DNA of 62,372 nucleotides, filler included. It is 9 parts of 9 records of this genome, joined end to end, with 100 filler letters (N's around TTAATTAATTAA, not from the genome) between each part and the next. Parts side by side here need not be neighbours in the genome. Positions count along the whole stretch, not along the records: positions 56,542 to 62,372 come from SRR31156797_43659; 8 more parts are not named here. One strand, given 5' to 3'. How positions within the stretch are numbered: position 1 is the stretch's first letter; each line of letters starts with the position of its first letter. The translations under genes and the position numbers were made by a program. Shown here one piece after another: positions 1 through 62,372 of the stretch. The notes below the pieces were generated by a model that ran no database searches, was not told the origin of the DNA, and saw only the letters and a list, made by a program, of their open reading frames with translations.

Positions 1-1009
1 ACTCCTTCATCAGGAGTTCCGCCCGCTGCAGGGTTTCCTTGTCGGTCAGCCCCAGGGTGTATTCGCATCGATACCGCAGGTAGCGGCGGATCAGCTCCTG
101 CTTTGAGGCATTTTGTGCGCCCTCATCGTCCATGATGGCGAATCCCACCCGGTTCACCCCCATGTCCGTGGGGGAGCGGTAGCAGGAGTCGTCCCCGGTG
201 ATTCGCTCGAGGATGCGTTTCAGGACCGGGAATACATCCACATCCCGGTTGTAGTTGACCGATTTGGTGTCGTAGGCTTCCAGATGATAGGGGTCGATCA
301 TGTTCACATCGGCAAGGTCGGCCGTGGCCGCCTCATAGGCGACATTGACCGGGTGTTTCAGGGGAAGGTTCCATACGGGAAAAGTCTCGAACTTGGCATA
401 CCCCGACTGGATGTCGCGGCGGTGGTCGTGGTAGAGTTGGGAGAGGCAGGTGGCCATCTTCCCGCTGCCGGGACCGGGGCCCGTGACGATCACCAGGGGA
501 CGCTCGGTTTCGATATAGTCGTTGACACCGTACCCCTCTTCGCTGACGATGAGATCCACATCCGTGGGATACCCCTTGGTGTAGTAGTGGGTGTAGACGT
601 TGATTCCCCGCATTTTGAGCTTGTTCCGGAAAATCACGGCCGCCGGCTGGTTGTCGAACCGTGTGATGATGACGCCCCTTACCTTTACATCCCAGTTTTT
701 GAGGTCGTCGATGATCTTCAGGATGTCGGTCTCATAGGTGATGCCGAAATCGGCCCGGATCTTTTTGCGTTCAATATCCCCCGCATAGATGCAGATCAAC
801 ACCTCTGCCTGGTCCTTGAGCTTCTGGAGCAACCGGATCTTGATGTTGGGGTCATAGCCGGGCAACACCCTTGCCGCATGGTAGTCAAACAGGAGCTTTC
901 CTCCGAATTCCAGGTAGAGCTTATCGCCGGATTGCTTGATGCGCTTCCTGATCTCTGCCGCCTGCTCTTTCAGGTATTGTTCATTATCGAAGATTATTTG
1001 TTTTGACAT
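1..1009 (-). CDS. DUF1846 (UPF0371) family protein, 3' end off window
   Basis: Not in the ORF track. Manual minus-strand translation from ATG 1009 gives [24 protein letters not shown]...[26 protein letters not shown]...[20 protein letters not shown]...[27 protein letters not shown], the DUF1846 signature; open to position 1. Confidence 0.9.
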
Positions 1010-1171
1010 AGCGCTCCCCTGCTTGAAAAGGTGTCTTTTCCTTAATTTTAATTGTTTATCGAATAACGTCCGGCAATGCCCCAGGTGCGGCATCACAAAA
1101 CAAAGTAGCATATCATAATTCGACCTTTATGACAAAAGATGTTTTCATCCCGACCCTGGGTGATCCAGCCG

Positions 1172-1200
1172 TTGACTTCCCGAAGGTTGTTCGATATTAT
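1172..1200 (+). promoter_or_regulatory. sigma70-type promoter for glgP
   Basis: TTGACT-N17-TATTAT about 50 nt upstream of the AGGAGG SD and start codon. Confidence 0.55.
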
Positions 1201-1251
1201 TATCCGTAACCCAATCATGATCCAACCTATTTTTTTCGTGATTTCAGGAGG

Positions 1252-3756
1252 ATGAAAATGGCTCCTCGTCCCAGATCCTTGAATCCTGCCGATCAGGAGA
1301 GGGAAGCCCTGCGGGGTAACCTTGAACAGGATATCTCCCGTCACATCCTTTCCACCCTGGGGGATGATCCCGCCCGCCAGAGCATCTATTCCTGCTTTAC
1401 TGGGCTTGCCTATAGCGTGAGGGAACGGCTCATCAACCAGTGGATCAAGACCCAGCTGGCCTGTTCCGACAGCCTGTGCAAGCGGGTATACTACCTTTCT
1501 CTCGAGTTTCTGCCCGGCCGGTTTCTGAAAAATTACCTCATCAGCCTCGGCATGGAGAAGGAGGTCGACCAGACCCTTGCCGCCATGGGGTTTGACCTGG
1601 AGAACATCGAGGAGGAGGAGTGGGATGCAGGCCTTGGAAACGGAGGGCTTGGGCGCCTTGCTTCCTGCTACATGGATTCCATGGCTCGGCTGAGGCTGCC
1701 GGGGTACGGCTATGGCATCCGCTACGATTACGGGATTTTCCACCAGATCCTCGAGGACGGGTATCAGCGGGAACAGAGCGATAACTGGATGCGCCGGGGC
1801 AATCCCTGGGAGATCAAGCGCCGGGACCGGCTCTACAAGGTGCAGTTCTTCGGCCGTTCCAGGAGCTATACCGATGTGATGGGAGCCACCCGGTACCGAT
1901 GGGAAGGGGATGAGAGCGTCATGGCCATGGCCTGCGACATCCTGGTGCCCGGTTACAGGGATGGATTTGTTACCAACATGCGGCTGTGGATCGCAAAATC
2001 GAGCCGGGAGTTTGACCTGGAGTTTTTCAACCGGGGCGATTACATCGGTGCCGTTGAAAGCAAGGTGGTGAGCGAGACCATCTCCAAGGTGCTCTATCCC
2101 TCGGACGAACTGGAAAAGGGCCGGGAGCTCCGTCTTCGCCAGCAGTACTTTTTTGTATCGGCAACCCTCCAGGATATTATCCAGCGTTACAAGAAACACA
2201 ACCAGCTTTTTGACCGGTTTCCCGATTTTGTGGCCATCCAGCTCAACGACACCCATCCGGCCATTGCCGTGCCCGAACTCATGCGTCTTCTCATGGACGA
2301 AGAGTCTCTCTCCTGGGACAGGTCGTGGGATATCTGTGTCAGGACCTTTGCTTACACCAACCACACGGTATTGCCCGAAGCCCTTGAAACCTGGCCCGTT
2401 GACCTGGTGGGGCGGCTTTTGCCCCGTCACCTTGAGATCATCTTTGAGATCAACCGCTGCTTCCTCGAACAGGTGAGCCTGCGGTTTCCGGATGAACCGG
2501 AGCTGGTGTCCCGGATGTCCATTATTGAGGAGGGCCCCCCCAAGCGGCTTCGCATGGCCCATCTGGCCATCGTGGGCAGCCACTCGGTGAACGGTGTGGC
2601 GGAACTTCACTCCGCCATCATCAAGCAGGGCATGTTCAAGGATTTCGACCGGTTCTTTCCGGGACGGCTCACCAATGTCACCAACGGCGTCACTCCCCGC
2701 CGTTGGCTTTACCAGGCCAATCCCCAGCTTTCGGAATTGATTACCTCAGTGATAGGCGGCGGCTGGATTCGCGATCTCTCTCAGCTCAGACGGCTTATTC
2801 CCTTTGCCGGGGATCCGGAATTTCGCGCCCAATGGATGGGGGTGAAGCTTGACAATAAAAAGCGCCTGGCCCGGTATATTCTTCGCAAGACAGGACTTGG
2901 GGTCAATCCCCGTTCCCTGTTCGACATCCATGTCAAAAGGATGCACGAGTACAAGCGTCAGCTCCTCAATATCCTCCACGTGGTTACCCTTTATAACCGC
3001 CTCAAGGCGGGCGAGGAGGTGAACAGTGGGGGCAGGACCGTTATCTTCGCGGGCAAGGCCGCACCCGCCTATGAACAGGCCAAGCTCATCATCAAGCTGA
3101 TCACTTCGGTGGGGGAGCATGTGAACCGGGATCCGGATATTGAAGGGCGGCTGAAGGTCGTGTTTTTGCCGAACTACTGCATCTCCCAGGCTGAAAAGGT
3201 GATTCCGGCAGCCGATCTTTCCGAACAGATCTCCACGGCCGGCATGGAGGCCTCCGGAACCGGTAACATGAAGTTCGCCCTGAACGGGGCCCTGACCTTG
3301 GGAACCCTGGACGGGGCCAACGTTGAAATCATGGAGGAGGTGGGGCCGGAGAACATCTTTATCTTCGGTCTCAAGGCGGAAGAGGTGGCCGCAAGCCGGC
3401 AGGACGGGTATGATCCAAAGGCGATCTGTGAATCCGATCTTGCCCTGAGGCAGGTGCTGACCATGATCGATTCCGGCTATTTCTCCCCGGAGGAGCCGGA
3501 TTTGTTCGCTCCCATCATCAATGACCTTCTCCACCATGGAGACTATTACAGGGTCCTTGCGGACTACCGGTCCTATGTGGATGCCCAGGGGGCGGTGGCC
3601 AGGGCCTATGCCAGTCCGGAACGCTGGGCGAAAAGCTCCATCATGAATACGGCCTGTATGGGGAAATTTTCAAGCGACCGAGCCGTGATGGAATATGCGG
3701 ATCGTATCTGGGGAGTCACCCCCCTGCCCGACACCGGGGCCGGGCAGGAGGATTGA
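1252..3756 (+). CDS. glgP: glycogen/starch/alpha-glucan phosphorylase
   Basis: GLGNGGLGRLASC, QLNDTHP, KRMHEYKRQLLN and the PLP-lysine motif EASGTGNMKF; start may be ATG 1258. Confidence 0.97.
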   Translation: MKMAPRPRSLNPADQEREALRGNLEQDISRHILSTLGDDPARQSIYSCFTGLAYSVRERLINQWIKTQLACSDSLCKRVYYLSLEFLPGRFLKNYLISLGMEKEVDQTLAAMGFDLENIEEEEWDAGLGNGGLGRLASCYMDSMARLRLPGYGYGIRYDYGIFHQILEDGYQREQSDNWMRRGNPWEIKRRDRLYKVQFFGRSRSYTDVMGATRYRWEGDESVMAMACDILVPGYRDGFVTNMRLWIAKSSREFDLEFFNRGDYIGAVESKVVSETISKVLYPSDELEKGRELRLRQQYFFVSATLQDIIQRYKKHNQLFDRFPDFVAIQLNDTHPAIAVPELMRLLMDEESLSWDRSWDICVRTFAYTNHTVLPEALETWPVDLVGRLLPRHLEIIFEINRCFLEQVSLRFPDEPELVSRMSIIEEGPPKRLRMAHLAIVGSHSVNGVAELHSAIIKQGMFKDFDRFFPGRLTNVTNGVTPRRWLYQANPQLSELITSVIGGGWIRDLSQLRRLIPFAGDPEFRAQWMGVKLDNKKRLARYILRKTGLGVNPRSLFDIHVKRMHEYKRQLLNILHVVTLYNRLKAGEEVNSGGRTVIFAGKAAPAYEQAKLIIKLITSVGEHVNRDPDIEGRLKVVFLPNYCISQAEKVIPAADLSEQISTAGMEASGTGNMKFALNGALTLGTLDGANVEIMEEVGPENIFIFGLKAEEVAASRQDGYDPKAICESDLALRQVLTMIDSGYFSPEEPDLFAPIINDLLHHGDYYRVLADYRSYVDAQGAVARAYASPERWAKSSIMNTACMGKFSSDRAVMEYADRIWGVTPLPDTGAGQED

Positions 3757-3810
3757 CAGATTGGACCGCTCACCTGCCGGGGGGAGCGAATTTTATTTAA
3801 GGGTGGTATA

Positions 3811-5055
3811 ATGAAGAATAACGACTCCGATTCAACTCCACTGACCCTTGCAAGGCAGCCGATTTTTGATCGTTCCCAGCGCCTGTGGGGGTATGAACTG
3901 ATCCCGGTGACAGGGGGGGGAGCCCTTGACGGAGATGCATCGGATCGGGCTTCCGTGGCCGCCAATATGGCCGGCAGTACCTATATCGGTCTCCAGGAGG
4001 TGCTGGACCGTGGCAAAAAGGTCGTTGTCCGTTTTTCCGAGAAGAGCATCCTGGAGGATCTTCCCTACGCCCTTCCCCAGGGCAGGGCTGTACTCAGGAT
4101 GTCGGGCGTTCGCGTACTTGAGCCGGAATTAAAACAAACCCTGGAGCGTCTTAAGAGCGATGGTTGTCTGATTATTGTGGAGGCGGTAGACAAGGCGGTT
4201 GACGAAAAACTGCTCGCCATGGCGGATTATCTCCGGGTTTCCGTCAGCGGTCTCAGCCGTAACGATCTGGTTTCCTTGTTAGATGGGTGGAATTCCTGTG
4301 GGGGCGGGTTTCTCGCCGCACGGGTTAACGATCAGCAGATGCTTGGGATCTGCCGCGAGATCGGGTTTGAACTGTTTCAGGGGGCTTTTTTCAAGCAGCC
4401 GGAAACCATTCGCGTCAAAAAGATCTCCTCCGGAGAAGCGGCACGGCTGCAGATTCTCCGCATGATCGAACAGGAGGATCCGGATTTCGAAGAGCTGGCC
4501 CAGGTGATTGGTTCGGATGTCTCCATCGGGTTTCGCCTGTTCTCGTTTATCAATTCCGCCGCCTTTGGATTTCGCCGGAAGATCAATTCCATCCGGGAGG
4601 CGATAACCATGCTGGGATGGGAGAAGATCAAGCACTGGCTTCGCATCGTCGTGCTCACCGATGTCGCCCGGAACAAAAATGCTTCCGAGCTGGTGCAGCT
4701 GTCCGCCCAGCGGGGAAAATTCCTGGAGCAGGTCGCCATGGACCACGATTTCTGGGGGTTCAAGCCTGAGAGTCTCCTGCTGCTGGGGATGTTTTCCCTC
4801 CTTGACGCCCTGATCAACCAGCCCATGGCAGAGATCGTAACCTATCTGCCCCTGGACGAAAAACTCAAGTCAACCCTATGCAGGGACCCCAACAGCGAAT
4901 TCATGCCCTTTCTCATCCTGGCCGAGCGGTTTGAGGAAGGGCATTGGGAAGATGCCAACGCCATGGTGCAGCAGCTGGGCCTGGACCGGGAGAAGGTGAG
5001 GGCCGGGTTCGAGCAGGCGGTCGCGTGGGCCAATGGCATGGCCGGACTTACTTGA
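3811..5055 (+). CDS. EAL (degenerate) and HDOD domain protein, YuxH/PdeH-like
   Basis: ARQPIFD...GYELI N-terminus, FELFQGAFF, then HDOD motif INSAAFGFRRKINSIREAITMLG and LLGMFSLLDAL. Confidence 0.85.
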   Translation: MKNNDSDSTPLTLARQPIFDRSQRLWGYELIPVTGGGALDGDASDRASVAANMAGSTYIGLQEVLDRGKKVVVRFSEKSILEDLPYALPQGRAVLRMSGVRVLEPELKQTLERLKSDGCLIIVEAVDKAVDEKLLAMADYLRVSVSGLSRNDLVSLLDGWNSCGGGFLAARVNDQQMLGICREIGFELFQGAFFKQPETIRVKKISSGEAARLQILRMIEQEDPDFEELAQVIGSDVSIGFRLFSFINSAAFGFRRKINSIREAITMLGWEKIKHWLRIVVLTDVARNKNASELVQLSAQRGKFLEQVAMDHDFWGFKPESLLLLGMFSLLDALINQPMAEIVTYLPLDEKLKSTLCRDPNSEFMPFLILAERFEEGHWEDANAMVQQLGLDREKVRAGFEQAVAWANGMAGLT

Positions 5056-5083
5056 CCTTTTTAATCGATACATGGAGTCTATT

Positions 5084-6163
5084 ATGGTCAGCAAGGATAG
5101 GGAGAAGATCGCAAAATCGTTGAAACTCAGCTTTATCCTCCTGATCGTCATGTTCGTTTCCTTTGGGGGGGTGTCCCTGTATGGTATTCGTTTCCTGTCG
5201 CGGTTGACCCGCACCATCTACGACCATCCCCTGGTTGTTTCCAACGTTTCCCTACAGGCCGCTGTCTCAATCACAAAGATGCACCGCAGTATGAAGGATG
5301 CGGTACTTGCCAATGGATTTGCCGAAGTTAACTCATGGATGGAGATTGTCGATGGCGAGGAAAAGCGGGTCTATGGCTACCTTGACGTGGTGAAAAAGAA
5401 CATCCTGGGCAGGGAGGGGCAGCAACTTGAAATGGAGGCAAGAAAGCTGGTCGACGCATGGAAACCGATCAGGGCCGAGGTGCTCCGCCTGGTGAACAGC
5501 AAGCAGCCGGGCCAGGCCGCGGAAATCACTGTCGGTAAGGGGGCGCGCCATGTGGCTGATCTGGAAGCCAAGATGCTGGAGTTGACAAATTACGCCCGGA
5601 TCAAGGCGACCCAATTCATGGAGAATGCGGAAACGGTTCGAATCCGGGTTTCTGTCACCTCGATTCTCTGTCTTGTGGTTGGGGTGATCGCATCGTTACT
5701 GGTGGTCTCCATCACCCTCAGGAAAACCTCTGAAACCGAACAGGAACTCCGGGAATCACGGCAGTTGTTGAGCAATGCCATTGATCTTGCTCCCATCGGC
5801 CTGATCCTGGTGGCGCCTGACGGGCGGTTTGTCCGTGTCAACCGGGCCTTTTGCTCCATGATCGGGTATACGGAAGAGGAACTCTTCCAGATGAGATTTC
5901 AGGATGTGACCCATCCCGATGATCATCCCCTGGACAAAGCCATTGTTGACCATCTCATGGGCGGCGACGGGAATCAGGGAAGGATCGAGAAGCGTTACGT
6001 GGCAAAAGACGGCCGCAGCGTTCATGTGACCGTGGCTACGGTGCTCTTAAAGGATGAACAGGGCATTCCCCTCTACTTTTTTGCCCAGATTCAGGATGTC
6101 ACTGAACGAAAACAAAAGGAGAAGCAGTTGCGCCAGGCCCAGAAGATGGAGGCCATCGGCACC
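5084..6163 (+). CDS. membrane sensor histidine kinase (four-helix-bundle sensor + PAS), C-terminus truncated by contig end
   Basis: Two TM helices around a periplasmic helical domain, a PAS domain (VTHPDD...QDVTERK), then QLRQAQKMEAIGT leading into HisKA. GGAG SD before ATG 5084. Confidence 0.85.
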
Positions 6164-6263
6164 NNNNNNNNNNNNNNNNNNNNNNNNNNNNNNNNNNNNN
6201 NNNNNNNTTAATTAATTAANNNNNNNNNNNNNNNNNNNNNNNNNNNNNNNNNNNNNNNNNNNN
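6164..6263. other. artificial contig spacer N44-TTAATTAATTAA-N44 (also at 13697, 19606, 26295, 35288, 41312, 50600 and 56442)
   Basis: Identical 100-nt linker with stop codons in all six frames; genes are cut at these points and composition changes abruptly at most of them. Confidence 0.99.
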
Positions 6264-6690
6264 ACAACTGGAAGAAAATCCATGGGATGTATTCGAAACG
6301 ATTTTCACTTCAGATTCAATTCACGAAGGAACAGTGGTTGAGTTGATGGACAAAGGAGCCGTAATTGCACTTCCATATGGTGTTGAAGGCTTTGCTACTC
6401 CTCGCCACCTGGTGAAAGAAGACGGTACTTCGGTAAAACAAGATGAAAAACTTGATTTCAAAGTTATTGAGTTTAACAAGTCTGCAAAACGAATAATTGT
6501 TTCTCACTCTCGTATTTTCGAAGATGTTAAACGTGCTGAAGAAGGTGAAAAACGTAAAGCTCAAAGAAGCTCTACAAAACGCACCATGAAATCAGTTAGC
6601 GACAACATCGAAAAAACAACTCTGGGCGATATCAGCGAATTGGCTGCTTTAAAATCGCAAATGGAGGCTAACGAGAAAAAAGACAAATAA
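6264..6690 (+). CDS. rpsA: 30S ribosomal protein S1, C-terminal part
   Basis: QLEENPWDVF...GVEGFATPRHLVKEDG...KVIEFNK..KRIIVSHSR...EKTTLGDISELAALK, the Bacteroidota S1 C-terminus. Confidence 0.93.
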
Positions 6691-6729
6691 GCAGTTGGTG
6701 TATTTAAACTGAATTTCGTAAATTGAAGC

Positions 6730-7083
6730 ATGGCATTCGATATTCGAAAAAGCGGAAAGTATACCTTGATTAAGGTAGACGCCGACAGATTAGATACAAA
6801 CAACGCACCCGACCTGAAATCGGAGCTGGTTGTTGTTAATAACGAAGGTGAAAAAAACATCGTTCTTGATCTAAGCAATGTAAATTATTGCGATTCTTCA
6901 GGTTTGAGAGCAGTGTTGGTGGCCAACCGGATTTGCGAAGATGCAATTGGCACTTTTATCCTTTGTGGTTTACAACCCGATGTAGAGAACCTGGTAAAAA
7001 TTTCGATGCTTCATACTGTTTTATTAATTACTAAAACAGTTGAGGAAGCAGAGGAACTGCTGGCAAAAAAAGAAAATCTGTAA
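6730..7083 (+). CDS. STAS domain anti-sigma-factor antagonist
   Basis: IVLDLSNVNYCDSSGLRAVL with the phosphorylatable Ser motif. Confidence 0.9.
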   Translation: MAFDIRKSGKYTLIKVDADRLDTNNAPDLKSELVVVNNEGEKNIVLDLSNVNYCDSSGLRAVLVANRICEDAIGTFILCGLQPDVENLVKISMLHTVLLITKTVEEAEELLAKKENL

Positions 7084-7090
7084 CTACAGA

Positions 7091-8002
7091 ATGTCTTTTG
7101 AATTAACCATACTGGGGAGTAATTCAGCATTACCAACTTCAAATAGATATCCAACAGCCCAGGTACTTGAAGTACCTGGGCGTTGTTTTTTAATAGACTG
7201 TGGCGAAGGAACACAAATACAACTTCGCCGTTGCAAGATCAGTTTTAGTAAAATCAGGCAAATCTTTATTTCTCATCTGCATGGCGATCATTTTTACGGG
7301 CTAATTGGCCTGATTTCAACCATGAACCTGATAGGAATAAAGCATGACTTACACATCTACGCACCATCTGAATTAAAAGATCTTCTGCAACCTCAACTGG
7401 ATTTTATTCGTGGCGACCTATCAGTAAAACTGGTTTTCCATCCGCTAAACTTAAAAAAAACACAAACCATATTCGAAAATAAAAAGATTGAAATCATTTC
7501 CTTTCCGGTAAAACACAGCATTCCTACACTTGGATTTTTATTTAAAGAAAAACAAAAGCCGGCTAATATGAAGAAGGACATGATTGAGCACTACAATATT
7601 CCCATTGCATGGATTCGGAAGATAAAGGCAGGTGCAGATTTTGTTGCCCCAGACGGGAAAACAATTCAGAACAGTCAACTAACCACTCCTGCTCCACGCC
7701 CTAAATCATATGCTTTTTGCACCGATACCGCCTTTTACCCCCCCATTGCTGAGATAATCAAGGGTGTTGATTTGCTTTACCATGAATCAACCTTTTTAGA
7801 CGAGATGAAAGAGTTGGCGGAAAAAACACTTCATTCAACTGCCAAACAAGCAGCAGAAATGGCAAAACTTTGTGAAGCCCAAAAGCTTTTGATAGGCCAT
7901 TATTCGGCTCGTTTTAAAAAAACTGAAGCTTTTGAAAAGGAAGCAAAAGCTATATTTCCGAATACCGAAGCAGCAATTGATGGTAACAAATATCAAATCT
8001 GA
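7091..8002 (+). CDS. rnz: ribonuclease Z
   Basis: MSFELTILGSNSALPT, LIDCGEGTQ, SHLHGDH metallo-beta-lactamase motif, LYHESTF, GHYSAR. Confidence 0.95.
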   Translation: MSFELTILGSNSALPTSNRYPTAQVLEVPGRCFLIDCGEGTQIQLRRCKISFSKIRQIFISHLHGDHFYGLIGLISTMNLIGIKHDLHIYAPSELKDLLQPQLDFIRGDLSVKLVFHPLNLKKTQTIFENKKIEIISFPVKHSIPTLGFLFKEKQKPANMKKDMIEHYNIPIAWIRKIKAGADFVAPDGKTIQNSQLTTPAPRPKSYAFCTDTAFYPPIAEIIKGVDLLYHESTFLDEMKELAEKTLHSTAKQAAEMAKLCEAQKLLIGHYSARFKKTEAFEKEAKAIFPNTEAAIDGNKYQI

Positions 8003-9432
8003 TTGTCTTCTTCTCCCTCAAAAAATCCTTTATCAAAATTAACCAGAAATAATTTCTCGGTAGGCCGGGTAAATGCTGTATATAGCCAACGATAATATTC
8101 GGTTCCCAACATGTCTTCCGTTAAGTATCCATGATCAATAAAAACTGCTTTCCATTGCCCCCCCTGCGCTTTATGACAGGTTAACGCATAAGCATATTTT
8201 ACCTGCAACGCATTAAAATAAGGATTTTCCTTAATTTTTTTCCAACGTTCGCGCTTGTTTCTAATGTCGAGGTAATCTTCCGATACTGCATTAAAAAGTT
8301 CGGTATTCCGTTCATAGGGAAACGAGGCTGTTTCAATGTTTAACGTTTCCAGAAAAATTTTGCAATCCATTTCTACATCCTCATAATCTACAAAACGCAG
8401 ACACACATCAGCAAACCTGAATCCATATAACTGTTCGTAACCATATATCGACACAATTTCAGCAATATCTCCATTGGCAATAAAGTCGAGTTTTGCATCT
8501 TCATCAGGCCAGAAATAATTGTTTTTTACAACCATTAGCAGATCGCCTTTCTCAATTTCGTTTTCCTTATATAAGATCGATCCTCGAATACCTTTATTAA
8601 ATAGGTTTGCCCGTTTATTTGATCGGGTTACCACAGTTGTATCAAAAAAGCCGTATTTATCGTAACACGACGAAATCGTCTCAATTAATTCTCCACCTGA
8701 AATTCTTTCAACATCGTCAAAACTCGCCGTCTCCACCGGAAAAAATCCTTCATGATGCCCTTCTTTAATGAGTTCACGCATTGCAGTAGCATTGTTTAAA
8801 ATCCCGGAATCTCTGGCTTGACGGACAACTTCTTGTAGCTCAATCTCTTTAACACTAAAACCATAACTTTCAAGCGTAAATGATTCAAGCGCCGGACTAA
8901 TATTTAACCCTACCGGTGGAAGTTGTGCTGTATCGCCAACCAGAACCAACCTACAATTTTCTCCGGAATAAACGTATTCCAGTAAATCATCCAGCAGTCT
9001 TCCGGTTCCAAACACAGAGTTCTCACTTAGTTCATTAGAAATCATTGAAGCTTCATCTACTATAAAATAGGTATTTTTATAAAGGTTCTTATTTAGTACA
9101 AAACGCCCCATTCCATCGGAAGAAGATTTTTGACGGTATATTTTTTTATGGATGGTAAAAGCAGGCATACCGGAGTAACCAGCCATTACCTTTGCTGCTC
9201 TTCCTGTTGGTGCCATTAAAACGGAACGAATTTTGAGGGAAAGCAACGCCTGAGTCAGCGAATAAATCATAGTGGTTTTTCCTGTACCTGCATAGCCTTT
9301 AATTAACATTATTTCATCAGGTTCGGGAAAAGTAATGTAAGTTGCGAGTTTACTTATTAAACGAGATTGGCTAGTTGTAGGTTGGAAGCCCAGTTTCTCG
9401 GTTAATATGGCTTTTAAGTGATTTTTAATCAT
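7993..9432 (-). CDS. ATP-dependent RecD-like (SF1B) DNA helicase
   Basis: Walker A GYAGTGKT, APTGRAA, VDEASM, GDTAQLPP, YALTCHKAQG, LYTAFTR. Confidence 0.9.
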   Translation of the reverse strand: MIKNHLKAILTEKLGFQPTTSQSRLISKLATYITFPEPDEIMLIKGYAGTGKTTMIYSLTQALLSLKIRSVLMAPTGRAAKVMAGYSGMPAFTIHKKIYRQKSSSDGMGRFVLNKNLYKNTYFIVDEASMISNELSENSVFGTGRLLDDLLEYVYSGENCRLVLVGDTAQLPPVGLNISPALESFTLESYGFSVKEIELQEVVRQARDSGILNNATAMRELIKEGHHEGFFPVETASFDDVERISGGELIETISSCYDKYGFFDTTVVTRSNKRANLFNKGIRGSILYKENEIEKGDLLMVVKNNYFWPDEDAKLDFIANGDIAEIVSIYGYEQLYGFRFADVCLRFVDYEDVEMDCKIFLETLNIETASFPYERNTELFNAVSEDYLDIRNKRERWKKIKENPYFNALQVKYAYALTCHKAQGGQWKAVFIDHGYLTEDMLGTEYYRWLYTAFTRPTEKLFLVNFDKGFFEGEEDNQI

Positions 9433-9523
9433 ACCGGTTAAAATAACATTAGGTAAAAGAAACTAATTTATTTTTTTTTTTAAATTTGCAAGCAAATGAA
9501 GATGAACTCATAAAAATATAAAA

Positions 9524-10156
9524 ATGAAAACCGTATTTCAGATTGTACTATTTCTTTTGGCCGTTGTACTAACATATTTTATCTTTAAAAGTATTCAGCG
9601 TCCTATTGAATTTGAAAAAGCAAAAGACGCTCGCTATGAAGCAACTGTTGCAAAATTAAAAGATATTAGGAAAGCACAATTGGCTTATAAAGATGTATAT
9701 GGTCAATTTTCCGGAAGTTGGGATACTTTAATCTATTTTGTTACTCATGATTCAGTGCGTAACGTGAAGGCTATTGGTGAATTAACAGATAGCATGATTG
9801 AAGCAAAGATCTCGGAGAAAAAAGCGATTGAAATGGGCTTGATCATTCGTGACACAGTAAAAGTAGGAGTAATTGATGCACTTTTTGGTGGTAGTTACGA
9901 TGCAAATAGCTTACGCTACATTCCGGTACCCGGAGAACCAAAAGAATTTCATTTAGGCCAAACAATTATTACTACCGGTTCGGGCATTAAAGTTCCTGTT
10001 TTTGAGGCAAAAGCACACAATAACATTATTCTAAGAGGATTAGATGAACAATTAGTTATCAACCTAAACGACCAGCGTAGAACAAACGACAAGTACCCTG
10101 GCTTGAAAGTTGGTTCATTAATTGAAACAAATAATAATGCTGGTAACTGGGAGTAA
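9524..10156 (+). CDS. conserved Bacteroidota hypothetical protein with N-terminal membrane anchor
   Basis: N-terminal hydrophobic helix, LKDIRKAQLAY, C-terminal GLKVGSL...NNAGNWE; co-oriented with DUF3822 and rsmD. Confidence 0.75.
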   Translation: MKTVFQIVLFLLAVVLTYFIFKSIQRPIEFEKAKDARYEATVAKLKDIRKAQLAYKDVYGQFSGSWDTLIYFVTHDSVRNVKAIGELTDSMIEAKISEKKAIEMGLIIRDTVKVGVIDALFGGSYDANSLRYIPVPGEPKEFHLGQTIITTGSGIKVPVFEAKAHNNIILRGLDEQLVINLNDQRRTNDKYPGLKVGSLIETNNNAGNWE

Positions 10157-10161
10157 ACCAC

Positions 10162-10974
10162 ATGCATGAATTTGTAGACGAGACATTTAAAGTAGAATAT
10201 ACTTTCGAAAACATATTATCCATTCAGGTTAGCCTGAATGGATTTTCTTTTTCTATAGTCAGTCCTTCAAATTATAATTTACTCTATTTTAAAAAGACTT
10301 CTGTTAAAATAAGTAGTGAAAACCTGATAGCCAGACGTTTTGGTGAATGGTATACCGAACAGGAAATTCTAAAAAATCCATTTAAAAAGACTCGGGTTTG
10401 TATTTTCAGTGATATCTTCACTTTAATTCCAAATAACTTGTACGAGGCAGAGTCTAAAAGAGAAATAAGTCGTATTCTTTTTAAAGGTAATGATGAAATT
10501 CATTTTGCTGAAAATCAAGTTGATTCTCTAAATGCAAAGTTAATATTCGGACTCCCAAATGGTTTTAACGAAACAATACAATCTGAAATTGGCCAATGTA
10601 GAATTGTTCATCCGGCTAAACAACTATTAAAAACAGTTAATGGTAAAACAAAAAACAATCATGTTGTAGTGATTTATAATGGCAACAGTTTTTATTTATT
10701 TATTTTTAAAGACTCTCAACTGGTAATGCTTAATGCTTTTGCTTTTAATCATGTAAACGATGTTGTATATTATTTGCTTTCGTCGTTAAAACAATACAAT
10801 TTGTCAAAAGAAGATGTTACTCTTGAAACTACAGGGTATACCCTTGATGAAAAAGCGTTGAGTACAATCCTGAAAAAATACTTCCCAAATCATCAACAGG
10901 TTAAACCAACTGTAAAACTACCTGAAGAATTTTCACATCAAACTATAGCCGAAAATATTAGTCTTTTCTTGTAA
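10162..10974 (+). CDS. DUF3822 family protein
   Basis: LSIQVSLNGFSF, FTLIP, NAF...DVVYYLL; typical position directly upstream of rsmD. Confidence 0.8.
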   Translation: MHEFVDETFKVEYTFENILSIQVSLNGFSFSIVSPSNYNLLYFKKTSVKISSENLIARRFGEWYTEQEILKNPFKKTRVCIFSDIFTLIPNNLYEAESKREISRILFKGNDEIHFAENQVDSLNAKLIFGLPNGFNETIQSEIGQCRIVHPAKQLLKTVNGKTKNNHVVVIYNGNSFYLFIFKDSQLVMLNAFAFNHVNDVVYYLLSSLKQYNLSKEDVTLETTGYTLDEKALSTILKKYFPNHQQVKPTVKLPEEFSHQTIAENISLFL

Positions 10975-10976
10975 TC

Positions 10977-11510
10977 ATGAGAATAATTGGAGGAATATAT
11001 AAAGGACGATTATTTCGGCCCGGTAAAAAGTTTAAAGCGCGACCTACTACAGATATAGCAAAAGAAGGATTATTCAATATTCTTGAAAACCGTTACGAAT
11101 TCTCAACCAAAAATGTGTTGGATTTATTTTCAGGAACCGGCAGTATGGCCTACGAATTTATAAGCAGAGGATGCCAAAAGGCAACACTTATAGAAAATAA
11201 CTTTAACCACTACAAGTTTATTCTTGAGGTTGTTCAGGAGCTAAAGATGGAGAATGCAACTGTTTTTAAAGCCGATGCTTTTAAATTTGTACAAAAAACA
11301 TACGATAAGTACAATATTATTTTTGCCGACCCTCCATTTGATCTTCCTCGGTTTAAAGAGATTCCGGATGCTGTTTTATCCGCAGATATTTTGGCTGCAG
11401 AAGGAGTATTTATATTAGAACATCCAAAAGAATATGATTTCTCTGCTCACCCTGAGTTTAAAGAGATAAGAACATATGGAAAAGTAAACTTTAGCTTTTT
11501 CGAAAAATAA
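10977..11510 (+). CDS. rsmD: 16S rRNA (guanine(966)-N2)-methyltransferase
   Basis: MRIIGG..KGR, RPTTD..KEGLFNIL, VLDLFSGTGS, IFADPPF. Confidence 0.93.
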   Translation: MRIIGGIYKGRLFRPGKKFKARPTTDIAKEGLFNILENRYEFSTKNVLDLFSGTGSMAYEFISRGCQKATLIENNFNHYKFILEVVQELKMENATVFKADAFKFVQKTYDKYNIIFADPPFDLPRFKEIPDAVLSADILAAEGVFILEHPKEYDFSAHPEFKEIRTYGKVNFSFFEK

Positions 11511-11563
11511 GGGCTCCCGAAAATAAATTCCGGAAGCCCAAACAAATGATAATAAACAAAAAA

Positions 11564-12172
11564 CTATTCTACCTTTCTCTTAATACTGCATCCAACCGGT
11601 TTGGTTTCTGCTATCGAAATTTTTTCATCTGATCCCAGACTCACAATCGCATTCTTCAAATAAGCTTGCGATACCTCTTTAGCACTTTTATGACTATCAT
11701 CTATCGCACCTTTATAGGCCAGTTTTAAATCGCTGTCGAATAAAAATACATGAGGTGTTGTTTGTCCACCAAAAGCATTGGCAATTTTACTTTCTTTATC
11801 AACTACATAATAAAAGTTGTATCCCTGCTCCTTTGCTTTTGCCTTCATTGCCTTAAAACTGTCGTCACCATCTCTTTTTTGGTAGTTCGAGTTCAAAACG
11901 ATCATTCCAATATTATTAGCATCAGCATATTGCTTAACCTCATTATACCTGTCTTCCCATCTTATTACAAACGGACAAGTATTGCATGAAAACATCACCA
12001 GTAATCCATTTTCCTTAACCACATCATTTAATGAAACTTCTACTCCTGACACATCCATCATTTTTACATCAGTTAACACCGCCTTATCACCTATCTGCAA
12101 TTGTTTTATCTCACTGGCAAAAGCAAATATGGTAATTACAAATACACTTAAAAAAGTCAATAATTTTTTCAT
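11564..12172 (-). CDS. secreted thioredoxin-like/redoxin (AhpC-TSA family) protein
   Basis: Signal peptide, CNTCPFV CxxC motif, TTPHVFLFD, YKGAIDD, GCSIK. Confidence 0.88.
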   Translation of the reverse strand: MKKLLTFLSVFVITIFAFASEIKQLQIGDKAVLTDVKMMDVSGVEVSLNDVVKENGLLVMFSCNTCPFVIRWEDRYNEVKQYADANNIGMIVLNSNYQKRDGDDSFKAMKAKAKEQGYNFYYVVDKESKIANAFGGQTTPHVFLFDSDLKLAYKGAIDDSHKSAKEVSQAYLKNAIVSLGSDEKISIAETKPVGCSIKRKVE

Positions 12173-12288
12173 TGCGTTTAATTTAATACTGATTTGTCTT
12201 TAAAAACATTCTTTTCCACAAATGGTTCAAAACATTTTTCTTGAACAAAATTTTCTTTCGCGGGTTATTGCGTGATAAATTGGCAAAA

Positions 12289-12924
12289 ATGAGATTAGAG
12301 GAACTTCGACGAGAATATCGATTTGCGGAATTAAACCGGAAAAATGTAAAAGAAAAACCAATTGACCAACTAAAAAAATGGTTGGGCGAAGCACAACAGG
12401 CGGGTACTGATGATTTTACTGCCATGAATATCACCACATGTATTCCCGGAGACTTTCCGACGACAAGAATTGTATTACTTAAAGATATTTCCTCTAACGG
12501 ACTTACCTTTTTCACCAATTACAACAGCTCCAAGGCTTATGCAATTGAATCAAACAACAAAGTAAGTTTGCATTTTTTCTGGTCAAAACTCGACCGGCAA
12601 GTTCGAATAAATGGGTTTGCTCAAAAAACATCACGAAAGGTATCTGAAACCTATTTCAAATCGCGACCATTTGAAAGTCAGTTGGCAGCGATTGCTTCAA
12701 ATCAAAGTGAAGAGATTAGCGACCGTAAACAACTTGAAGCTTGTTTTGTAAGACTAAAAGAAAAATATATTGCAAAAAAACCACAGTGTCCTGAAAACTG
12801 GGGAGGCTTTTTAATTCAACCTGTATACTTTGAATTTTGGCAAGGACGTGAAAACCGTTTGCACGACAGAATTGCATATATGAAACACGACGACGATTGG
12901 CAAATAAAACGACTGGCACCATAA
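12289..12924 (+). CDS. pdxH: pyridoxamine 5'-phosphate oxidase
   Basis: LRREY, RIVLLK, FFTNYNSSKA, YFKSRP..SQ, EFWQGRENRLHDR. Confidence 0.95.
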   Translation: MRLEELRREYRFAELNRKNVKEKPIDQLKKWLGEAQQAGTDDFTAMNITTCIPGDFPTTRIVLLKDISSNGLTFFTNYNSSKAYAIESNNKVSLHFFWSKLDRQVRINGFAQKTSRKVSETYFKSRPFESQLAAIASNQSEEISDRKQLEACFVRLKEKYIAKKPQCPENWGGFLIQPVYFEFWQGRENRLHDRIAYMKHDDDWQIKRLAP

Positions 12925-12984
12925 AGGTTCCTGGTATAAGAAGCTTAACGGTTGAGGAATTGAGTTGATTGATTCTTCTGATAG

Positions 12985-13696
12985 TTAGAAGTCAAGGTTT
13001 AAAGTTCGTTTTAACAGTGCCAGGTTTGGATTCTTCCGGGCCATTTCCTGGTATTTTTCGATATCAGAATAAATCAGTTTCTCGCGTTTAACTTCGGTAA
13101 TAACTGTTTTAAGGCTAATTTTTGAATTACGTAATTCTTTACGAAGGTAAGATACCAACTCCGGTTTAACATTAACCAGCAGTTCATCCTGAATGCGGTT
13201 GTCCACGGCCAAAATCAGAGTCCAATCTTCTTCAATCTTAGGCAAGGTTGATAGCGTTGCCTTTAAACTAGGCCGGTCATTTAACCGGGGCAGAAATGCG
13301 TTCCACTTTTCCTTAAGTTGTTCTTTATTAAACGGTTCTGCTTCATCGGCTTTTGAATACAGTTTAAACTGTTCTTTGGCAGAGATTTGCTGTTTATCAT
13401 CCTCAAACTCTCCCTTAAGTGCTTTTTTTATGGAAGTAGATCCTGCTCTTGACGAACGTTTGATTAAACGTTTGGGTTGCGAAGACGGTAAAGGAGGAGT
13501 TCCCAAATCTGGTGTACTTTGTTTTTGTGGTGGAGCAACACTCTTCTTTTTAGGAGCTGAAGTTTCCTGCGGAAGATCTACGCCTGAAAAAATAGGCTCA
13601 AGAATATCTAACTCTCCTTCAGCTATTTTTTTTTTAAGGTTAGCTGCGCTATCCGTATTAAAGCCAGTTCAATTAACAAACGTTTATTCTGACTGG
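12985..13696 (-). CDS. dnaX: DNA polymerase III gamma/tau, 3' part, split into two frames at an A10 run
   Basis: Frame 0 reads SQNKRLLIELALIRIAQLTLKKK-stop (end of the gamma collar domain). The -1 frame is open from the A run through ORF 12985..13506 and ends MARKNPNLALLKRTLNLDF, a tau-type C-terminus. Confidence 0.8.
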
Positions 13697-13796
13697 NNNN
13701 NNNNNNNNNNNNNNNNNNNNNNNNNNNNNNNNNNNNNNNNTTAATTAATTAANNNNNNNNNNNNNNNNNNNNNNNNNNNNNNNNNNNNNNNNNNNN

Positions 13797-15101
13797 AGAA
13801 GTACCAATTGCAATAAGAATACTGGCAACTACAAGATTAACCGATGCGCGAATTTTATCAAATGCAGGTGCGTCTTCTTCCTCTCCGTAGTACGAAAATT
13901 TATCGAAACGCGTCTGTATAGTATTGCTTACTGCATTGGGCAAAAACCTGTTTAGTTTTTTATTAAAATTATTCACACCTCTTACCATTACACGTGCAGC
14001 AAGCGAAGATCCAAAACGCTCATCTACTGCATCCTGTCGTCCAAGATTTATCTCGGTTTCGGTAACTGCACGTGCCTTTTTCGACATAATGAGGGTAATT
14101 ACCATAACCAAGCCCGAAATTAATAACATATATAATGGTGTTGCACTTTTACCGGCCAGGTTTGCCATAGAGAAAGCATCAGGAGACATGGCACCAGAAG
14201 CAATCCAGTCTTTGAACGAAGCATATCCGGCAACAGGCACACCAATAAAGTTTACAAGGTCGTTTCCGGCAAAGGCCATTGCCAAAGCAAATGTACCCAC
14301 CATTACGATTACCTTTAGAATTTTAATTTTAAATACCCATTTTAACATTTGAATAAGCATAACCCAAAATCCAAAACTAATAAGTAAAACCAGTCCGGTA
14401 TTATGCTTAAACCAACTCTGCAGTGTCTCTCCTGTTGACAATTCCACGTCAGCAAATGATGAACCTTTCATTCCTTTAATAAGAATGAAGTAGGTAATTG
14501 CTGTTATTGCCAGACCTCCGAAAATTGCACCAAAATACTTCATTGGCCCCCGGTATCGGAAAGAGAAAATGAAACGGGTAATGTACATTACCAAAGCTCC
14601 AATACTGAAGGCAATAAATACCGACAACAATATTCCTGTAATAATTGCAAGTGCTTTTTCCGAATTAATATAATTCGACAACTCAGCAGCAACACTAAGC
14701 CCCAAGCCTTTGATTTTTACTGCCGCCACTGCAACCGCTGCACCAAGCAACTCAAATACGATAGAAACAGTTGTTGAAGTTGGCATTCCGAAGGTATTAA
14801 AAAGGTCTAATAAGATTACATCCGTAATCATTACTGCCAAAAAAATTGTCATAATTTCAGCAAAGTAAAACTGATCGGGATGAAAGATTCCTTTTCGCGC
14901 AACTTCCATCATACCATTCGAGAATGTTGCACCTACTAAAACCCCCAAACTTGCCATTAGAAAAATTGCCCATTTAGGGGCAGCTTTTGAACCAATTGCG
15001 GAGTTTAGAAAATTAACTGCATCGTTACTTACCCCAACAATAAGATCGGAGATAGCCAATGCAAATAATACTACTACCAGAATCAGGTAAAAATTTTCCA
15101 T
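13797..15101 (-). CDS. PiT-family (PHO4) inorganic phosphate transporter, C-terminus truncated
   Basis: GVSNDAVNFLNSAIGS, GMPTSTT, FAGNDLVNFIG repeated PHO4 motifs; multiple TM helices. Confidence 0.9.
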
Positions 15102-15190
15102 TTGTTTTTAAAATTGAATTAAAATTAATGACGGGTATTTTGAGTATTTCGAAGTAAATCTGAATACAAGTGGTATCGCTTTATTTTGCC

Positions 15191-15250
15191 TGCAAAAGTG
15201 CCTCATTGATGTTACATTATTATTGCATTTTTATTACATTATTATTACAC
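15191..15250 (-). promoter_or_regulatory. Bacteroidota -7-like promoter box with four 11-bp-period direct repeats (candidate Pho box)
   Basis: Plus-strand units GTTACATTATT/ATTGCATTTTT/ATTACATTATT/ATTACAC at 15211-15250; CACTTTTGCA on the minus strand at 15191-15200 (consensus TAnnTTTG). Confidence 0.55.
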
Positions 15251-15633
15251 TTTTGCTCCAAACCATAGATATATAGCTAATTCCCTGAATATTAAATCTG
15301 TCTAATTTATTACAATTCTGTTAAAGTCAATTCTCAAATTATTATGCCATCCAACATTTTTGCATGTTCATTGAAATAATCTGGAATAATATTGTGCGTT
15401 CCCTTATTTTTTCCAACTCCATGCTTCAATTTTTTACTTGAATGAACAATTTAATGTTTTCACAAGCTCGGCAAATATACTGGAAAGAAATACTTTAATC
15501 GTTTTGTAATATTAACAAAACTTTAAGTAACCGTCAAATTACCATTAATCAACTAATTAGCACTTTTTTATGAGTTACCTACACCCTTTATTTGCAAGGT
15601 ACTTCTCAAATAGTACTCCATAAAAATCATTTA

Positions 15634-16674
15634 ATGAGAACATATTCTTCAAAGTTATTGGCAATTATCGTATCTGTAGCATTAACCCTTTTTGCATTGG
15701 GAATAATGTTATTGGTTCATTTTTTTGGCGAAAATATTTTAATCATAGGCTTGTCAACAATTGCTTTTTTTGCCATTGCCTACTTTTCAATTCTGTATGT
15801 TATCCAGAAATACATCATCGATCGTATAAAACCCATTTACAATACCATTCGGGATCTTCCGCTCAGCGGGAAAAAACTGGAAGAAAAAACCATGGATTCC
15901 AACAGCTTATTGCTGAATGTAAAATTTGAGGTTGAGGAATGGGCCAAAACACAGTTAAAAGAGATTGAACGGCTTAAGGAACTGGAGAAATACCGCAAAG
16001 ATTTTGTTGGAAATGTTTCGCACGAGCTGAAAACCCCAATCTTTAACATACAGGGTTACGTTCTAACACTTTTGGAAGGAGGCTTGGAAGACCCGAAAAT
16101 TAACATGCTTTACCTTAAACGTACCGAAAAAAGTATCGATCGTATGGTTTCGATTGTGGAGGACCTGGAATCGATAACAAAACTCGAATCAGGTGAGCTG
16201 AAATTAAACATGGTTAAGTTCGACATTATTAAAACTGTGGAAGAAGTAATTGAGATGGAACATTGGCAAGCTTCAGAAAGCAAAATTGAAGTAAAAATTA
16301 CCAATAAACCCGACCGCCCTGTTATTGTAAAAGCTGATAAAAAAAGAATACTTGAAGTAATAACCAATTTAATCGTTAACGGAATAAAATACGGGAAAAA
16401 GAATGGCCATGTAAACATTTCTTTTCACGACCTTGAAGACAATATTATTGTAGAAGTGGCAGACAATGGAATTGGGATCGAGAAAAAAGATCTGCCCCGG
16501 ATTTTTGAACGTTTCTTCCGTGTTGACAAATCGCGTTCGCGCGAACAAGGAGGCACAGGCCTGGGATTGTCTATTGTGAAGCACATTATTGAAGCTCACA
16601 ATCAATCGATTAATGTTCGAAGTGTAGTTGATCAGGGTACAAACTTTAATTTTACTTTGGAAAAAGCGAAATAG
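15634..16674 (+). CDS. PhoR-like sensor histidine kinase
   Basis: Two TMs, H-box FVGNVSHELKTPIF, NLIVNGIKY, DNGIGI, FERFFRVDKSRSREQGGTGLGLSIVKH. Confidence 0.9.
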   Translation: MRTYSSKLLAIIVSVALTLFALGIMLLVHFFGENILIIGLSTIAFFAIAYFSILYVIQKYIIDRIKPIYNTIRDLPLSGKKLEEKTMDSNSLLLNVKFEVEEWAKTQLKEIERLKELEKYRKDFVGNVSHELKTPIFNIQGYVLTLLEGGLEDPKINMLYLKRTEKSIDRMVSIVEDLESITKLESGELKLNMVKFDIIKTVEEVIEMEHWQASESKIEVKITNKPDRPVIVKADKKRILEVITNLIVNGIKYGKKNGHVNISFHDLEDNIIVEVADNGIGIEKKDLPRIFERFFRVDKSRSREQGGTGLGLSIVKHIIEAHNQSINVRSVVDQGTNFNFTLEKAK

Positions 16675-16850
16675 CCAGATCAAACTTTTCTTCTTTTACA
16701 CTTCGGTGTTATGCTTATTAATTCGTATTTTGTACGCTTGGTAACAAGAATAGGTAAAAATACCTAACTTTTGTGTTTATTGTAAGTTTAAAGGAAAGTT
16801 AATTGTTCTTTAATAAGTAGCATATACTTTTGTTCAAGAATTTTAAAATT

Positions 16851-17549
16851 ATGAGTGAAAATCAATTTAAAGTTTTATTGGTTGATGACGAGTTGGATAT
16901 TCTGGAGTTCCTAAGTTACAACCTTGAAAAAGCCGGATACCAGGTATATACCGCAAAAAATGGGGTGGAAGCTATAAAAGTTGCAGAGAAACAAGTTCCA
17001 CACTTAATAATTCTTGACGTGATGATGCCTGAAATGGATGGTATTGCGGCTTGCGAAGAGTTACGTAAAATTCCTGCTTTGAGCAGCACCGTAATTGCAT
17101 TTTTAACCGCACGTGGTGAAGACTATTCGCAGATTGCCGGATTTGAAGCTGGTGCCGACGACTACATTACAAAACCTGTTCGCCCGAAAGTACTGGTTAG
17201 CCGGGTTAAAGCCTTGCTAAAAAGGACAGGAGAAGCCACTAAAACCGTTGAGGTTGTTGATACCAATACCGTTACCATTGGCAATTTATTAATTGATAAA
17301 GAACGTTACCTGATACGTATTGGCGACAACGAAATGATTCTTCCCCGTAAAGAGTTTGAGTTACTTTCATTATTGGTTTCAAAACCAGGAAAAGTATTTA
17401 CCCGCGAAGAGATTTATTATTCGGTATGGGGCGAGAATGTTGTAGTTGGCGATCGTACCATTGATGTTCATATTCGTAAGCTTCGCGAAAAAATTGGTAA
17501 CGACCACATTAAAACCTTAAAAGGGATTGGTTATAAATTTGTAGAATAA
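16851..17549 (+). CDS. PhoP/OmpR-family response regulator
   Basis: VLLVDDE, ILDVMMPEMDG, GADDYITKP, winged helix VGDRTIDVHIRKLREK..KGIGYKF. Confidence 0.92.
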   Translation: MSENQFKVLLVDDELDILEFLSYNLEKAGYQVYTAKNGVEAIKVAEKQVPHLIILDVMMPEMDGIAACEELRKIPALSSTVIAFLTARGEDYSQIAGFEAGADDYITKPVRPKVLVSRVKALLKRTGEATKTVEVVDTNTVTIGNLLIDKERYLIRIGDNEMILPRKEFELLSLLVSKPGKVFTREEIYYSVWGENVVVGDRTIDVHIRKLREKIGNDHIKTLKGIGYKFVE

Positions 17550-17571
17550 ACATAAAATCAAAGATAACATT

Positions 17572-17595
17572 GGGGACTTTCAGTCCCCTTTTTTT
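17572..17595 (+). terminator. intrinsic terminator
   Basis: GGGGACT-TTC-AGTCCCC followed by T7. Confidence 0.75.
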
Positions 17596-17612
17596 GCTCC
17601 AAACCTCTGTTT

Positions 17613-18218
17613 TCAAGAGAAAAAGACAACAAGATACAACACAATAAATCCAAGGATATACCCCACAACCAATTGCGCCACACTGTGTTTTTCAAGAATT
17701 AAGCGTGCAGTTCCAATAATCCCCGATATAACAATTACCAACAAAACAGAATACACCGGATTAACTCCGTTTCGAAACGACAGGGCAAATAAAGCACCTG
17801 CTAAACCTCCGACAGAAGCCATATGCATGCTTATCTTCCATTTTAGCGAGATTATCAATAGCCCAACCAGCACCAACACCGAAGCCAGCATAAACAGCCT
17901 AAACTCGGGAACAGCCTTTACCCTGCTAAGCAACATAAAACCAACATAATAAAAAATAGCCGTAGTTAATAAGGGCACAATCCGGTCGCGACTATTCGGC
18001 ATGTGGATATCAAAACGCGGATTCATCGATAATACAGCAATAGAGAGCAAAGGCAGAATGCAAGTGGTAAAAAATACAACCAACAGGATAAAACGTTTTG
18101 CCTCCCATAAAAGCATTTCAAAATAGAAACCTGAGTTTAGCAACAAAAATAAACCAAGTGTGGGTACTACAACGGGATGAAAAATTACAGATATGGCGTT
18201 TGCAAACTTTTTACTCAT
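17613..18218 (-). CDS. PAP2-like integral membrane protein
   Basis: About six TMs; KWKISMHM and TARLILEKHSVAQLVVG. Confidence 0.7.
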   Translation of the reverse strand: MSKKFANAISVIFHPVVVPTLGLFLLLNSGFYFEMLLWEAKRFILLVVFFTTCILPLLSIAVLSMNPRFDIHMPNSRDRIVPLLTTAIFYYVGFMLLSRVKAVPEFRLFMLASVLVLVGLLIISLKWKISMHMASVGGLAGALFALSFRNGVNPVYSVLLVIVISGIIGTARLILEKHSVAQLVVGYILGFIVLYLVVFFS

Positions 18219-18219
18219 A

Positions 18220-19605
18220 CTAAAGTTCTTTACGCAAACGGGCTACCGGAATTCCAAGTTGCTCGCGATATTTTGCTACCGTACGACGTGCAATGTTGTA
18301 AGACTTTTCTTTTAAAATCTGTGCAAGTTTTTCATCAGTCAGCGGTTTGTGTTTGTTTTCACCCTCAATACATTCCTGTAAAATCTTTTTAATCTCACGG
18401 GTCGACACTTCCTCTCCATCATCTTTTGCCAAACCTTCGGAAAAGAAATATTTTAACGGATAAATACCAAAATGTGTTTGAATGTACTTGCTGTTTGAAA
18501 CCCTTGAAACTGTTGAGATATCTAAATTAGTTCGCTCAGCAATATCTTTAAGTATCATGGGTTTAAGCTTGGCCTCATCGCCTTCCTGAAAATAGTCCTT
18601 TTGAAAACTTATAATTTCGGACATGGTAAGCAGCAGTGTAGTTTGACGTTGCTGAATGGCATCGATAAACCATTTGGCAGAATCCATCTTTTGTTTTACA
18701 AAAAGCATCGCTTCTTTGTCATTTTTCTTTGCCTTTTGATTCTCACTCATGGTTTTCAGCATTTCCGAGTAGGTGTCGTTTATTTTTAACTCGGGCACAT
18801 TGCGCTGGTTTAACGAAAGACTTAATTCTCCATCAACTACTTCAAGCAAAAAGTCGGGAACAATGTGCTGATTTGCCTTATTTAGCGGATTACTGTAGGA
18901 GCTACCAGGTTTTGGATTTAATTTCAAAACCAGATCGATACCGTCTTTTAATTCTTCATCCGTCAACTCCAGTTTCGACTGAATTTTATCGTAGTGTTTT
19001 TTGGTGAACTCAGTGAAAAAATCCTTGACAATTTTTTTTGCCAAATCAAATTCCGAATCTTCCTTACGTTCGAGTTGAAGTAGTAAACATTCGCGTAAAT
19101 CGCGGGCACCTACCCCCGGAGGATCCAACTCATGAATAACCTCAAGAATTTCTTCCAGCTTTTCTTCCGGCACATCCAGGTTCATATTAAAAGCAAGGTC
19201 GTCGCTTATGGCGGTCAAGTCTCGACGTAAATAACCATCATCGTCAATATTTCCGATTATGTATTCAGCCAGGTTCTGCCCCTCTTCATCCAAACTGGCC
19301 AGTCCTAATTGCTCGTATAAAAATTCGTGAAAAGTTGTTCCTACAGAAAACGGAATGTCAATGTACTTATCGTCTTTAGAATAGTTATTTACATTTAGCT
19401 TATAAGTCGGAATCTCATCATCTTCAAAATAATCGTCGAAAGAAAACTCCTCGTTATCCACATCCTGATTCTCATCGTTTTCCTGTATGGCCGATTCCTC
19501 AACCTGAGCCGGGTTGTCATCCTCCAGTTCTAATACCGGATTTTCTTCTAATTCCTTCTTAATACGTTGCTCGAGCTGCATAGTTGGGATTTCCAAAAGC
19601 TTTAT
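18220..19605 (-). CDS. rpoN: RNA polymerase sigma-54 factor, N-terminus truncated
   Basis: DPPGVGARDLRECLLLQL, LKDIAE...ISTVSRV, RpoN box ARRTVAKYREQLGIP. Confidence 0.97.
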   Translation of the reverse strand: MKLLEIPTMQLEQRIKKELEENPVLELEDDNPAQVEESAIQENDENQDVDNEEFSFDDYFEDDEIPTYKLNVNNYSKDDKYIDIPFSVGTTFHEFLYEQLGLASLDEEGQNLAEYIIGNIDDDGYLRRDLTAISDDLAFNMNLDVPEEKLEEILEVIHELDPPGVGARDLRECLLLQLERKEDSEFDLAKKIVKDFFTEFTKKHYDKIQSKLELTDEELKDGIDLVLKLNPKPGSSYSNPLNKANQHIVPDFLLEVVDGELSLSLNQRNVPELKINDTYSEMLKTMSENQKAKKNDKEAMLFVKQKMDSAKWFIDAIQQRQTTLLLTMSEIISFQKDYFQEGDEAKLKPMILKDIAERTNLDISTVSRVSNSKYIQTHFGIYPLKYFFSEGLAKDDGEEVSTREIKKILQECIEGENKHKPLTDEKLAQILKEKSYNIARRTVAKYREQLGIPVARLRKEL

Positions 19606-19854
19606 NNNNNNNNNNNNNNNNNNNNNNNNNNNNNNNNNNNNNNNNNNNNTTAATTAATTAANNNNNNNNNNNNNNNNNNNNNNNNNNNNNNNNNNNNNNN
19701 NNNNNAGGCACAATACAAATCTCTCACCTGGAAAAGTGCATCTATATCATGGTGATAGTGTTGATCAGCAATCATAGCTGACTTCCCTGAGTTTGTACTC
19801 AAAAATTTTCATCGTAAGTGATGTAATTCCAACCTGCTCTACATATGATTAGTA

Positions 19855-22800
19855 TCAGGAAGTACGCTTTAATTCCTGTTGGATCAGATTTAGTAATTTT
19901 TGCCTTTTTACCGGTTTTGTTATATAACCATTACATCCTGCATCAAGTGCTTTTTCGCGGTCGCCTGACATGGCATAAGCGGTTTGCGCAATTATTACCA
20001 CATCCTTGTCGAATTCCCTGATTTTCCGGGTGGTTTCATATCCGTCGCCGTCAGGCATTTTTATATCCATCAGTATGATGTCGATATCAGCATGTTTTTT
20101 GCATATTTCAACAGTTTCGGTCCCTGAGGTTGTAAAAAGTAATTCACGGGATACTTTTTTCAGGATAACGGAAAGATGCAGTGCACTGATTTCATCGTCT
20201 TCGGCTATGAGGACTTTCGGCTTTTTTATAGCAGAGGGTTCCGATATTTCAGCCATCCCATTTTTGGGCCTCGTTATTGTTGATTCCCGGCCTGACAATG
20301 GAAGCTTAAACCAAAATGTTGAGCCTCCTGCCTTGCCCTCCACGGCGGGTGAACCGGCAGGCAGGTTGCCTTCTTCTGACTCAACCCCAATTTCACCACC
20401 GAGCATTTCCACATAAGCTTTGCTAATAGCCAGCCCCAGCCCGGAACCCTGGAATGCACGAGTGTCTTTGATATCAGCCTGCTCGAACCGGTTAAAAATG
20501 GCATGCTGCCTGTTTTCCGGAACACCAATACCTGAATCTTCAACTTTACAGTGTAAGTACCCGCCGGCAATCTCCAACTCAATATGAATAAATCCTTTAT
20601 CGGTAAATTTTATGGCGTTTTTAACAAGATTACTCACTATAGAATTAAATTTGTTCTGGTCTGTTTTTATTGTCGAAATATCCTTGTTTAATTTTTTTCG
20701 TACAGAAAGTTGTAGTCCTTTATGATCGGCTTCCGGTTTGAAAAAATTATAAAGCGAGTCTACCTCCTCCTGAACGTCGACTTCACTAAGCATAACCGTC
20801 ATTTGCCCGGTTTCAATTTTTGAAATATCAATCAGGTCGTTCACTGTACTTAACATACGTTCACCACTTTGCTGGATGATGTGTATGTATCTCGACAGTT
20901 GTTTCTCGGTAAGATCCGGTTCCTGAAGCAATTCGGTAAAACCGATGATGCCGTTCATCGGTGTACGAATTTCGTGGCTCATATTGGCCAGGAATGCGGA
21001 TTTGAGCTGGTCGGCTTCCTCAGCTTTTTCTTTGGCGTTGATAAGTTCCGTTTCCGCTTTTTTTTGTTCTGTGATATCTTTAAAGGTGCAGTATGTTTGT
21101 TTGAAATTTCCTTTGGCATCATAACCTATGCAACCTTCAAATGAAACCACAATCTCAACACCATCGCTCCGGCACATATTAAATTCTACACCTGTTACCC
21201 TACCCTTCTTTTTAAATTCAGGGAATTTCTTTCGAAATTTTTCCTGCGAATCGGCTCCAAGGAAATCGCCAAACCATCTTCCTAAAACATATTCTCTTTC
21301 GTATCCCAGTGTTCTCAACCACTGTGGATTAACGTCTTTGATCTCGCCGTTAATGTTTAACGATTGATAAGCCAATGGAGCATTCTGATATAATGCACGG
21401 TGCTTTTCCTCGCTATTCTTTATTTGCTTTTCTTTTTGGGCACTATCCACGATTTCGCCAATGAGATGTGCAACAGTATGTAAACGTTTTTTTGCGTTTT
21501 CGATAATGAATGGTGGCCGGGATTTGTATTGTATTGAATTCTCAGCAAGGGCTGTATAATTCATATTGAATTTTTTAGCCAGCTCTTTCAATGTTTTTTC
21601 ATCTGTTGGTGGGTTTCCGTAACCCATATTTATCGAGCCAATCAACCTGTTGCCGGCGAATATCGGTACAGCATAAAGATGAATCCCACCTACACAATCG
21701 ATATCTGTTGCTTTACGGGTCTTGACAGTTTGTTTTGCGGAATCATTCCAGCAATTTTCGTGGCACAGCCATTTTCCGCTATTGAGTGCCTTTTTGTTAT
21801 CTTTTGTATTGCATAACAAAAAAGAAGCATTGTCCATCACACGGCACCATAATGAATCAAATTGTCCATAGGCATAATCACCATTTTTTTCATAGATCGC
21901 AATGGAGGTGTTCAATAAATCCATGATGTCAGAGCACAAGGTTTTTAATGTGTCTGCTCCCACATTGTCCAGTATGGTTCTTTCCTCGTTAAGTTCGGTA
22001 ACATCACCATATTCCGGCATGTAGTGCTCAACAATTTTGGATGAATCCGCTTCTTCTTTTTCGAGCAACCATTCAATTTTTTTGAGTTCTGCTTCTGCTT
22101 TTTTGCTTTCAGTAATGTCCTGAAAAACAACGATAGCTGCAATACGTTTGCCTTTGTCGTTGTTAATAGGGCCAGCGTGCGCCAACACATAACGGTCCTC
22201 TTCGTTATTTCTTCTAATGATAAATTCCTCCCGAACCGTTTCTCCCTTTATAACAGCCCGGGCGAGTGGCACATCCTCAGGTGCATAAGGAGTTCTGTCT
22301 AAATGTAGAATTTGCCAGCGTGATACGTACTTGTTAATGTCCACACCACTAACAACTTCGTTATACGATTTATCGCGAATCATTAAACCGGCACGATTTA
22401 CATACCTGAGTTTTCCATCAGGTAGATCGGCAATGGCTATTCCAGCCTGGCTGTTGTCCATAGCCGCCTGTAGCATGGCTTCGTTTTCTTCGGCTTTTTC
22501 TTTGGCTGCTTTGAGTTCATTTTCAGCTTTTTTGCGGTCTGTAATGTCATGACCTATTCCCAACACACCTATCACTTTTCCGCCTTCGCCATACATAGGA
22601 GTTTTTGTCGTTTCAAGAATGATATGCTTTTCATCCAAAGCCCTTACAATCTCCTCTTCATTTTTACTTGGTTTCCCTGCAATAATGGCCTCTTTATCTC
22701 TTCTTCGGAACAGATCAGCCAGCTCTTCAGGCACAAAATCATAATCTGTTTTACCTACTATTTCACTTTCTTTATGTCCAAAAAGTTCTTCAAACTTCGA

Positions 22801-25179
22801 ATTGCAGTTTAGGTAAACGCCTTCAGTATTCTTCAGCCAGATATAATCAGGTACTGTATTTACCAAAGTCCTGAATCTCCGTTCACTGGCAGAAAGCTGT
22901 TCCTCAGCTTTTTTGCTTTCAGTAATGTCAGTGGCAATTCCACAAACCGCATATATTTTTCCATCCTTATCGATTAATGGAAACTTGATGGACAGGACGA
23001 TTTTCATTTCTCCCTTCCAGGGTACCTTCTCTTCAAAGTTGATTGATTGCCCGGATTCAATAATTTTCTGATCGTTTTTTTTGAATTCATCAGCCAGATC
23101 TTTCGAAAACAGATCATAATCAGTTAATGCCTGAATCTCTTCATCCGAAATTTCGTGCACCTCTTCAAATTTCCGGTTGATGTACAGGTATTTCCCTTCC
23201 AGGTCTTTTATAAAAACTGAAGATGAGCTGTTATCCATAATGCTACGGTATTTCCGTTCGCTGGCTGTTAATGCTTCTTCAGCTTTTATTCGATCAGAAA
23301 TGTCTTCGCCTGAACTTAATGTTCCTGAAATTTCTCCTCTTTCATTTTTCAGGGTATTGTTATGCCAAAAAATGGTTCTTATTTCTCCGGTTTTGCTAAC
23401 AATTTCTGATTCTATATTTTCAACGCTTTCCAGCTCACCCTGCATAATTTTTTTAAAAATGGATTTAACCCTATTAACATCCTTATCTGGCACACAGGTG
23501 TCAAACCAGTTTTTCCCGAGTAGTTCACCGTTTTGATATCCCAACAGCTGGTGGCCGCTCTCGTTGAGTAGTGTAATATTTCCTTTGTTATCCAGCGAAA
23601 TAATTATTTCAGCGGCAATATTCAGGTAACGTTCTGCTACTTCTTTGCTTTTTATCAGCTCTTTTTCGTTGGCTCCTAATTGTTGGTTGGTAGCCCGCAA
23701 TTGTTGTTCACTGGCTGAAAGCTGATCGTTTAATGCCTTCAATTGCTGTTCGCTGGCCCTGAGCTGTTCATTGTATGCCATGAGTTGCTGCTCGCTGGCC
23801 CTGAGCTGCTGGTTATTTGCCATGAGTTGCTGCTCGCTGGCCTCCAGTTGTTGGTAGGCAGCTTTCAGTTTTATTTCTGCTTCTTTGCGTTCGGTGATAT
23901 CCTGGAAAGAACCGCTTACCATGGTCACTTTTCCTTGCTTTACAATGGGCCTGGCCACTGCATTCACCCAGCGCTTATTGCCTTTTGCCGTGGTAACGAT
24001 CCATTCCTGGTTATAGGCTTCTCCTTTTTGTATGGCCTTTTGAATTGCCTGTTCAGCCATAGGGCGGAACGCTTTATCAATAAATTCAAGCCCTTTTGGT
24101 ACTTCGGGGGCTTCCTGCGAGGTATCAATTTCGAGAATTCTGAATATTTCATCCGTCCAGTATTGTTCTAATGTTTCGGGGTTGAATTCCCATCCACCAA
24201 TCCGTCCGGTTCTTTCTGTCTCCTTGAGCAGTTTTGTTGTTTGTTCCAATTTTTCACTTGCATGATAACGTGAAATCACTTTGCCCAGCCGCTCAGCAAT
24301 CAGGTATAATAATTTTTTTTCTTCTTTCAGAAAAGCCAAAGATCCTTTACCGGCCTTAACCCCTGTGAGAAAAACCTCCACACGTCCTGATTTCCCGCCA
24401 TTAATAATTAGATCTTCGCCAATCTTGTTTGAGGAAGCCCTGAAATTCTTCGATTTAAATGCTTTATTGTTGAATGTAATGCGGCTGCAGGTTTGTTCAG
24501 GATATTGCCAGGCAGCAGGAATTGTGTTTACGGATTCCTGGAATATATCATCCAATGTAATTCCGGGCCGTTCAATGATCCGGGCAATTTCGTAAAGACA
24601 ATTCATTTCCTTTAACCTTTCGCCCAGTTCAAAAGCCAGTTTACGGCTCTTTTTTTCTTCCGCTTTCAAACCCTCATTTGCCGCCGTTAGTTGCTGATTG
24701 GCAGCTCTCAGTTGTTGCTCATTTGCAGTTAGCTGCTGGTTTGCGGCACGCAACTGCTGTTCGTTGGCTGAAAGTTGCTGCTCGTTTGCTATATGTTCAC
24801 AAACATGTTTTAAAACTTCAGGCAGGGCTTTCAAATAATCACGCTCTTTTATGATATATTCATGGCAGCCGAGTCTCAGCATTTCGGCTGCTATTTTCTC
24901 ATACCCCAAACCTGTAAGTGTAACAAAAATTGGCGTTTTATGGTGTTTCTCAGTTAGTTTTATAACGAGTTGCTTCGCGGTCATATCCGGAAGATCATAA
25001 TCCAAAACCAATATTTCATTGTCATCCCCTTGTATTCGCTCAATTGCATCTTTACCGGTACTTAATAAAACAGTTTCATAGCCTGCCTTATCCAGGACCA
25101 TTTGAATTAAATTTCCCTGATCTGCATCATCTTCCACAATGATTATCTGGTAATCCTGAACATTGATTTTGTTTTTCAT
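19855..25179 (-). CDS. cytoplasmic hybrid histidine kinase: REC, coiled-coil repeats, multiple PAS, PocR-like, PAS, HisKA, HATPase, REC
   Basis: N-terminal IIIVEDD/LDYDLPD receiver; repeated PAS ends (DITERK, DISDR, DITESK); Cys-rich [41 protein letters not shown]-terminal LMDIKMP. Confidence 0.92.
20327..20365. repeat. small palindromic element inserted in frame in the HATPase domain
   Basis: CCTGCCTTGCC...GGCAGGCAGG inverted repeat; encodes most of the extra [14 protein letters not shown], which the adjacent paralog lacks. Confidence 0.6.
23670..23860 (-). repeat. 42-bp / 14-aa tandem repeat block (xASEQQLxAxNQQL); second block at about 24682-24790
   Basis: [59 protein letters not shown] and [38 protein letters not shown]. 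Confidence 0.85.
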
Positions 25180-25219
25180 TGCTGACTCTGATTTGTGATT
25201 TGACTATTTTCTGTTTCTT

Positions 25220-26294
25220 TTAGGCATGTTTTTCAATTTTCCTTAGGAGTGTCTCTGCATGTATAGGCTTAGCTATATAATCGTTACAACCGGCTTCAAT
25301 TGCTTTCTCCCTGTCGCCGGTCATTGCATAAGCAGTTTGCGCAATTATAACCACGTCTTTATTAAATTCACGGATATTAGCTGCAGCTTCATAACCGTTT
25401 AACACCGGCATTTTGATATCCATCAGGATTATATCGATATCCGGATGTTGCCTGCAAATTTCCACAGCCTGTTCTCCGTTTTTTGCATGAACTAACTCAC
25501 GGGCATGTTTTCTCAGTAAAATAGACAAGTGCTCAAAACTCACTTCATCATCTTCGGCGATCAATATTTTGGATTTTGCGATTGGTTTTAAATCGGCTTT
25601 ATCAGTTGCTGCATCATTTGTTTTATTATTCTTTGGTTCGGTACTTTTCCAGGGCAAGCTAAAATAGAAAGTAGAGCCAACTTCTACTTCCGACTCTACC
25701 CGGATTTCCCCATTGAGCATCTCAACATAAGCCTTGGTTATGGCCAGGCCCAGACCTGACCCTTCAAATGCACGGCTGTCGCCAATATCCGCTTGTTCGA
25801 AACGGTTAAATATTGCCTGTTGCCGGATATTAGGTATCCCGATGCCGGTATCTTTCACGTAGCACAATAACCTGCCGTCTCTCTTTTCACAACCAATTTT
25901 CACTGATCCTTTATCCGTGTATTTAATCGCGTTTTTTATCAGGTTGGTTAAGATAGAATTGAATTTTAGTTTATCGGTAAGTATGTGTGCTTCATCTTCC
26001 TGAAGGTTTAACGCTAAATTGAGCTTCAACCCTTTTTGTTCTGCTTCGGGCCCGAAAAAAGCATACAGGGCTTTAATTTCATGCAGTATGTTTGTTTGTG
26101 TCATTGCGACCTTTACCAGACCGGTTTCAATTTTTGAAATATCAATCAAGTCATTTACAGTATTCAGCATGCGGTCACCACTTTTTTGTATGATATCGAT
26201 GTATTGATTTAGCTGTTCATCTGTTAACGCCGGTTCTTTCAGCAAATCGGTAAAACCGAGTATACCGTTCATGGGGGTGCGGATTTCGTGGCTC
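25220..26294 (-). CDS. hybrid histidine kinase (HisKA-HATPase-REC), N-terminus truncated
   Basis: [40 protein letters not shown]; close paralog of the C-terminal part of the downstream kinase. Confidence 0.9.
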
Positions 26295-26394
26295 NNNNNN
26301 NNNNNNNNNNNNNNNNNNNNNNNNNNNNNNNNNNNNNNTTAATTAATTAANNNNNNNNNNNNNNNNNNNNNNNNNNNNNNNNNNNNNNNNNNNN

Positions 26395-28191
26395 GTGGAC
26401 TGGTATCCCTGGGGGGAGGAGGCCTTTGAAACCGCAAAACGCCTGGACAGGCCGGTGTTGCTTTCCATTGGGTATTCCACCTGCCACTGGTGCCATGTGA
26501 TGGAGGAGGAATCCTTTGAAGATGAAGAGATCGCCGGGGCTTTGAATGCAGATTATATTGCCGTGAAGGTGGACCGGGAGGAGCGGCCCGATATCGACGC
26601 CATCTATATGGCGGCCGTGCAGGCCATGACCGGTTCCGGGGGATGGCCGTTGAATGTCTGGCTGACCTGGGACAAAAAACCGTTTTTCGGGGGGACCTAT
26701 TTCCCGGCCCGGGATGGAGACCGGGGGGTGGGCATGGGATTTTCCAACCTGCTGGAACGGCTGGGAGACATATATAAAACAGACCGGGACAAGGTGGAAA
26801 GATCGGCCAATGACCTTGTCAACGCCATTGGTCAATACATGGCGCTCCCGCCGGGGACAGCCCTGCCGGGGATGGCGGTGCTGGATAAGGCGGCCCGGAT
26901 CTGCAAGCAGGAGTTTGACCCGGTAAACGGGGGGACCAAAGGCGCGCCAAAGTTTCCCAGCAGTCTGCCGGTCCGGTTCCTGCTGCGCCACTGGCGGCGA
27001 ACCGGGGATGGGGCGCTCCTTGAGATGGCCCGGAAATCCCTTGTGAAAATGGCTTCCGGGGGCATGTATGATCAGGTGGGGGGCGGTTTCCATCGCTATT
27101 CCACGGATTCCCAATGGCTGGTTCCCCATTTTGAGAAAATGCTCTATGACAATGCCCTGCTGGTGCCGGCTTATCTGGAAGGATTCCAGGCCACAGGGGA
27201 GGAAACGTTTGCGGGGGTGGTTCGCCATATCCTCGATTACGTCAACCGCGAAATGACATCCCCCCAGGGCGCCTTTTACTCGGCCACCGATGCGGACAGC
27301 CTGAATCCCCAGGGCCGGATGGATGAAGGCTATTTCTTCACATGGACCCCCGGGGAGATTAGGGAGGTCCTGGAGCATGATGAGGCCGAGGCGGTGATCC
27401 GGTATTACGGGATCAGTGAAACCGGGAATTTCGAAGGACGCTCGATCTTGACCAGGCCCCGGGACCCTGCCGGGGTGGCCCGGGATCTCAAGATCAGCGA
27501 GCAGGCCTTGGGGGAAATGATCGAAAGGGCCGGCCGGCAGCTCTATGGTGTCCGGAACACCCGGCCAAAGCCCTTGCGTGACGAAAAAATACTCACCGCC
27601 TGGAACGGGTTGATGATCTCCGCTTATGCCGCGGCCGGGCGCATACTTGAGCAACCGGAATATACGGACCGGGCCGAAAGGGCCGCCCGGTTCATCTTGG
27701 AAAGGGTGTTTAAGGAGAATAAACTGTATCGCAGCTATCAGGACGGAACCCCCCGCCATAACGGTTATGGGGAGGATTACGCCTTTTTCACGGCGGCCCT
27801 CCTGGACCTGTATGACGCTACCCATGATGAAAAATGGCTGGGAAAAGCCATTGAAATGGACGCCCTCCTGGAGGAAAAGTTCGAAGACCGTGAAAACGGC
27901 GGTTTCTTCATGACCGCCCATGATCACGAGGTGTTGATCGCCCGGCAGAAGAACAGCACCGACGGCGCAACCCCCGGGGGAAACTCCGTGGCCGTCCTGT
28001 GCCTGTTCCGCCTGGCCGGGTATACCGCCGCCGCCGACGGGAACTACGCTGACCGGGGCCGCAGGGCGTTGAAGGCGTTTTCCCAAATCCTCGATGCCAG
28101 CCCCATGGCCCTGTCCGAGATGCTGCTGGCCGTGGATCTTTTCCTGGACACCCAAAAAGGGACGGAGGAACGCGATCCTGCCGGGAACTGA
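26395..28191 (+). CDS. YyaL/SSP411-like thioredoxin-domain + alpha/alpha-barrel protein, N-terminus truncated
   Basis: [70 protein letters not shown]. Confidence 0.93.
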
Positions 28192-28336
28192 TGCCGGGGA
28201 AATTTTGAGGTCAGGGGGGTAAAAGTGTGGTATAACAGATGAACAAACCATTCATCATTCCACAACCGCCATGACAATACCATGACCTGTAATTACAGAA
28301 AAATGGCTGGTGGCCGGACCACCGGAAGGAGTCGCC

Positions 28337-29128
28337 ATGGGGCAGGAAACCGGGAAGGCCACATCCAGAGGCCGTCAGGGTGCGAACCTGAAAATCATTG
28401 CCTGCGTATTGATTGTTGCCGGGGCGCTGGCTGCGGCCATATATCTTGATTTGCCGGAGATGTTTCGCAACGCCCTGGCCTGGATCGACCGGGCAGGCTC
28501 CATCGCGCCCCTGGTTTTTTCTCTGCTTTATGTGGCCGCCTGCGTGTTCATGCTGCCCGGGGCGATCCTGACCCTTGGGGCCGGGGCGGTGTTTGGGGTG
28601 GTCCGGGGCTTCCTGCTCGTTTCCCTGGCCTCCACCCTGGGGGCCACGGCGGCCTTCCTGACCGGCCGTTACCTGGCGCGATCCATGGTGGCCCGGCGGG
28701 TGGAGGGAAATCCAACCTTTAAAGCCCTGGATGAGGCCGTGGCCGGCCAGGGCTGGAAAATCGTGGGCCTGACCCGGCTTTCGCCGGTCTTTCCTTTTAA
28801 CCTCCTTAACTACGGGTTTGGCTTGACCCGGGTCTCTTTGCGGGATTATGTCCTGGCGTCATGGATCGGGATGATTCCAGGCACGGTGATGTATGTCTAC
28901 CTCGGCTCCCTGGCCGGCAGCCTGACCGAGCTTGGGGCAACGGACAGCGGCCGTACCCGTTCCCCCGCTGAATGGGGGCTTTATCTCCTGGGGCTGGTGG
29001 CAACGGTGGCGGTTACCGTGGTCATCACCCGCATTGCGCGCCAGGCCCTGGGGCGGCGGATGAAGCCCGGGGGGAAACCGGAGACGGAATCCAACACGGA
29101 ATCAAAGGAGAAGAACCATGATCAATAA
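28337..29128 (+). CDS. TVP38/TMEM64 (VTT/SNARE-associated, DedA superfamily) membrane protein
   Basis: LPGAILTLGAGAVFG, GATAAFLTGRY, TRLSPVFPFNLLNY, GMIPGTVMYVYLG; GAAGGAG SD. Confidence 0.92.
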   Translation: MGQETGKATSRGRQGANLKIIACVLIVAGALAAAIYLDLPEMFRNALAWIDRAGSIAPLVFSLLYVAACVFMLPGAILTLGAGAVFGVVRGFLLVSLASTLGATAAFLTGRYLARSMVARRVEGNPTFKALDEAVAGQGWKIVGLTRLSPVFPFNLLNYGFGLTRVSLRDYVLASWIGMIPGTVMYVYLGSLAGSLTELGATDSGRTRSPAEWGLYLLGLVATVAVTVVITRIARQALGRRMKPGGKPETESNTESKEKNHDQ

Positions 29129-30650
29129 ACCCTGGCATTTCGATGTGACGCCCCGGGACGAGCATAACCAAAAGCTGGTGGATCATGTCCATCCCCCGGC
29201 ATGGACGCCGCCCGTGCCTGAGCCCTGCTACAATCTTGTGGTGATCGGGGCCGGCACCGCGGGGCTCATTTCCGCCCTGGGCTGTGCCGGGCTCGGCGGA
29301 AAGGTGGCCCTGGTGGAACGTCACCTCATGGGGGGGGATTGCCTTAATGTGGGGTGTGTCCCCTCCAAGTGTTTTGTCCGTTCCTCCCGTGCGGCCGCTG
29401 AAATGGCTTCAGGGGATCGGTTCGGACTGACCCCCTGTTCCCCGCCGGAATCGGATTTCGCCGCTGTCATGGCCCGGCTGCGGCGGCTGCGGGCCCATAT
29501 CAGCCGGCACGACTCCGCCTTGCGGTATCGCGACATGGGGGTTGATCTGTTTTTTGGGGAGGCGGTCTTTGCCGATCACAACACCGTGGCCGTGGGGGAC
29601 ACCACCCTGCGTTTCCGCAAGGCCGTCATTGCCGCCGGTGCCCGCCCGGTGCACCCCGGGATAGAGGGGCTGGACACGGTGGGGTTCATGACCAATCAGA
29701 CGGTTTTCAACCTCACGGAACTGCCCCGGCGGCTGGTGGTCATCGGCGGCGGTCCCATCGGGTGTGAGCTGGCACAGGGCTTCCGGCGTCTGGGGGCCCG
29801 GGTGACGATTGTCCAGCACAGCCGTTTCCTGTCCAGGGAAGATCCCGATGCCTCGGCCCTCCTTGCCAGGGTGTTTGAGAACGAAGGCATTCGCATTCTG
29901 CCCGGCGCCAGGGTGGTTCGCGTGGAAGCCTCCCCAACGGGCAAGCGGGTGACCATCGCCACCTTTGACGGCCAGGAGACCGTGGAAGCCGATGAGATCC
30001 TGATCGGCGCGGGCCGACAGCCCAATGTGGAGGGCCTGGGCCTTACCAATGCCGGGGTCATCTATGATAAGCGCAAGGGGATCGTGGTGGATGACTTTCT
30101 GCGCACCAGCAATCAGGATATCTTCGCGGCGGGAGATATCTGCATGGCGTGGAAATTCACCCACGCGGCGGATGCCGGGGCCCGCATCGCCGTACAGAAC
30201 GCCCTTTTCCTCGGACGAAAACGGGTAAGTTCACTGAACATGCCATGGTGCACCTATACCGATCCTGAAATCGCCCATGTGGGACTGTACGAGGCCGACG
30301 CCGAAAAGCAGGGCATCCCCACCGATACCTTCAGGGTTGAGATGGCGGAGGTGGACCGGGCCGTTACGGATGGAGACGACCAGGGCTTTGTAAAAGTCCT
30401 GGTGAAGAAAGGCACGGACCGGATTCTCGGGGCAACCATCGTCGCAGCCCATGCCGGGGAGCTCATCAGCGAGATCTCCGTGGCCATGGCCGCCAAAGCC
30501 GGATTGAAAACCCTGAGCACCGTGATCCATCCCTATCCCACCCAGGCGGAGGCCATCAAACGGGTGGCCGACGCATACAACCGCACCCGCTTGACGCCCC
30601 GTGTGGCAGGATTGCTTAAATGGTGGCTCAAGCGGCAAAGGAGGTGCTGA
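29118..30650 (+). CDS. MerA/LpdA-like FAD-dependent pyridine nucleotide-disulfide oxidoreductase
   Basis: GAGTAG, GGDCLNVGCVPSK, GGGPIGCE, IHPYPTQAE; no NmerA domain and no C-terminal Cys-Cys pair. Confidence 0.9.
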   Translation: MINKPWHFDVTPRDEHNQKLVDHVHPPAWTPPVPEPCYNLVVIGAGTAGLISALGCAGLGGKVALVERHLMGGDCLNVGCVPSKCFVRSSRAAAEMASGDRFGLTPCSPPESDFAAVMARLRRLRAHISRHDSALRYRDMGVDLFFGEAVFADHNTVAVGDTTLRFRKAVIAAGARPVHPGIEGLDTVGFMTNQTVFNLTELPRRLVVIGGGPIGCELAQGFRRLGARVTIVQHSRFLSREDPDASALLARVFENEGIRILPGARVVRVEASPTGKRVTIATFDGQETVEADEILIGAGRQPNVEGLGLTNAGVIYDKRKGIVVDDFLRTSNQDIFAAGDICMAWKFTHAADAGARIAVQNALFLGRKRVSSLNMPWCTYTDPEIAHVGLYEADAEKQGIPTDTFRVEMAEVDRAVTDGDDQGFVKVLVKKGTDRILGATIVAAHAGELISEISVAMAAKAGLKTLSTVIHPYPTQAEAIKRVADAYNRTRLTPRVAGLLKWWLKRQRRC

Positions 30651-30720
30651 TTGCCGGTTGACGCCCATATCATGATCTTTGGCCGGTATCCGGAATCGGG
30701 AACGGCCAGGACCCGCCTGA
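30569..30720 (+). repeat. 152-bp diverged direct repeat, copy 1 (copy 2 at 31726-31877)
   Basis: Gap-free manual alignment with 22 mismatches in 152 nt; spans the oxidoreductase stop / glycosyltransferase start junction. Confidence 0.9.
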
Positions 30721-30729
30721 CCATGAGAG

Positions 30730-31155
30730 CTACCGTAATAACCCCGGTTTCGTTGCCTTGTCAATAATCAGGACATCTTCACTGGCGTTGAAGAATTCAG
30801 GATCCATACCGGTGGTCCATCCATCCAGGGTAATGGCGTTTTCAATTCCGACGACCAGGGTTCCTTCAACATCGGACATCAAGACGATGGCGTCAAAGAA
30901 ACCGAGAGAATCCCTCTTCCAGGCGTACAGCGGAACATCGTTGACTTTGACGGTTATCGGGTCAACCAGACCATAGGGGATGTTGGTGTGAATCACGAAA
31001 CTCTCCATTGAACCGCCAACGTTGATGATGTTGGGAGCCACATCAATAGCGGCATCCAGACCATGGGCCTTTGGCGAAAAGGGCAACAACAGGAGCATCA
31101 ACAGCGTTGCTGCCAATACGTATCTACCCGCTTTTTTAAATAGTGAATTGTTCAT
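30730..31155 (-). CDS. secreted hypothetical protein (beta-rich, possibly Ig-like)
   Basis: AGGAGG SD, Sec-type signal peptide (KKAGR, hydrophobic core, ...PKAHG), 141 aa; lies between the two repeat copies. Confidence 0.7.
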   Translation of the reverse strand: MNNSLFKKAGRYVLAATLLMLLLLPFSPKAHGLDAAIDVAPNIINVGGSMESFVIHTNIPYGLVDPITVKVNDVPLYAWKRDSLGFFDAIVLMSDVEGTLVVGIENAITLDGWTTGMDPEFFNASEDVLIIDKATKPGLLR

Positions 31156-31725
31156 TGCAGCCTCCTCTTTTTTGAATGATTACCGGGAAATGTCGACAAC
31201 AAAATAAAATGACGACGGTCCTGTTTCCAGTCTGTCAACGCCTCCGGAAGAAGCTTGAAGATCCCGAAAGCGTGGATACGGGTACTTTCAATGTTTTGCG
31301 TTGCACCGCCTTACCTCCTGTTGCCAAAAATGTTTGAAAGACATGCCTTGATTTAATATCAGGACCGGTTCCTGACGGGGGCACTGTCGTTTTGCAATAT
31401 TTCCGTTTTAGCAGTATCTCAATGGATATCGAGGAGACGAATGTCACATCCACTTGCACTTCAGGTCGATTGGGAGACTATCCTTATAAGATAATATCGA
31501 TCTCGGTATGATCAAACTATTTTCATCCGTTGTTGTGAATGATCCGTGTCCCCTTACGTTTGTTATTGAGCAGGCAAGCCCTCTGCACAATATCAACGGT
31601 TTACGCTTTACAAACCCGGTTGGAATCGATAAACTTTCAGAGTTGGTCATTCCTGAGAGACTCCCTTCAATCCCGGGGAAAAACAATAGCTTCTAAGAGC
31701 ACGTTCTATCGTTATTGTAACTGTT

Positions 31726-31877
31726 CGACGCCTACACCCATACCCGTTTGACGCCTTGTGTGACAGGCTTGCTGAAATGGCGGCTCAAGCGGTAAAGGAG
31801 GTGCTGATTGCCGTTTGACGCCCATATTCTGATCTTTGGCCGGTATCCGGTGCCGGGAGAAGCCAAGACCCGCCTGA
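31726..31877 (+). repeat. 152-bp diverged direct repeat, copy 2
   Basis: Its oxidoreductase half has CAA>TAA; its second half is the functional TTG start of the glycosyltransferase. Confidence 0.9.
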
Positions 31878-33142
31878 TCCCGGCCCTGGGAGCGGAAGGC
31901 GCGGCCCGGCTCCACCGGCGCATGACCGAACATGTGGTGACCATGGCCCGGTCCGCTGTCAGGAAAATGGGACAAAGGAATACGGCCATCACCTTTTGTT
32001 TTACAGGCGCTCCCTTGAAAGCGTTTCAAACCTGGCTGGGGCATGACCTGGCCTATCTGGCACAGCCGTCGGGGGATCTTGGTTTCCGGATGCTGTGGGC
32101 GTTCAAGATGGCTTTTCTGGACGGTGCCGGTGCCGCCGTTGTCATTGGTTGTGATCTGCCCGAACTGACCGCCGATATCGTAGAGCAGGCCCTTGAACGC
32201 CTTGAAAAGAGCGATATCGTCCTTGGCCCGGCTGCCGACGGCGGGTACTATCTCCTTGGGATGAATGCCCTGCATCCGGGGGTGCTGGCGGGCATTGACT
32301 GGGGATCGGCCTATGTCTACCAGCAGACTTGCCACAGAATTAAATCCCTCGGCCTCGATCTCGCAGAGCTGTCAACCCTCAGGGACGTGGACCGGCCCGA
32401 AGATCTGGCAAGGCTCAGGGCCGATCCCGGTTTTGAACCCCTCTTTGCCGAAAAGCCCCTTATCTCGGTGATCATCCCGACCCTGAACGAAGCCCGGGCC
32501 CTGGGGCCGGTCCTAGAGCGTGTCCGGGAAGCAGAGGCGGTGGAAACCATTGTCGTGGACGGCGGCAGCCGTGACGACACCCGCGGCATTGCGACCCGGG
32601 CCGGCGCAAAGGTGGCGGAGGCGACGGGCGGCCGCGCCGCCCAGCAGAATGCCGGTGCAGCCCTCGCCAGGGGACGGTGGCTGCTGTTTCTCCATGGCGA
32701 TACTCTGCTGCCCAAGGGGTATGCCGACATGATACGGGAGGCCATGGCTTCCCCGGCCACGGTGGCCGGGGCATTCCGGTTCAGGACGGACGATCCCGGG
32801 TTAGGGATGCGCCTGGTCCACTGGGTGACAAATTTTAGGTCCCGTTTTCTGCAATTGCCCTATGGGGACCAGGGACTGTTCATGGAAAAAAGGGTGTTTG
32901 ACGAAGAGGGGGGATTCGCCGTCCTGCCCATCATGGAGGACTTTGAGCTCGTGGCACGCCTCCGCCGTCGCGGTAACGTCGTCACCCTTCCCCATGCCGC
33001 CATCACCTCGGCACGCCGCTGGCGGCAATTGGGAATCGTCCGCACCACCCTGATCAACCAGATGATGATCGCAGGTTTCCTTCGGGGCATACCCATCCGT
33101 AGATTGCTCCGCCTTTACCGCTCCCATGGAACCGGAAGGTAG
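31808..33142 (+). CDS. fused TIGR04282-like (CofC-like, DUF2064) + TIGR04283-like (GT2) arsenosugar-associated glycosyltransferase
   Basis: N-half GRYPVPGEAKTRLIP, QPSGDLGFRM, IGCDLP, LGPAADGGYYLLG, DVDRPEDL; C-half ISVIIPTLNEA, VDGGSRD, GRAAQQNAGA, PYGDQGLF, IMEDFEL, TSARRW. AAGGAGGT SD with TTG start. Confidence 0.88.
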   Translation: MPFDAHILIFGRYPVPGEAKTRLIPALGAEGAARLHRRMTEHVVTMARSAVRKMGQRNTAITFCFTGAPLKAFQTWLGHDLAYLAQPSGDLGFRMLWAFKMAFLDGAGAAVVIGCDLPELTADIVEQALERLEKSDIVLGPAADGGYYLLGMNALHPGVLAGIDWGSAYVYQQTCHRIKSLGLDLAELSTLRDVDRPEDLARLRADPGFEPLFAEKPLISVIIPTLNEARALGPVLERVREAEAVETIVVDGGSRDDTRGIATRAGAKVAEATGGRAAQQNAGAALARGRWLLFLHGDTLLPKGYADMIREAMASPATVAGAFRFRTDDPGLGMRLVHWVTNFRSRFLQLPYGDQGLFMEKRVFDEEGGFAVLPIMEDFELVARLRRRGNVVTLPHAAITSARRWRQLGIVRTTLINQMMIAGFLRGIPIRRLLRLYRSHGTGR

Positions 33143-33176
33143 ATGTTTTTTGCAAAAAAGAAAACTTGGGTGTGAT

Positions 33177-33722
33177 TTAACTTGCAGCCACCAGAACCTG
33201 GGCCGGACGCAACAGTTTATCGTGATATAAATACCCCTTTCTTTCAACCCTTACCACGGTATTGGGAACGGCTGAAGGATGCTGAATCATCCCAAGGGCT
33301 TCGTGTGAATTCGGGTCGAACACCGCGCCCAGGGCGTCGATTGTTTTTACATCATATTTGATAAAGAATTTATCCAGAATCTCCCTGAGCCCTTCGATTC
33401 CCTGAAGGGTCTTCCGGTCGTCGTCTTTACCGGGGATATGGTTCAGGGCCAGGTCCAGCCAATCAGCAACCGGCAGCATATCTCGCAGCAATTCTGTGTT
33501 TTGACACTCAACCTCCACTGCTGAGGCCCGTGCCAGGCGTTTTTTCGTATTTTCCAGATCAGCGAGCAGATGAAGATATTTATCTTTCCAGACAGATGTC
33601 GTATCGGATTTTTGCTCCTCAGATTCCCTTTGCCTGGAATTCTCTTTATTAGAACCGTAACCTGCCTGGGAAACGCATTTTTCAATTAAGGGATGGATCT
33701 TTTTTTGCCTCTCATCAGCCAT
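33177..33722 (-). CDS. grpE: nucleotide exchange factor GrpE
   Basis: DKYLHLLADLENTKKR, LPVADWLDLAL, FDPNSHEAL, KGYLYHDKLLRPAQVLVA. Confidence 0.88.
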   Translation of the reverse strand: MADERQKKIHPLIEKCVSQAGYGSNKENSRQRESEEQKSDTTSVWKDKYLHLLADLENTKKRLARASAVEVECQNTELLRDMLPVADWLDLALNHIPGKDDDRKTLQGIEGLREILDKFFIKYDVKTIDALGAVFDPNSHEALGMIQHPSAVPNTVVRVERKGYLYHDKLLRPAQVLVAAS

Positions 33723-34030
33723 CTTTAATCCTCATTTTCCATGATGTGCTCACCCGTTAAAACTTAGCGGTTATGACTGACCCTATTCAGCCTTTTGCCG
33801 CACCATCATATTTCTAAAGTCTTTCCATAGATGTGGAATAAAATGGTTCAATGGACTGGTTGACCATTCCGCGCACTGACAATTCTGCACCCGTACTTTT
33901 CGCGGTTTCCTCCAGCAGGGGACCCCATGTATGGGGGATGACGTTGCTTTGCCAGGGACTCGTCAAGGGCGGCCGGATATGATCTTCGCCAAGTTGCAGC
34001 GGCCTTACATGTCATGACCCCGTTCAACAA

Positions 34031-34309
34031 TCAGGAAAGATACTTTGCAAATTCCCGCATGGATTTGAGTATATCCAGAATGGCCTCGTGCATTCCACCG
34101 CCGAATGATCCCGATTTCGATTTTCCCTTCTCCCCGATCTTCCCTTGAACCTTGGATTTGATTTTCTTAAACTTCTGTGCAGCAAGTTCAAACTGCAGGC
34201 GATGCTCTTCTTCCATTTCCTTGATAACGTCTGCATTCACCTGCTGGATAAGTTCCTCAGCTTCAGCAAGCAATTGGTCCAGATCTGTGTGTTCTTTGTC
34301 TTCTTTCAT
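34031..34309 (-). CDS. small helical hypothetical protein
   Basis: AAGGAG SD, 92 aa, coiled-coil-like composition. Confidence 0.6.
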   Translation of the reverse strand: MKEDKEHTDLDQLLAEAEELIQQVNADVIKEMEEEHRLQFELAAQKFKKIKSKVQGKIGEKGKSKSGSFGGGMHEAILDILKSMREFAKYLS

Positions 34310-34560
34310 GCGGTCTCCTTATGGGATTTTATAAATGTCCGCCGGGTGTCATTGTTCTCAATCAGGCTGATGCAATTGGTGTCTGCTCCTGGCATTTTAA
34401 TGCATGATCTTCGGCCCGATGCTTTCAAACGTGTGTGTCACCTCAAAGACATGAAATCGGGAATTCTGGGGGAGCACCTCTTCGAGTAATTCTCTCAGTT
34501 TGGGGATATCCCATCGCCGGTTGCCAGAATCGTGACGGGCGGGATATAGCCAGGAGCCTT

Positions 34561-34879
34561 GTAACGTACAAGAATAAAAACAGGATAGATCAATCGATGC
34601 TTTTTGTCAAAAAAAGCATGGAAAAAAAACGCGCAACGGGTTCTAAACCCGATCCCGGAACCTGAACCGTCATGGCGACAGGAAAGCCAAAGAACGGCAT
34701 GCCAAAAACAGGTTCTGACGATCAGGCATTGAAATATATCCGGAACCTCTATAAAATCGAAGACGATGCAAAAGAGCAGGGATTGACCGGTGAAGATTTT
34801 TTTATGGTATCTGGATTCATCTCACCTTGCCGTTCCCACTGAAGCGGGCCTGCCGGGGTATCGTTTACTGGACGCTTAC
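34561..34879 (+). mobile_element. internally deleted IS66-family remnant (MITE-like)
   Basis: Right end reverse-complements to GTAAGCGTCCAGTAAAC (IS66-type IR); left end GTAACGTACAAG; internal QALKYIRNLYKIEDDAKEQGL resembles IS66 TnpC. Confidence 0.65.
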
Positions 34880-35035
34880 TTTGATATCGAACAGAACGCT
34901 TTCGCCTGAATTCGTTTTAAACTCCCTATAGGGCCACGGAAACCATGTACTTGGTTAGGCATAGTAAATCCTTTACAATAAAACAACAAACGATCGGAGT
35001 TCAGGCAACGATGATTCACCAGGGAGGCATGCCGT

Positions 35036-35269
35036 ATGAGAAAACGCCAGAAAGAAGAAATCCTGATCTCGTTTTTTAAGGAAAAACAGAAATACGAAAG
35101 ACTTGCACAGTACATTGTCCGTTTGATTAAAGATGATCCTGCATCCCCAAAAGAAAGCCTCCATACGATCATTCATCGAATAAAAGAGGGAAACAGGCTC
35201 ATAGAGAAAATCGATGAAGAGAATAAAAAAGCCGGACCTGATGCAGTGTCCATTACCAAAGGGTGTTGA
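35036..35269 (+). pseudogene. N-terminal fragment of a RelA/SpoT-type nucleotidyltransferase-domain protein
   Basis: GGAGG SD; YERLAQYIVRLI...HTIIHRIKEGNRLIEKI resembles the RxK motif of RelA_SpoT domains; stops early near the contig end. Confidence 0.4.
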
Positions 35270-35387
35270 AAACAGTTCGTTTTTAGCNNNNNNNNNNNNN
35301 NNNNNNNNNNNNNNNNNNNNNNNNNNNNNNNTTAATTAATTAANNNNNNNNNNNNNNNNNNNNNNNNNNNNNNNNNNNNNNNNNNNN

Positions 35388-35433
35388 CCCCCTGATTACA
35401 AATCAGGTGCTCTACCAGTTGAGCTACGCCAGC
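35388..35433 (-). tRNA. tRNA-Thr(UGU), 5' part; 3' part cut by contig end
   Basis: GCTGGCGTAGCTCAACTGGTAGAGCA then the anticodon arm CCTGA-TTTGTAA-TCAGG. Confidence 0.92.
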
Positions 35434-35445
35434 GTGAAGTCAGGC

Positions 35446-35474
35446 ATTGTACAGGGTAAAAACAATGCTGTCAA
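35446..35474 (-). promoter_or_regulatory. sigma70 promoter of tRNA-Thr
   Basis: TTGACA-N17-TACAAT, 12 nt upstream of the tRNA 5' end, with an A-rich upstream region. Confidence 0.8.
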
Positions 35475-35619
35475 TATTTTTTTTCCGTTTCTTGTTTTCT
35501 ACCTAAATTGCTTCTCAATTTTGGGTAGCTAATTATCCTGAAACGTTTAATGAAAATTGACCGCAGCACCGATACAAACGGTGCACACCTCTATATCCTA
35601 TAACGTTTTAAAAAACAAC

Positions 35620-35653
35620 AAAAAAAAAGCCGGAGGCAAAATGCCTCCGGCTT
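35620..35653 (-). terminator. intrinsic terminator after qmoC
   Basis: AAGCCGGAGGCA-AAA-TGCCTCCGGCTT with an A-run (U-tract on minus). Confidence 0.8.
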
Positions 35654-35678
35654 ATTCAACGTATTACCTGGTGAAATG

Positions 35679-36881
35679 CTAATCGTTCAACGGATCCTTA
35701 ACATAAGCAGATTCACGGAATCGTTCGAATGCCATGGCAAATGTCCTAAAGACAATATGGGCAAACTTAGTATAAGGCAGATACAGAAACAGCATCATCA
35801 CCGACACAAGGTGTAAATAATAAACAACATATCCAAGTGAGGGAATACCAACTAAACGAAGCAATTCAGCAGCTAAACCTGTTACACCAACACCTGCGAT
35901 CATCCAGATAAGGAACCAATCATAAAAAGTGTTAGTAGAAGTACCTGCAGCTTCCGCCTTAGTACGGTTCATCCAGAGGATTCCAATACCAACAATCATG
36001 GCTACCGCAGAAACGTTAGCCAATAACTTTACAGGATTCCACATGGATATCGGCCCATGCATCGATGGAATGAAAATCCCGATTACATCTTGGGTGAAAG
36101 CTGAGTAAATTGTAACAATAAACAATCCGATAAATGCAAGCATCAAGGGTAAATGTCCACGAACCCTGTCAGCATTGACAGTACATTCGCGAAAACGATT
36201 GTGAGAGACTATTTCCTTCAGTGATGGCCAGAGAAAATCTTTGACGAATAAGGAAGCTGAAGGCCTATAAAGGACTTCACCTATCCCAAGATTTCCTTCC
36301 ATCTTCTTCCACATGGCAGTGAGAGCCTTGTACAACGAAAAGACAGCAATACCGACGGCCGAAAGCATTATGATATCAATGAAGAGTACATTTTTTGATA
36401 ACAACCGGAAATCCCAGTGACCAAAAAAGTGTGTGTACCCTACATGGGCAAACTGCTCACCTGAAGGAATATGCATTCCACCAGAAATCATCCACAGGAC
36501 AAATATAGTTACAGCGGGTATACCAATAAGCATCGGCAGGTTTTTAACACTGCTACATAACTTGGCTAGCCCACTCGGCCAACCATAGTGTTGATAGGCG
36601 TAGGCTCTAATAGCACCAAGAACATCACCAGGCTTCGCTCCTCTCGGGCACATATCAGTGCAATCACCGCACTGGTGACAGAGAAAAACATTAGGATCTG
36701 CTAAAAGTTTATCCTTCATCCCCCACTGAGCAAGGATCATCTGCTTGCGTGGAAAAGGATCACCATCCGAAGATAGAGGGCAAGCTACAGAGCAAGTGGC
36801 GCACTGATAACACTGTTTCAGTGTGTCTCCACCAGCTACCTTCATAGACTTAATAAAATTTATATCTGGCTGTACGTTCAT
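35679..36881 (-). CDS. qmoC: quinone-interacting membrane-bound oxidoreductase subunit C
   Basis: Two CxxCxxCxxxCP motifs (CYQCATCSVACP, CHQCGDCTDMCP), a cytochrome b membrane part, YLPYTKFAH. Confidence 0.95.
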   Translation of the reverse strand: MNVQPDINFIKSMKVAGGDTLKQCYQCATCSVACPLSSDGDPFPRKQMILAQWGMKDKLLADPNVFLCHQCGDCTDMCPRGAKPGDVLGAIRAYAYQHYGWPSGLAKLCSSVKNLPMLIGIPAVTIFVLWMISGGMHIPSGEQFAHVGYTHFFGHWDFRLLSKNVLFIDIIMLSAVGIAVFSLYKALTAMWKKMEGNLGIGEVLYRPSASLFVKDFLWPSLKEIVSHNRFRECTVNADRVRGHLPLMLAFIGLFIVTIYSAFTQDVIGIFIPSMHGPISMWNPVKLLANVSAVAMIVGIGILWMNRTKAEAAGTSTNTFYDWFLIWMIAGVGVTGLAAELLRLVGIPSLGYVVYYLHLVSVMMLFLYLPYTKFAHIVFRTFAMAFERFRESAYVKDPLND

Positions 36882-36960
36882 AGACTTTTTATCCTCCTGT
36901 TATGAAATATGCCAAACCATATATCACTAATATTTAATGACACCAAACGAATTAAAAACT

Positions 36961-36990
36961 TAGCCGGCGTTGCTCGCGCAAAACCGGCTA
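36961..36990 (-). terminator. stem-loop between qmoB and qmoC
   Basis: TAGCCGG...CCGGCTA inverted repeat followed on the minus strand by AGTTTTT. Confidence 0.45.
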
Positions 36991-37006
36991 GGTAAATAAC
37001 AGGGGA

Positions 37007-39271
37007 CTAGAAGCCCTTAAATGGATTTGGCCCCATTTCAATGATCTCTTCAACAAACTCATCGATGATGGCCGGTACCTTGTCATAGTCGGAAATGGCA
37101 ATTTCTCGAACACCACAACGCTCTGGTTCGAGTCCAAGTGACCCGAGAGTTTCACCAATATTTTCCATACGCTTGGTAGCTATCTCAGACCCTTTAACAA
37201 AGTGGCACTGGTAATCATCGCCATACTTACATCCAAGCAACAGTGCACCATCCATTCCTGATGACATGGCATCCTTGATCCAAACCATATTCATAGAACC
37301 GAGGCAGCGTACAGGTATGAATCGAACCAAGGTGTTCATTTTGTTACGATGCATGCCAGACATGTCTATTGCAGGATAGGCATCATTTTCACAAACAAAA
37401 ACAACTACTCTCAATTTATCATCATCATCATCGGGTACTTCAATAGATTTAACCATTGAACCGATCATGTCGACACTGTAATCAGCAAAATTGATGATAC
37501 GCTCAGGACATGCCCCCATACAGGTACCGCAACGACGACAACGTGTCGGATTTGGCAGAGGTGTACCTTTCTCATCATCATCAAGAGCACCAAAAGGACA
37601 TTCCTCTGTACAACGTTTACATTGCGTACAGCGAGACATGAAAAAGTCTGGATAGGTCTGATCACCAGACCGCGGATGAACAGAAACACCGCGATTGGCT
37701 GATTCTATACACTGAATTGCCTTCAATGCTGCGCCGGTGGCATCATCAATGGTCTCTTCCATTGTTTCGGCTTTACGAACACCACCACAAGTGTAAACAC
37801 CAGTTCGTCGAGTCTCATAAGGAAAACAAATGAAATGAGAATCGGCATATCCATCAAAGAGGTCGAGATCCAAGAAAGCAGGACCTTGTCGATATGCAAG
37901 ATTAATTACGGATTCTGTAGCTGTTGTAGGCTCCATACCAGCAGCAAGGACAACCATATCAACTTCAAGGGCAAGATCTTCACCGAGCAGGGTATCTTCT
38001 GCTGTTACAACGAGCCCACTACCGGATTCCTCGACGTTAGTTACAGCTGCCTTGGTCATGAAAACGCCGTCTTTAGACTGCATGCCCTTGTAGAAGAGCT
38101 CAGCATTGCCTGGAGTGCGCATGTGCTGATACAAAATAAAGGCTTGTCCATTTTCAGGATTATCTTCGACTACATAATTAGCCTGTTTAAGGGCAACCAT
38201 TGAAGTAACAGAGTTGCAGAAAGGGAAATCCTTGTCACTTTCTTTAGCGCCGGGGCTTAAGACAAAGGCGACCTTTGCAGGTACTGTGCCTTGCTTGGCA
38301 AGCTTTTCAAACTCTGCATTGGTAACAACCTTGGCATACTTATCGTAACCAAGATGGTCGAATTCAGAAACAGAAGCTGGTTTCCAACCGGTTGCAAGTA
38401 CAACAGAGCCAAACATTTCGCCCTGAGGATTGATTTCAGTGTACTTAACAAGACCGTCGTTTGGATCTTCCAATTCACCTTTATCAATTTTTTCCTGCTC
38501 ATCTACTGTAACTTTTTCAGGTGCATCCCATTCTGACTCTACACCTGCATCTTTGATGGTTACGTTAAATGCGCCAGGCGCTCCGCCAATACGAGCTACC
38601 TCTGCTCCAGTTTTAATGGTTACTTTACCATTAGACTGTACGTCAGCAATCATTTGCTCAATATTAGGAGCTTCAAGCTCTGCATAGGGGTAGGACGTTG
38701 GGAACATTTTTCTCCATCCCAAAGCTTTTCCACCGAGTACAGACTCTTTTTCTACTATGGTAACTTCATAACCAGCCTTTGCGGCTTCGGTAGCTGCAGT
38801 TATACCAGCTATCCCACCGCCCATAACAAGAATTTTCTTGCTCAGGGTCTCCATCTGGTAGGGTTCAGGCTTTTCTGTCTTCTGTGCACGTGTAACAGCC
38901 ATGCGCACATAGTCTTCGCCCATTTCCTGGATAAATTCGTCAGTTTCCTCAGAGGCTTCTTCACCATCTTCAGGCTCACCAACAGTCCATGCAACATGTT
39001 CACGTAAGTTACCGCGAATAGTGATGGTGTTATCACCAAAATTAAACTCATCCTGCATTACGCGAGGAGAACAAGCACAGACAACGATGGTATTAACACA
39101 GTTATCAGCAATGTCCTGTTCGATAAAAGAACGACCACCACTCCCGCAAAGGCAGGCATGCTCTTTCATTTCAATGCCGGTTTCAGATGCAGCATCCTTG
39201 AGTCCATCTACATCAAGGACATCACCAATGCCGCACCCTGTACAAAGATATGCACCATATACTTTATCCAT
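37007..39271 (-). CDS. qmoB: QmoB (HdrA-like flavoprotein + ferredoxin + MvhD domain)
   Basis: YLCTGCGIG, GGGIAG, CFPYETRRTG, CTQCKRCTEECP, CRRCGTCMGACP, MvhD-like CENDAYPA...VRCLGS...GCKYGDDYQCHF. Confidence 0.95.
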   Translation of the reverse strand: MDKVYGAYLCTGCGIGDVLDVDGLKDAASETGIEMKEHACLCGSGGRSFIEQDIADNCVNTIVVCACSPRVMQDEFNFGDNTITIRGNLREHVAWTVGEPEDGEEASEETDEFIQEMGEDYVRMAVTRAQKTEKPEPYQMETLSKKILVMGGGIAGITAATEAAKAGYEVTIVEKESVLGGKALGWRKMFPTSYPYAELEAPNIEQMIADVQSNGKVTIKTGAEVARIGGAPGAFNVTIKDAGVESEWDAPEKVTVDEQEKIDKGELEDPNDGLVKYTEINPQGEMFGSVVLATGWKPASVSEFDHLGYDKYAKVVTNAEFEKLAKQGTVPAKVAFVLSPGAKESDKDFPFCNSVTSMVALKQANYVVEDNPENGQAFILYQHMRTPGNAELFYKGMQSKDGVFMTKAAVTNVEESGSGLVVTAEDTLLGEDLALEVDMVVLAAGMEPTTATESVINLAYRQGPAFLDLDLFDGYADSHFICFPYETRRTGVYTCGGVRKAETMEETIDDATGAALKAIQCIESANRGVSVHPRSGDQTYPDFFMSRCTQCKRCTEECPFGALDDDEKGTPLPNPTRCRRCGTCMGACPERIINFADYSVDMIGSMVKSIEVPDDDDDKLRVVVFVCENDAYPAIDMSGMHRNKMNTLVRFIPVRCLGSMNMVWIKDAMSSGMDGALLLGCKYGDDYQCHFVKGSEIATKRMENIGETLGSLGLEPERCGVREIAISDYDKVPAIIDEFVEEIIEMGPNPFKGF

Positions 39272-39282
39272 TGTCTCTCCTC

Positions 39283-40533
39283 CTAGCGTCCGATCTGAAT
39301 TGCTTTAAGAGCCGCTGCAGTAGAAGACTGGCCGCTGGAGTACACGTCAACAGCAGCTTTTGCACAGCCAGCAGATATCATCCCTTTTTCAGGTTCAGAA
39401 ACAATAAAGCCATTACCATCAACGGTAAGACCAAGTTCCTCTCCCTGAGCCATTGCCGGCTTCATACCTGTTGCGAGTACACACATGTCAACTTTCTGCT
39501 GAACCTTGTTTGCACTCAAGGTATCTTCTGCGATCACGGTCACACCGCCATCACCCTCGGCAACTATATCGGCAACCTTACCTTTGATAAAAATAGTATT
39601 CTCATCGGCTGTGAATTTTTCGCGGAAACTTTCGTATTTTCCAGGCGTACGGAGGTCTATATAAAATACATAGATCTTAGCTTCTGGGTACTGTTCACGG
39701 ATATAAGATATTTGCTTAAATGTTGCCATGCAGCAAATGTAGGAACAGTGTTCCATATGATTTTCGTCGCGAGAACCAGCACACTGAACAAATGCAAAGG
39801 ATTCGGGTTCCTTGTTATCACCAGGGCGAAGGATTTTTCCAGCTGTAGGTCCGTTATCGGCAGCCAGACGTTCCATCATCATGTTAGTGATAATCGCTGG
39901 AGAAGAATTGAACTTAAGGTTTTCAATCTTTTCAGCATCATAAGGATTCCAACCTGTTGACCAGATGATAGCACTCACATTCAAAGTAAATGTTTTGCTC
40001 TGCATTTCAGTATCAACGGCATCATATTTACATGCGCTCCTTACACTCTCGAGGCATTCCGCAGAACAGGCGTCCTTATCAAGCACATAACGACGAGGAA
40101 AAGCCATTTCATGAGGTAAATATGCGGCCTTAATTTTCCTCATCCCGAAGTTAAAGGGATCATCAATTTCATCAGTACAAGCTGCTGCGCAATCACCACA
40201 GGCAGTACAGTTAGAATTAATGTAGCGCGGTGCTGTCTCAAGCTCGACTTGAAAGTTACCAGGACCACCCGAAACCGATTTTACGGTTGTCATGGTGTAG
40301 CTCCTGATTCCTCGGTTGTCCTTGATACGTTTAAAGTTAATCTCAAGGCCACAAGTCGGCGGACAAAGTTTAGGGAAATATTGATTTAACTGTGCTACAC
40401 GGCCGCCGAAATAAGGATTCTTATCGATAATAAATACTTCTTTACCGACTTCCGCAGCTTCCAGGGCAGCTGTCAGGCCGCTAATACCGCCGCCCACAAC
40501 CAGTACTGCACCATTTCCTGCAGTGTCACTCAT
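39283..40533 (-). CDS. qmoA: QmoA (HdrA-like flavoprotein)
   Basis: GGAGG SD before ATG 40533; VVGGGISG, YFPKLCPPTCG, QCAGSRDENH..CSYICC; lies between aprA and qmoB. Confidence 0.95.
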   Translation of the reverse strand: MSDTAGNGAVLVVGGGISGLTAALEAAEVGKEVFIIDKNPYFGGRVAQLNQYFPKLCPPTCGLEINFKRIKDNRGIRSYTMTTVKSVSGGPGNFQVELETAPRYINSNCTACGDCAAACTDEIDDPFNFGMRKIKAAYLPHEMAFPRRYVLDKDACSAECLESVRSACKYDAVDTEMQSKTFTLNVSAIIWSTGWNPYDAEKIENLKFNSSPAIITNMMMERLAADNGPTAGKILRPGDNKEPESFAFVQCAGSRDENHMEHCSYICCMATFKQISYIREQYPEAKIYVFYIDLRTPGKYESFREKFTADENTIFIKGKVADIVAEGDGGVTVIAEDTLSANKVQQKVDMCVLATGMKPAMAQGEELGLTVDGNGFIVSEPEKGMISAGCAKAAVDVYSSGQSSTAAALKAIQIGR

Positions 40534-40655
40534 GCCAAACCTCCATAACTGCTGATAATTAATGAAAGGAGTTTTTTGTTTCAATTGATCCGAAGAGAAG
40601 AATTAACCTATCTTCTGTATCAACTCAAACAAAAATACCTCCGCTATACAAAAAA

Positions 40656-40684
40656 TCTCCAGACCCCTCAAGGGAGTCTGGAGA
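40656..40684 (-). terminator. intrinsic terminator after aprA
   Basis: TCTCCAGAC...GTCTGGAGA hairpin with an adjacent A-run (U-tract on minus). Confidence 0.65.
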
Positions 40685-40717
40685 TTAGTACGTCTTACAG
40701 TCACTATCTAATTGAGA

Positions 40718-41311
40718 TTAGATCCAAGGTTCTGTCTCAACGATATTGATGCACTCTACCTTTTCACACTTCCACTCCTGGGTCTTAGGATCAAAAGTGG
40801 AGTTAACGAAAGCTTTCCAGTTTTCGTCATCAACTTTTGGGAAGTCAGAGCGATAGTAGAATCCTGGGTAACGGGATTCTTTACGGAACTCAATGTGACG
40901 AATGTGGGTTTCAACACACCAGATGCGGTGATAGTTTTCCCAAGCACGCATCAATTCGTGCAGATCGCCGGCTGCCATCTTCGCAGCATCTTCACGCAGC
41001 ATCTCAAGGAGATCCAGGCAGATGTTGAGAAGTTTACCAGAGGTCATGTAGTATGTCGCAACACCACCACCATACTCATCGGTAGCTTTCATCAGTCGCA
41101 TCATCATACCAGCAGGCTTGCAGTAGTTAGGATTAACATTTTCTGCAGTAGAAGCGCCTACGTGCTCATGATACAGCTTAACTGGTGCGTAAATCTCATC
41201 AGCAAGCTCCTGAGCGGTTTGCGCCAGTTCAGGAGTGAAATCAGCATTATCACGACAGTACTTAACCATCTGCTTAGCACAGATACGGCCTTCAGCGTGA
41301 GAACCGGAAGA
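40718..41311 (-). CDS. aprA: adenylylsulfate reductase alpha subunit, C-terminal part
   Basis: SGSHAEGRICAK, RLMKATDEYGGG, DLHELMRAWENYHR, FRKESRYPGFYYRSDFP. Confidence 0.96.
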   Translation of the reverse strand, partial: SSGSHAEGRICAKQMVKYCRDNADFTPELAQTAQELADEIYAPVKLYHEHVGASTAENVNPNYCKPAGMMMRLMKATDEYGGGVATYYMTSGKLLNICLDLLEMLREDAAKMAAGDLHELMRAWENYHRIWCVETHIRHIEFRKESRYPGFYYRSDFPKVDDENWKAFVNSTFDPKTQEWKCEKVECINIVETEPWI

Positions 41312-41411
41312 NNNNNNNNNNNNNNNNNNNNNNNNNNNNNNNNNNNNNNNNNNNNTTAATTAATTAANNNNNNNNNNNNNNNNNNNNNNNNNNNNNNNNN
41401 NNNNNNNNNNN

Positions 41412-42182
41412 CCCAAAGCCATCTGGGGTGATTTTGATACACTGACCTTGGATCAGAGTTACGAACTGGAAAAGATAGCGCGTGTTTGCGGCATCAAGTT
41501 TGACAAATTAAGAGAAATGAACCCGGAATTGCGCAAATTGAATACACCTGCTTATAAATATACAATTCGAATACCTAAGGGTAAACGCTCGATCCTGGAG
41601 CGCGAGATACTGGTAATGGAAGCTGCTCCCACACATGTGATCTACAAGGTGAAATCGGGTGATACGCTTTCAGAGATCGCAATGAAATACGGTGTAACAA
41701 TACAGGATATTGTAAATGCCAATAAATTAAAAAGTACATCCAGAATATATATTGGTCAGAAACTTGTCTTACCACAGGGTGGATCATCAAGATTGACATC
41801 AGGTTCTATACATAGCAGTAAAACATCTTCTACATCGGGAAAACCTGATCTGTCCGCATCGCACAGAAAAATACTTTATACGGTAAAACCCGGCGATACC
41901 CTGGGTGATATAGCGGAAGTTTACGATACGCGCGCATCAAGGATCCGGGTATGGAACGGCTTGGTATACGGCGAGCACATTTACCCTAAGCAAAAATTGA
42001 CAATATGGGTCCCCAAAGGGAATAGTTATCAAACGGTAGCTCAATATTATACCGTCAAAAGTGGTGATTCTTTTGAAAGGATAGCCAAGAAATACGGTTT
42101 AAGTGCCGCTGAACTGAAGAAATTGAATCCCAGTATGAATTATTCGAAAATTTATCCCGGAGATAAAATCAGAATTCAATAA
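41412..42182 (+). CDS. multi-LysM protein, probably MltD-like lytic transglycosylase, N-terminus truncated
   Basis: LREMNPELR plus three LysM repeats (YKVKSGDTLSEIA, YTVKPGDTLGDIA, YTVKSGDSFERIA). Confidence 0.85.
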   Translation, partial: PKAIWGDFDTLTLDQSYELEKIARVCGIKFDKLREMNPELRKLNTPAYKYTIRIPKGKRSILEREILVMEAAPTHVIYKVKSGDTLSEIAMKYGVTIQDIVNANKLKSTSRIYIGQKLVLPQGGSSRLTSGSIHSSKTSSTSGKPDLSASHRKILYTVKPGDTLGDIAEVYDTRASRIRVWNGLVYGEHIYPKQKLTIWVPKGNSYQTVAQYYTVKSGDSFERIAKKYGLSAAELKKLNPSMNYSKIYPGDKIRIQ

Positions 42183-42187
42183 ATTAC

Positions 42188-42216
42188 TTGCATAAACTTT
42201 TAAAAAAAACTATCTT
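42188..42216 (+). promoter_or_regulatory. sigma70 promoter giving a possibly leaderless HU mRNA
   Basis: TTGCAT-N17-TATCTT ending 8 nt before ATG 42225; no SD. Confidence 0.5.
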
Positions 42217-42224
42217 ACACGGCT

Positions 42225-42512
42225 ATGAGAAAATCAGACATTATAAAAGAAATATCGGCGCAGACAGGCTTAACCCAGGTTGAGACAGAAGCGGTTATCG
42301 AAGGCTTCATTACTATCGTAAGCGAAGCATTGATTCAGGGTGAAAGAGTTGACTTACGCGGCTTTGGTAATTTTATTCTGAAGACACGTAAGGCAAAGGC
42401 AGCCCGTAACATTTCAACAGGTGAAACGGTACAGGTACCCGAACACTATTTGCCTTATTTCAAGGCATCTGAATCGTTGAAAGAACGAGTTAATAACAAC
42501 TTAAAGAAATAG
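42225..42512 (+). CDS. hup: HU/IHF family DNA-binding protein
   Basis: MRKSDIIKEI, GERVDLRGFGNF, RKAKAARNISTGE, PYFKAS. Confidence 0.92.
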   Translation: MRKSDIIKEISAQTGLTQVETEAVIEGFITIVSEALIQGERVDLRGFGNFILKTRKAKAARNISTGETVQVPEHYLPYFKASESLKERVNNNLKK

Positions 42513-42531
42513 TTTACTAGGAGGTAGGTTA

Positions 42532-42627
42532 ATGCCCTGCGGTAAAAAACGTAAAAAAAGCAAGATCCGTAATCATAAGCGGAAAAAGCGTCTTAGAAAA
42601 AATAGACATAAGAAGAAAAACAAATAA
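42532..42627 (+). CDS. 31-aa basic bS22-like (AURKAIP1/COX24-domain) ribosomal peptide
   Basis: AGGAGGT SD, MPCGKKRKKSKIRNHKRKKRLRKNRHKKKNK, then a terminator; below the ORF-track cutoff. Confidence 0.85.
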   Translation: MPCGKKRKKSKIRNHKRKKRLRKNRHKKKNK

Positions 42628-42632
42628 TTTTT

Positions 42633-42660
42633 AAGAGACTGTTCGCGGTCTCTTTTTTTT
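42633..42660 (+). terminator. intrinsic terminator
   Basis: AAGAGACTG-TTCG-CGGTCTCTT followed by a T-run. Confidence 0.8.
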
Positions 42661-42672
42661 ATAATAATATTT

Positions 42673-42905
42673 GTAGAGACGCAGCACTGCTGCGTCTTTG
42701 CTATATAGGGGATAAATTTTGCGTAAATGTACGAAATAGGCATGCCTGTTCCATACATCAACATTTCAACAACATCATTCCATGAATAGATCTTTCGACT
42801 TCGTTTCGCATGATCACCTTCGCTCAAGATGACGGATTATTTCGCATTTCAACATGTCACTATAATACGTTTCTTTCGTTTTACGTTTTACATCTCACGT
42901 TTTAC
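42673..42905. repeat. cluster of REP-like palindromes and heptamer repeats
   Basis: GTAG-AGACGCAGCA-C-TGCTGCGTCT; GAAATAGGCATGCCTGTTCC-ATAC; TTCGCTCAAGATGAC-type element; TTTTACG/TCTCACG heptamers. Confidence 0.55.
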
Positions 42906-42952
42906 TTATTTATCCTTTTATAAAAATCCTAATTATGTTATTTTCCAACAGC

Positions 42953-44158
42953 ATGTTAAACATCAAAAGCGTTTCAGACATTACGGCTATGATAAAGGCG
43001 AAGCTGGAAAAAGATATTCCACCTATGCTCTTAAAGGCCGAGATATCAGAATGTAAATTTCATTACAGCGGTCATGTTTACATGACGCTTAAGGACAGTG
43101 GAGCTGTGATGCCTGCTGTGATCTGGAAAAGCACTGCTACACAATTGAAGACCAAACCGGCTGTTGGTATGGAGGTCTTGATATTTGGACAATTAAGTGT
43201 CTATGCTCCTCACGGAAAATACCAGTTCATTATTCAATCACTGCAAGAAGCCGGAAAAGGTGAACTATACGCGCAATATGAAATGATAAAGGCAAAATTG
43301 ATAGAGGAAGGCCTTACTGATCGTGATAGAAAAGAAGCGATCCCGACCTACCCTTTGCATGTTGGGCTGATAACTTCCGAAACGGGTGCTGCATTACAGG
43401 ATATGCTTCGCGTATTCGCTCATGATGCTCCACAGGTCAAACTTACCTTATCTCCAGCCCGTGTGCAGGGAAGAGGTGCTGCTAAAACCGTGATAGAAGC
43501 TCTTGAAGGGCTTAAGATCCTAAAGCCAGACCTTGTATTATGTGCGCGTGGCGGAGGCTCTATAGAGGACCTATGGGAGTTTAATGATGAATTACTGGCG
43601 CGATATGTTGCGGACTATCCCATACCGCTTGTTTCCGGTATTGGTCATGAGACAGATACGACATTAATTGATCTGGTTTCGGATCATAGAGCCTCGACTC
43701 CAACCAACGCCGCAGAATTCGTATGTGCACCCTGGCGGGAAGTGAAAATAACGCTCAACCAGATGGATTATACGCTCTCAAGCAGTATGGAGCGTGCGAT
43801 CTTGAAGCAGCAAGAACGCTTAATTAATTTTCAACGTTATCTTTCATCCAAGGGGTTATCCGATAATCTTAATAATCTTCAAGAAAAGATTAATTACCTG
43901 ATGAAAAGATCAAGTCAGAGTATGAAAAATCATTTCGATATGAAGAAGACAAGATATGAGGGCTTGAATGGAAAATTATTTGCTTATTCACCTCAAAATG
44001 TTCTGAAAAAAGGGTATACCTTAATAAAGGACAGGAACGATAATCTGCTTCGTTCAGTAGAAAGTTTGAAGCCGGGTGATGATATCAGCATAGCATTCCA
44101 TGACGGTTCAGCGGATGCTGAAATAAAATCGATCAAAAAAGGATCAAAAGATGAGTAA
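42953..44158 (+). CDS. xseA: exodeoxyribonuclease VII large subunit
   Basis: SGHVYMTLKD, ITSETGAALQD, RGGGSIEDLWEFN, SGIGHETD, ASTPTNAAE. Confidence 0.96.
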   Translation: MLNIKSVSDITAMIKAKLEKDIPPMLLKAEISECKFHYSGHVYMTLKDSGAVMPAVIWKSTATQLKTKPAVGMEVLIFGQLSVYAPHGKYQFIIQSLQEAGKGELYAQYEMIKAKLIEEGLTDRDRKEAIPTYPLHVGLITSETGAALQDMLRVFAHDAPQVKLTLSPARVQGRGAAKTVIEALEGLKILKPDLVLCARGGGSIEDLWEFNDELLARYVADYPIPLVSGIGHETDTTLIDLVSDHRASTPTNAAEFVCAPWREVKITLNQMDYTLSSSMERAILKQQERLINFQRYLSSKGLSDNLNNLQEKINYLMKRSSQSMKNHFDMKKTRYEGLNGKLFAYSPQNVLKKGYTLIKDRNDNLLRSVESLKPGDDISIAFHDGSADAEIKSIKKGSKDE

Positions 44159-44354
44159 AGAAAGAACTTTTGAAGAAGCCATGATGGAGCTTGAATCCAT
44201 TGTGAAAAAAATTGAAAGTGAAGATACGCCTCTTGAAGAGATATTGGATCTTTATGAAAAAGGATCTGAACTCAGTGCATTTTGTCAGGAAATATTGAGT
44301 AAAACTCAAGAAAAACTGGAAAGCATCCAAAAGCAGGCGGAGAAAGGGGACTAA
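44151..44354 (+). CDS. xseB: exodeoxyribonuclease VII small subunit
   Basis: TFEEAMMELESIVKKIE...LEE..DLYEKG; overlaps the xseA stop. Confidence 0.95.
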   Translation: MSKERTFEEAMMELESIVKKIESEDTPLEEILDLYEKGSELSAFCQEILSKTQEKLESIQKQAEKGD

Positions 44355-44355
44355 T

Positions 44356-45360
44356 ATGAAAAAAGCGATCTTAATACTATTTTCGATTATTATCTTATTC
44401 TCGTGTTCCGGTTATAAGCCGCTTGCAGGAGGATCTCCCATAGCGATTAATACACTTGTAAGTGAAGGATTATGGGAAGATATTGAGGATGAATTTTCGA
44501 AGAAAATCGAATTTGAGATCCGTACTCCTCAGATCGAACAGTTATTCTACTTCTCAAGATTTGAATTGGAAGACTACAAGATATTCCGCGATGATAAGCT
44601 TATCCTTTTGGTGGCTACTCTTGACGGAAAAGATAAAATATCAACATTTATTCAGAATAGCATTTCGGATGAGATCAAAGCTAAGGTTATGGCCGGTGAA
44701 CAATTCTTCTTTTACGAATACGATAAATATGCCGAGCGACAAACTTATATGCTTTTAGTGACGAATAATAAAGAAGAAATGAAAAAATTCATTCAGGAAA
44801 AGGGTTCACAGGTTTACCAGGCTATCAATCAGGGTTTTCTTGCAGGACAATTCGAGCAGTTATACCATACTGCCGAAGAAAAACAGATATCAGATGATCT
44901 GTTTGAGGAATTCGGCTTTTCATTCAGACTTCCGCATTCCTATGAGATCATTGAGATAGATACGGCACGTCATATTTTGCATCTGGGTGTACCGCGTCCG
45001 CAACGTAATATCATTGTCTATTGGATGGATGGTGGTTTTAATAAGATCGTTGATGAAGATTGGGCCTTAAGAATGAAATATTGGTTGATGCAGAATCAGA
45101 TGGATAAGATCTATATCGAAAAATCCTATGCCCGCTATCGTACGGTTGATTGGAATGGTGTGATCGTAAATAATATCCGAGGACTTTGGGGGCATCCTAC
45201 CAAGGTCATGGGTGGTCCGTTTACGATGTTTTATTTCTATGATGGTGTTACGGACCGTACGTATATCATAGATTGCATGGTTTATGCTCCGGGACAGAGC
45301 AAGGCAGTATTTTTAAGGCAAATGGAGATCGTGGCGAGCACGTTCTATACATCGAAATAA
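44356..45360 (+). CDS. DUF4837-family lipoprotein
   Basis: Lipobox LFSC; RGLW...MGGPF, YAPGQSKAVFLRQME. Confidence 0.75.
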   Translation: MKKAILILFSIIILFSCSGYKPLAGGSPIAINTLVSEGLWEDIEDEFSKKIEFEIRTPQIEQLFYFSRFELEDYKIFRDDKLILLVATLDGKDKISTFIQNSISDEIKAKVMAGEQFFFYEYDKYAERQTYMLLVTNNKEEMKKFIQEKGSQVYQAINQGFLAGQFEQLYHTAEEKQISDDLFEEFGFSFRLPHSYEIIEIDTARHILHLGVPRPQRNIIVYWMDGGFNKIVDEDWALRMKYWLMQNQMDKIYIEKSYARYRTVDWNGVIVNNIRGLWGHPTKVMGGPFTMFYFYDGVTDRTYIIDCMVYAPGQSKAVFLRQMEIVASTFYTSK

Positions 45361-45377
45361 ATTCTTTAAACATCAAT

Positions 45378-45609
45378 GTAGGGGCTGGATATATCCAGCC
45401 CTTTTACTATAAACCAATAATCTTGAATGTGTAGGGGCGATTCGAGAGTCGCCCAGAAGTTGAGGGCGGGTCAAGCCCCGCCCGTACATATGAGATAAAG
45501 CTTTTATTAAGAACAGAGAGAGTACATGTGTAAAGATTGCAGCTGATTTTTAAATATCGAATAAGGATATTCGAGTTGCGAAGTGTAGGGGACAGATACT
45601 TCTGTCCCG
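45378..45609. repeat. GTAG-type REP palindromes including an inverted doublet
   Basis: GTAGGGGCTGGATATATCCAGCCC (45378); GTAGGGGCGATTCGAGAGTCGCCC (45431) facing GGGCGGGTCAAGCCCCGCCCGTAC (to 45487); GTAGGGGACAGATACTTCTGTCCC (45585). Confidence 0.7.
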
Positions 45610-45743
45610 AAACATAATACCAAACTGTCATCCCGCCGGGATCTATATTATTTGATTCGCCCAATTATTATAAGTGGAGACAGTTTATGTCCGGGATAAA
45701 TTTGTTTTAGTAAAATTCTCAGGATAACAAGTTTTATACTATA

Positions 45744-45779
45744 ATAAAGAAAGGCTGTCAAACGACAGCCTTTCTTTAT
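45744..45779 (-). terminator. terminator after the large secreted protein
   Basis: Perfect 16-bp inverted repeat ATAAAGAAAGGCTGTC-AAAC-GACAGCCTTTCTTTAT. Confidence 0.8.
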
Positions 45780-45801
45780 ATTTAAATCAGTATGATTTAG
45801 T

Positions 45802-48800
45802 TTATTTCAAGAAGGTCATCTTCTTAACGTCAACAAAATCTCCAGTGGTCAAGCGGTAGATATACATACCGGTTGCAACACTGTTACCGAAATCATCACG
45901 ACCGTTCCAAACGATCTTCTTATAACCGGCAGCAATACCAGTGTTATTTACGAGTGTGCGAACTTTACGTCCGGTAATGTCGTAAATGACCAACTTGACA
46001 TCTGCAACTTCCGGCAGGTCAAAGTTGATGGTTGTTGTCGGGTTGAAGGGGTTCGGATAGTTTTGATGCAGAGCGAACTCTGTAGGTATACCGTCAATGG
46101 CAACCTCAAGAGTATCGTTATTATACCAATAGGTAAATTCTTCAGCGGCTGCAGGAACAACTAATTGACGATTAGCTCCACCACTTGGGAATTCTGATGT
46201 ATCCCAAGAACCATTGATGCGGAATTTAAACTCTTGCGTTGAGTAAGGCATCATTGGAACAGTAACTGAATAAGTTGTATCGCCGTCAAAATCATTGGCG
46301 ACAGTTGAAGTACCATCCCAGCCGTTGAATGTACCAGCAGCATCTACATAATCAAGTGCTAAGTTGAATGCACCGTCAGCAAGCTGTTTTTTCATGATAA
46401 CGCTAAGCGTAACATCAACAGGTGAGAGCATTTGACGTTCTGTAAAGCCATCGATGTAAAGAACAGCATCTTCATCTGCAGAAGAACTGATATGAACATC
46501 AGCGATCTTTACTGTTTCGCCTGTGATCTCACCGTTACCGGTGATCCAGCCTTCAGCCATGTCATTTGCAAGATCAAAGCTTACGACCTGCCAGTCATTA
46601 CCGCAAAGTGTAATTTCTTTCCACATTGCGCGTTCATAACCGGTATCTTTAATGGTCATTGTGATCTTAACATCAGCTGCAGTACCCTTGATCAAGAACA
46701 TCAAGATGGAGTTTGATTTAACAACTGTATTATATGATGGATAGTCGTAAGGAATACGTACGAACCAACCACCATCAGCAGCAGGATCATCAAGAATGTT
46801 CATCTTACCTGATTTACTGCCTTCATATGCTTCTTCATCACTGACATCAAATGTTGATGTAGTAAGAATACCACCTGTAGAACCTGAGTATGTCAAAGTT
46901 TTGAACGCACCAACGTTTGTTTCAAAATCTTCGAGTACCAATGCGGCATCTTCGGGGTGAGCATCACTGAAGGGGACATAAACCCGGTTGCCCCATGAGG
47001 TATCAGCTTTGGATACTGTAGAACCAACAGCTGTTAAACCTGAAGTAACAAGATTTGTATTATGATCTTCAGTCAGATCAACTGTCAGCATCAAAGCATT
47101 AGGTGCAACGATAGTTACAGCTGTAGGTACAGCTTCTGCACCACCATCATCAGTGTCGATAACTTTGAAGTTAGCTGTAGTTGCTGCAGCCAGAGGTAGA
47201 TCAAACTCTACATAATATGCAGGTGTACCGTCTACCACAACAACCTGTGCATCTACGATCATCGGAGGTGCGGGGAAGTCGAAAGTAATAACTTGCGTAT
47301 CACTGTAGGACATTTCCATCATCGGATCTGTTGCAGTGAAATAGTAAGTATATGTACCGTTCATTCCATAAGGTTCATCTGGGTTGATAGGAATATACAT
47401 GAATGTATCAACAGAGGTAATAGGATCTTCAGGTCCGTCACCAATGAAGTGCATTTCATAAACCAATGTATCGCCTTCAGGATCATCAGCATCTGTCCAG
47501 TTCATGAACAGTGCTTTAACCGTATCACCACCCATTACGTAGTTTTCAATACCGGCATCATCCAGTGATGAGAATACTGCAGAATCTGCAGGGTTCAGCA
47601 TCATGAAAGGATTCGGAGGAAGATTTGTTAGGAAATCATCCATATAACGTGGCATCATCTGAGGAACATTGTACCAACCAACGACACCAACAAGATCTAA
47701 TGGCCATGATTCAGGAGGATCGGAGTCTACCATTTCTCCATCACTATCAATACGCATGATAAATTCGTTTGTACCATCTGTCAGTGTTTGACTGGAACTG
47801 TATGAAGGCCATGTAAAACCGTCAACAGTATCAACATCTTCGATTACGACTAACAAACCATGATTATCAGCAAGTTCAGGAACAGTGATAAGTTTAGGTT
47901 CAACTACATTCCCTTTGCTTAATACGGCATAATCGTCAATATATTTGACTTGTTGTAAACCGTTATATTGTGCTCTTTCTCCAACAAAAAGGATCTCATC
48001 GCCTTCTTCAACGATTTCGTCATTGATCAAATCCCATTCGTAAAGTGCGATACCTGCTGTTGCATCCTGTCCAAAGAGAGGAGCACCAATGGTTGTCGCT
48101 GTAAGAACACAAATACCTGCACAATCATCTCCAATGGCAACACCGGATGTCAGTTCAGCAATATCTGCTGATGGAATAATATCCATGTACTGGTCATCCC
48201 ATACTACATTATCGACAAATGCGGTATCAACTGTACCGGCTTTTGCGCCGCCAATACGGATATAACCGTCTTCTGCGTCAGCAATACCGATAATATTATA
48301 AGTAACCCAAGCGGTATCACTGATACACGAATAGGCTACCTGATCGTTTCCAAGACCTTGAACTGAAACTTCCAGTACATTGCCTGCGCCTTCCCATAGA
48401 GATGTCTGAATATCTATAGAAAGTTTATAAACTGAACCGACCGTTGCTTTAACAGGTCGTTTTGCAAGCATGCTGTAGCCAGCATCAGAGAGCATTAACA
48501 TACTGTCAGTTTGAGCTTCAGCTGTCCATGCATTTGATTCATCATAATGACTCCAGTTAGCAACATCAGTTGCATCGTCGAAAGTCAGATCCAAATCGTT
48601 GCTGGCAGGGTAAGCCGTACCTTCATCGGCACCGGCATATACAAAGAAAGTACCGCGCATGTCACCATCGATATCTTCTGTAATACCAACTGTGGGCATT
48701 ACAAGATCAAGGTCAACATCCGAAGGTGCTGCCAAGTGCAGATCTGTGGCGCTTGCAAATGTTACAGCGACAGAGTCTGAACCGGCATCTTGACCAAAAG

Positions 48801-50529
48801 CTTTCCAATCAGCAAGATCGGCATAGTCCGTACCTGCGTATGATGCAAGTTTTTCAGCGGAAACGAGAATGTTGTTATTGGAAGTGATTGTTTTTGCAGC
48901 AACCAGATTGATAGCTGCTGATGCGGCAGTACCTGCATTATCATTGATGATAATGTTGTTCTTTAGGTCTATTACACCAAGTCCGGTGCTTGAGTTACCG
49001 ACACCGTAGCATTCACCGGCACCTTCTACAACAAAGGTGTTATGGTAAACGTTGTATGTCTGTGCATTATTTGCTGACCATAAAAGCATACCGTAAACAG
49101 GCAGTGTTTCAGATGCTACACCCGTTAAGAATGTATTGTTGTATACATTGTATACAGCACCACCCGGATGACTGGCTGTAGAAAATCCAGCAACCTTTGT
49201 TACACCACTTGTTCCGTGATCTTCAGCAAACGTAACTGTATTACCGTAAAAATCTGAGCTGCTTACCCATGACAGGTTGATACCATAAGAGTATGAATAA
49301 CCTGATGCAGAGGGGTACATAATAATATTGTTGTCTGCGACAGTCACAGGACCGGCAATGTAAGTGGTAACACCACGTGCACCGGCATGGATATCACAAT
49401 CCATTACGTCAGCAGCACCAAAGCCATTGGTCCAGTCACCCCAGATAGCAACACCATCACGCCATATTGGCCAATCAGGTGAACCGATCTGGCAGTTTTC
49501 AACTGAGAAGCTGTTGCCGCCGATATCGTTAGATACGACACCGTATTTAAAACCGATTGTAACATTATCAAGGTTCTTAATGATAAGGTTTTTAATAACA
49601 ACCTCTTCAATACCTGTGGCATTAATACCAAAAGGAACTCTGATATCGTTTGTTTCTGTGGTTACTATCAAGTTACGAGAGTCTGTACCGTCGTTGCTTC
49701 CGTCAAAGGTAACATAACCTTGGTCGAAACCGATCATCTGATCGCCATTACCCTGTGAGGCACCGGCGCCAACGATCAATACAACATCACGGCCTTCAGC
49801 AGGTTTGACGGTGACATTATTGTCAGCATCAAGAGCAGCATTGAATGTAAAGCTGTTTTCTCTCAAAGTATCGGCATCAAGGATCAAATTGATCTCTCCG
49901 ACTACGCCGTTAGCATTGATCGAATCGACAGCTTCTTCCAATGTTGCCCAACCTTTATCATGTGAGCCTTTGGGAATGAAGTAATCATTCGGATCTTCTG
50001 CAGGAGGTGCAGTTTCTATAATTGAAAGATCATCCCAATAAGTGACGGCTCCGGAGTATGTACGAAGTTCAAATAACAGAGTGTCTGCATTTTCTGGAGC
50101 GACAACACTTGTGGTGTATTCTGTCCATGCTCCACCATTATTATCCAGATAATTACCTTCCGGACCTCGTAATTCATCTCCGTTGTAAGTGTAGTCACTT
50201 GCGCCTTCACTTCTCCATACGGACCAGATCCTTGCATCGCTACCGTCATTTTCAACCACTTTATACCATATTGATATATCATAGGTATAACCCGGTGTGA
50301 CCGTAACATATTGTGCAAGATCTTTTGTACCACCGACATGTTTAGCGGAATATGTTCCACCATGGACACTATCGGCATCTTGAGTGATGTCCTCAAATTT
50401 GTACCACCCCGTTGGGGTGTTCGCATCAGTCCAGGCTTCGAGATCTCCATTCACGAGAATCTCGGTCTGTCCTAATGCAAATGTTGTCAGAATAAAAACC
50501 GACAACAATGCAATTAGCACTTTTTTCAT
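45802..50529 (-). CDS. large secreted multidomain protein with T9SS type A / FlgD-Ig-like C-terminal sorting domain
   Basis: Signal peptide, CBM-like N-terminus (NGDLEAW), beta-helix-like region (YNVYHNTF, LKNNIIIN), OB-fold-like GERAQYNGLQQV, C-terminal FALHQNYPNPFNPTTTINFDLP...WNGRDD.GNSVATGMYIYRL. Confidence 0.85.
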   Translation of the reverse strand: MKKVLIALLSVFILTTFALGQTEILVNGDLEAWTDANTPTGWYKFEDITQDADSVHGGTYSAKHVGGTKDLAQYVTVTPGYTYDISIWYKVVENDGSDARIWSVWRSEGASDYTYNGDELRGPEGNYLDNNGGAWTEYTTSVVAPENADTLLFELRTYSGAVTYWDDLSIIETAPPAEDPNDYFIPKGSHDKGWATLEEAVDSINANGVVGEINLILDADTLRENSFTFNAALDADNNVTVKPAEGRDVVLIVGAGASQGNGDQMIGFDQGYVTFDGSNDGTDSRNLIVTTETNDIRVPFGINATGIEEVVIKNLIIKNLDNVTIGFKYGVVSNDIGGNSFSVENCQIGSPDWPIWRDGVAIWGDWTNGFGAADVMDCDIHAGARGVTTYIAGPVTVADNNIIMYPSASGYSYSYGINLSWVSSSDFYGNTVTFAEDHGTSGVTKVAGFSTASHPGGAVYNVYNNTFLTGVASETLPVYGMLLWSANNAQTYNVYHNTFVVEGAGECYGVGNSSTGLGVIDLKNNIIINDNAGTAASAAINLVAAKTITSNNNILVSAEKLASYAGTDYADLADWKAFGQDAGSDSVAVTFASATDLHLAAPSDVDLDLVMPTVGITEDIDGDMRGTFFVYAGADEGTAYPASNDLDLTFDDATDVANWSHYDESNAWTAEAQTDSMLMLSDAGYSMLAKRPVKATVGSVYKLSIDIQTSLWEGAGNVLEVSVQGLGNDQVAYSCISDTAWVTYNIIGIADAEDGYIRIGGAKAGTVDTAFVDNVVWDDQYMDIIPSADIAELTSGVAIGDDCAGICVLTATTIGAPLFGQDATAGIALYEWDLINDEIVEEGDEILFVGERAQYNGLQQVKYIDDYAVLSKGNVVEPKLITVPELADNHGLLVVIEDVDTVDGFTWPSYSSSQTLTDGTNEFIMRIDSDGEMVDSDPPESWPLDLVGVVGWYNVPQMMPRYMDDFLTNLPPNPFMMLNPADSAVFSSLDDAGIENYVMGGDTVKALFMNWTDADDPEGDTLVYEMHFIGDGPEDPITSVDTFMYIPINPDEPYGMNGTYTYYFTATDPMMEMSYSDTQVITFDFPAPPMIVDAQVVVVDGTPAYYVEFDLPLAAATTANFKVIDTDDGGAEAVPTAVTIVAPNALMLTVDLTEDHNTNLVTSGLTAVGSTVSKADTSWGNRVYVPFSDAHPEDAALVLEDFETNVGAFKTLTYSGSTGGILTTSTFDVSDEEAYEGSKSGKMNILDDPAADGGWFVRIPYDYPSYNTVVKSNSILMFLIKGTAADVKITMTIKDTGYERAMWKEITLCGNDWQVVSFDLANDMAEGWITGNGEITGETVKIADVHISSSADEDAVLYIDGFTERQMLSPVDVTLSVIMKKQLADGAFNLALDYVDAAGTFNGWDGTSTVANDFDGDTTYSVTVPMMPYSTQEFKFRINGSWDTSEFPSGGANRQLVVPAAAEEFTYWYNNDTLEVAIDGIPTEFALHQNYPNPFNPTTTINFDLPEVADVKLVIYDITGRKVRTLVNNTGIAAGYKKIVWNGRDDFGNSVATGMYIYRLTTGDFVDVKKMTFLK

Positions 50530-50792
50530 GAGTCTACTCCTTCTGTTAGTTTTAAACTATATTTATTTTTTTGAACGCCAAAAAATATATGACATATATN
50601 NNNNNNNNNNNNNNNNNNNNNNNNNNNNNNNNNNNNNNNNNNNTTAATTAATTAANNNNNNNNNNNNNNNNNNNNNNNNNNNNNNNNNNNNNNNNNNNNA
50701 AAATGACAATCCATATATTTTGAACCAGGAACGAAAGCTGAAACGGCTATACTTGAATAAGGCTTGTTAATGAAGACTCTTGGGTTGGGATA

Positions 50793-52439
50793 ATGACCTA
50801 TATCACACTATTACTAATAACCATTTTGGTGCTTTTCTGGTTGGGCTTTTTTAGCTGGCAACGCCGGTTTAAACCCGGAGTCGCCGCCTTTTCAGTCATG
50901 ATGTTTTTGGGAGCGGCCTGGTGCGCGGTCATTACATTGATGTTGATCAGTCCGTCTCGGGATATGGCTCTTTTCTGGTATCGGACGGGATTTATAAGCA
51001 TCTCTCTCCTGCCTATTATCATGCTTGCCTTCATAGCCCAATATAGCGGGTCCCGGTTGATCGCGGGAACCCGTTTGACCCTGATGATTATTATTCCAAT
51101 TGTAACCCAGGCGGCTGTCTGGACTGACGATCATTTCCATCTATTTTTTGAATCAATTAATATTGTAGAAAAAAACGGCTTGATGGTCATTCAGGCCTGG
51201 TCTCCTGGTCCCTGGTTCATTGTTCATTCCGTTTACAGCTTTGCCATAATGTTGGCCGCGATAGTCTGGCTGTTCATATATGCGGTTAGGCAGTACCGGG
51301 TATTCCGCGGGCAATCTATCGCGTTTATTATGGGCGCGCTTATGGTGACGCTGCCTAATCTTGCTTTTGCCGTCGGACTTATCCCGCCCGATGTTATACT
51401 GCTGCCTTTCACTTTCCTGGGCATGGGATTATTTATAGGTTGGGCCATTTTTCGCCACAAGCTTTTGGAAGTCATACCGGTCGCCCGTGACAAAATGATC
51501 GATATTATGAGCGATGGAATGATCGTTCTCGACAATGATAAACGGGTTGTTGACATGAATCCGGCTGCCGGAGACATGCTTGCCCTGACCGGTGAGGACG
51601 TGATCGGACAAACCGCGGCTCGGGTATTCAGCCCCTGGCCTGATATTATTGAGCGTTTTGCGGACGTAGACCGGACTCAAACCGAAATAAGAATACTTTC
51701 AGGAGATGACGAATCCTATTATGACGTTCGCATAACCGGGTTGGTGGATAAGAGAAAACGCCCGGCGGGGCGACTTATTTTATTCAGGGACATTACCAGA
51801 AGAAAGAGCATCGAAAAGGAAAAAGATCGATTGCTTTCAGATTTGAATCAAAAAAACAAGGAACTGGAATTGCTCTACGGCATGGCCCTGGATGCCAACC
51901 CGATGACCGGGCTGCCGGGTAACAACAGCGTTTCCGCCGCCATTTCAAAATTCCTGAAAAATAGTGAGAATTATTGCGTAATATACACGGATTTAGACAA
52001 TTTCAAGGCATTTAACGATAAATACGGATTCGCTCTTGGTGATGAAGTGATAAAATTTACCGCCGACGTCCTGAACAAATCTCTTGCCGCGGCGGATTGC
52101 GAGGAATCCTTCCTTGGCCATATTGGAGGAGATGACTTTGTCCTGATCGCGCCAATGGAAAAAACAAAGGCGGTTGTGGAATTCATAATTCGTAAATTCG
52201 ACGCTGATGTTGTCAAATTTTATAATGATAATGATCTGGCGCAAGGTTTCATATCATCGACAAACCGCCGGGGGGGCAAGGAAGATTTTCCGATCATGAC
52301 TATCAGCATGGCCGGGGTCGATCTTTCCCTAAACCGATACCATGAATATATTGAAGTCAACGACGCCTGCGCCGAATTAAAGAAAAAGGCCAAATCGATC
52401 CCCGGCAGCAATTTTTATTTGGATCATCGCATGGGGTGA
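50793..52439 (+). CDS. 7TM (HisKA_7TM-type) + PAS + GGDEF diguanylate cyclase
   Basis: Seven TMs, PAS (MSDGMIVLD...RDITRRK), DANPMTGLPGN, DLDNFKAFNDKYG, intact GHIGGDDF. Confidence 0.9.
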   Translation: MTYITLLLITILVLFWLGFFSWQRRFKPGVAAFSVMMFLGAAWCAVITLMLISPSRDMALFWYRTGFISISLLPIIMLAFIAQYSGSRLIAGTRLTLMIIIPIVTQAAVWTDDHFHLFFESINIVEKNGLMVIQAWSPGPWFIVHSVYSFAIMLAAIVWLFIYAVRQYRVFRGQSIAFIMGALMVTLPNLAFAVGLIPPDVILLPFTFLGMGLFIGWAIFRHKLLEVIPVARDKMIDIMSDGMIVLDNDKRVVDMNPAAGDMLALTGEDVIGQTAARVFSPWPDIIERFADVDRTQTEIRILSGDDESYYDVRITGLVDKRKRPAGRLILFRDITRRKSIEKEKDRLLSDLNQKNKELELLYGMALDANPMTGLPGNNSVSAAISKFLKNSENYCVIYTDLDNFKAFNDKYGFALGDEVIKFTADVLNKSLAAADCEESFLGHIGGDDFVLIAPMEKTKAVVEFIIRKFDADVVKFYNDNDLAQGFISSTNRRGGKEDFPIMTISMAGVDLSLNRYHEYIEVNDACAELKKKAKSIPGSNFYLDHRMG

Positions 52440-52623
52440 CCTGATTTAAAGCGTCATTTTTACATGTAAATATTAATACGATTTTGGGCGGAGTCGGAAT
52501 CAGTCACAAGAAGGAAGATTTATGCATTAATACAGTTAAAATGACGCCGGCGTGGTTGTATCTTAATGGTTTGGTTCTTAATTTGATCTTTACAAAGTGG
52601 AATCCGTCTAATAAGATGCATGA

Positions 52624-52735
52624 GGTCGGACGAAGGCGAAGGGTTGTAACGCGTTAATCTCATGCCGTTTTTTGAAAAGCGGCCATGTGTTGCGGATACA
52701 GGGCCGGACTATTCGTCCGCCGGCCTTTCGAGGCC
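52624..52735 (+). ncRNA. candidate structured RNA / 5' leader upstream of lepB
   Basis: Promoter TTTACA-N17-TAAGAT (52589-52617). Nested stems CGGACGAA/TTCGTCCG, TGTAACGCGT/ATGTGTTGCG and GCCGTTTT/AAAGCGGC, then a GGCCT-TTCG-AGGCC hairpin. Confidence 0.45.
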
Positions 52736-52770
52736 CACAAATGAAAGAGTCGTCCTTAAAGAGTAAATAT

Positions 52771-53442
52771 ATGGCCGCAAAAGCAAGTAAAAAAGAAAAG
52801 AAAATCGCAAACGAGGAAATAAAGGGCGCGGGAAAGCCTCCTAAAAGCGTAGTAAGAGAATATGGCGAAGCCATAGTATTGGCTATTATCCTGGCTTTGT
52901 TTATAAGAACATTTGCCGTACAGGCTTTCAAGATTCCATCGGGTTCAATGCTGCCGACGCTTCAGATCGGCGACCATATACTGGTGGTTAAATCGATTTA
53001 CGGCGTGCGACTTCCGTTTGTGAACAAGGTTGTCATCCCGGTAAAAAAGCCTCAGCGCGACGACATAATTGTCTTTATTTATCCCGAGGATGAGAGCAAG
53101 GATTTTATCAAGCGCGTAGTCGGCTTGGCCGGCGACAAAGTTGAAGTAAGAAATAAAAAGTTATATATTAATGATAAGCCGGTCAAGGACGAGCACGGTT
53201 TTTATGACGATCCCGATATGAACCCTATTATGCTGAAACCCCGAGACCAGTTCGGCCCGATTGTCGTTCCCGAGAACAAGCTGTTTGTCATGGGCGACAA
53301 CAGGGATCACAGTCATGATTCAAGATTCTGGGGTTTTGTGGATATAGACGCGGTTAAAGGGAAGGCCTTCATGATATACTGGTCGTGGGACTCTTCCGAT
53401 TGGAGCGTCAGGTGGAGCCGTATAGGGGACAGGCTGGAATGA
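52771..53442 (+). CDS. lepB: signal peptidase I
   Basis: FKIPSGSMLPTL.IGD, DFIKRVVGL, FVMGDNRDHSHDSRFWG; start may be ATG 52741. Confidence 0.96.
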   Translation: MAAKASKKEKKIANEEIKGAGKPPKSVVREYGEAIVLAIILALFIRTFAVQAFKIPSGSMLPTLQIGDHILVVKSIYGVRLPFVNKVVIPVKKPQRDDIIVFIYPEDESKDFIKRVVGLAGDKVEVRNKKLYINDKPVKDEHGFYDDPDMNPIMLKPRDQFGPIVVPENKLFVMGDNRDHSHDSRFWGFVDIDAVKGKAFMIYWSWDSSDWSVRWSRIGDRLE

Positions 53443-53542
53443 TTGTTTAAACTTGACCTTATTTATCGGCGGATGTTAAATATCACCGCAATGGGGTTAG
53501 ACAATGAATGACAGGGCATTGGTTGCGCAACGGCAATCCGGA

Positions 53543-53578
53543 GCCTCCTAACTCACAAAAGGTTGGGGGGTTTTTTTT
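53543..53578 (+). terminator. intrinsic terminator or attenuator just upstream of pyrB
   Basis: CCTCCTAACT-loop-GGTTGGGGGG followed by T8, ending 23 nt before the pyrB GTG. Confidence 0.7.
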
Positions 53579-53601
53579 GCCCTGGAGAGGGTGGAAGACC
53601 A

Positions 53602-54524
<923 letters not shown>

Positions 54525-54525
<1 letters not shown>

Positions 54526-55814
54526 TGAGGACTTTGGTTAAAGGCGGACGCGTTTTGGATCCCAGTCAGGATCTGGATGATGTACGAGACATATTGATAG
54601 AAGACGGCGTCATTCTCGATACGGTTGCGCCCGAGGAACGGCCGGATTGGGAAGCCGGGGGCATGGTGGTTGAAGCGGAAGGACTTTTGGTCGTTCCCGG
54701 TTTGATTGACATGCACGTCCATTTAAGGGAGCCCGGCCACGAATACAAGGAAACCGTGGGCACCGGCGCGGCCGCGGCCGCGGCCGGCGGGTTTACAGCC
54801 GTGGCTTGCATGCCGAATACTTCTCCGGTTTGCGATGAAAGCTCAGTGGTTGAATATATACTGGCCAGGGCAGAAGAAGCCGGTATGAGCAGGGTCTGGC
54901 CGATTGCCGCCATGACCCATGGGTCCAAGGGAGAAAAGCTTTCCGAATACGGCGACCTGGCCGAATCCGGGGCGGTTGGGGTTTCAGATGACGGCTGCTG
55001 GGTCACAAATGCCAAAATGATGCGCAGAGCCCTGGAATACGCCAGGGTTTTCGGGCTGACTCCAATTTCTCATCCCGAAGAACATGGTCTTTCTTCAGGC
55101 GGAGTGATGAATGAAGGGCCCACGGCGACTTCCATGGGGCTGGCCGGCATTCCGGCCGCGGCAGAGGAAATAGCCGTTTTCAGAGACATTCGCTTGTCGG
55201 AGCTGACAGGCGCCCCGGTTCATCTGGCCCATATTTCCACGGCCGGGTCGGTTGATATTATCAGGACGGCCAAGGAGCGCGGCATAAAAGTGACCGCGGA
55301 AACAGCGCCCCATTATTTTATGTTGGACGACAGCGCGGTCCGGGGATATTCAACCCTGGCCAAAATGAATCCGCCGCTTAGAACCGCTTTGGATATTGAG
55401 GCCATTCGCCGGGGCCTGGCCGACGGGACCCTGGATGCGATCGCCACGGATCATGCTCCGCATTCATCCATGGAAAAGGATATGGAATTTGACGCGGCCG
55501 CATTTGGGATTATTGGTTTGGAAACGGCTCTGCCTTTATCCCTGGAACTGGTTGCGGCCGGAGTTCTTACTCTGAAGCAGGCGATTGAAGCGTTGTCTTG
55601 CAAGCCGGCATCCATCCTGGGAGTGCAGGGCGGAACCTTGCGTTCGGGCGCGGCCGCGGATCTGACCATTATCGATCGGAATATGCAGTGGGTTTGCGAT
55701 CCGTCCGCATTTAAATCTAAAAGTCGAAACACGCCGTTTGGGGGGCGGGAATTGACTGGTCGGCCGGTCCTGACCATGGTTGGAGGCCGGGTTGTACACA
55801 GACTCTCTTCCTGA
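54525..55814 (+). CDS. pyrC: dihydroorotase
   Basis: PGLIDMHVHLREPG, MPNT, KMNPPLR, ATDHAPH; TAATG overlap with pyrB. Confidence 0.96.
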
Positions 55815-55823
55815 TGGAACGCC

Positions 55824-56441
55824 ATGTCCAAAATTCTTGTTGTTGATGATGAACTAAGTATTCGCGAGACCTTTGAGATACTTCTCACCAGGGAAGGCTA
55901 TAGCGTCGATGTGGCCGCCGGCGGACTGGAGGCCATAACTCTTTTTAATGATAAACAGTACGATTTGGTTATTACCGACATCCGCATGCCCGGCATGAGC
56001 GGCGTGGAAGTTTTAAAGAGCATCAAGGCTGTAAGCCCCCGCACCAAGGTGATACTCATATCCGCATATCCCAAGGATGTGACCGCGGACGACCTTTTGG
56101 CCCAGGGTGCGTATGACCTGTTCACCAAGCCTTTTGACAATGAAGACATAAAGTCGGTTGTTCGAAACGCGTTGGGCGGCGCCGGACAGGAAGAAGTCAA
56201 GCGCTTTGGCGCCCTGGTCGGCGATTCCGAGCAAATGAAGGAAGTATATCGGCAAATATGGCGGGCGGCCCAAACCAGCACGAACATATTAATCACCGGA
56301 CAATCCGGAACCGGTAAGGAATTGGTGGCCAGAGCGATACACGACCATTCCAACAGGGTCGATGAAATGTTCGTGGCCATCAATTGCGGCGGCATGCCCG
56401 AGCAGTTGATAGAAAGCGAATTGTTCGGCTATAAAAAAGGC
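55824..56441 (+). CDS. sigma54-dependent (NtrC/PilR-like) response regulator, truncated
   Basis: ILVVDDE, ITDIRMPG, ITGQSGTGKELVARAIH, AINCGG.PEQLIESELFG. Confidence 0.9.
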
Positions 56442-56716
56442 NNNNNNNNNNNNNNNNNNNNNNNNNNNNNNNNNNNNNNNNNNNNTTAATTAATTAANNN
56501 NNNNNNNNNNNNNNNNNNNNNNNNNNNNNNNNNNNNNNNNNTTGTAGTGTATGGAAAATGACGAGTTGGCAGGAGCTTGCTTCCCATCTCAAACAGCCCC
56601 AGGAAAGCATATCCTTTGCCGGGTGAAAAGGACTGTATTTGATTTTTTTCAACCAAATCTTTTGCGGAAAAGGCTGTCTAGTCGCTCGAGTTCATATTAC
56701 GGCCCCGTGGGCCGAA

Positions 56717-58021
56717 TTATTCAAGATTTCGTGCAACATTCGAAACCTTCCAGGGGTTCCATTTGTCAAAATAAGAAACCCTGCATACAAGCTCCAATAG
56801 ATATGCCAAGCTCCTGACACTGCGAATATAAAAGCCAGTATAAAGCGGGATTAAAGGCAGGTAGATAAAGAGGGCCAGCTCTTTCCAATACATAGTTCCG
56901 GAAAGAAGAGCAATTGCAATGCTAAACTCTAAGATGTTGGCGAGGGCATATAATACCAGATTGATGAGCATAATAATTTCAATATGGCCTGGGTCCATAA
57001 TAATGAGTTGCACAAAATACAGCCACCACTTTATATCAAGGAGCAGATTGAAGAAAATATTATCGAAAGAGGCAATAAAATTGCGAAAGTTGAAACTTTT
57101 TGAGGGAAGTAGGATGTCTCTGTGTTTTCTGAGGCGAAATCTTACCAGGGATCTGTTCCAACGGAATCTCTGCCTGGCAAGTTTCCTGAAAGAGTTGGGA
57201 ACATTAGTGTAGCATATCGCAAATGGTTCATGGACAATTTTGTAACCAAGTTTTCTTATTTTAATTGTAATATCGCCATCAAGGCCTGGACCAACATCCC
57301 ACCCATACAGACGCTGAAGAATATCTGTGCGAAAGGCACCAAAGGCACCGCCAATAATTCGTAGTATACCAAGCTCTGAGCTGACTGTTCTCCCTGTTGA
57401 TATAGTTTTGAAGTATTCGATGGTCTGAAACCGGGTAGCCAGGGTGCTGTTTACATTGGCAACGCGAATGTCGCCGCCAACAGCCCCGACACTGTCGTCC
57501 ATATAAAAAGGAAGCATCACTTTTTCAATGGCATCAGGTGAAAGGTGGCTGTCTGCGTCAAGGTGAATAACATATTTTCCACGTACGTATTTAAGGGCAG
57601 TGTTTGCTGCCGATGCTTTTCCACCTCGTATTTCGTTTCTAAAAAAACGGGTTATTTTCCCTTGTCGCTGCAAACGGCGGCATATAAAAGGTGTTTCATC
57701 ATCGGAACCGTCATCGACAATAATGGATTCAATGTTTTTATACGACTGGAGAGTCAGAGTGTGGGCGAGCTGGGCAAGGTGCTTGCCTTCATTTTTACCT
57801 GGCACAATAACTGAAATTAAAGGGCGTTCCTTGAAAAGACGGCGTCTAGCTTCAGCGTAAGCGTGTCTTTGACGATATCGTTTTGGGATATAAAAAGTCA
57901 GGACCACAAAGTCTACAAGCAGGTAGCGACTCATGTCCAGCAGGAAAAAAGGCCAAAAATATGCCAGTGCTTTTAACAGAGTGATATCGCCTAAAAAATC
58001 TGAAAAAGAATCAAGCAGCAT
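56717..58021 (-). CDS. processive membrane GT2 polysaccharide synthase (PgaC/IcaA/HasA-like)
   Basis: SVIVPGKNEG, VDDGSDD, GGKASAAN, HLDADS, GLDGD, QRFRW; N- and C-terminal TM helices. Likely ATG 58021 overlaps the upstream stop. Confidence 0.9.
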   Translation of the reverse strand: MLLDSFSDFLGDITLLKALAYFWPFFLLDMSRYLLVDFVVLTFYIPKRYRQRHAYAEARRRLFKERPLISVIVPGKNEGKHLAQLAHTLTLQSYKNIESIIVDDGSDDETPFICRRLQRQGKITRFFRNEIRGGKASAANTALKYVRGKYVIHLDADSHLSPDAIEKVMLPFYMDDSVGAVGGDIRVANVNSTLATRFQTIEYFKTISTGRTVSSELGILRIIGGAFGAFRTDILQRLYGWDVGPGLDGDITIKIRKLGYKIVHEPFAICYTNVPNSFRKLARQRFRWNRSLVRFRLRKHRDILLPSKSFNFRNFIASFDNIFFNLLLDIKWWLYFVQLIIMDPGHIEIIMLINLVLYALANILEFSIAIALLSGTMYWKELALFIYLPLIPLYTGFYIRSVRSLAYLLELVCRVSYFDKWNPWKVSNVARNLE

Positions 58022-59426
58022 TTGTGCGGAGTAGATGTTCGATTTCTTGATCCAGCATAATATCACCGCTTACAGCTTTGATCGTTTTGTTAATTGTGCA
58101 GTCAATGTTGAGGTTGGTTGTAAGCAGTGAGGCTATCCGATCATTCAGGCGGGAAATTGCAAGCTCAGCACTCTGTATTTGAGTTTCGGGCATGAGTATT
58201 AAAAAAATATTTTCATCGCGGACCGAAAAGACGTCGGAACTGCGCAGTTGTTCCTGTAATGCCTTGCTTATTTCAGTGAAAACTTCCGAGGAACGTTTTC
58301 CTAACTTTTCGTAAATGGTCTCGATTCCGGAGAGTCTCATGATGACTATGCTGCTTGTGCTTATTTTATAACGTGCTATTCGTTCGCTTTCCAGTCTGAG
58401 AATTTTTTTGAAAATGGAGTGGCTGATGGTGTTCAGCTTAGATTCTAAGATCGATTGCAGCAGTGAATCCATACCATACCTGGCGGCATTAACCCCGATG
58501 GCGGTTATCGAGTATGATTGAATCTGTCGAATCACTTGGTTTTCCGGCTCTGTTTCACGCCAGCAGTTATAACAGGAGGTCATAACTTTAGGTTCTTGAA
58601 AGATATTGCTGCATATATTGCAATGAAAAACAACTGACGCCTTATCGTGATCAACACCAAGTTGTTTTAAGCGGGTTTCGCACTTTGGGCAGACAAGCTG
58701 CTCTCCCTGGGTAAAGTCGGAAAGCTCCCCAACATATGCGCATTTAAAGTGGTGAATAAGTTCTTCTGAGCGAAGGTCGTTTGATCCGCAATCTGGACAT
58801 GTTTCAAAAAAGTTGAGAAACGCACAATCGCAGTGGGTACAGGAGTAGGAGCGGTTGACAAAAGTTGCAGTGAGAAGTCGTTGGCTTTCTAAATACTCCA
58901 GGACTTCGAATGTGCTGATATCATCTTTGGGAAACAATGGAAGTAGTGGCGGGTATATGAATCCTTTTTGTTCTCTTGCCGATGCAATGGGCTTGAATGC
59001 AGCATCCCTTGTTTCGATAAACCGGAGCACTTTGAAGGCAAGACTCGAATCTCCCGCATCTGACAGGATTTTTAGTTGTTCGATTCGACTATTAATAGGT
59101 TCGAGTCGAGCAGCCCATGTATTGCATTCTTTTGCCAACTGATCTGGAGTTTCAAGTACAAAACCGTCTGCAGCCTGCAATATTTCAGGAGGTATATTCT
59201 TTTCACTTAGTAAAAACAGGATCGGACGGAGGTATATTTTTAAGTCAACATGTCTTCTGATACGCTGAAGATCCCTGTATCCTAGCTGCCAATCAGCTCC
59301 AAGCGGGATAATGAAAAATGAAACAGCAGCTAAATTAACAGCTCCAAGTTCTGTAAAGGAACAAACAGGGATACCTTGAGGACACTGGTCTGGTGTCGTT
59401 GCCGAGACAATGAGAGGGTTTCTCAT
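58011..59426 (-). CDS. TackOD1-like Zn-ribbon protein with degenerate GGDEF domain carrying an RxxD I-site
   Basis: CTHC, CPDC, HFKC, CPKC, CNIC and CYNC pairs after a winged-helix-like segment; C-terminal LRSSDVFSVRDENIFLILMPET. Confidence 0.8.
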   Translation of the reverse strand: MRNPLIVSATTPDQCPQGIPVCSFTELGAVNLAAVSFFIIPLGADWQLGYRDLQRIRRHVDLKIYLRPILFLLSEKNIPPEILQAADGFVLETPDQLAKECNTWAARLEPINSRIEQLKILSDAGDSSLAFKVLRFIETRDAAFKPIASAREQKGFIYPPLLPLFPKDDISTFEVLEYLESQRLLTATFVNRSYSCTHCDCAFLNFFETCPDCGSNDLRSEELIHHFKCAYVGELSDFTQGEQLVCPKCETRLKQLGVDHDKASVVFHCNICSNIFQEPKVMTSCYNCWRETEPENQVIRQIQSYSITAIGVNAARYGMDSLLQSILESKLNTISHSIFKKILRLESERIARYKISTSSIVIMRLSGIETIYEKLGKRSSEVFTEISKALQEQLRSSDVFSVRDENIFLILMPETQIQSAELAISRLNDRIASLLTTNLNIDCTINKTIKAVSGDIMLDQEIEHLLRTNAA

Positions 59427-60427
59427 TTGCGTTCTCCTTTTACCTTGACGTCCATCCGGTCAAACATACGCCATTTCTGTCCATCTTGTTCTGTGAGTGG
59501 TTTTAAGGTAACTCTTAACTCAGTTGATACCGGAACGTAGTTATTTTTGACGAGGTAGACTTGAGATCGAGCACTGGAGACAAACTTCGTAATTTGGCCA
59601 ACACTTACAGATTTATCCGGGAATCGAATGGTCAGTTGTTTCCCCTTGTCTAAAAAATGGAGGTTTTTTGCATCAATATAGGCCGCAACAACAACAGGAT
59701 CATTTTCCGGGATAACCACAAATAAAGGCTCTCCCCTTTTCAGGTATTCAGAGCTGCGATGTGTCACTTGGTCTATTTCACCGGAAAAAGTCGCCACAAT
59801 ATCCTCAAATTGACATTGAGAATTTTTGGCCAAGGCAAATTCCTGCTCCAGCAACATCAATTCTGTCTTCTTGACTTTGATTTCAGCCAACAGTTTGTTC
59901 GCTGCGTCTTGTTTATTCATTAGATCTCGAAGCATGAGCTCTTCTGCTTTTTGCCTGGATAAAATATCACCAATTTCAAGGGCTCGACGAAGGATTGTTG
60001 TCCCTTTACTAGCCTCCATTTGGGTTTCTATCTGGTAAAGCTGATCAAGGATCAGTTCATGCTCGCTTTGTTTTTGCTTAATTTCATATTTAAGTCGAAT
60101 TAACCTGACATTGGGCGCTGTATCAACACACGATGGTCCTTTCCATATCTGCGCCAGTATATCCCCTTTTACAAAGGAGTCTCCTGCTGATTTGTTCAGC
60201 AGCCGAACAGCACCATCGTTGGTGGCGCTGATATTCACCCGTGCGATTTCGACATGCCCCTTTCCTGTAAAATACAAAAAACGCTTGATGAGAATTGAAC
60301 AAACAGCACCGACAACACAAAGTAACACCAAAAAATAAATGAGTCTCAGTATTTTAGGCAGCAGCTTTACCGGGGGAGTCCCTTCAGGAAGGTTTAGAAA
60401 ATGACTTTTTTGGGTTCTTAGTTTCAT
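59423..60427 (-). CDS. HlyD/membrane-fusion (periplasmic adaptor) protein
   Basis: Single N-terminal TM, lipoyl halves (ISATNDGAV...GDSFVKGDILAQI; IVATFSGEI...EYLKRGEPLF) around a coiled coil, C-terminal beta-barrel. Confidence 0.8.
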   Translation of the reverse strand: MKLRTQKSHFLNLPEGTPPVKLLPKILRLIYFLVLLCVVGAVCSILIKRFLYFTGKGHVEIARVNISATNDGAVRLLNKSAGDSFVKGDILAQIWKGPSCVDTAPNVRLIRLKYEIKQKQSEHELILDQLYQIETQMEASKGTTILRRALEIGDILSRQKAEELMLRDLMNKQDAANKLLAEIKVKKTELMLLEQEFALAKNSQCQFEDIVATFSGEIDQVTHRSSEYLKRGEPLFVVIPENDPVVVAAYIDAKNLHFLDKGKQLTIRFPDKSVSVGQITKFVSSARSQVYLVKNNYVPVSTELRVTLKPLTEQDGQKWRMFDRMDVKVKGERK

Positions 60428-60658
60428 GGGTTATGTATAGCGGCGTATAATCCGCTGGTTCAGGAGTATATAATATGGAAAATATCCACGCTTCCAAAAG
60501 TAATGATTTGCAGTTTCATCTTGTTCTTTCTATTGCTGAGTGCGTTGTGTCTCAAAAGAGAGACAACTGGGCGGTTCTTGCATAATTACATGGAGAACGG
60601 ATATGCCATCCATAGTCCTTTGCACGTGAAGTGTTACTGTACCTTTAGGTAAGGCCTC

Positions 60659-62372
60659 TTATTGCATCTCATCCAAAATGACATGCGGTTGAACAATCAG
60701 CCCATCGTCGGCTCCCCCCACATCCCATTTTCTTATAAAACGGCCCAGGTCATGGATGGCAAAATTCATCAGCCCTGTCTCGTCGACAATTCTCTCTATC
60801 ATTTGTTCCATTTTCCACTCATCGGAGAAATCGTTTATACGTAAAACTATCACGATTTTTTGATGAGGAACATTTTGTAGAATGGGCCTAATTCTTCTCA
60901 GGAGTATATCTGGTTCGGTTGTACCGTATGCCATCACGTACAAAGAGTCTGCCAGCTCTCCAAGTTGTTTGTAGGTTTCCTGCGGCCAATGAAAAGGTAC
61001 TGCAAGGGTGAGCTTTCGATCCTGTAATCCTTTCTTAATTTTGCCCATAAGAAGGGTATAGAGAGAGAGGTACTCTTCTCGTCTGGCTTGGTAGTCCGGC
61101 AAAGTCTGCGGCTCAATATCGAGATGCAGGGTTCCCGTTTTCTCTGCTGTTCTCAAGCTTTTTTGTACCGCTTTTTCATGATTTTTCTCATGAACCCAGC
61201 TGTTGTCACCAGTCATCATGGCAACGGCAATCCTGCGTTTTTCCAATTGTTTTAAAAAGCTGTTTTGCTTTACTCTGTCTATCGATCGTCCATCGGATAA
61301 AAGGACTGTTGATATGTTTTTAGCTCCCAAAAAGATGTTAATATCTTGATTGCTTATGTTGTTGAAATCACGAGACCAAAGATAAATAGAACGGTTGCCG
61401 TATCGTGCCCGGTGCCTTTCCGGGTGCAGAACAAATTTTTGTATCAGGTGGGGAGTAAAAGGGATGCGTGCAGTAAGAAACATTTCATTAATGCGCCGGT
61501 ATAACTCCTCTAAAGCTCGTACAAATTCTATATGCGCTTCAACCGAAGTTCTCATCCTTGTAATGGCGGCGGGTAGGAGGTTCTGTTCTCCGTTTTTCAG
61601 CATTAACAAGGTTCGTTTTACCCGTTCCTGGGCACGCATGGTTCTGTAGTGTTGGCGTACAGTTCGACGGAGCTGTTCCTGCAACTCAGTGTAACGAATT
61701 CGTGTTTGGTTTAATCTATCGTGAAGCAGTTTATTCTTTTTTCGCTCAACCTGGCGAAGTTGTAACTGCAGCACATCATTGTTTCTGGAATAAAGTGGAA
61801 CCCGGAATCGCACTCCTGCGATCAGGTCATCATCATTCTGGTTATCTGAGTTTATCCCAAATTCCTGACGAAGATAGAGGCGAAGTGAGTCGTGGACGAC
61901 CGCTTCCTGTTGGGCCGTTAACCATTCTTTTTCAATGGAGAAGAGTGCAGAGTAGCTGTCATCTTGCCTGATCGCTGTAAGAAGCCCAGCTAAGTTTATA
62001 TCAATTATGGCCGGGTACTCAGGACGAGATGAACCGTTGTCAAAATAAGGATCAGCGAGCAGTCCTTCCAGTGAGTGACGTGTGAGTAATAAATCTTCTT
62101 CTGATACCAGGTAGTCGTCCCAAAAACTCCACTGTTTGAAATAGGCCCGCCGTTCAACATCATAAACCGGTTGAATAAAATCGAGTTTAAGGTGGAGTAA
62201 TTGTATCAGCAACTCGCTGAATTCTTTTTTGACCTGGTATCTCCTGCAGAGGTAGGATTCACTTAATTTCTCGAGATTGTACTCAAGGTCTGCCTTGCGT
62301 GCCTTGGCTTCCAGAGCATCGGCACGCCTAGAATTATGGACAAACCCATTTTTTAAAATGTCCCAGGAAAGT
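60659..62372 (-). CDS. TolC/OEP-like outer-membrane domain fused to a C-terminal glycoside-hydrolase-like TIM barrel; 5' end off window
   Basis: Frame open to the window edge with LSWDILKNG and AGVRFRVPLY strands followed by long helices; C-terminal SIYLW...TLHLDIEP...LYVMAYG. Confidence 0.6.
   Translation of the reverse strand, partial: LSWDILKNGFVHNSRRADALEAKARKADLEYNLEKLSESYLCRRYQVKKEFSELLIQLLHLKLDFIQPVYDVERRAYFKQWSFWDDYLVSEEDLLLTRHSLEGLLADPYFDNGSSRPEYPAIIDINLAGLLTAIRQDDSYSALFSIEKEWLTAQQEAVVHDSLRLYLRQEFGINSDNQNDDDLIAGVRFRVPLYSRNNDVLQLQLRQVERKKNKLLHDRLNQTRIRYTELQEQLRRTVRQHYRTMRAQERVKRTLLMLKNGEQNLLPAAITRMRTSVEAHIEFVRALEELYRRINEMFLTARIPFTPHLIQKFVLHPERHRARYGNRSIYLWSRDFNNISNQDINIFLGAKNISTVLLSDGRSIDRVKQNSFLKQLEKRRIAVAMMTGDNSWVHEKNHEKAVQKSLRTAEKTGTLHLDIEPQTLPDYQARREEYLSLYTLLMGKIKKGLQDRKLTLAVPFHWPQETYKQLGELADSLYVMAYGTTEPDILLRRIRPILQNVPHQKIVIVLRINDFSDEWKMEQMIERIVDETGLMNFAIHDLGRFIRKWDVGGADDGLIVQPHVILDEMQ

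Follow-up and report, generated by a model that had tools for sequence, protein, structure and literature searches.

At one end of the window (the whole stretch of DNA that was analyzed, 62,372 nt) lie four co-oriented minus-strand ORFs, P1-P2-P3-P4, whose families recur together far beyond chance. We consider it fairly probable that their products form a four-protein, synthase-dependent machine in which a polysaccharide is synthesized and passed through both membranes with no energized pump involved. According to the ORF calls, the four genes occupy positions 56717-62372, with the following features:

60659-62371, minus strand: P1, open at the window edge on its 5' side; contains 570 aa of a full length of about 701
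61409-62372, minus strand: N-terminal part of P1, TolC/outer-membrane-factor-like domain (from the structure model of a relative)
60659-61408, minus strand: C-terminal part of P1, GH18-like (beta/alpha)8 barrel with H-x-D-x-E (HLDIEP) and M-x-Y motifs, ended by the stop codon
60428-60658, minus strand: P1-P2 spacer, 231 nt, versus a median of 0 nt in relatives
59423-60427, minus strand: P2, 334 aa, HlyD-type membrane fusion protein (periplasmic adaptor)
58011-59426, minus strand: P3, 471 aa, soluble MxdA-like protein with an N-terminal REC-like domain, a TackOD1 zinc ribbon, and a degenerate GGDEF domain
58506-59048, minus strand: TackOD1 domain, P3 residues 127-307; its invariant positions comprise 11 Cys and 2 His
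58233-58244, minus strand: RSSD, an RxxD inhibitory-site (I-site) motif, predicted c-di-GMP binding site of P3
58203-58217, minus strand: DENIF in place of the GGDEF catalytic motif, aligned to GGEEF in three solved cyclases
56717-58066, minus strand: P4, longest ORF, GTG start
56717-58021, minus strand: P4 from the in-frame ATG at 58021, 434 aa, processive membrane GT2 synthase

The initial annotation had read this region as four co-oriented genes with overlaps at 59423-59426 and 58011-58021, and the ORF calls and stop/start positions agree. P2 and P3 overlap by ATGA (59426-59423); the P3 stop codon, TGA, is at 58013-58011, so that the ATG at 58021 gives an 11-nt P3/P4 overlap and a P4 of the same length as its counterpart in Desulfogranum marinum. 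Full-length P1 relatives have 701 aa, and ∼131 N-terminal residues of P1, the signal peptide among them, lie beyond the window end. In the 231-nt spacer, promoter-like matches did not exceed the chance level and an Rfam search returned no match.

Recurrence was surveyed in 80 related loci, which span ten phyla, by all-against-all clustering of their ORFs with 10 kb taken on either side. Families of the P3, P4, P2, and P1 types are present in 77, 76, 72, and 69 of these loci, respectively; there is no fifth recurrent gene, the next biggest ORF cluster occurring in 10 of 80. The linkage is strict: P1-P2-P3-P4 are contiguous on one strand in 62 loci (median gaps of 0, −4, and −4 nt), which bears out the four genes of the initial annotation as a set that co-occurs across taxa. 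Incomplete loci include two without the GT2 gene (L011 and L059), one without P1 (L047), and one that consists of P3-P4 only (L072). The flanks of the window's locus are unlike even those of its closest relative, D. marinum. The lack of a pump gene, also pointed out earlier, extends to the related loci: no ABC, RND, or MFS transporter was detected in the 25 neighbor clusters scanned (of 33 that recur), and there are no such genes in 45.8-62.4 kb of the window.

By sequence comparison, Shewanella oneidensis MxdA, MxdB, and MxdC are distant homologs of P3, P4, and P2, respectively. P3 aligns with MxdA (AAN57153.1, P0287) over 304 aa at only 26% identity (BLASTP, E 3e-27), and GT2 identity is about 28-34%. 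MxdA shares the TackOD1 plus degenerate GGDEF architecture and has RVTD as its I-site. In both cases, the receptor gene immediately precedes a homologous GT2 gene in an operon with a homologous HlyD-type gene. However, the order in all 12 MxdA-like loci fetched is receptor, GT2, HlyD (HMM E-values of 1e-54 to 1e-68, 1e-64 to 1e-70, and 1e-18 to 1e-31, respectively), as opposed to P1-P2-P3-P4 here, and in a tree of 93 rows the P3 and MxdA groups are split by a branch with support 100. A P1 homolog was found in none of the 12 Mxd-type loci and none of five Mxd-type genomes; the search was positive in five of five genomes of the window's type. New relative to Mxd are the dedicated channel-hydrolase fusion, the gene order, and the separate clade. 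Thus, the earlier verdict that these parts fit no known system stands for the fusion and for the four-gene arrangement, neither of which we found described in literature searches, but not for P2, P3, and P4. Mxd has been studied genetically as a biofilm system: mxdABCD is required for three-dimensional biofilm and presumably yields an exopolysaccharide (PMC3691769). In S. oneidensis MR-1, MxdC is efflux-adaptor-like and MxdB is a GT2.

The domains that the initial annotation had assigned to the four proteins were confirmed by domain searches and structure comparison, and its c-di-GMP receptor role for P3 gained support. Pfam places TackOD1 in P3 at 2.8e-48 and GGDEF weakly at 3.2e-5, and a model of P3 (pLDDT 82.3) retrieves the GGDEF-fold proteins PleD, WspR, DgcR, and SiaD with Foldseek. 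The RSSD motif aligns with REYD of SiaD, RQSD of 3ign, and RKSD of DgcR, all solved cyclases, and its R395 and D398 are invariant in alignment A1. Because DENIF occupies the GGDEF motif position, the active site is degenerate and predicted to be dead. The intact RxxD together with the degenerate GGDEF supports P3 as a putative c-di-GMP receptor. RxxD is found in 47 of 47 non-Bacteroidota homologs versus four of 30 from Bacteroidota; the other 26 have lost the Arg while P3 itself is retained, so the core role of P3 cannot be c-di-GMP sensing alone. Five genomes with an intact RxxD carry 21-59 GGDEF matches each, and five Bacteroidota carriers have 0 (among Bacteroidota, L074 has an intact RxxD, yet 0 GGDEF matches in its genome).

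We think it unlikely that the GGDEF remnant is structural only and that P3 serves as a zinc- or redox-dependent scaffold, a CheY-binding scaffold, or a DNA-binding regulator instead of a c-di-GMP switch. Consistent with such roles, besides the loss of the Arg in Bacteroidota, 76 (all but L076) of the 77 aligned full homologs listed retain the whole set of 13 TackOD1 Cys/His positions, the function of TackOD1 is obscure according to its describers (PMC5847659), and an interaction of MxdA with CheY3 has been reported (PMC7666153). However, RxxD is invariant outside Bacteroidota and tracks genomic GGDEF genes, and c-di-GMP binding by MxdA has been reported as well (PMC7666153 and PMC11395469, citing Gambari 2019). 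Carrying MxdA biochemistry over to P3 is a step that we infer, because P3 falls in a separate clade at such low identity. For a transcription factor in particular, the start/stop overlap with the GT2 gene points the other way, favoring a stoichiometric subunit.

Pfam and NCBIfam sequence searches with P1 gave no match. The model of a 701-aa relative, P0002 (89% identical, pLDDT 83.2), consists of a TolC-like part and a TIM barrel. Foldseek aligns it with TolC (7ng9_A) at 1.1e-9 over ∼430 columns, and VIA-align gives Z of 18.5-19.7 over 359-362 residues for the TolC-like part (model residues 70-439). Judged from this relative's model, P1 is most likely a TolC-fold outer-membrane channel. The barrel superimposes on GH18 chitinases and related GH18-fold proteins with Z of 18-19.8 and rmsd of 2.6-3.5 Å over 210-226 residues (VIA-align); its structural neighbors include the C-terminal barrel of PgaB (4f9j; Foldseek, 4.8e-5) and non-catalytic chitinase-like lectins (BRP39, YKL-39/40, RobpsCRA), and a profile of the hydrolase-like domain matches 10yv_A at 4.9e-5. 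H416, D418, E420, and Y482 are conserved in 61-63 of 64 sequences. Matches to Pfam GH18 are weak and below threshold, in only three of 21 family members. When relatives were sought with the hydrolase-like domain profile (A5), 128 of the best 150 had at least 634 aa, with the domain C-terminal. Attached C-terminally to a TolC-like protomer, the barrel would lie outside the tunnel, and its access to a chain inside a sealed conduit is hard to explain.

P4 matches Pfam Glycos_transf_2 (2.4e-28) and Chitin_synth_2 (5.4e-11). Its motifs include DDGS, DxD (DAD), and QRFRW, and its C-terminal tail is strongly conserved; all 74 sequences compared retain D118, D119, D170, D172, Q299, R300, R302, and W303. 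The best NCBIfam match is PgaC_IcaA (4.2e-45), with NodC also among the best (5.7e-22); at 154 bits against a family cut-off of 422, P4 was rejected as a PgaC ortholog. The P4 profile reaches hyaluronan synthase at 6.7e-17 and BcsA at 3e-5. Its closest named families (PgaC/IcaA, NodC, chitin synthase, hyaluronan synthase) all use GlcNAc, so the polymer is probably GlcNAc-based and the sugar UDP-GlcNAc; this is a guess because the PgaC score is far under its cut-off and the Pfam GH18 matches are sub-threshold. The resemblance to the Pga system for PNAG (PgaC, PgaD, PgaB, PgaA) thus lies in the synthase match and the PgaB barrel, but the four-gene cassette lacks a deacetylase, a PgaA-type porin, and PgaD.

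P2 has a single N-terminal membrane anchor (residues 29-47, hydropathy scan) and matches Pfam HlyD_3 at 5.5e-10; its profile is closest to adaptors of ABC and MFS pumps (HlyD-type 8dck at 1.3e-16, and also EmrA, LipC, and MacA). In alginate (Alg8-Alg44) and Pel (PelD) synthesis, a c-di-GMP receptor gates the GT2 synthase, as proposed here, Alg44 having an adaptor-like periplasmic domain and PelD a degenerate GGDEF with an intact I-site. However, those systems export through a TPR/beta-barrel porin, not a TolC-like duct, and their receptors are membrane proteins that are not known to carry zinc ribbons. The cyanobacterial Xcs system also combines a processive GT2, a c-di-GMP receptor module, an HlyD-like adaptor, a TolC-like channel, and a glycoside hydrolase, in a model of cellulose secretion through XcsA-XcsB-TolC with the endoglucanase XcsC (PMC12430437, citing Maeda 2018). 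In Xcs, the cellulose synthase is of the BcsA type and has PilZ fused to it, TolC is encoded by a separate gene (unlinked in T. vulcanus), and the endoglucanase is a separate protein, whereas here the receptor is separate, P4 is nearer to PgaC, NodC, and hyaluronan synthase than to BcsA, and a dedicated channel is encoded in the operon with the hydrolase fused to it. For BgsA-BgsB-TolC of Sinorhizobium meliloti, which makes a mixed-linkage beta-glucan, there is a genetic requirement for TolC, and a tripartite complex has been put forward (PMC13438883). Its c-di-GMP-activated GT2 is likewise paired with an HlyD-family adaptor; however, TolC is the housekeeping one, the synthase itself is the target of c-di-GMP, a glucan is made, and the operon includes neither a hydrolase nor a TackOD1 protein. 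The earlier suggestion that the synthase acts as the pump of an MFP-TolC conduit therefore fits the parts and the lack of any recurrent pump, but it is not new, having been proposed for XcsAB-TolC and BgsAB-TolC.

Could P1 and P2 instead be the outer parts of an ordinary tripartite exporter, with an ABC or MFS pump encoded elsewhere and the GT2 making only cargo or a lipid-linked intermediate? The affinities of P2 suit this reading, and the window is only part of the genome, leaving room for an unlinked pump. We nevertheless find it hard to credit, given that the 10-kb flanks of the 80 loci, drawn from ten phyla, share no recurrent transporter family, that the four genes are translationally coupled, that the QRxRW signature of self-translocating synthases is present in 74 of 74 GT2 sequences, and that BgsAB-TolC and Xcs are pump-less precedents. 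It is similarly improbable that the product is short NodC-like GlcNAc oligosaccharides (a signal or surface decoration, the GH18-like domain setting length or acting as a lectin), as NodC's rank among the P4 matches and the lectins among the barrel's neighbors might suggest, since the conserved D-x-E pair and M-x-Y tyrosine appear to favor catalysis, the homologous Mxd gives a biofilm-matrix phenotype (PMC3691769), and a 12-strand TolC-type duct plus adaptor would be costly for small oligosaccharides.

For the four-protein machine, we infer the following contacts and polymer path. On the cytoplasmic side, P4 would polymerize a nucleotide sugar, threading the chain through its own membrane channel. 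P3, a soluble switch subunit, would bind c-di-GMP at RxxD and activate P4 by direct contact, perhaps at the conserved C-terminal tail. P2, anchored in the inner membrane, would span the periplasm as a bridge to P1, the dedicated TolC-like trimeric exit duct, whose GH18-like domain would hang in the periplasm and trim, release, or clear the polymer. The product is most likely a biofilm sugar polymer, and the four-gene set represents a widespread, unstudied relative of Mxd that brings an exit channel of its own, joined to a chitinase-like domain.

As the initial annotation proposed, the operon at 56717-62372 comprises four co-oriented genes; all are present as ORFs on the minus strand, in the order channel, adaptor, receptor, GT2:

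60659-62371, minus strand: P1, TolC-fold channel with a GH18-like barrel; ORF of 570 aa, open at the window end (full-length relatives have 701 aa)
59423-60427, minus strand: P2, HlyD-type adaptor; ORF of 334 aa
58011-59426, minus strand: P3, TackOD1 zinc-ribbon and degenerate GGDEF receptor; ORF of 471 aa
58233-58244, minus strand: RSSD (RxxD I-site) of P3, aligned to the I-sites of solved cyclases
56717-58066, minus strand: P4, processive GT2 synthase; longest ORF, 434 aa from the in-frame ATG at 58021

The P2/P3 junction, read directly, is an ATGA common to both genes (59426-59423). An 11-nt overlap of P3 and P4 had been noted, and it is borne out by the P3 stop codon at 58013-58011 and the P4 ATG at 58021; the protein starting there equals its Desulfogranum marinum counterpart in length. 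P1 and P2 are separated in the window by a 231-nt spacer, in which promoter and terminator scans gave matches at chance level, and no Rfam family was found in the window. P1 to P4 are 88-92% identical to proteins of D. marinum DSM 2058 and of a Desulfobulbus MAG.

The cassette is real, strongly conserved, and self-contained. A scan of species-representative genomes with a pattern from the P3 alignment returned at least 600 stretches, at least 488 of which encode a relative; the best 80 loci were kept, and their ORFs were called and clustered all-against-all. Four families recur in these best 80 loci (P3-type in 77, P4-type in 76, P2-type in 72, and P1-type in 69), and the next ORF cluster reaches 10/80 only. 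That the four genes keep company elsewhere is evident from 62 of the 80 loci, in which P1-P2-P3-P4 are contiguous, on one strand and in one order. The gaps between the genes have medians of 0, -4, and -4 nt, and the 80 loci span ten phyla. Eight of the 18 noncontiguous loci are cut by a contig end, and three are artifacts of ORF picking (all four genes of L018 and L023 are found by tblastn, and the adaptor gene of L064 is split). Three loci from Salinibacter/Salinivenus (L026, L027, and L040) differ by an insert ahead of a longer P3, with extra small ORFs between the adaptor and receptor genes; their P3 homologs are 789-811 aa long, with a long N-terminal extension. Incomplete loci are L011 and L059 (no GT2), L047 (no P1), and L072 (P3-P4 only). 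The initial annotation had also seen no pump gene in the set, and this holds more widely: a Pfam scan of 25 of the 33 recurrent neighbor clusters found no ABC, RND, or MFS transporter, and the 25 are housekeeping or lineage-specific genes. The flanks differ, with glnD, glnA, dciA, and cysS in D. marinum versus pyrB, pyrC, and a truncated sigma-54 activator gene in the window. Literature searches, full text included, found no description of P1-P4 as a combination of parts.

Some features of the surrounding window deserve mention. The activator gene (55824-56489, plus strand), which encodes a receiver and a sigma-54 activator, is separated by about 230 nt from the GT2 gene's 3' end and stops after 76 of 168 ATPase-domain positions; it may have been truncated upon arrival of the cassette. 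No Pfam family matches the ORF that follows (56551-56814). G+C content is 55%-57% at 53500-55500 (pyrB, pyrC) versus about 42%-45% in the operon and the sequence upstream. At 50793-52439 (plus strand), some 4 kb away from the operon, a gene encodes a 548-aa protein with HisKA_7TM (a 7TM sensor), PAS, and GGDEF domains, which could supply c-di-GMP locally. Finally, 45802-50529 (minus strand) encodes 1575 aa with a carbohydrate-binding module and a C-terminal FlgD_ig/Por_Secre_tail-like domain, the latter slightly under the Pfam cutoff and unusual for a Desulfobulbaceae-like genome.

P1 matches no Pfam or NCBIfam family at E ≤ 0.01 and has no sequence match to the OEP family. Its fold was judged on a model of P0002, a full-length 701-aa relative that is 89% identical (21-sequence alignment, pLDDT 83.2), and not on the window copy, which is cut short. 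The model has two repeats, each a beta hairpin plus long helices, as in the TolC/outer membrane factor fold. Residues 70-439 resemble TolC-family channels, with a best Foldseek value of 1.1e-9, about 30 outer membrane factor entries at 1e-9 to 3e-7, and VIA Z scores of 18.3-19.7 over about 360 residues. Residues 455-686 resemble GH18 chitinases and their relatives, of the (beta/alpha)8 fold (VIA Z 18-19.8, rmsd 2.6-3.5 Å over 210-226 aligned residues), and PgaB is among the Foldseek neighbors of this barrel.

The GH18 catalytic motif is DxxDxDxE; the P1 barrel has only H-x-D-x-E of it. The HLDIEP and MAYG motifs of the barrel are kept in 61-63 of 64 sequences. Pfam GH18 matches the P1 family weakly, in 3/21 members (best E 0.0014), and the best PDB profile match is 10yv_A (4.9e-5), with which the barrel has an LDxEP motif in common. 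By sequence, then, the barrel lies outside curated families. A profile of it, searched against 1.84 billion cluster representatives, gave 2486 matches at E ≤ 0.001, 887 at ≤ 1e-10, and 340 at ≤ 1e-30. The best 150 comprise 128 proteins of at least 634 aa, in which the domain is C-terminal, and 22 shorter proteins, some of them from short contigs. Given 340 representatives of the channel-fused barrel at E ≤ 1e-30, the system may be common. No description of a TolC-like/GH fusion was found in literature searches.

The synthase P4 matches Pfam Glycos_transf_2 (2.4e-28) and Chitin_synth_2 (5.4e-11), and its DDGS, DAD, and QRFRW motifs, which correspond to D, DxD, and Q(R/Q)xRW of processive GT2s, are invariant in 74/74 homologs. 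The best curated match is PgaC/IcaA (TIGR03937); at 154.4 bits against a cutoff of 422.3, we rejected P4 as a PgaC ortholog. Among solved membrane synthases the closest is hyaluronan synthase (6.7e-17), followed by chitin synthase (3.8e-8) and then BcsA (3e-5). A crude hydropathy scan flagged residues 354-392 as the only strongly hydrophobic stretch; N-terminal helices outside it are expected from the PgaC-type alignment. The last 25 residues (425-449, at 56717-56791; SYFDKWNPWKVS...) are almost invariant across phyla and could be where a partner docks.

P2 matches Pfam HlyD_3 (5.5e-10), and its family profile matches the solved HlyD, LipC, EmrA, and MacA adaptors (best 1.3e-16). The same type of crude scan gives it one strong hydrophobic segment (residues 29-47). 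The spacing of its hairpin does not fit the RLS tip motif.

P3 matches Pfam TackOD1 at 2.8e-48 and GGDEF barely above threshold, and a crude hydropathy scan found no strong hydrophobic segment in it. Its model (pLDDT 82.3) has PleD, WspR, DgcR, and SiaD as structural matches, with target-normalized TM-scores of about 0.6-0.66 against GGDEF-only chains. A Protein Atlas search with P3 returned TackOD1 clusters only, without useful names. In pairwise HMMER alignments with three solved cyclases, RSSD stands opposite the RxxD inhibitory site and DENIF opposite GGEEF; P3 would therefore be a dead cyclase with an intact predicted c-di-GMP site. The GG[DE]EF motif is absent, its position is degenerate in 77/77 aligned full homologs, and the RxxD stands five residues upstream of it. 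PelD-type receptors bind c-di-GMP through a degenerate GGDEF domain, and P3 is like them in having an intact RxxD beside a dead GGDEF motif.

The distribution of this site follows phylum. RxxD is present in 47/47 non-Bacteroidota P3 homologs versus 4/30 from Bacteroidota; where it is missing in the latter, the Arg is replaced by T, L, K, F, or D, and other conserved arginines are lost too, with the zinc ligands kept. Five carrier genomes with an intact RxxD have 21-59 GGDEF matches each, and five Bacteroidota carrier genomes have none, although one of these five (L074) nonetheless keeps RxxD. Taken together, the pattern suggests that RxxD is kept where c-di-GMP is made. The P3 protein itself is needed regardless of c-di-GMP.

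The initial annotation held that no known system matches this parts list. A distant relative is the mxdABCD system of Shewanella oneidensis, which is needed for three-dimensional biofilm; its MxdB belongs to GT2, its MxdC is similar to an efflux component, and no homology is known for its MxdD (PMC3691769). P3 is 26% identical to MxdA (P0287) over 304 aa (E 3e-27); RVTD of MxdA aligns to the RSSD of P3, and both have TackOD1 plus a weak GGDEF in Pfam. In both systems, too, the GT2 gene lies directly downstream from the receptor gene, and a HlyD-like gene (mxdC in Shewanella) is part of the operon. Two papers (PMC7666153; PMC11395469), both citing Gambari 2019, state that MxdA binds c-di-GMP and has CheY3 and a cyclase as interaction partners. 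By the RxxD motif and the phyletic pattern, P3 is predicted to bind c-di-GMP as MxdA does.

The two systems differ in gene order: Mxd runs A-B-C-D, unlike the channel-adaptor-receptor-GT2 order of the window. Searched against 401 genomes from a single order, the P3 profile gave four strong full-length window-type matches and a second, MxdA-like class of 22 at 1e-38 to 1e-48. We fetched 12 of these 22 loci, and in 12/12 the genes for receptor, GT2, and adaptor follow one another on one strand and match the window's P3, P4, and P2 families by HMM. None of the 12 has a P1 homolog, as fourth gene or otherwise; the fourth genes are variable and unrelated in Pfam (DM13, alpha/beta hydrolase, luciferase-like, ferric reductase, YkuD), and no common MxdD-like family emerged among them. 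The P1 profile has one match in each of 5/5 window-type genomes versus none in 5/5 Mxd-type genomes. A FastTree of 93 receptors, in which the tool flagged long branches, has a branch (support 100) that separates the 73 receptors of P1-P2-P3-P4 loci from MxdA and the Vibrio, Shewanella, and Pseudomonas proteins; the P3 clade is a sister and not the MxdA clade itself. Rheinheimera has both an MxdA-type receptor (P0178, P0182) and the window-type cassette (L017, L024, L031, L033, L034, L037), and the two systems therefore coexist as paralogs in one genus. MxdA-type TackOD1 proteins are also frequent in Vibrio cholerae, V. alginolyticus, and V. parahaemolyticus (P0238, P0260, P0266-P0273), where their clusters have 84 to 554 members; we found no study of these proteins.

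Cellulose, PNAG, alginate, and Pel exit through TPR/beta-barrel porins. To our knowledge, a TolC-type route has so far been proposed only for two glucan systems, both borrowing the housekeeping TolC. The cyanobacterial model combines XcsA (GT2 plus PilZ), the HlyD-like XcsB, a TolC-like channel, and the endoglucanase XcsC (PMC12430437), and BgsAB-dependent glucan requires TolC, with a tripartite complex proposed (PMC13438883). By its gene linkage, the cassette would form a GT2-adaptor-channel complex like both. In contrast to them it encodes its own channel, so that four genes suffice for a direct test of a "pump-less tripartite" model. The claim of novelty stands in part: the core is a distant Mxd relative and the export logic has precedents, and the novelty lies in a channel-hydrolase fusion dedicated to the cassette, in the order of the genes, and in a receptor clade of its own.

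In the mechanism we propose, P4 would make the chain and thread it across the inner membrane, switched on by P3 when this binds c-di-GMP; P2 would bridge to P1, the exit duct, whose periplasmic GH18-like domain would trim or clear the polymer. The sugar is probably GlcNAc-based, because the nearest synthase families all use UDP-GlcNAc and the barrel keeps the GH18-type D-x-E; we take this and the other cited motifs to have their usual catalytic or binding roles. A C-terminal domain on a TolC-like protomer should sit outside the tunnel, which is a difficulty for its reach to the chain. Joining these parts, the cassette may represent a distinct, widespread class of synthase-dependent secretion, a reading to which we give slightly less than an even chance. 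In it, a processive GT2 would be the sole inner-membrane engine of a tripartite duct, the TolC-like channel would have a built-in GH18-like enzyme and the product would be chitin-like or another GlcNAc polymer, and the zinc-ribbon/dead-GGDEF switch would read c-di-GMP in most phyla and another signal in cyclase-free Bacteroidota.

The TackOD1 domain, whose function the authors who defined it call obscure (PMC5847659), is assigned a putative role by the cassette, and the Bacteroidota versions without an I-site are a natural experiment on the rewiring of a c-di-GMP switch. The cassette also gives the long-studied, mechanistically opaque Mxd system of Shewanella a wide family context, and it may be widespread among marine and sediment bacteria as a matrix producer that has been overlooked.
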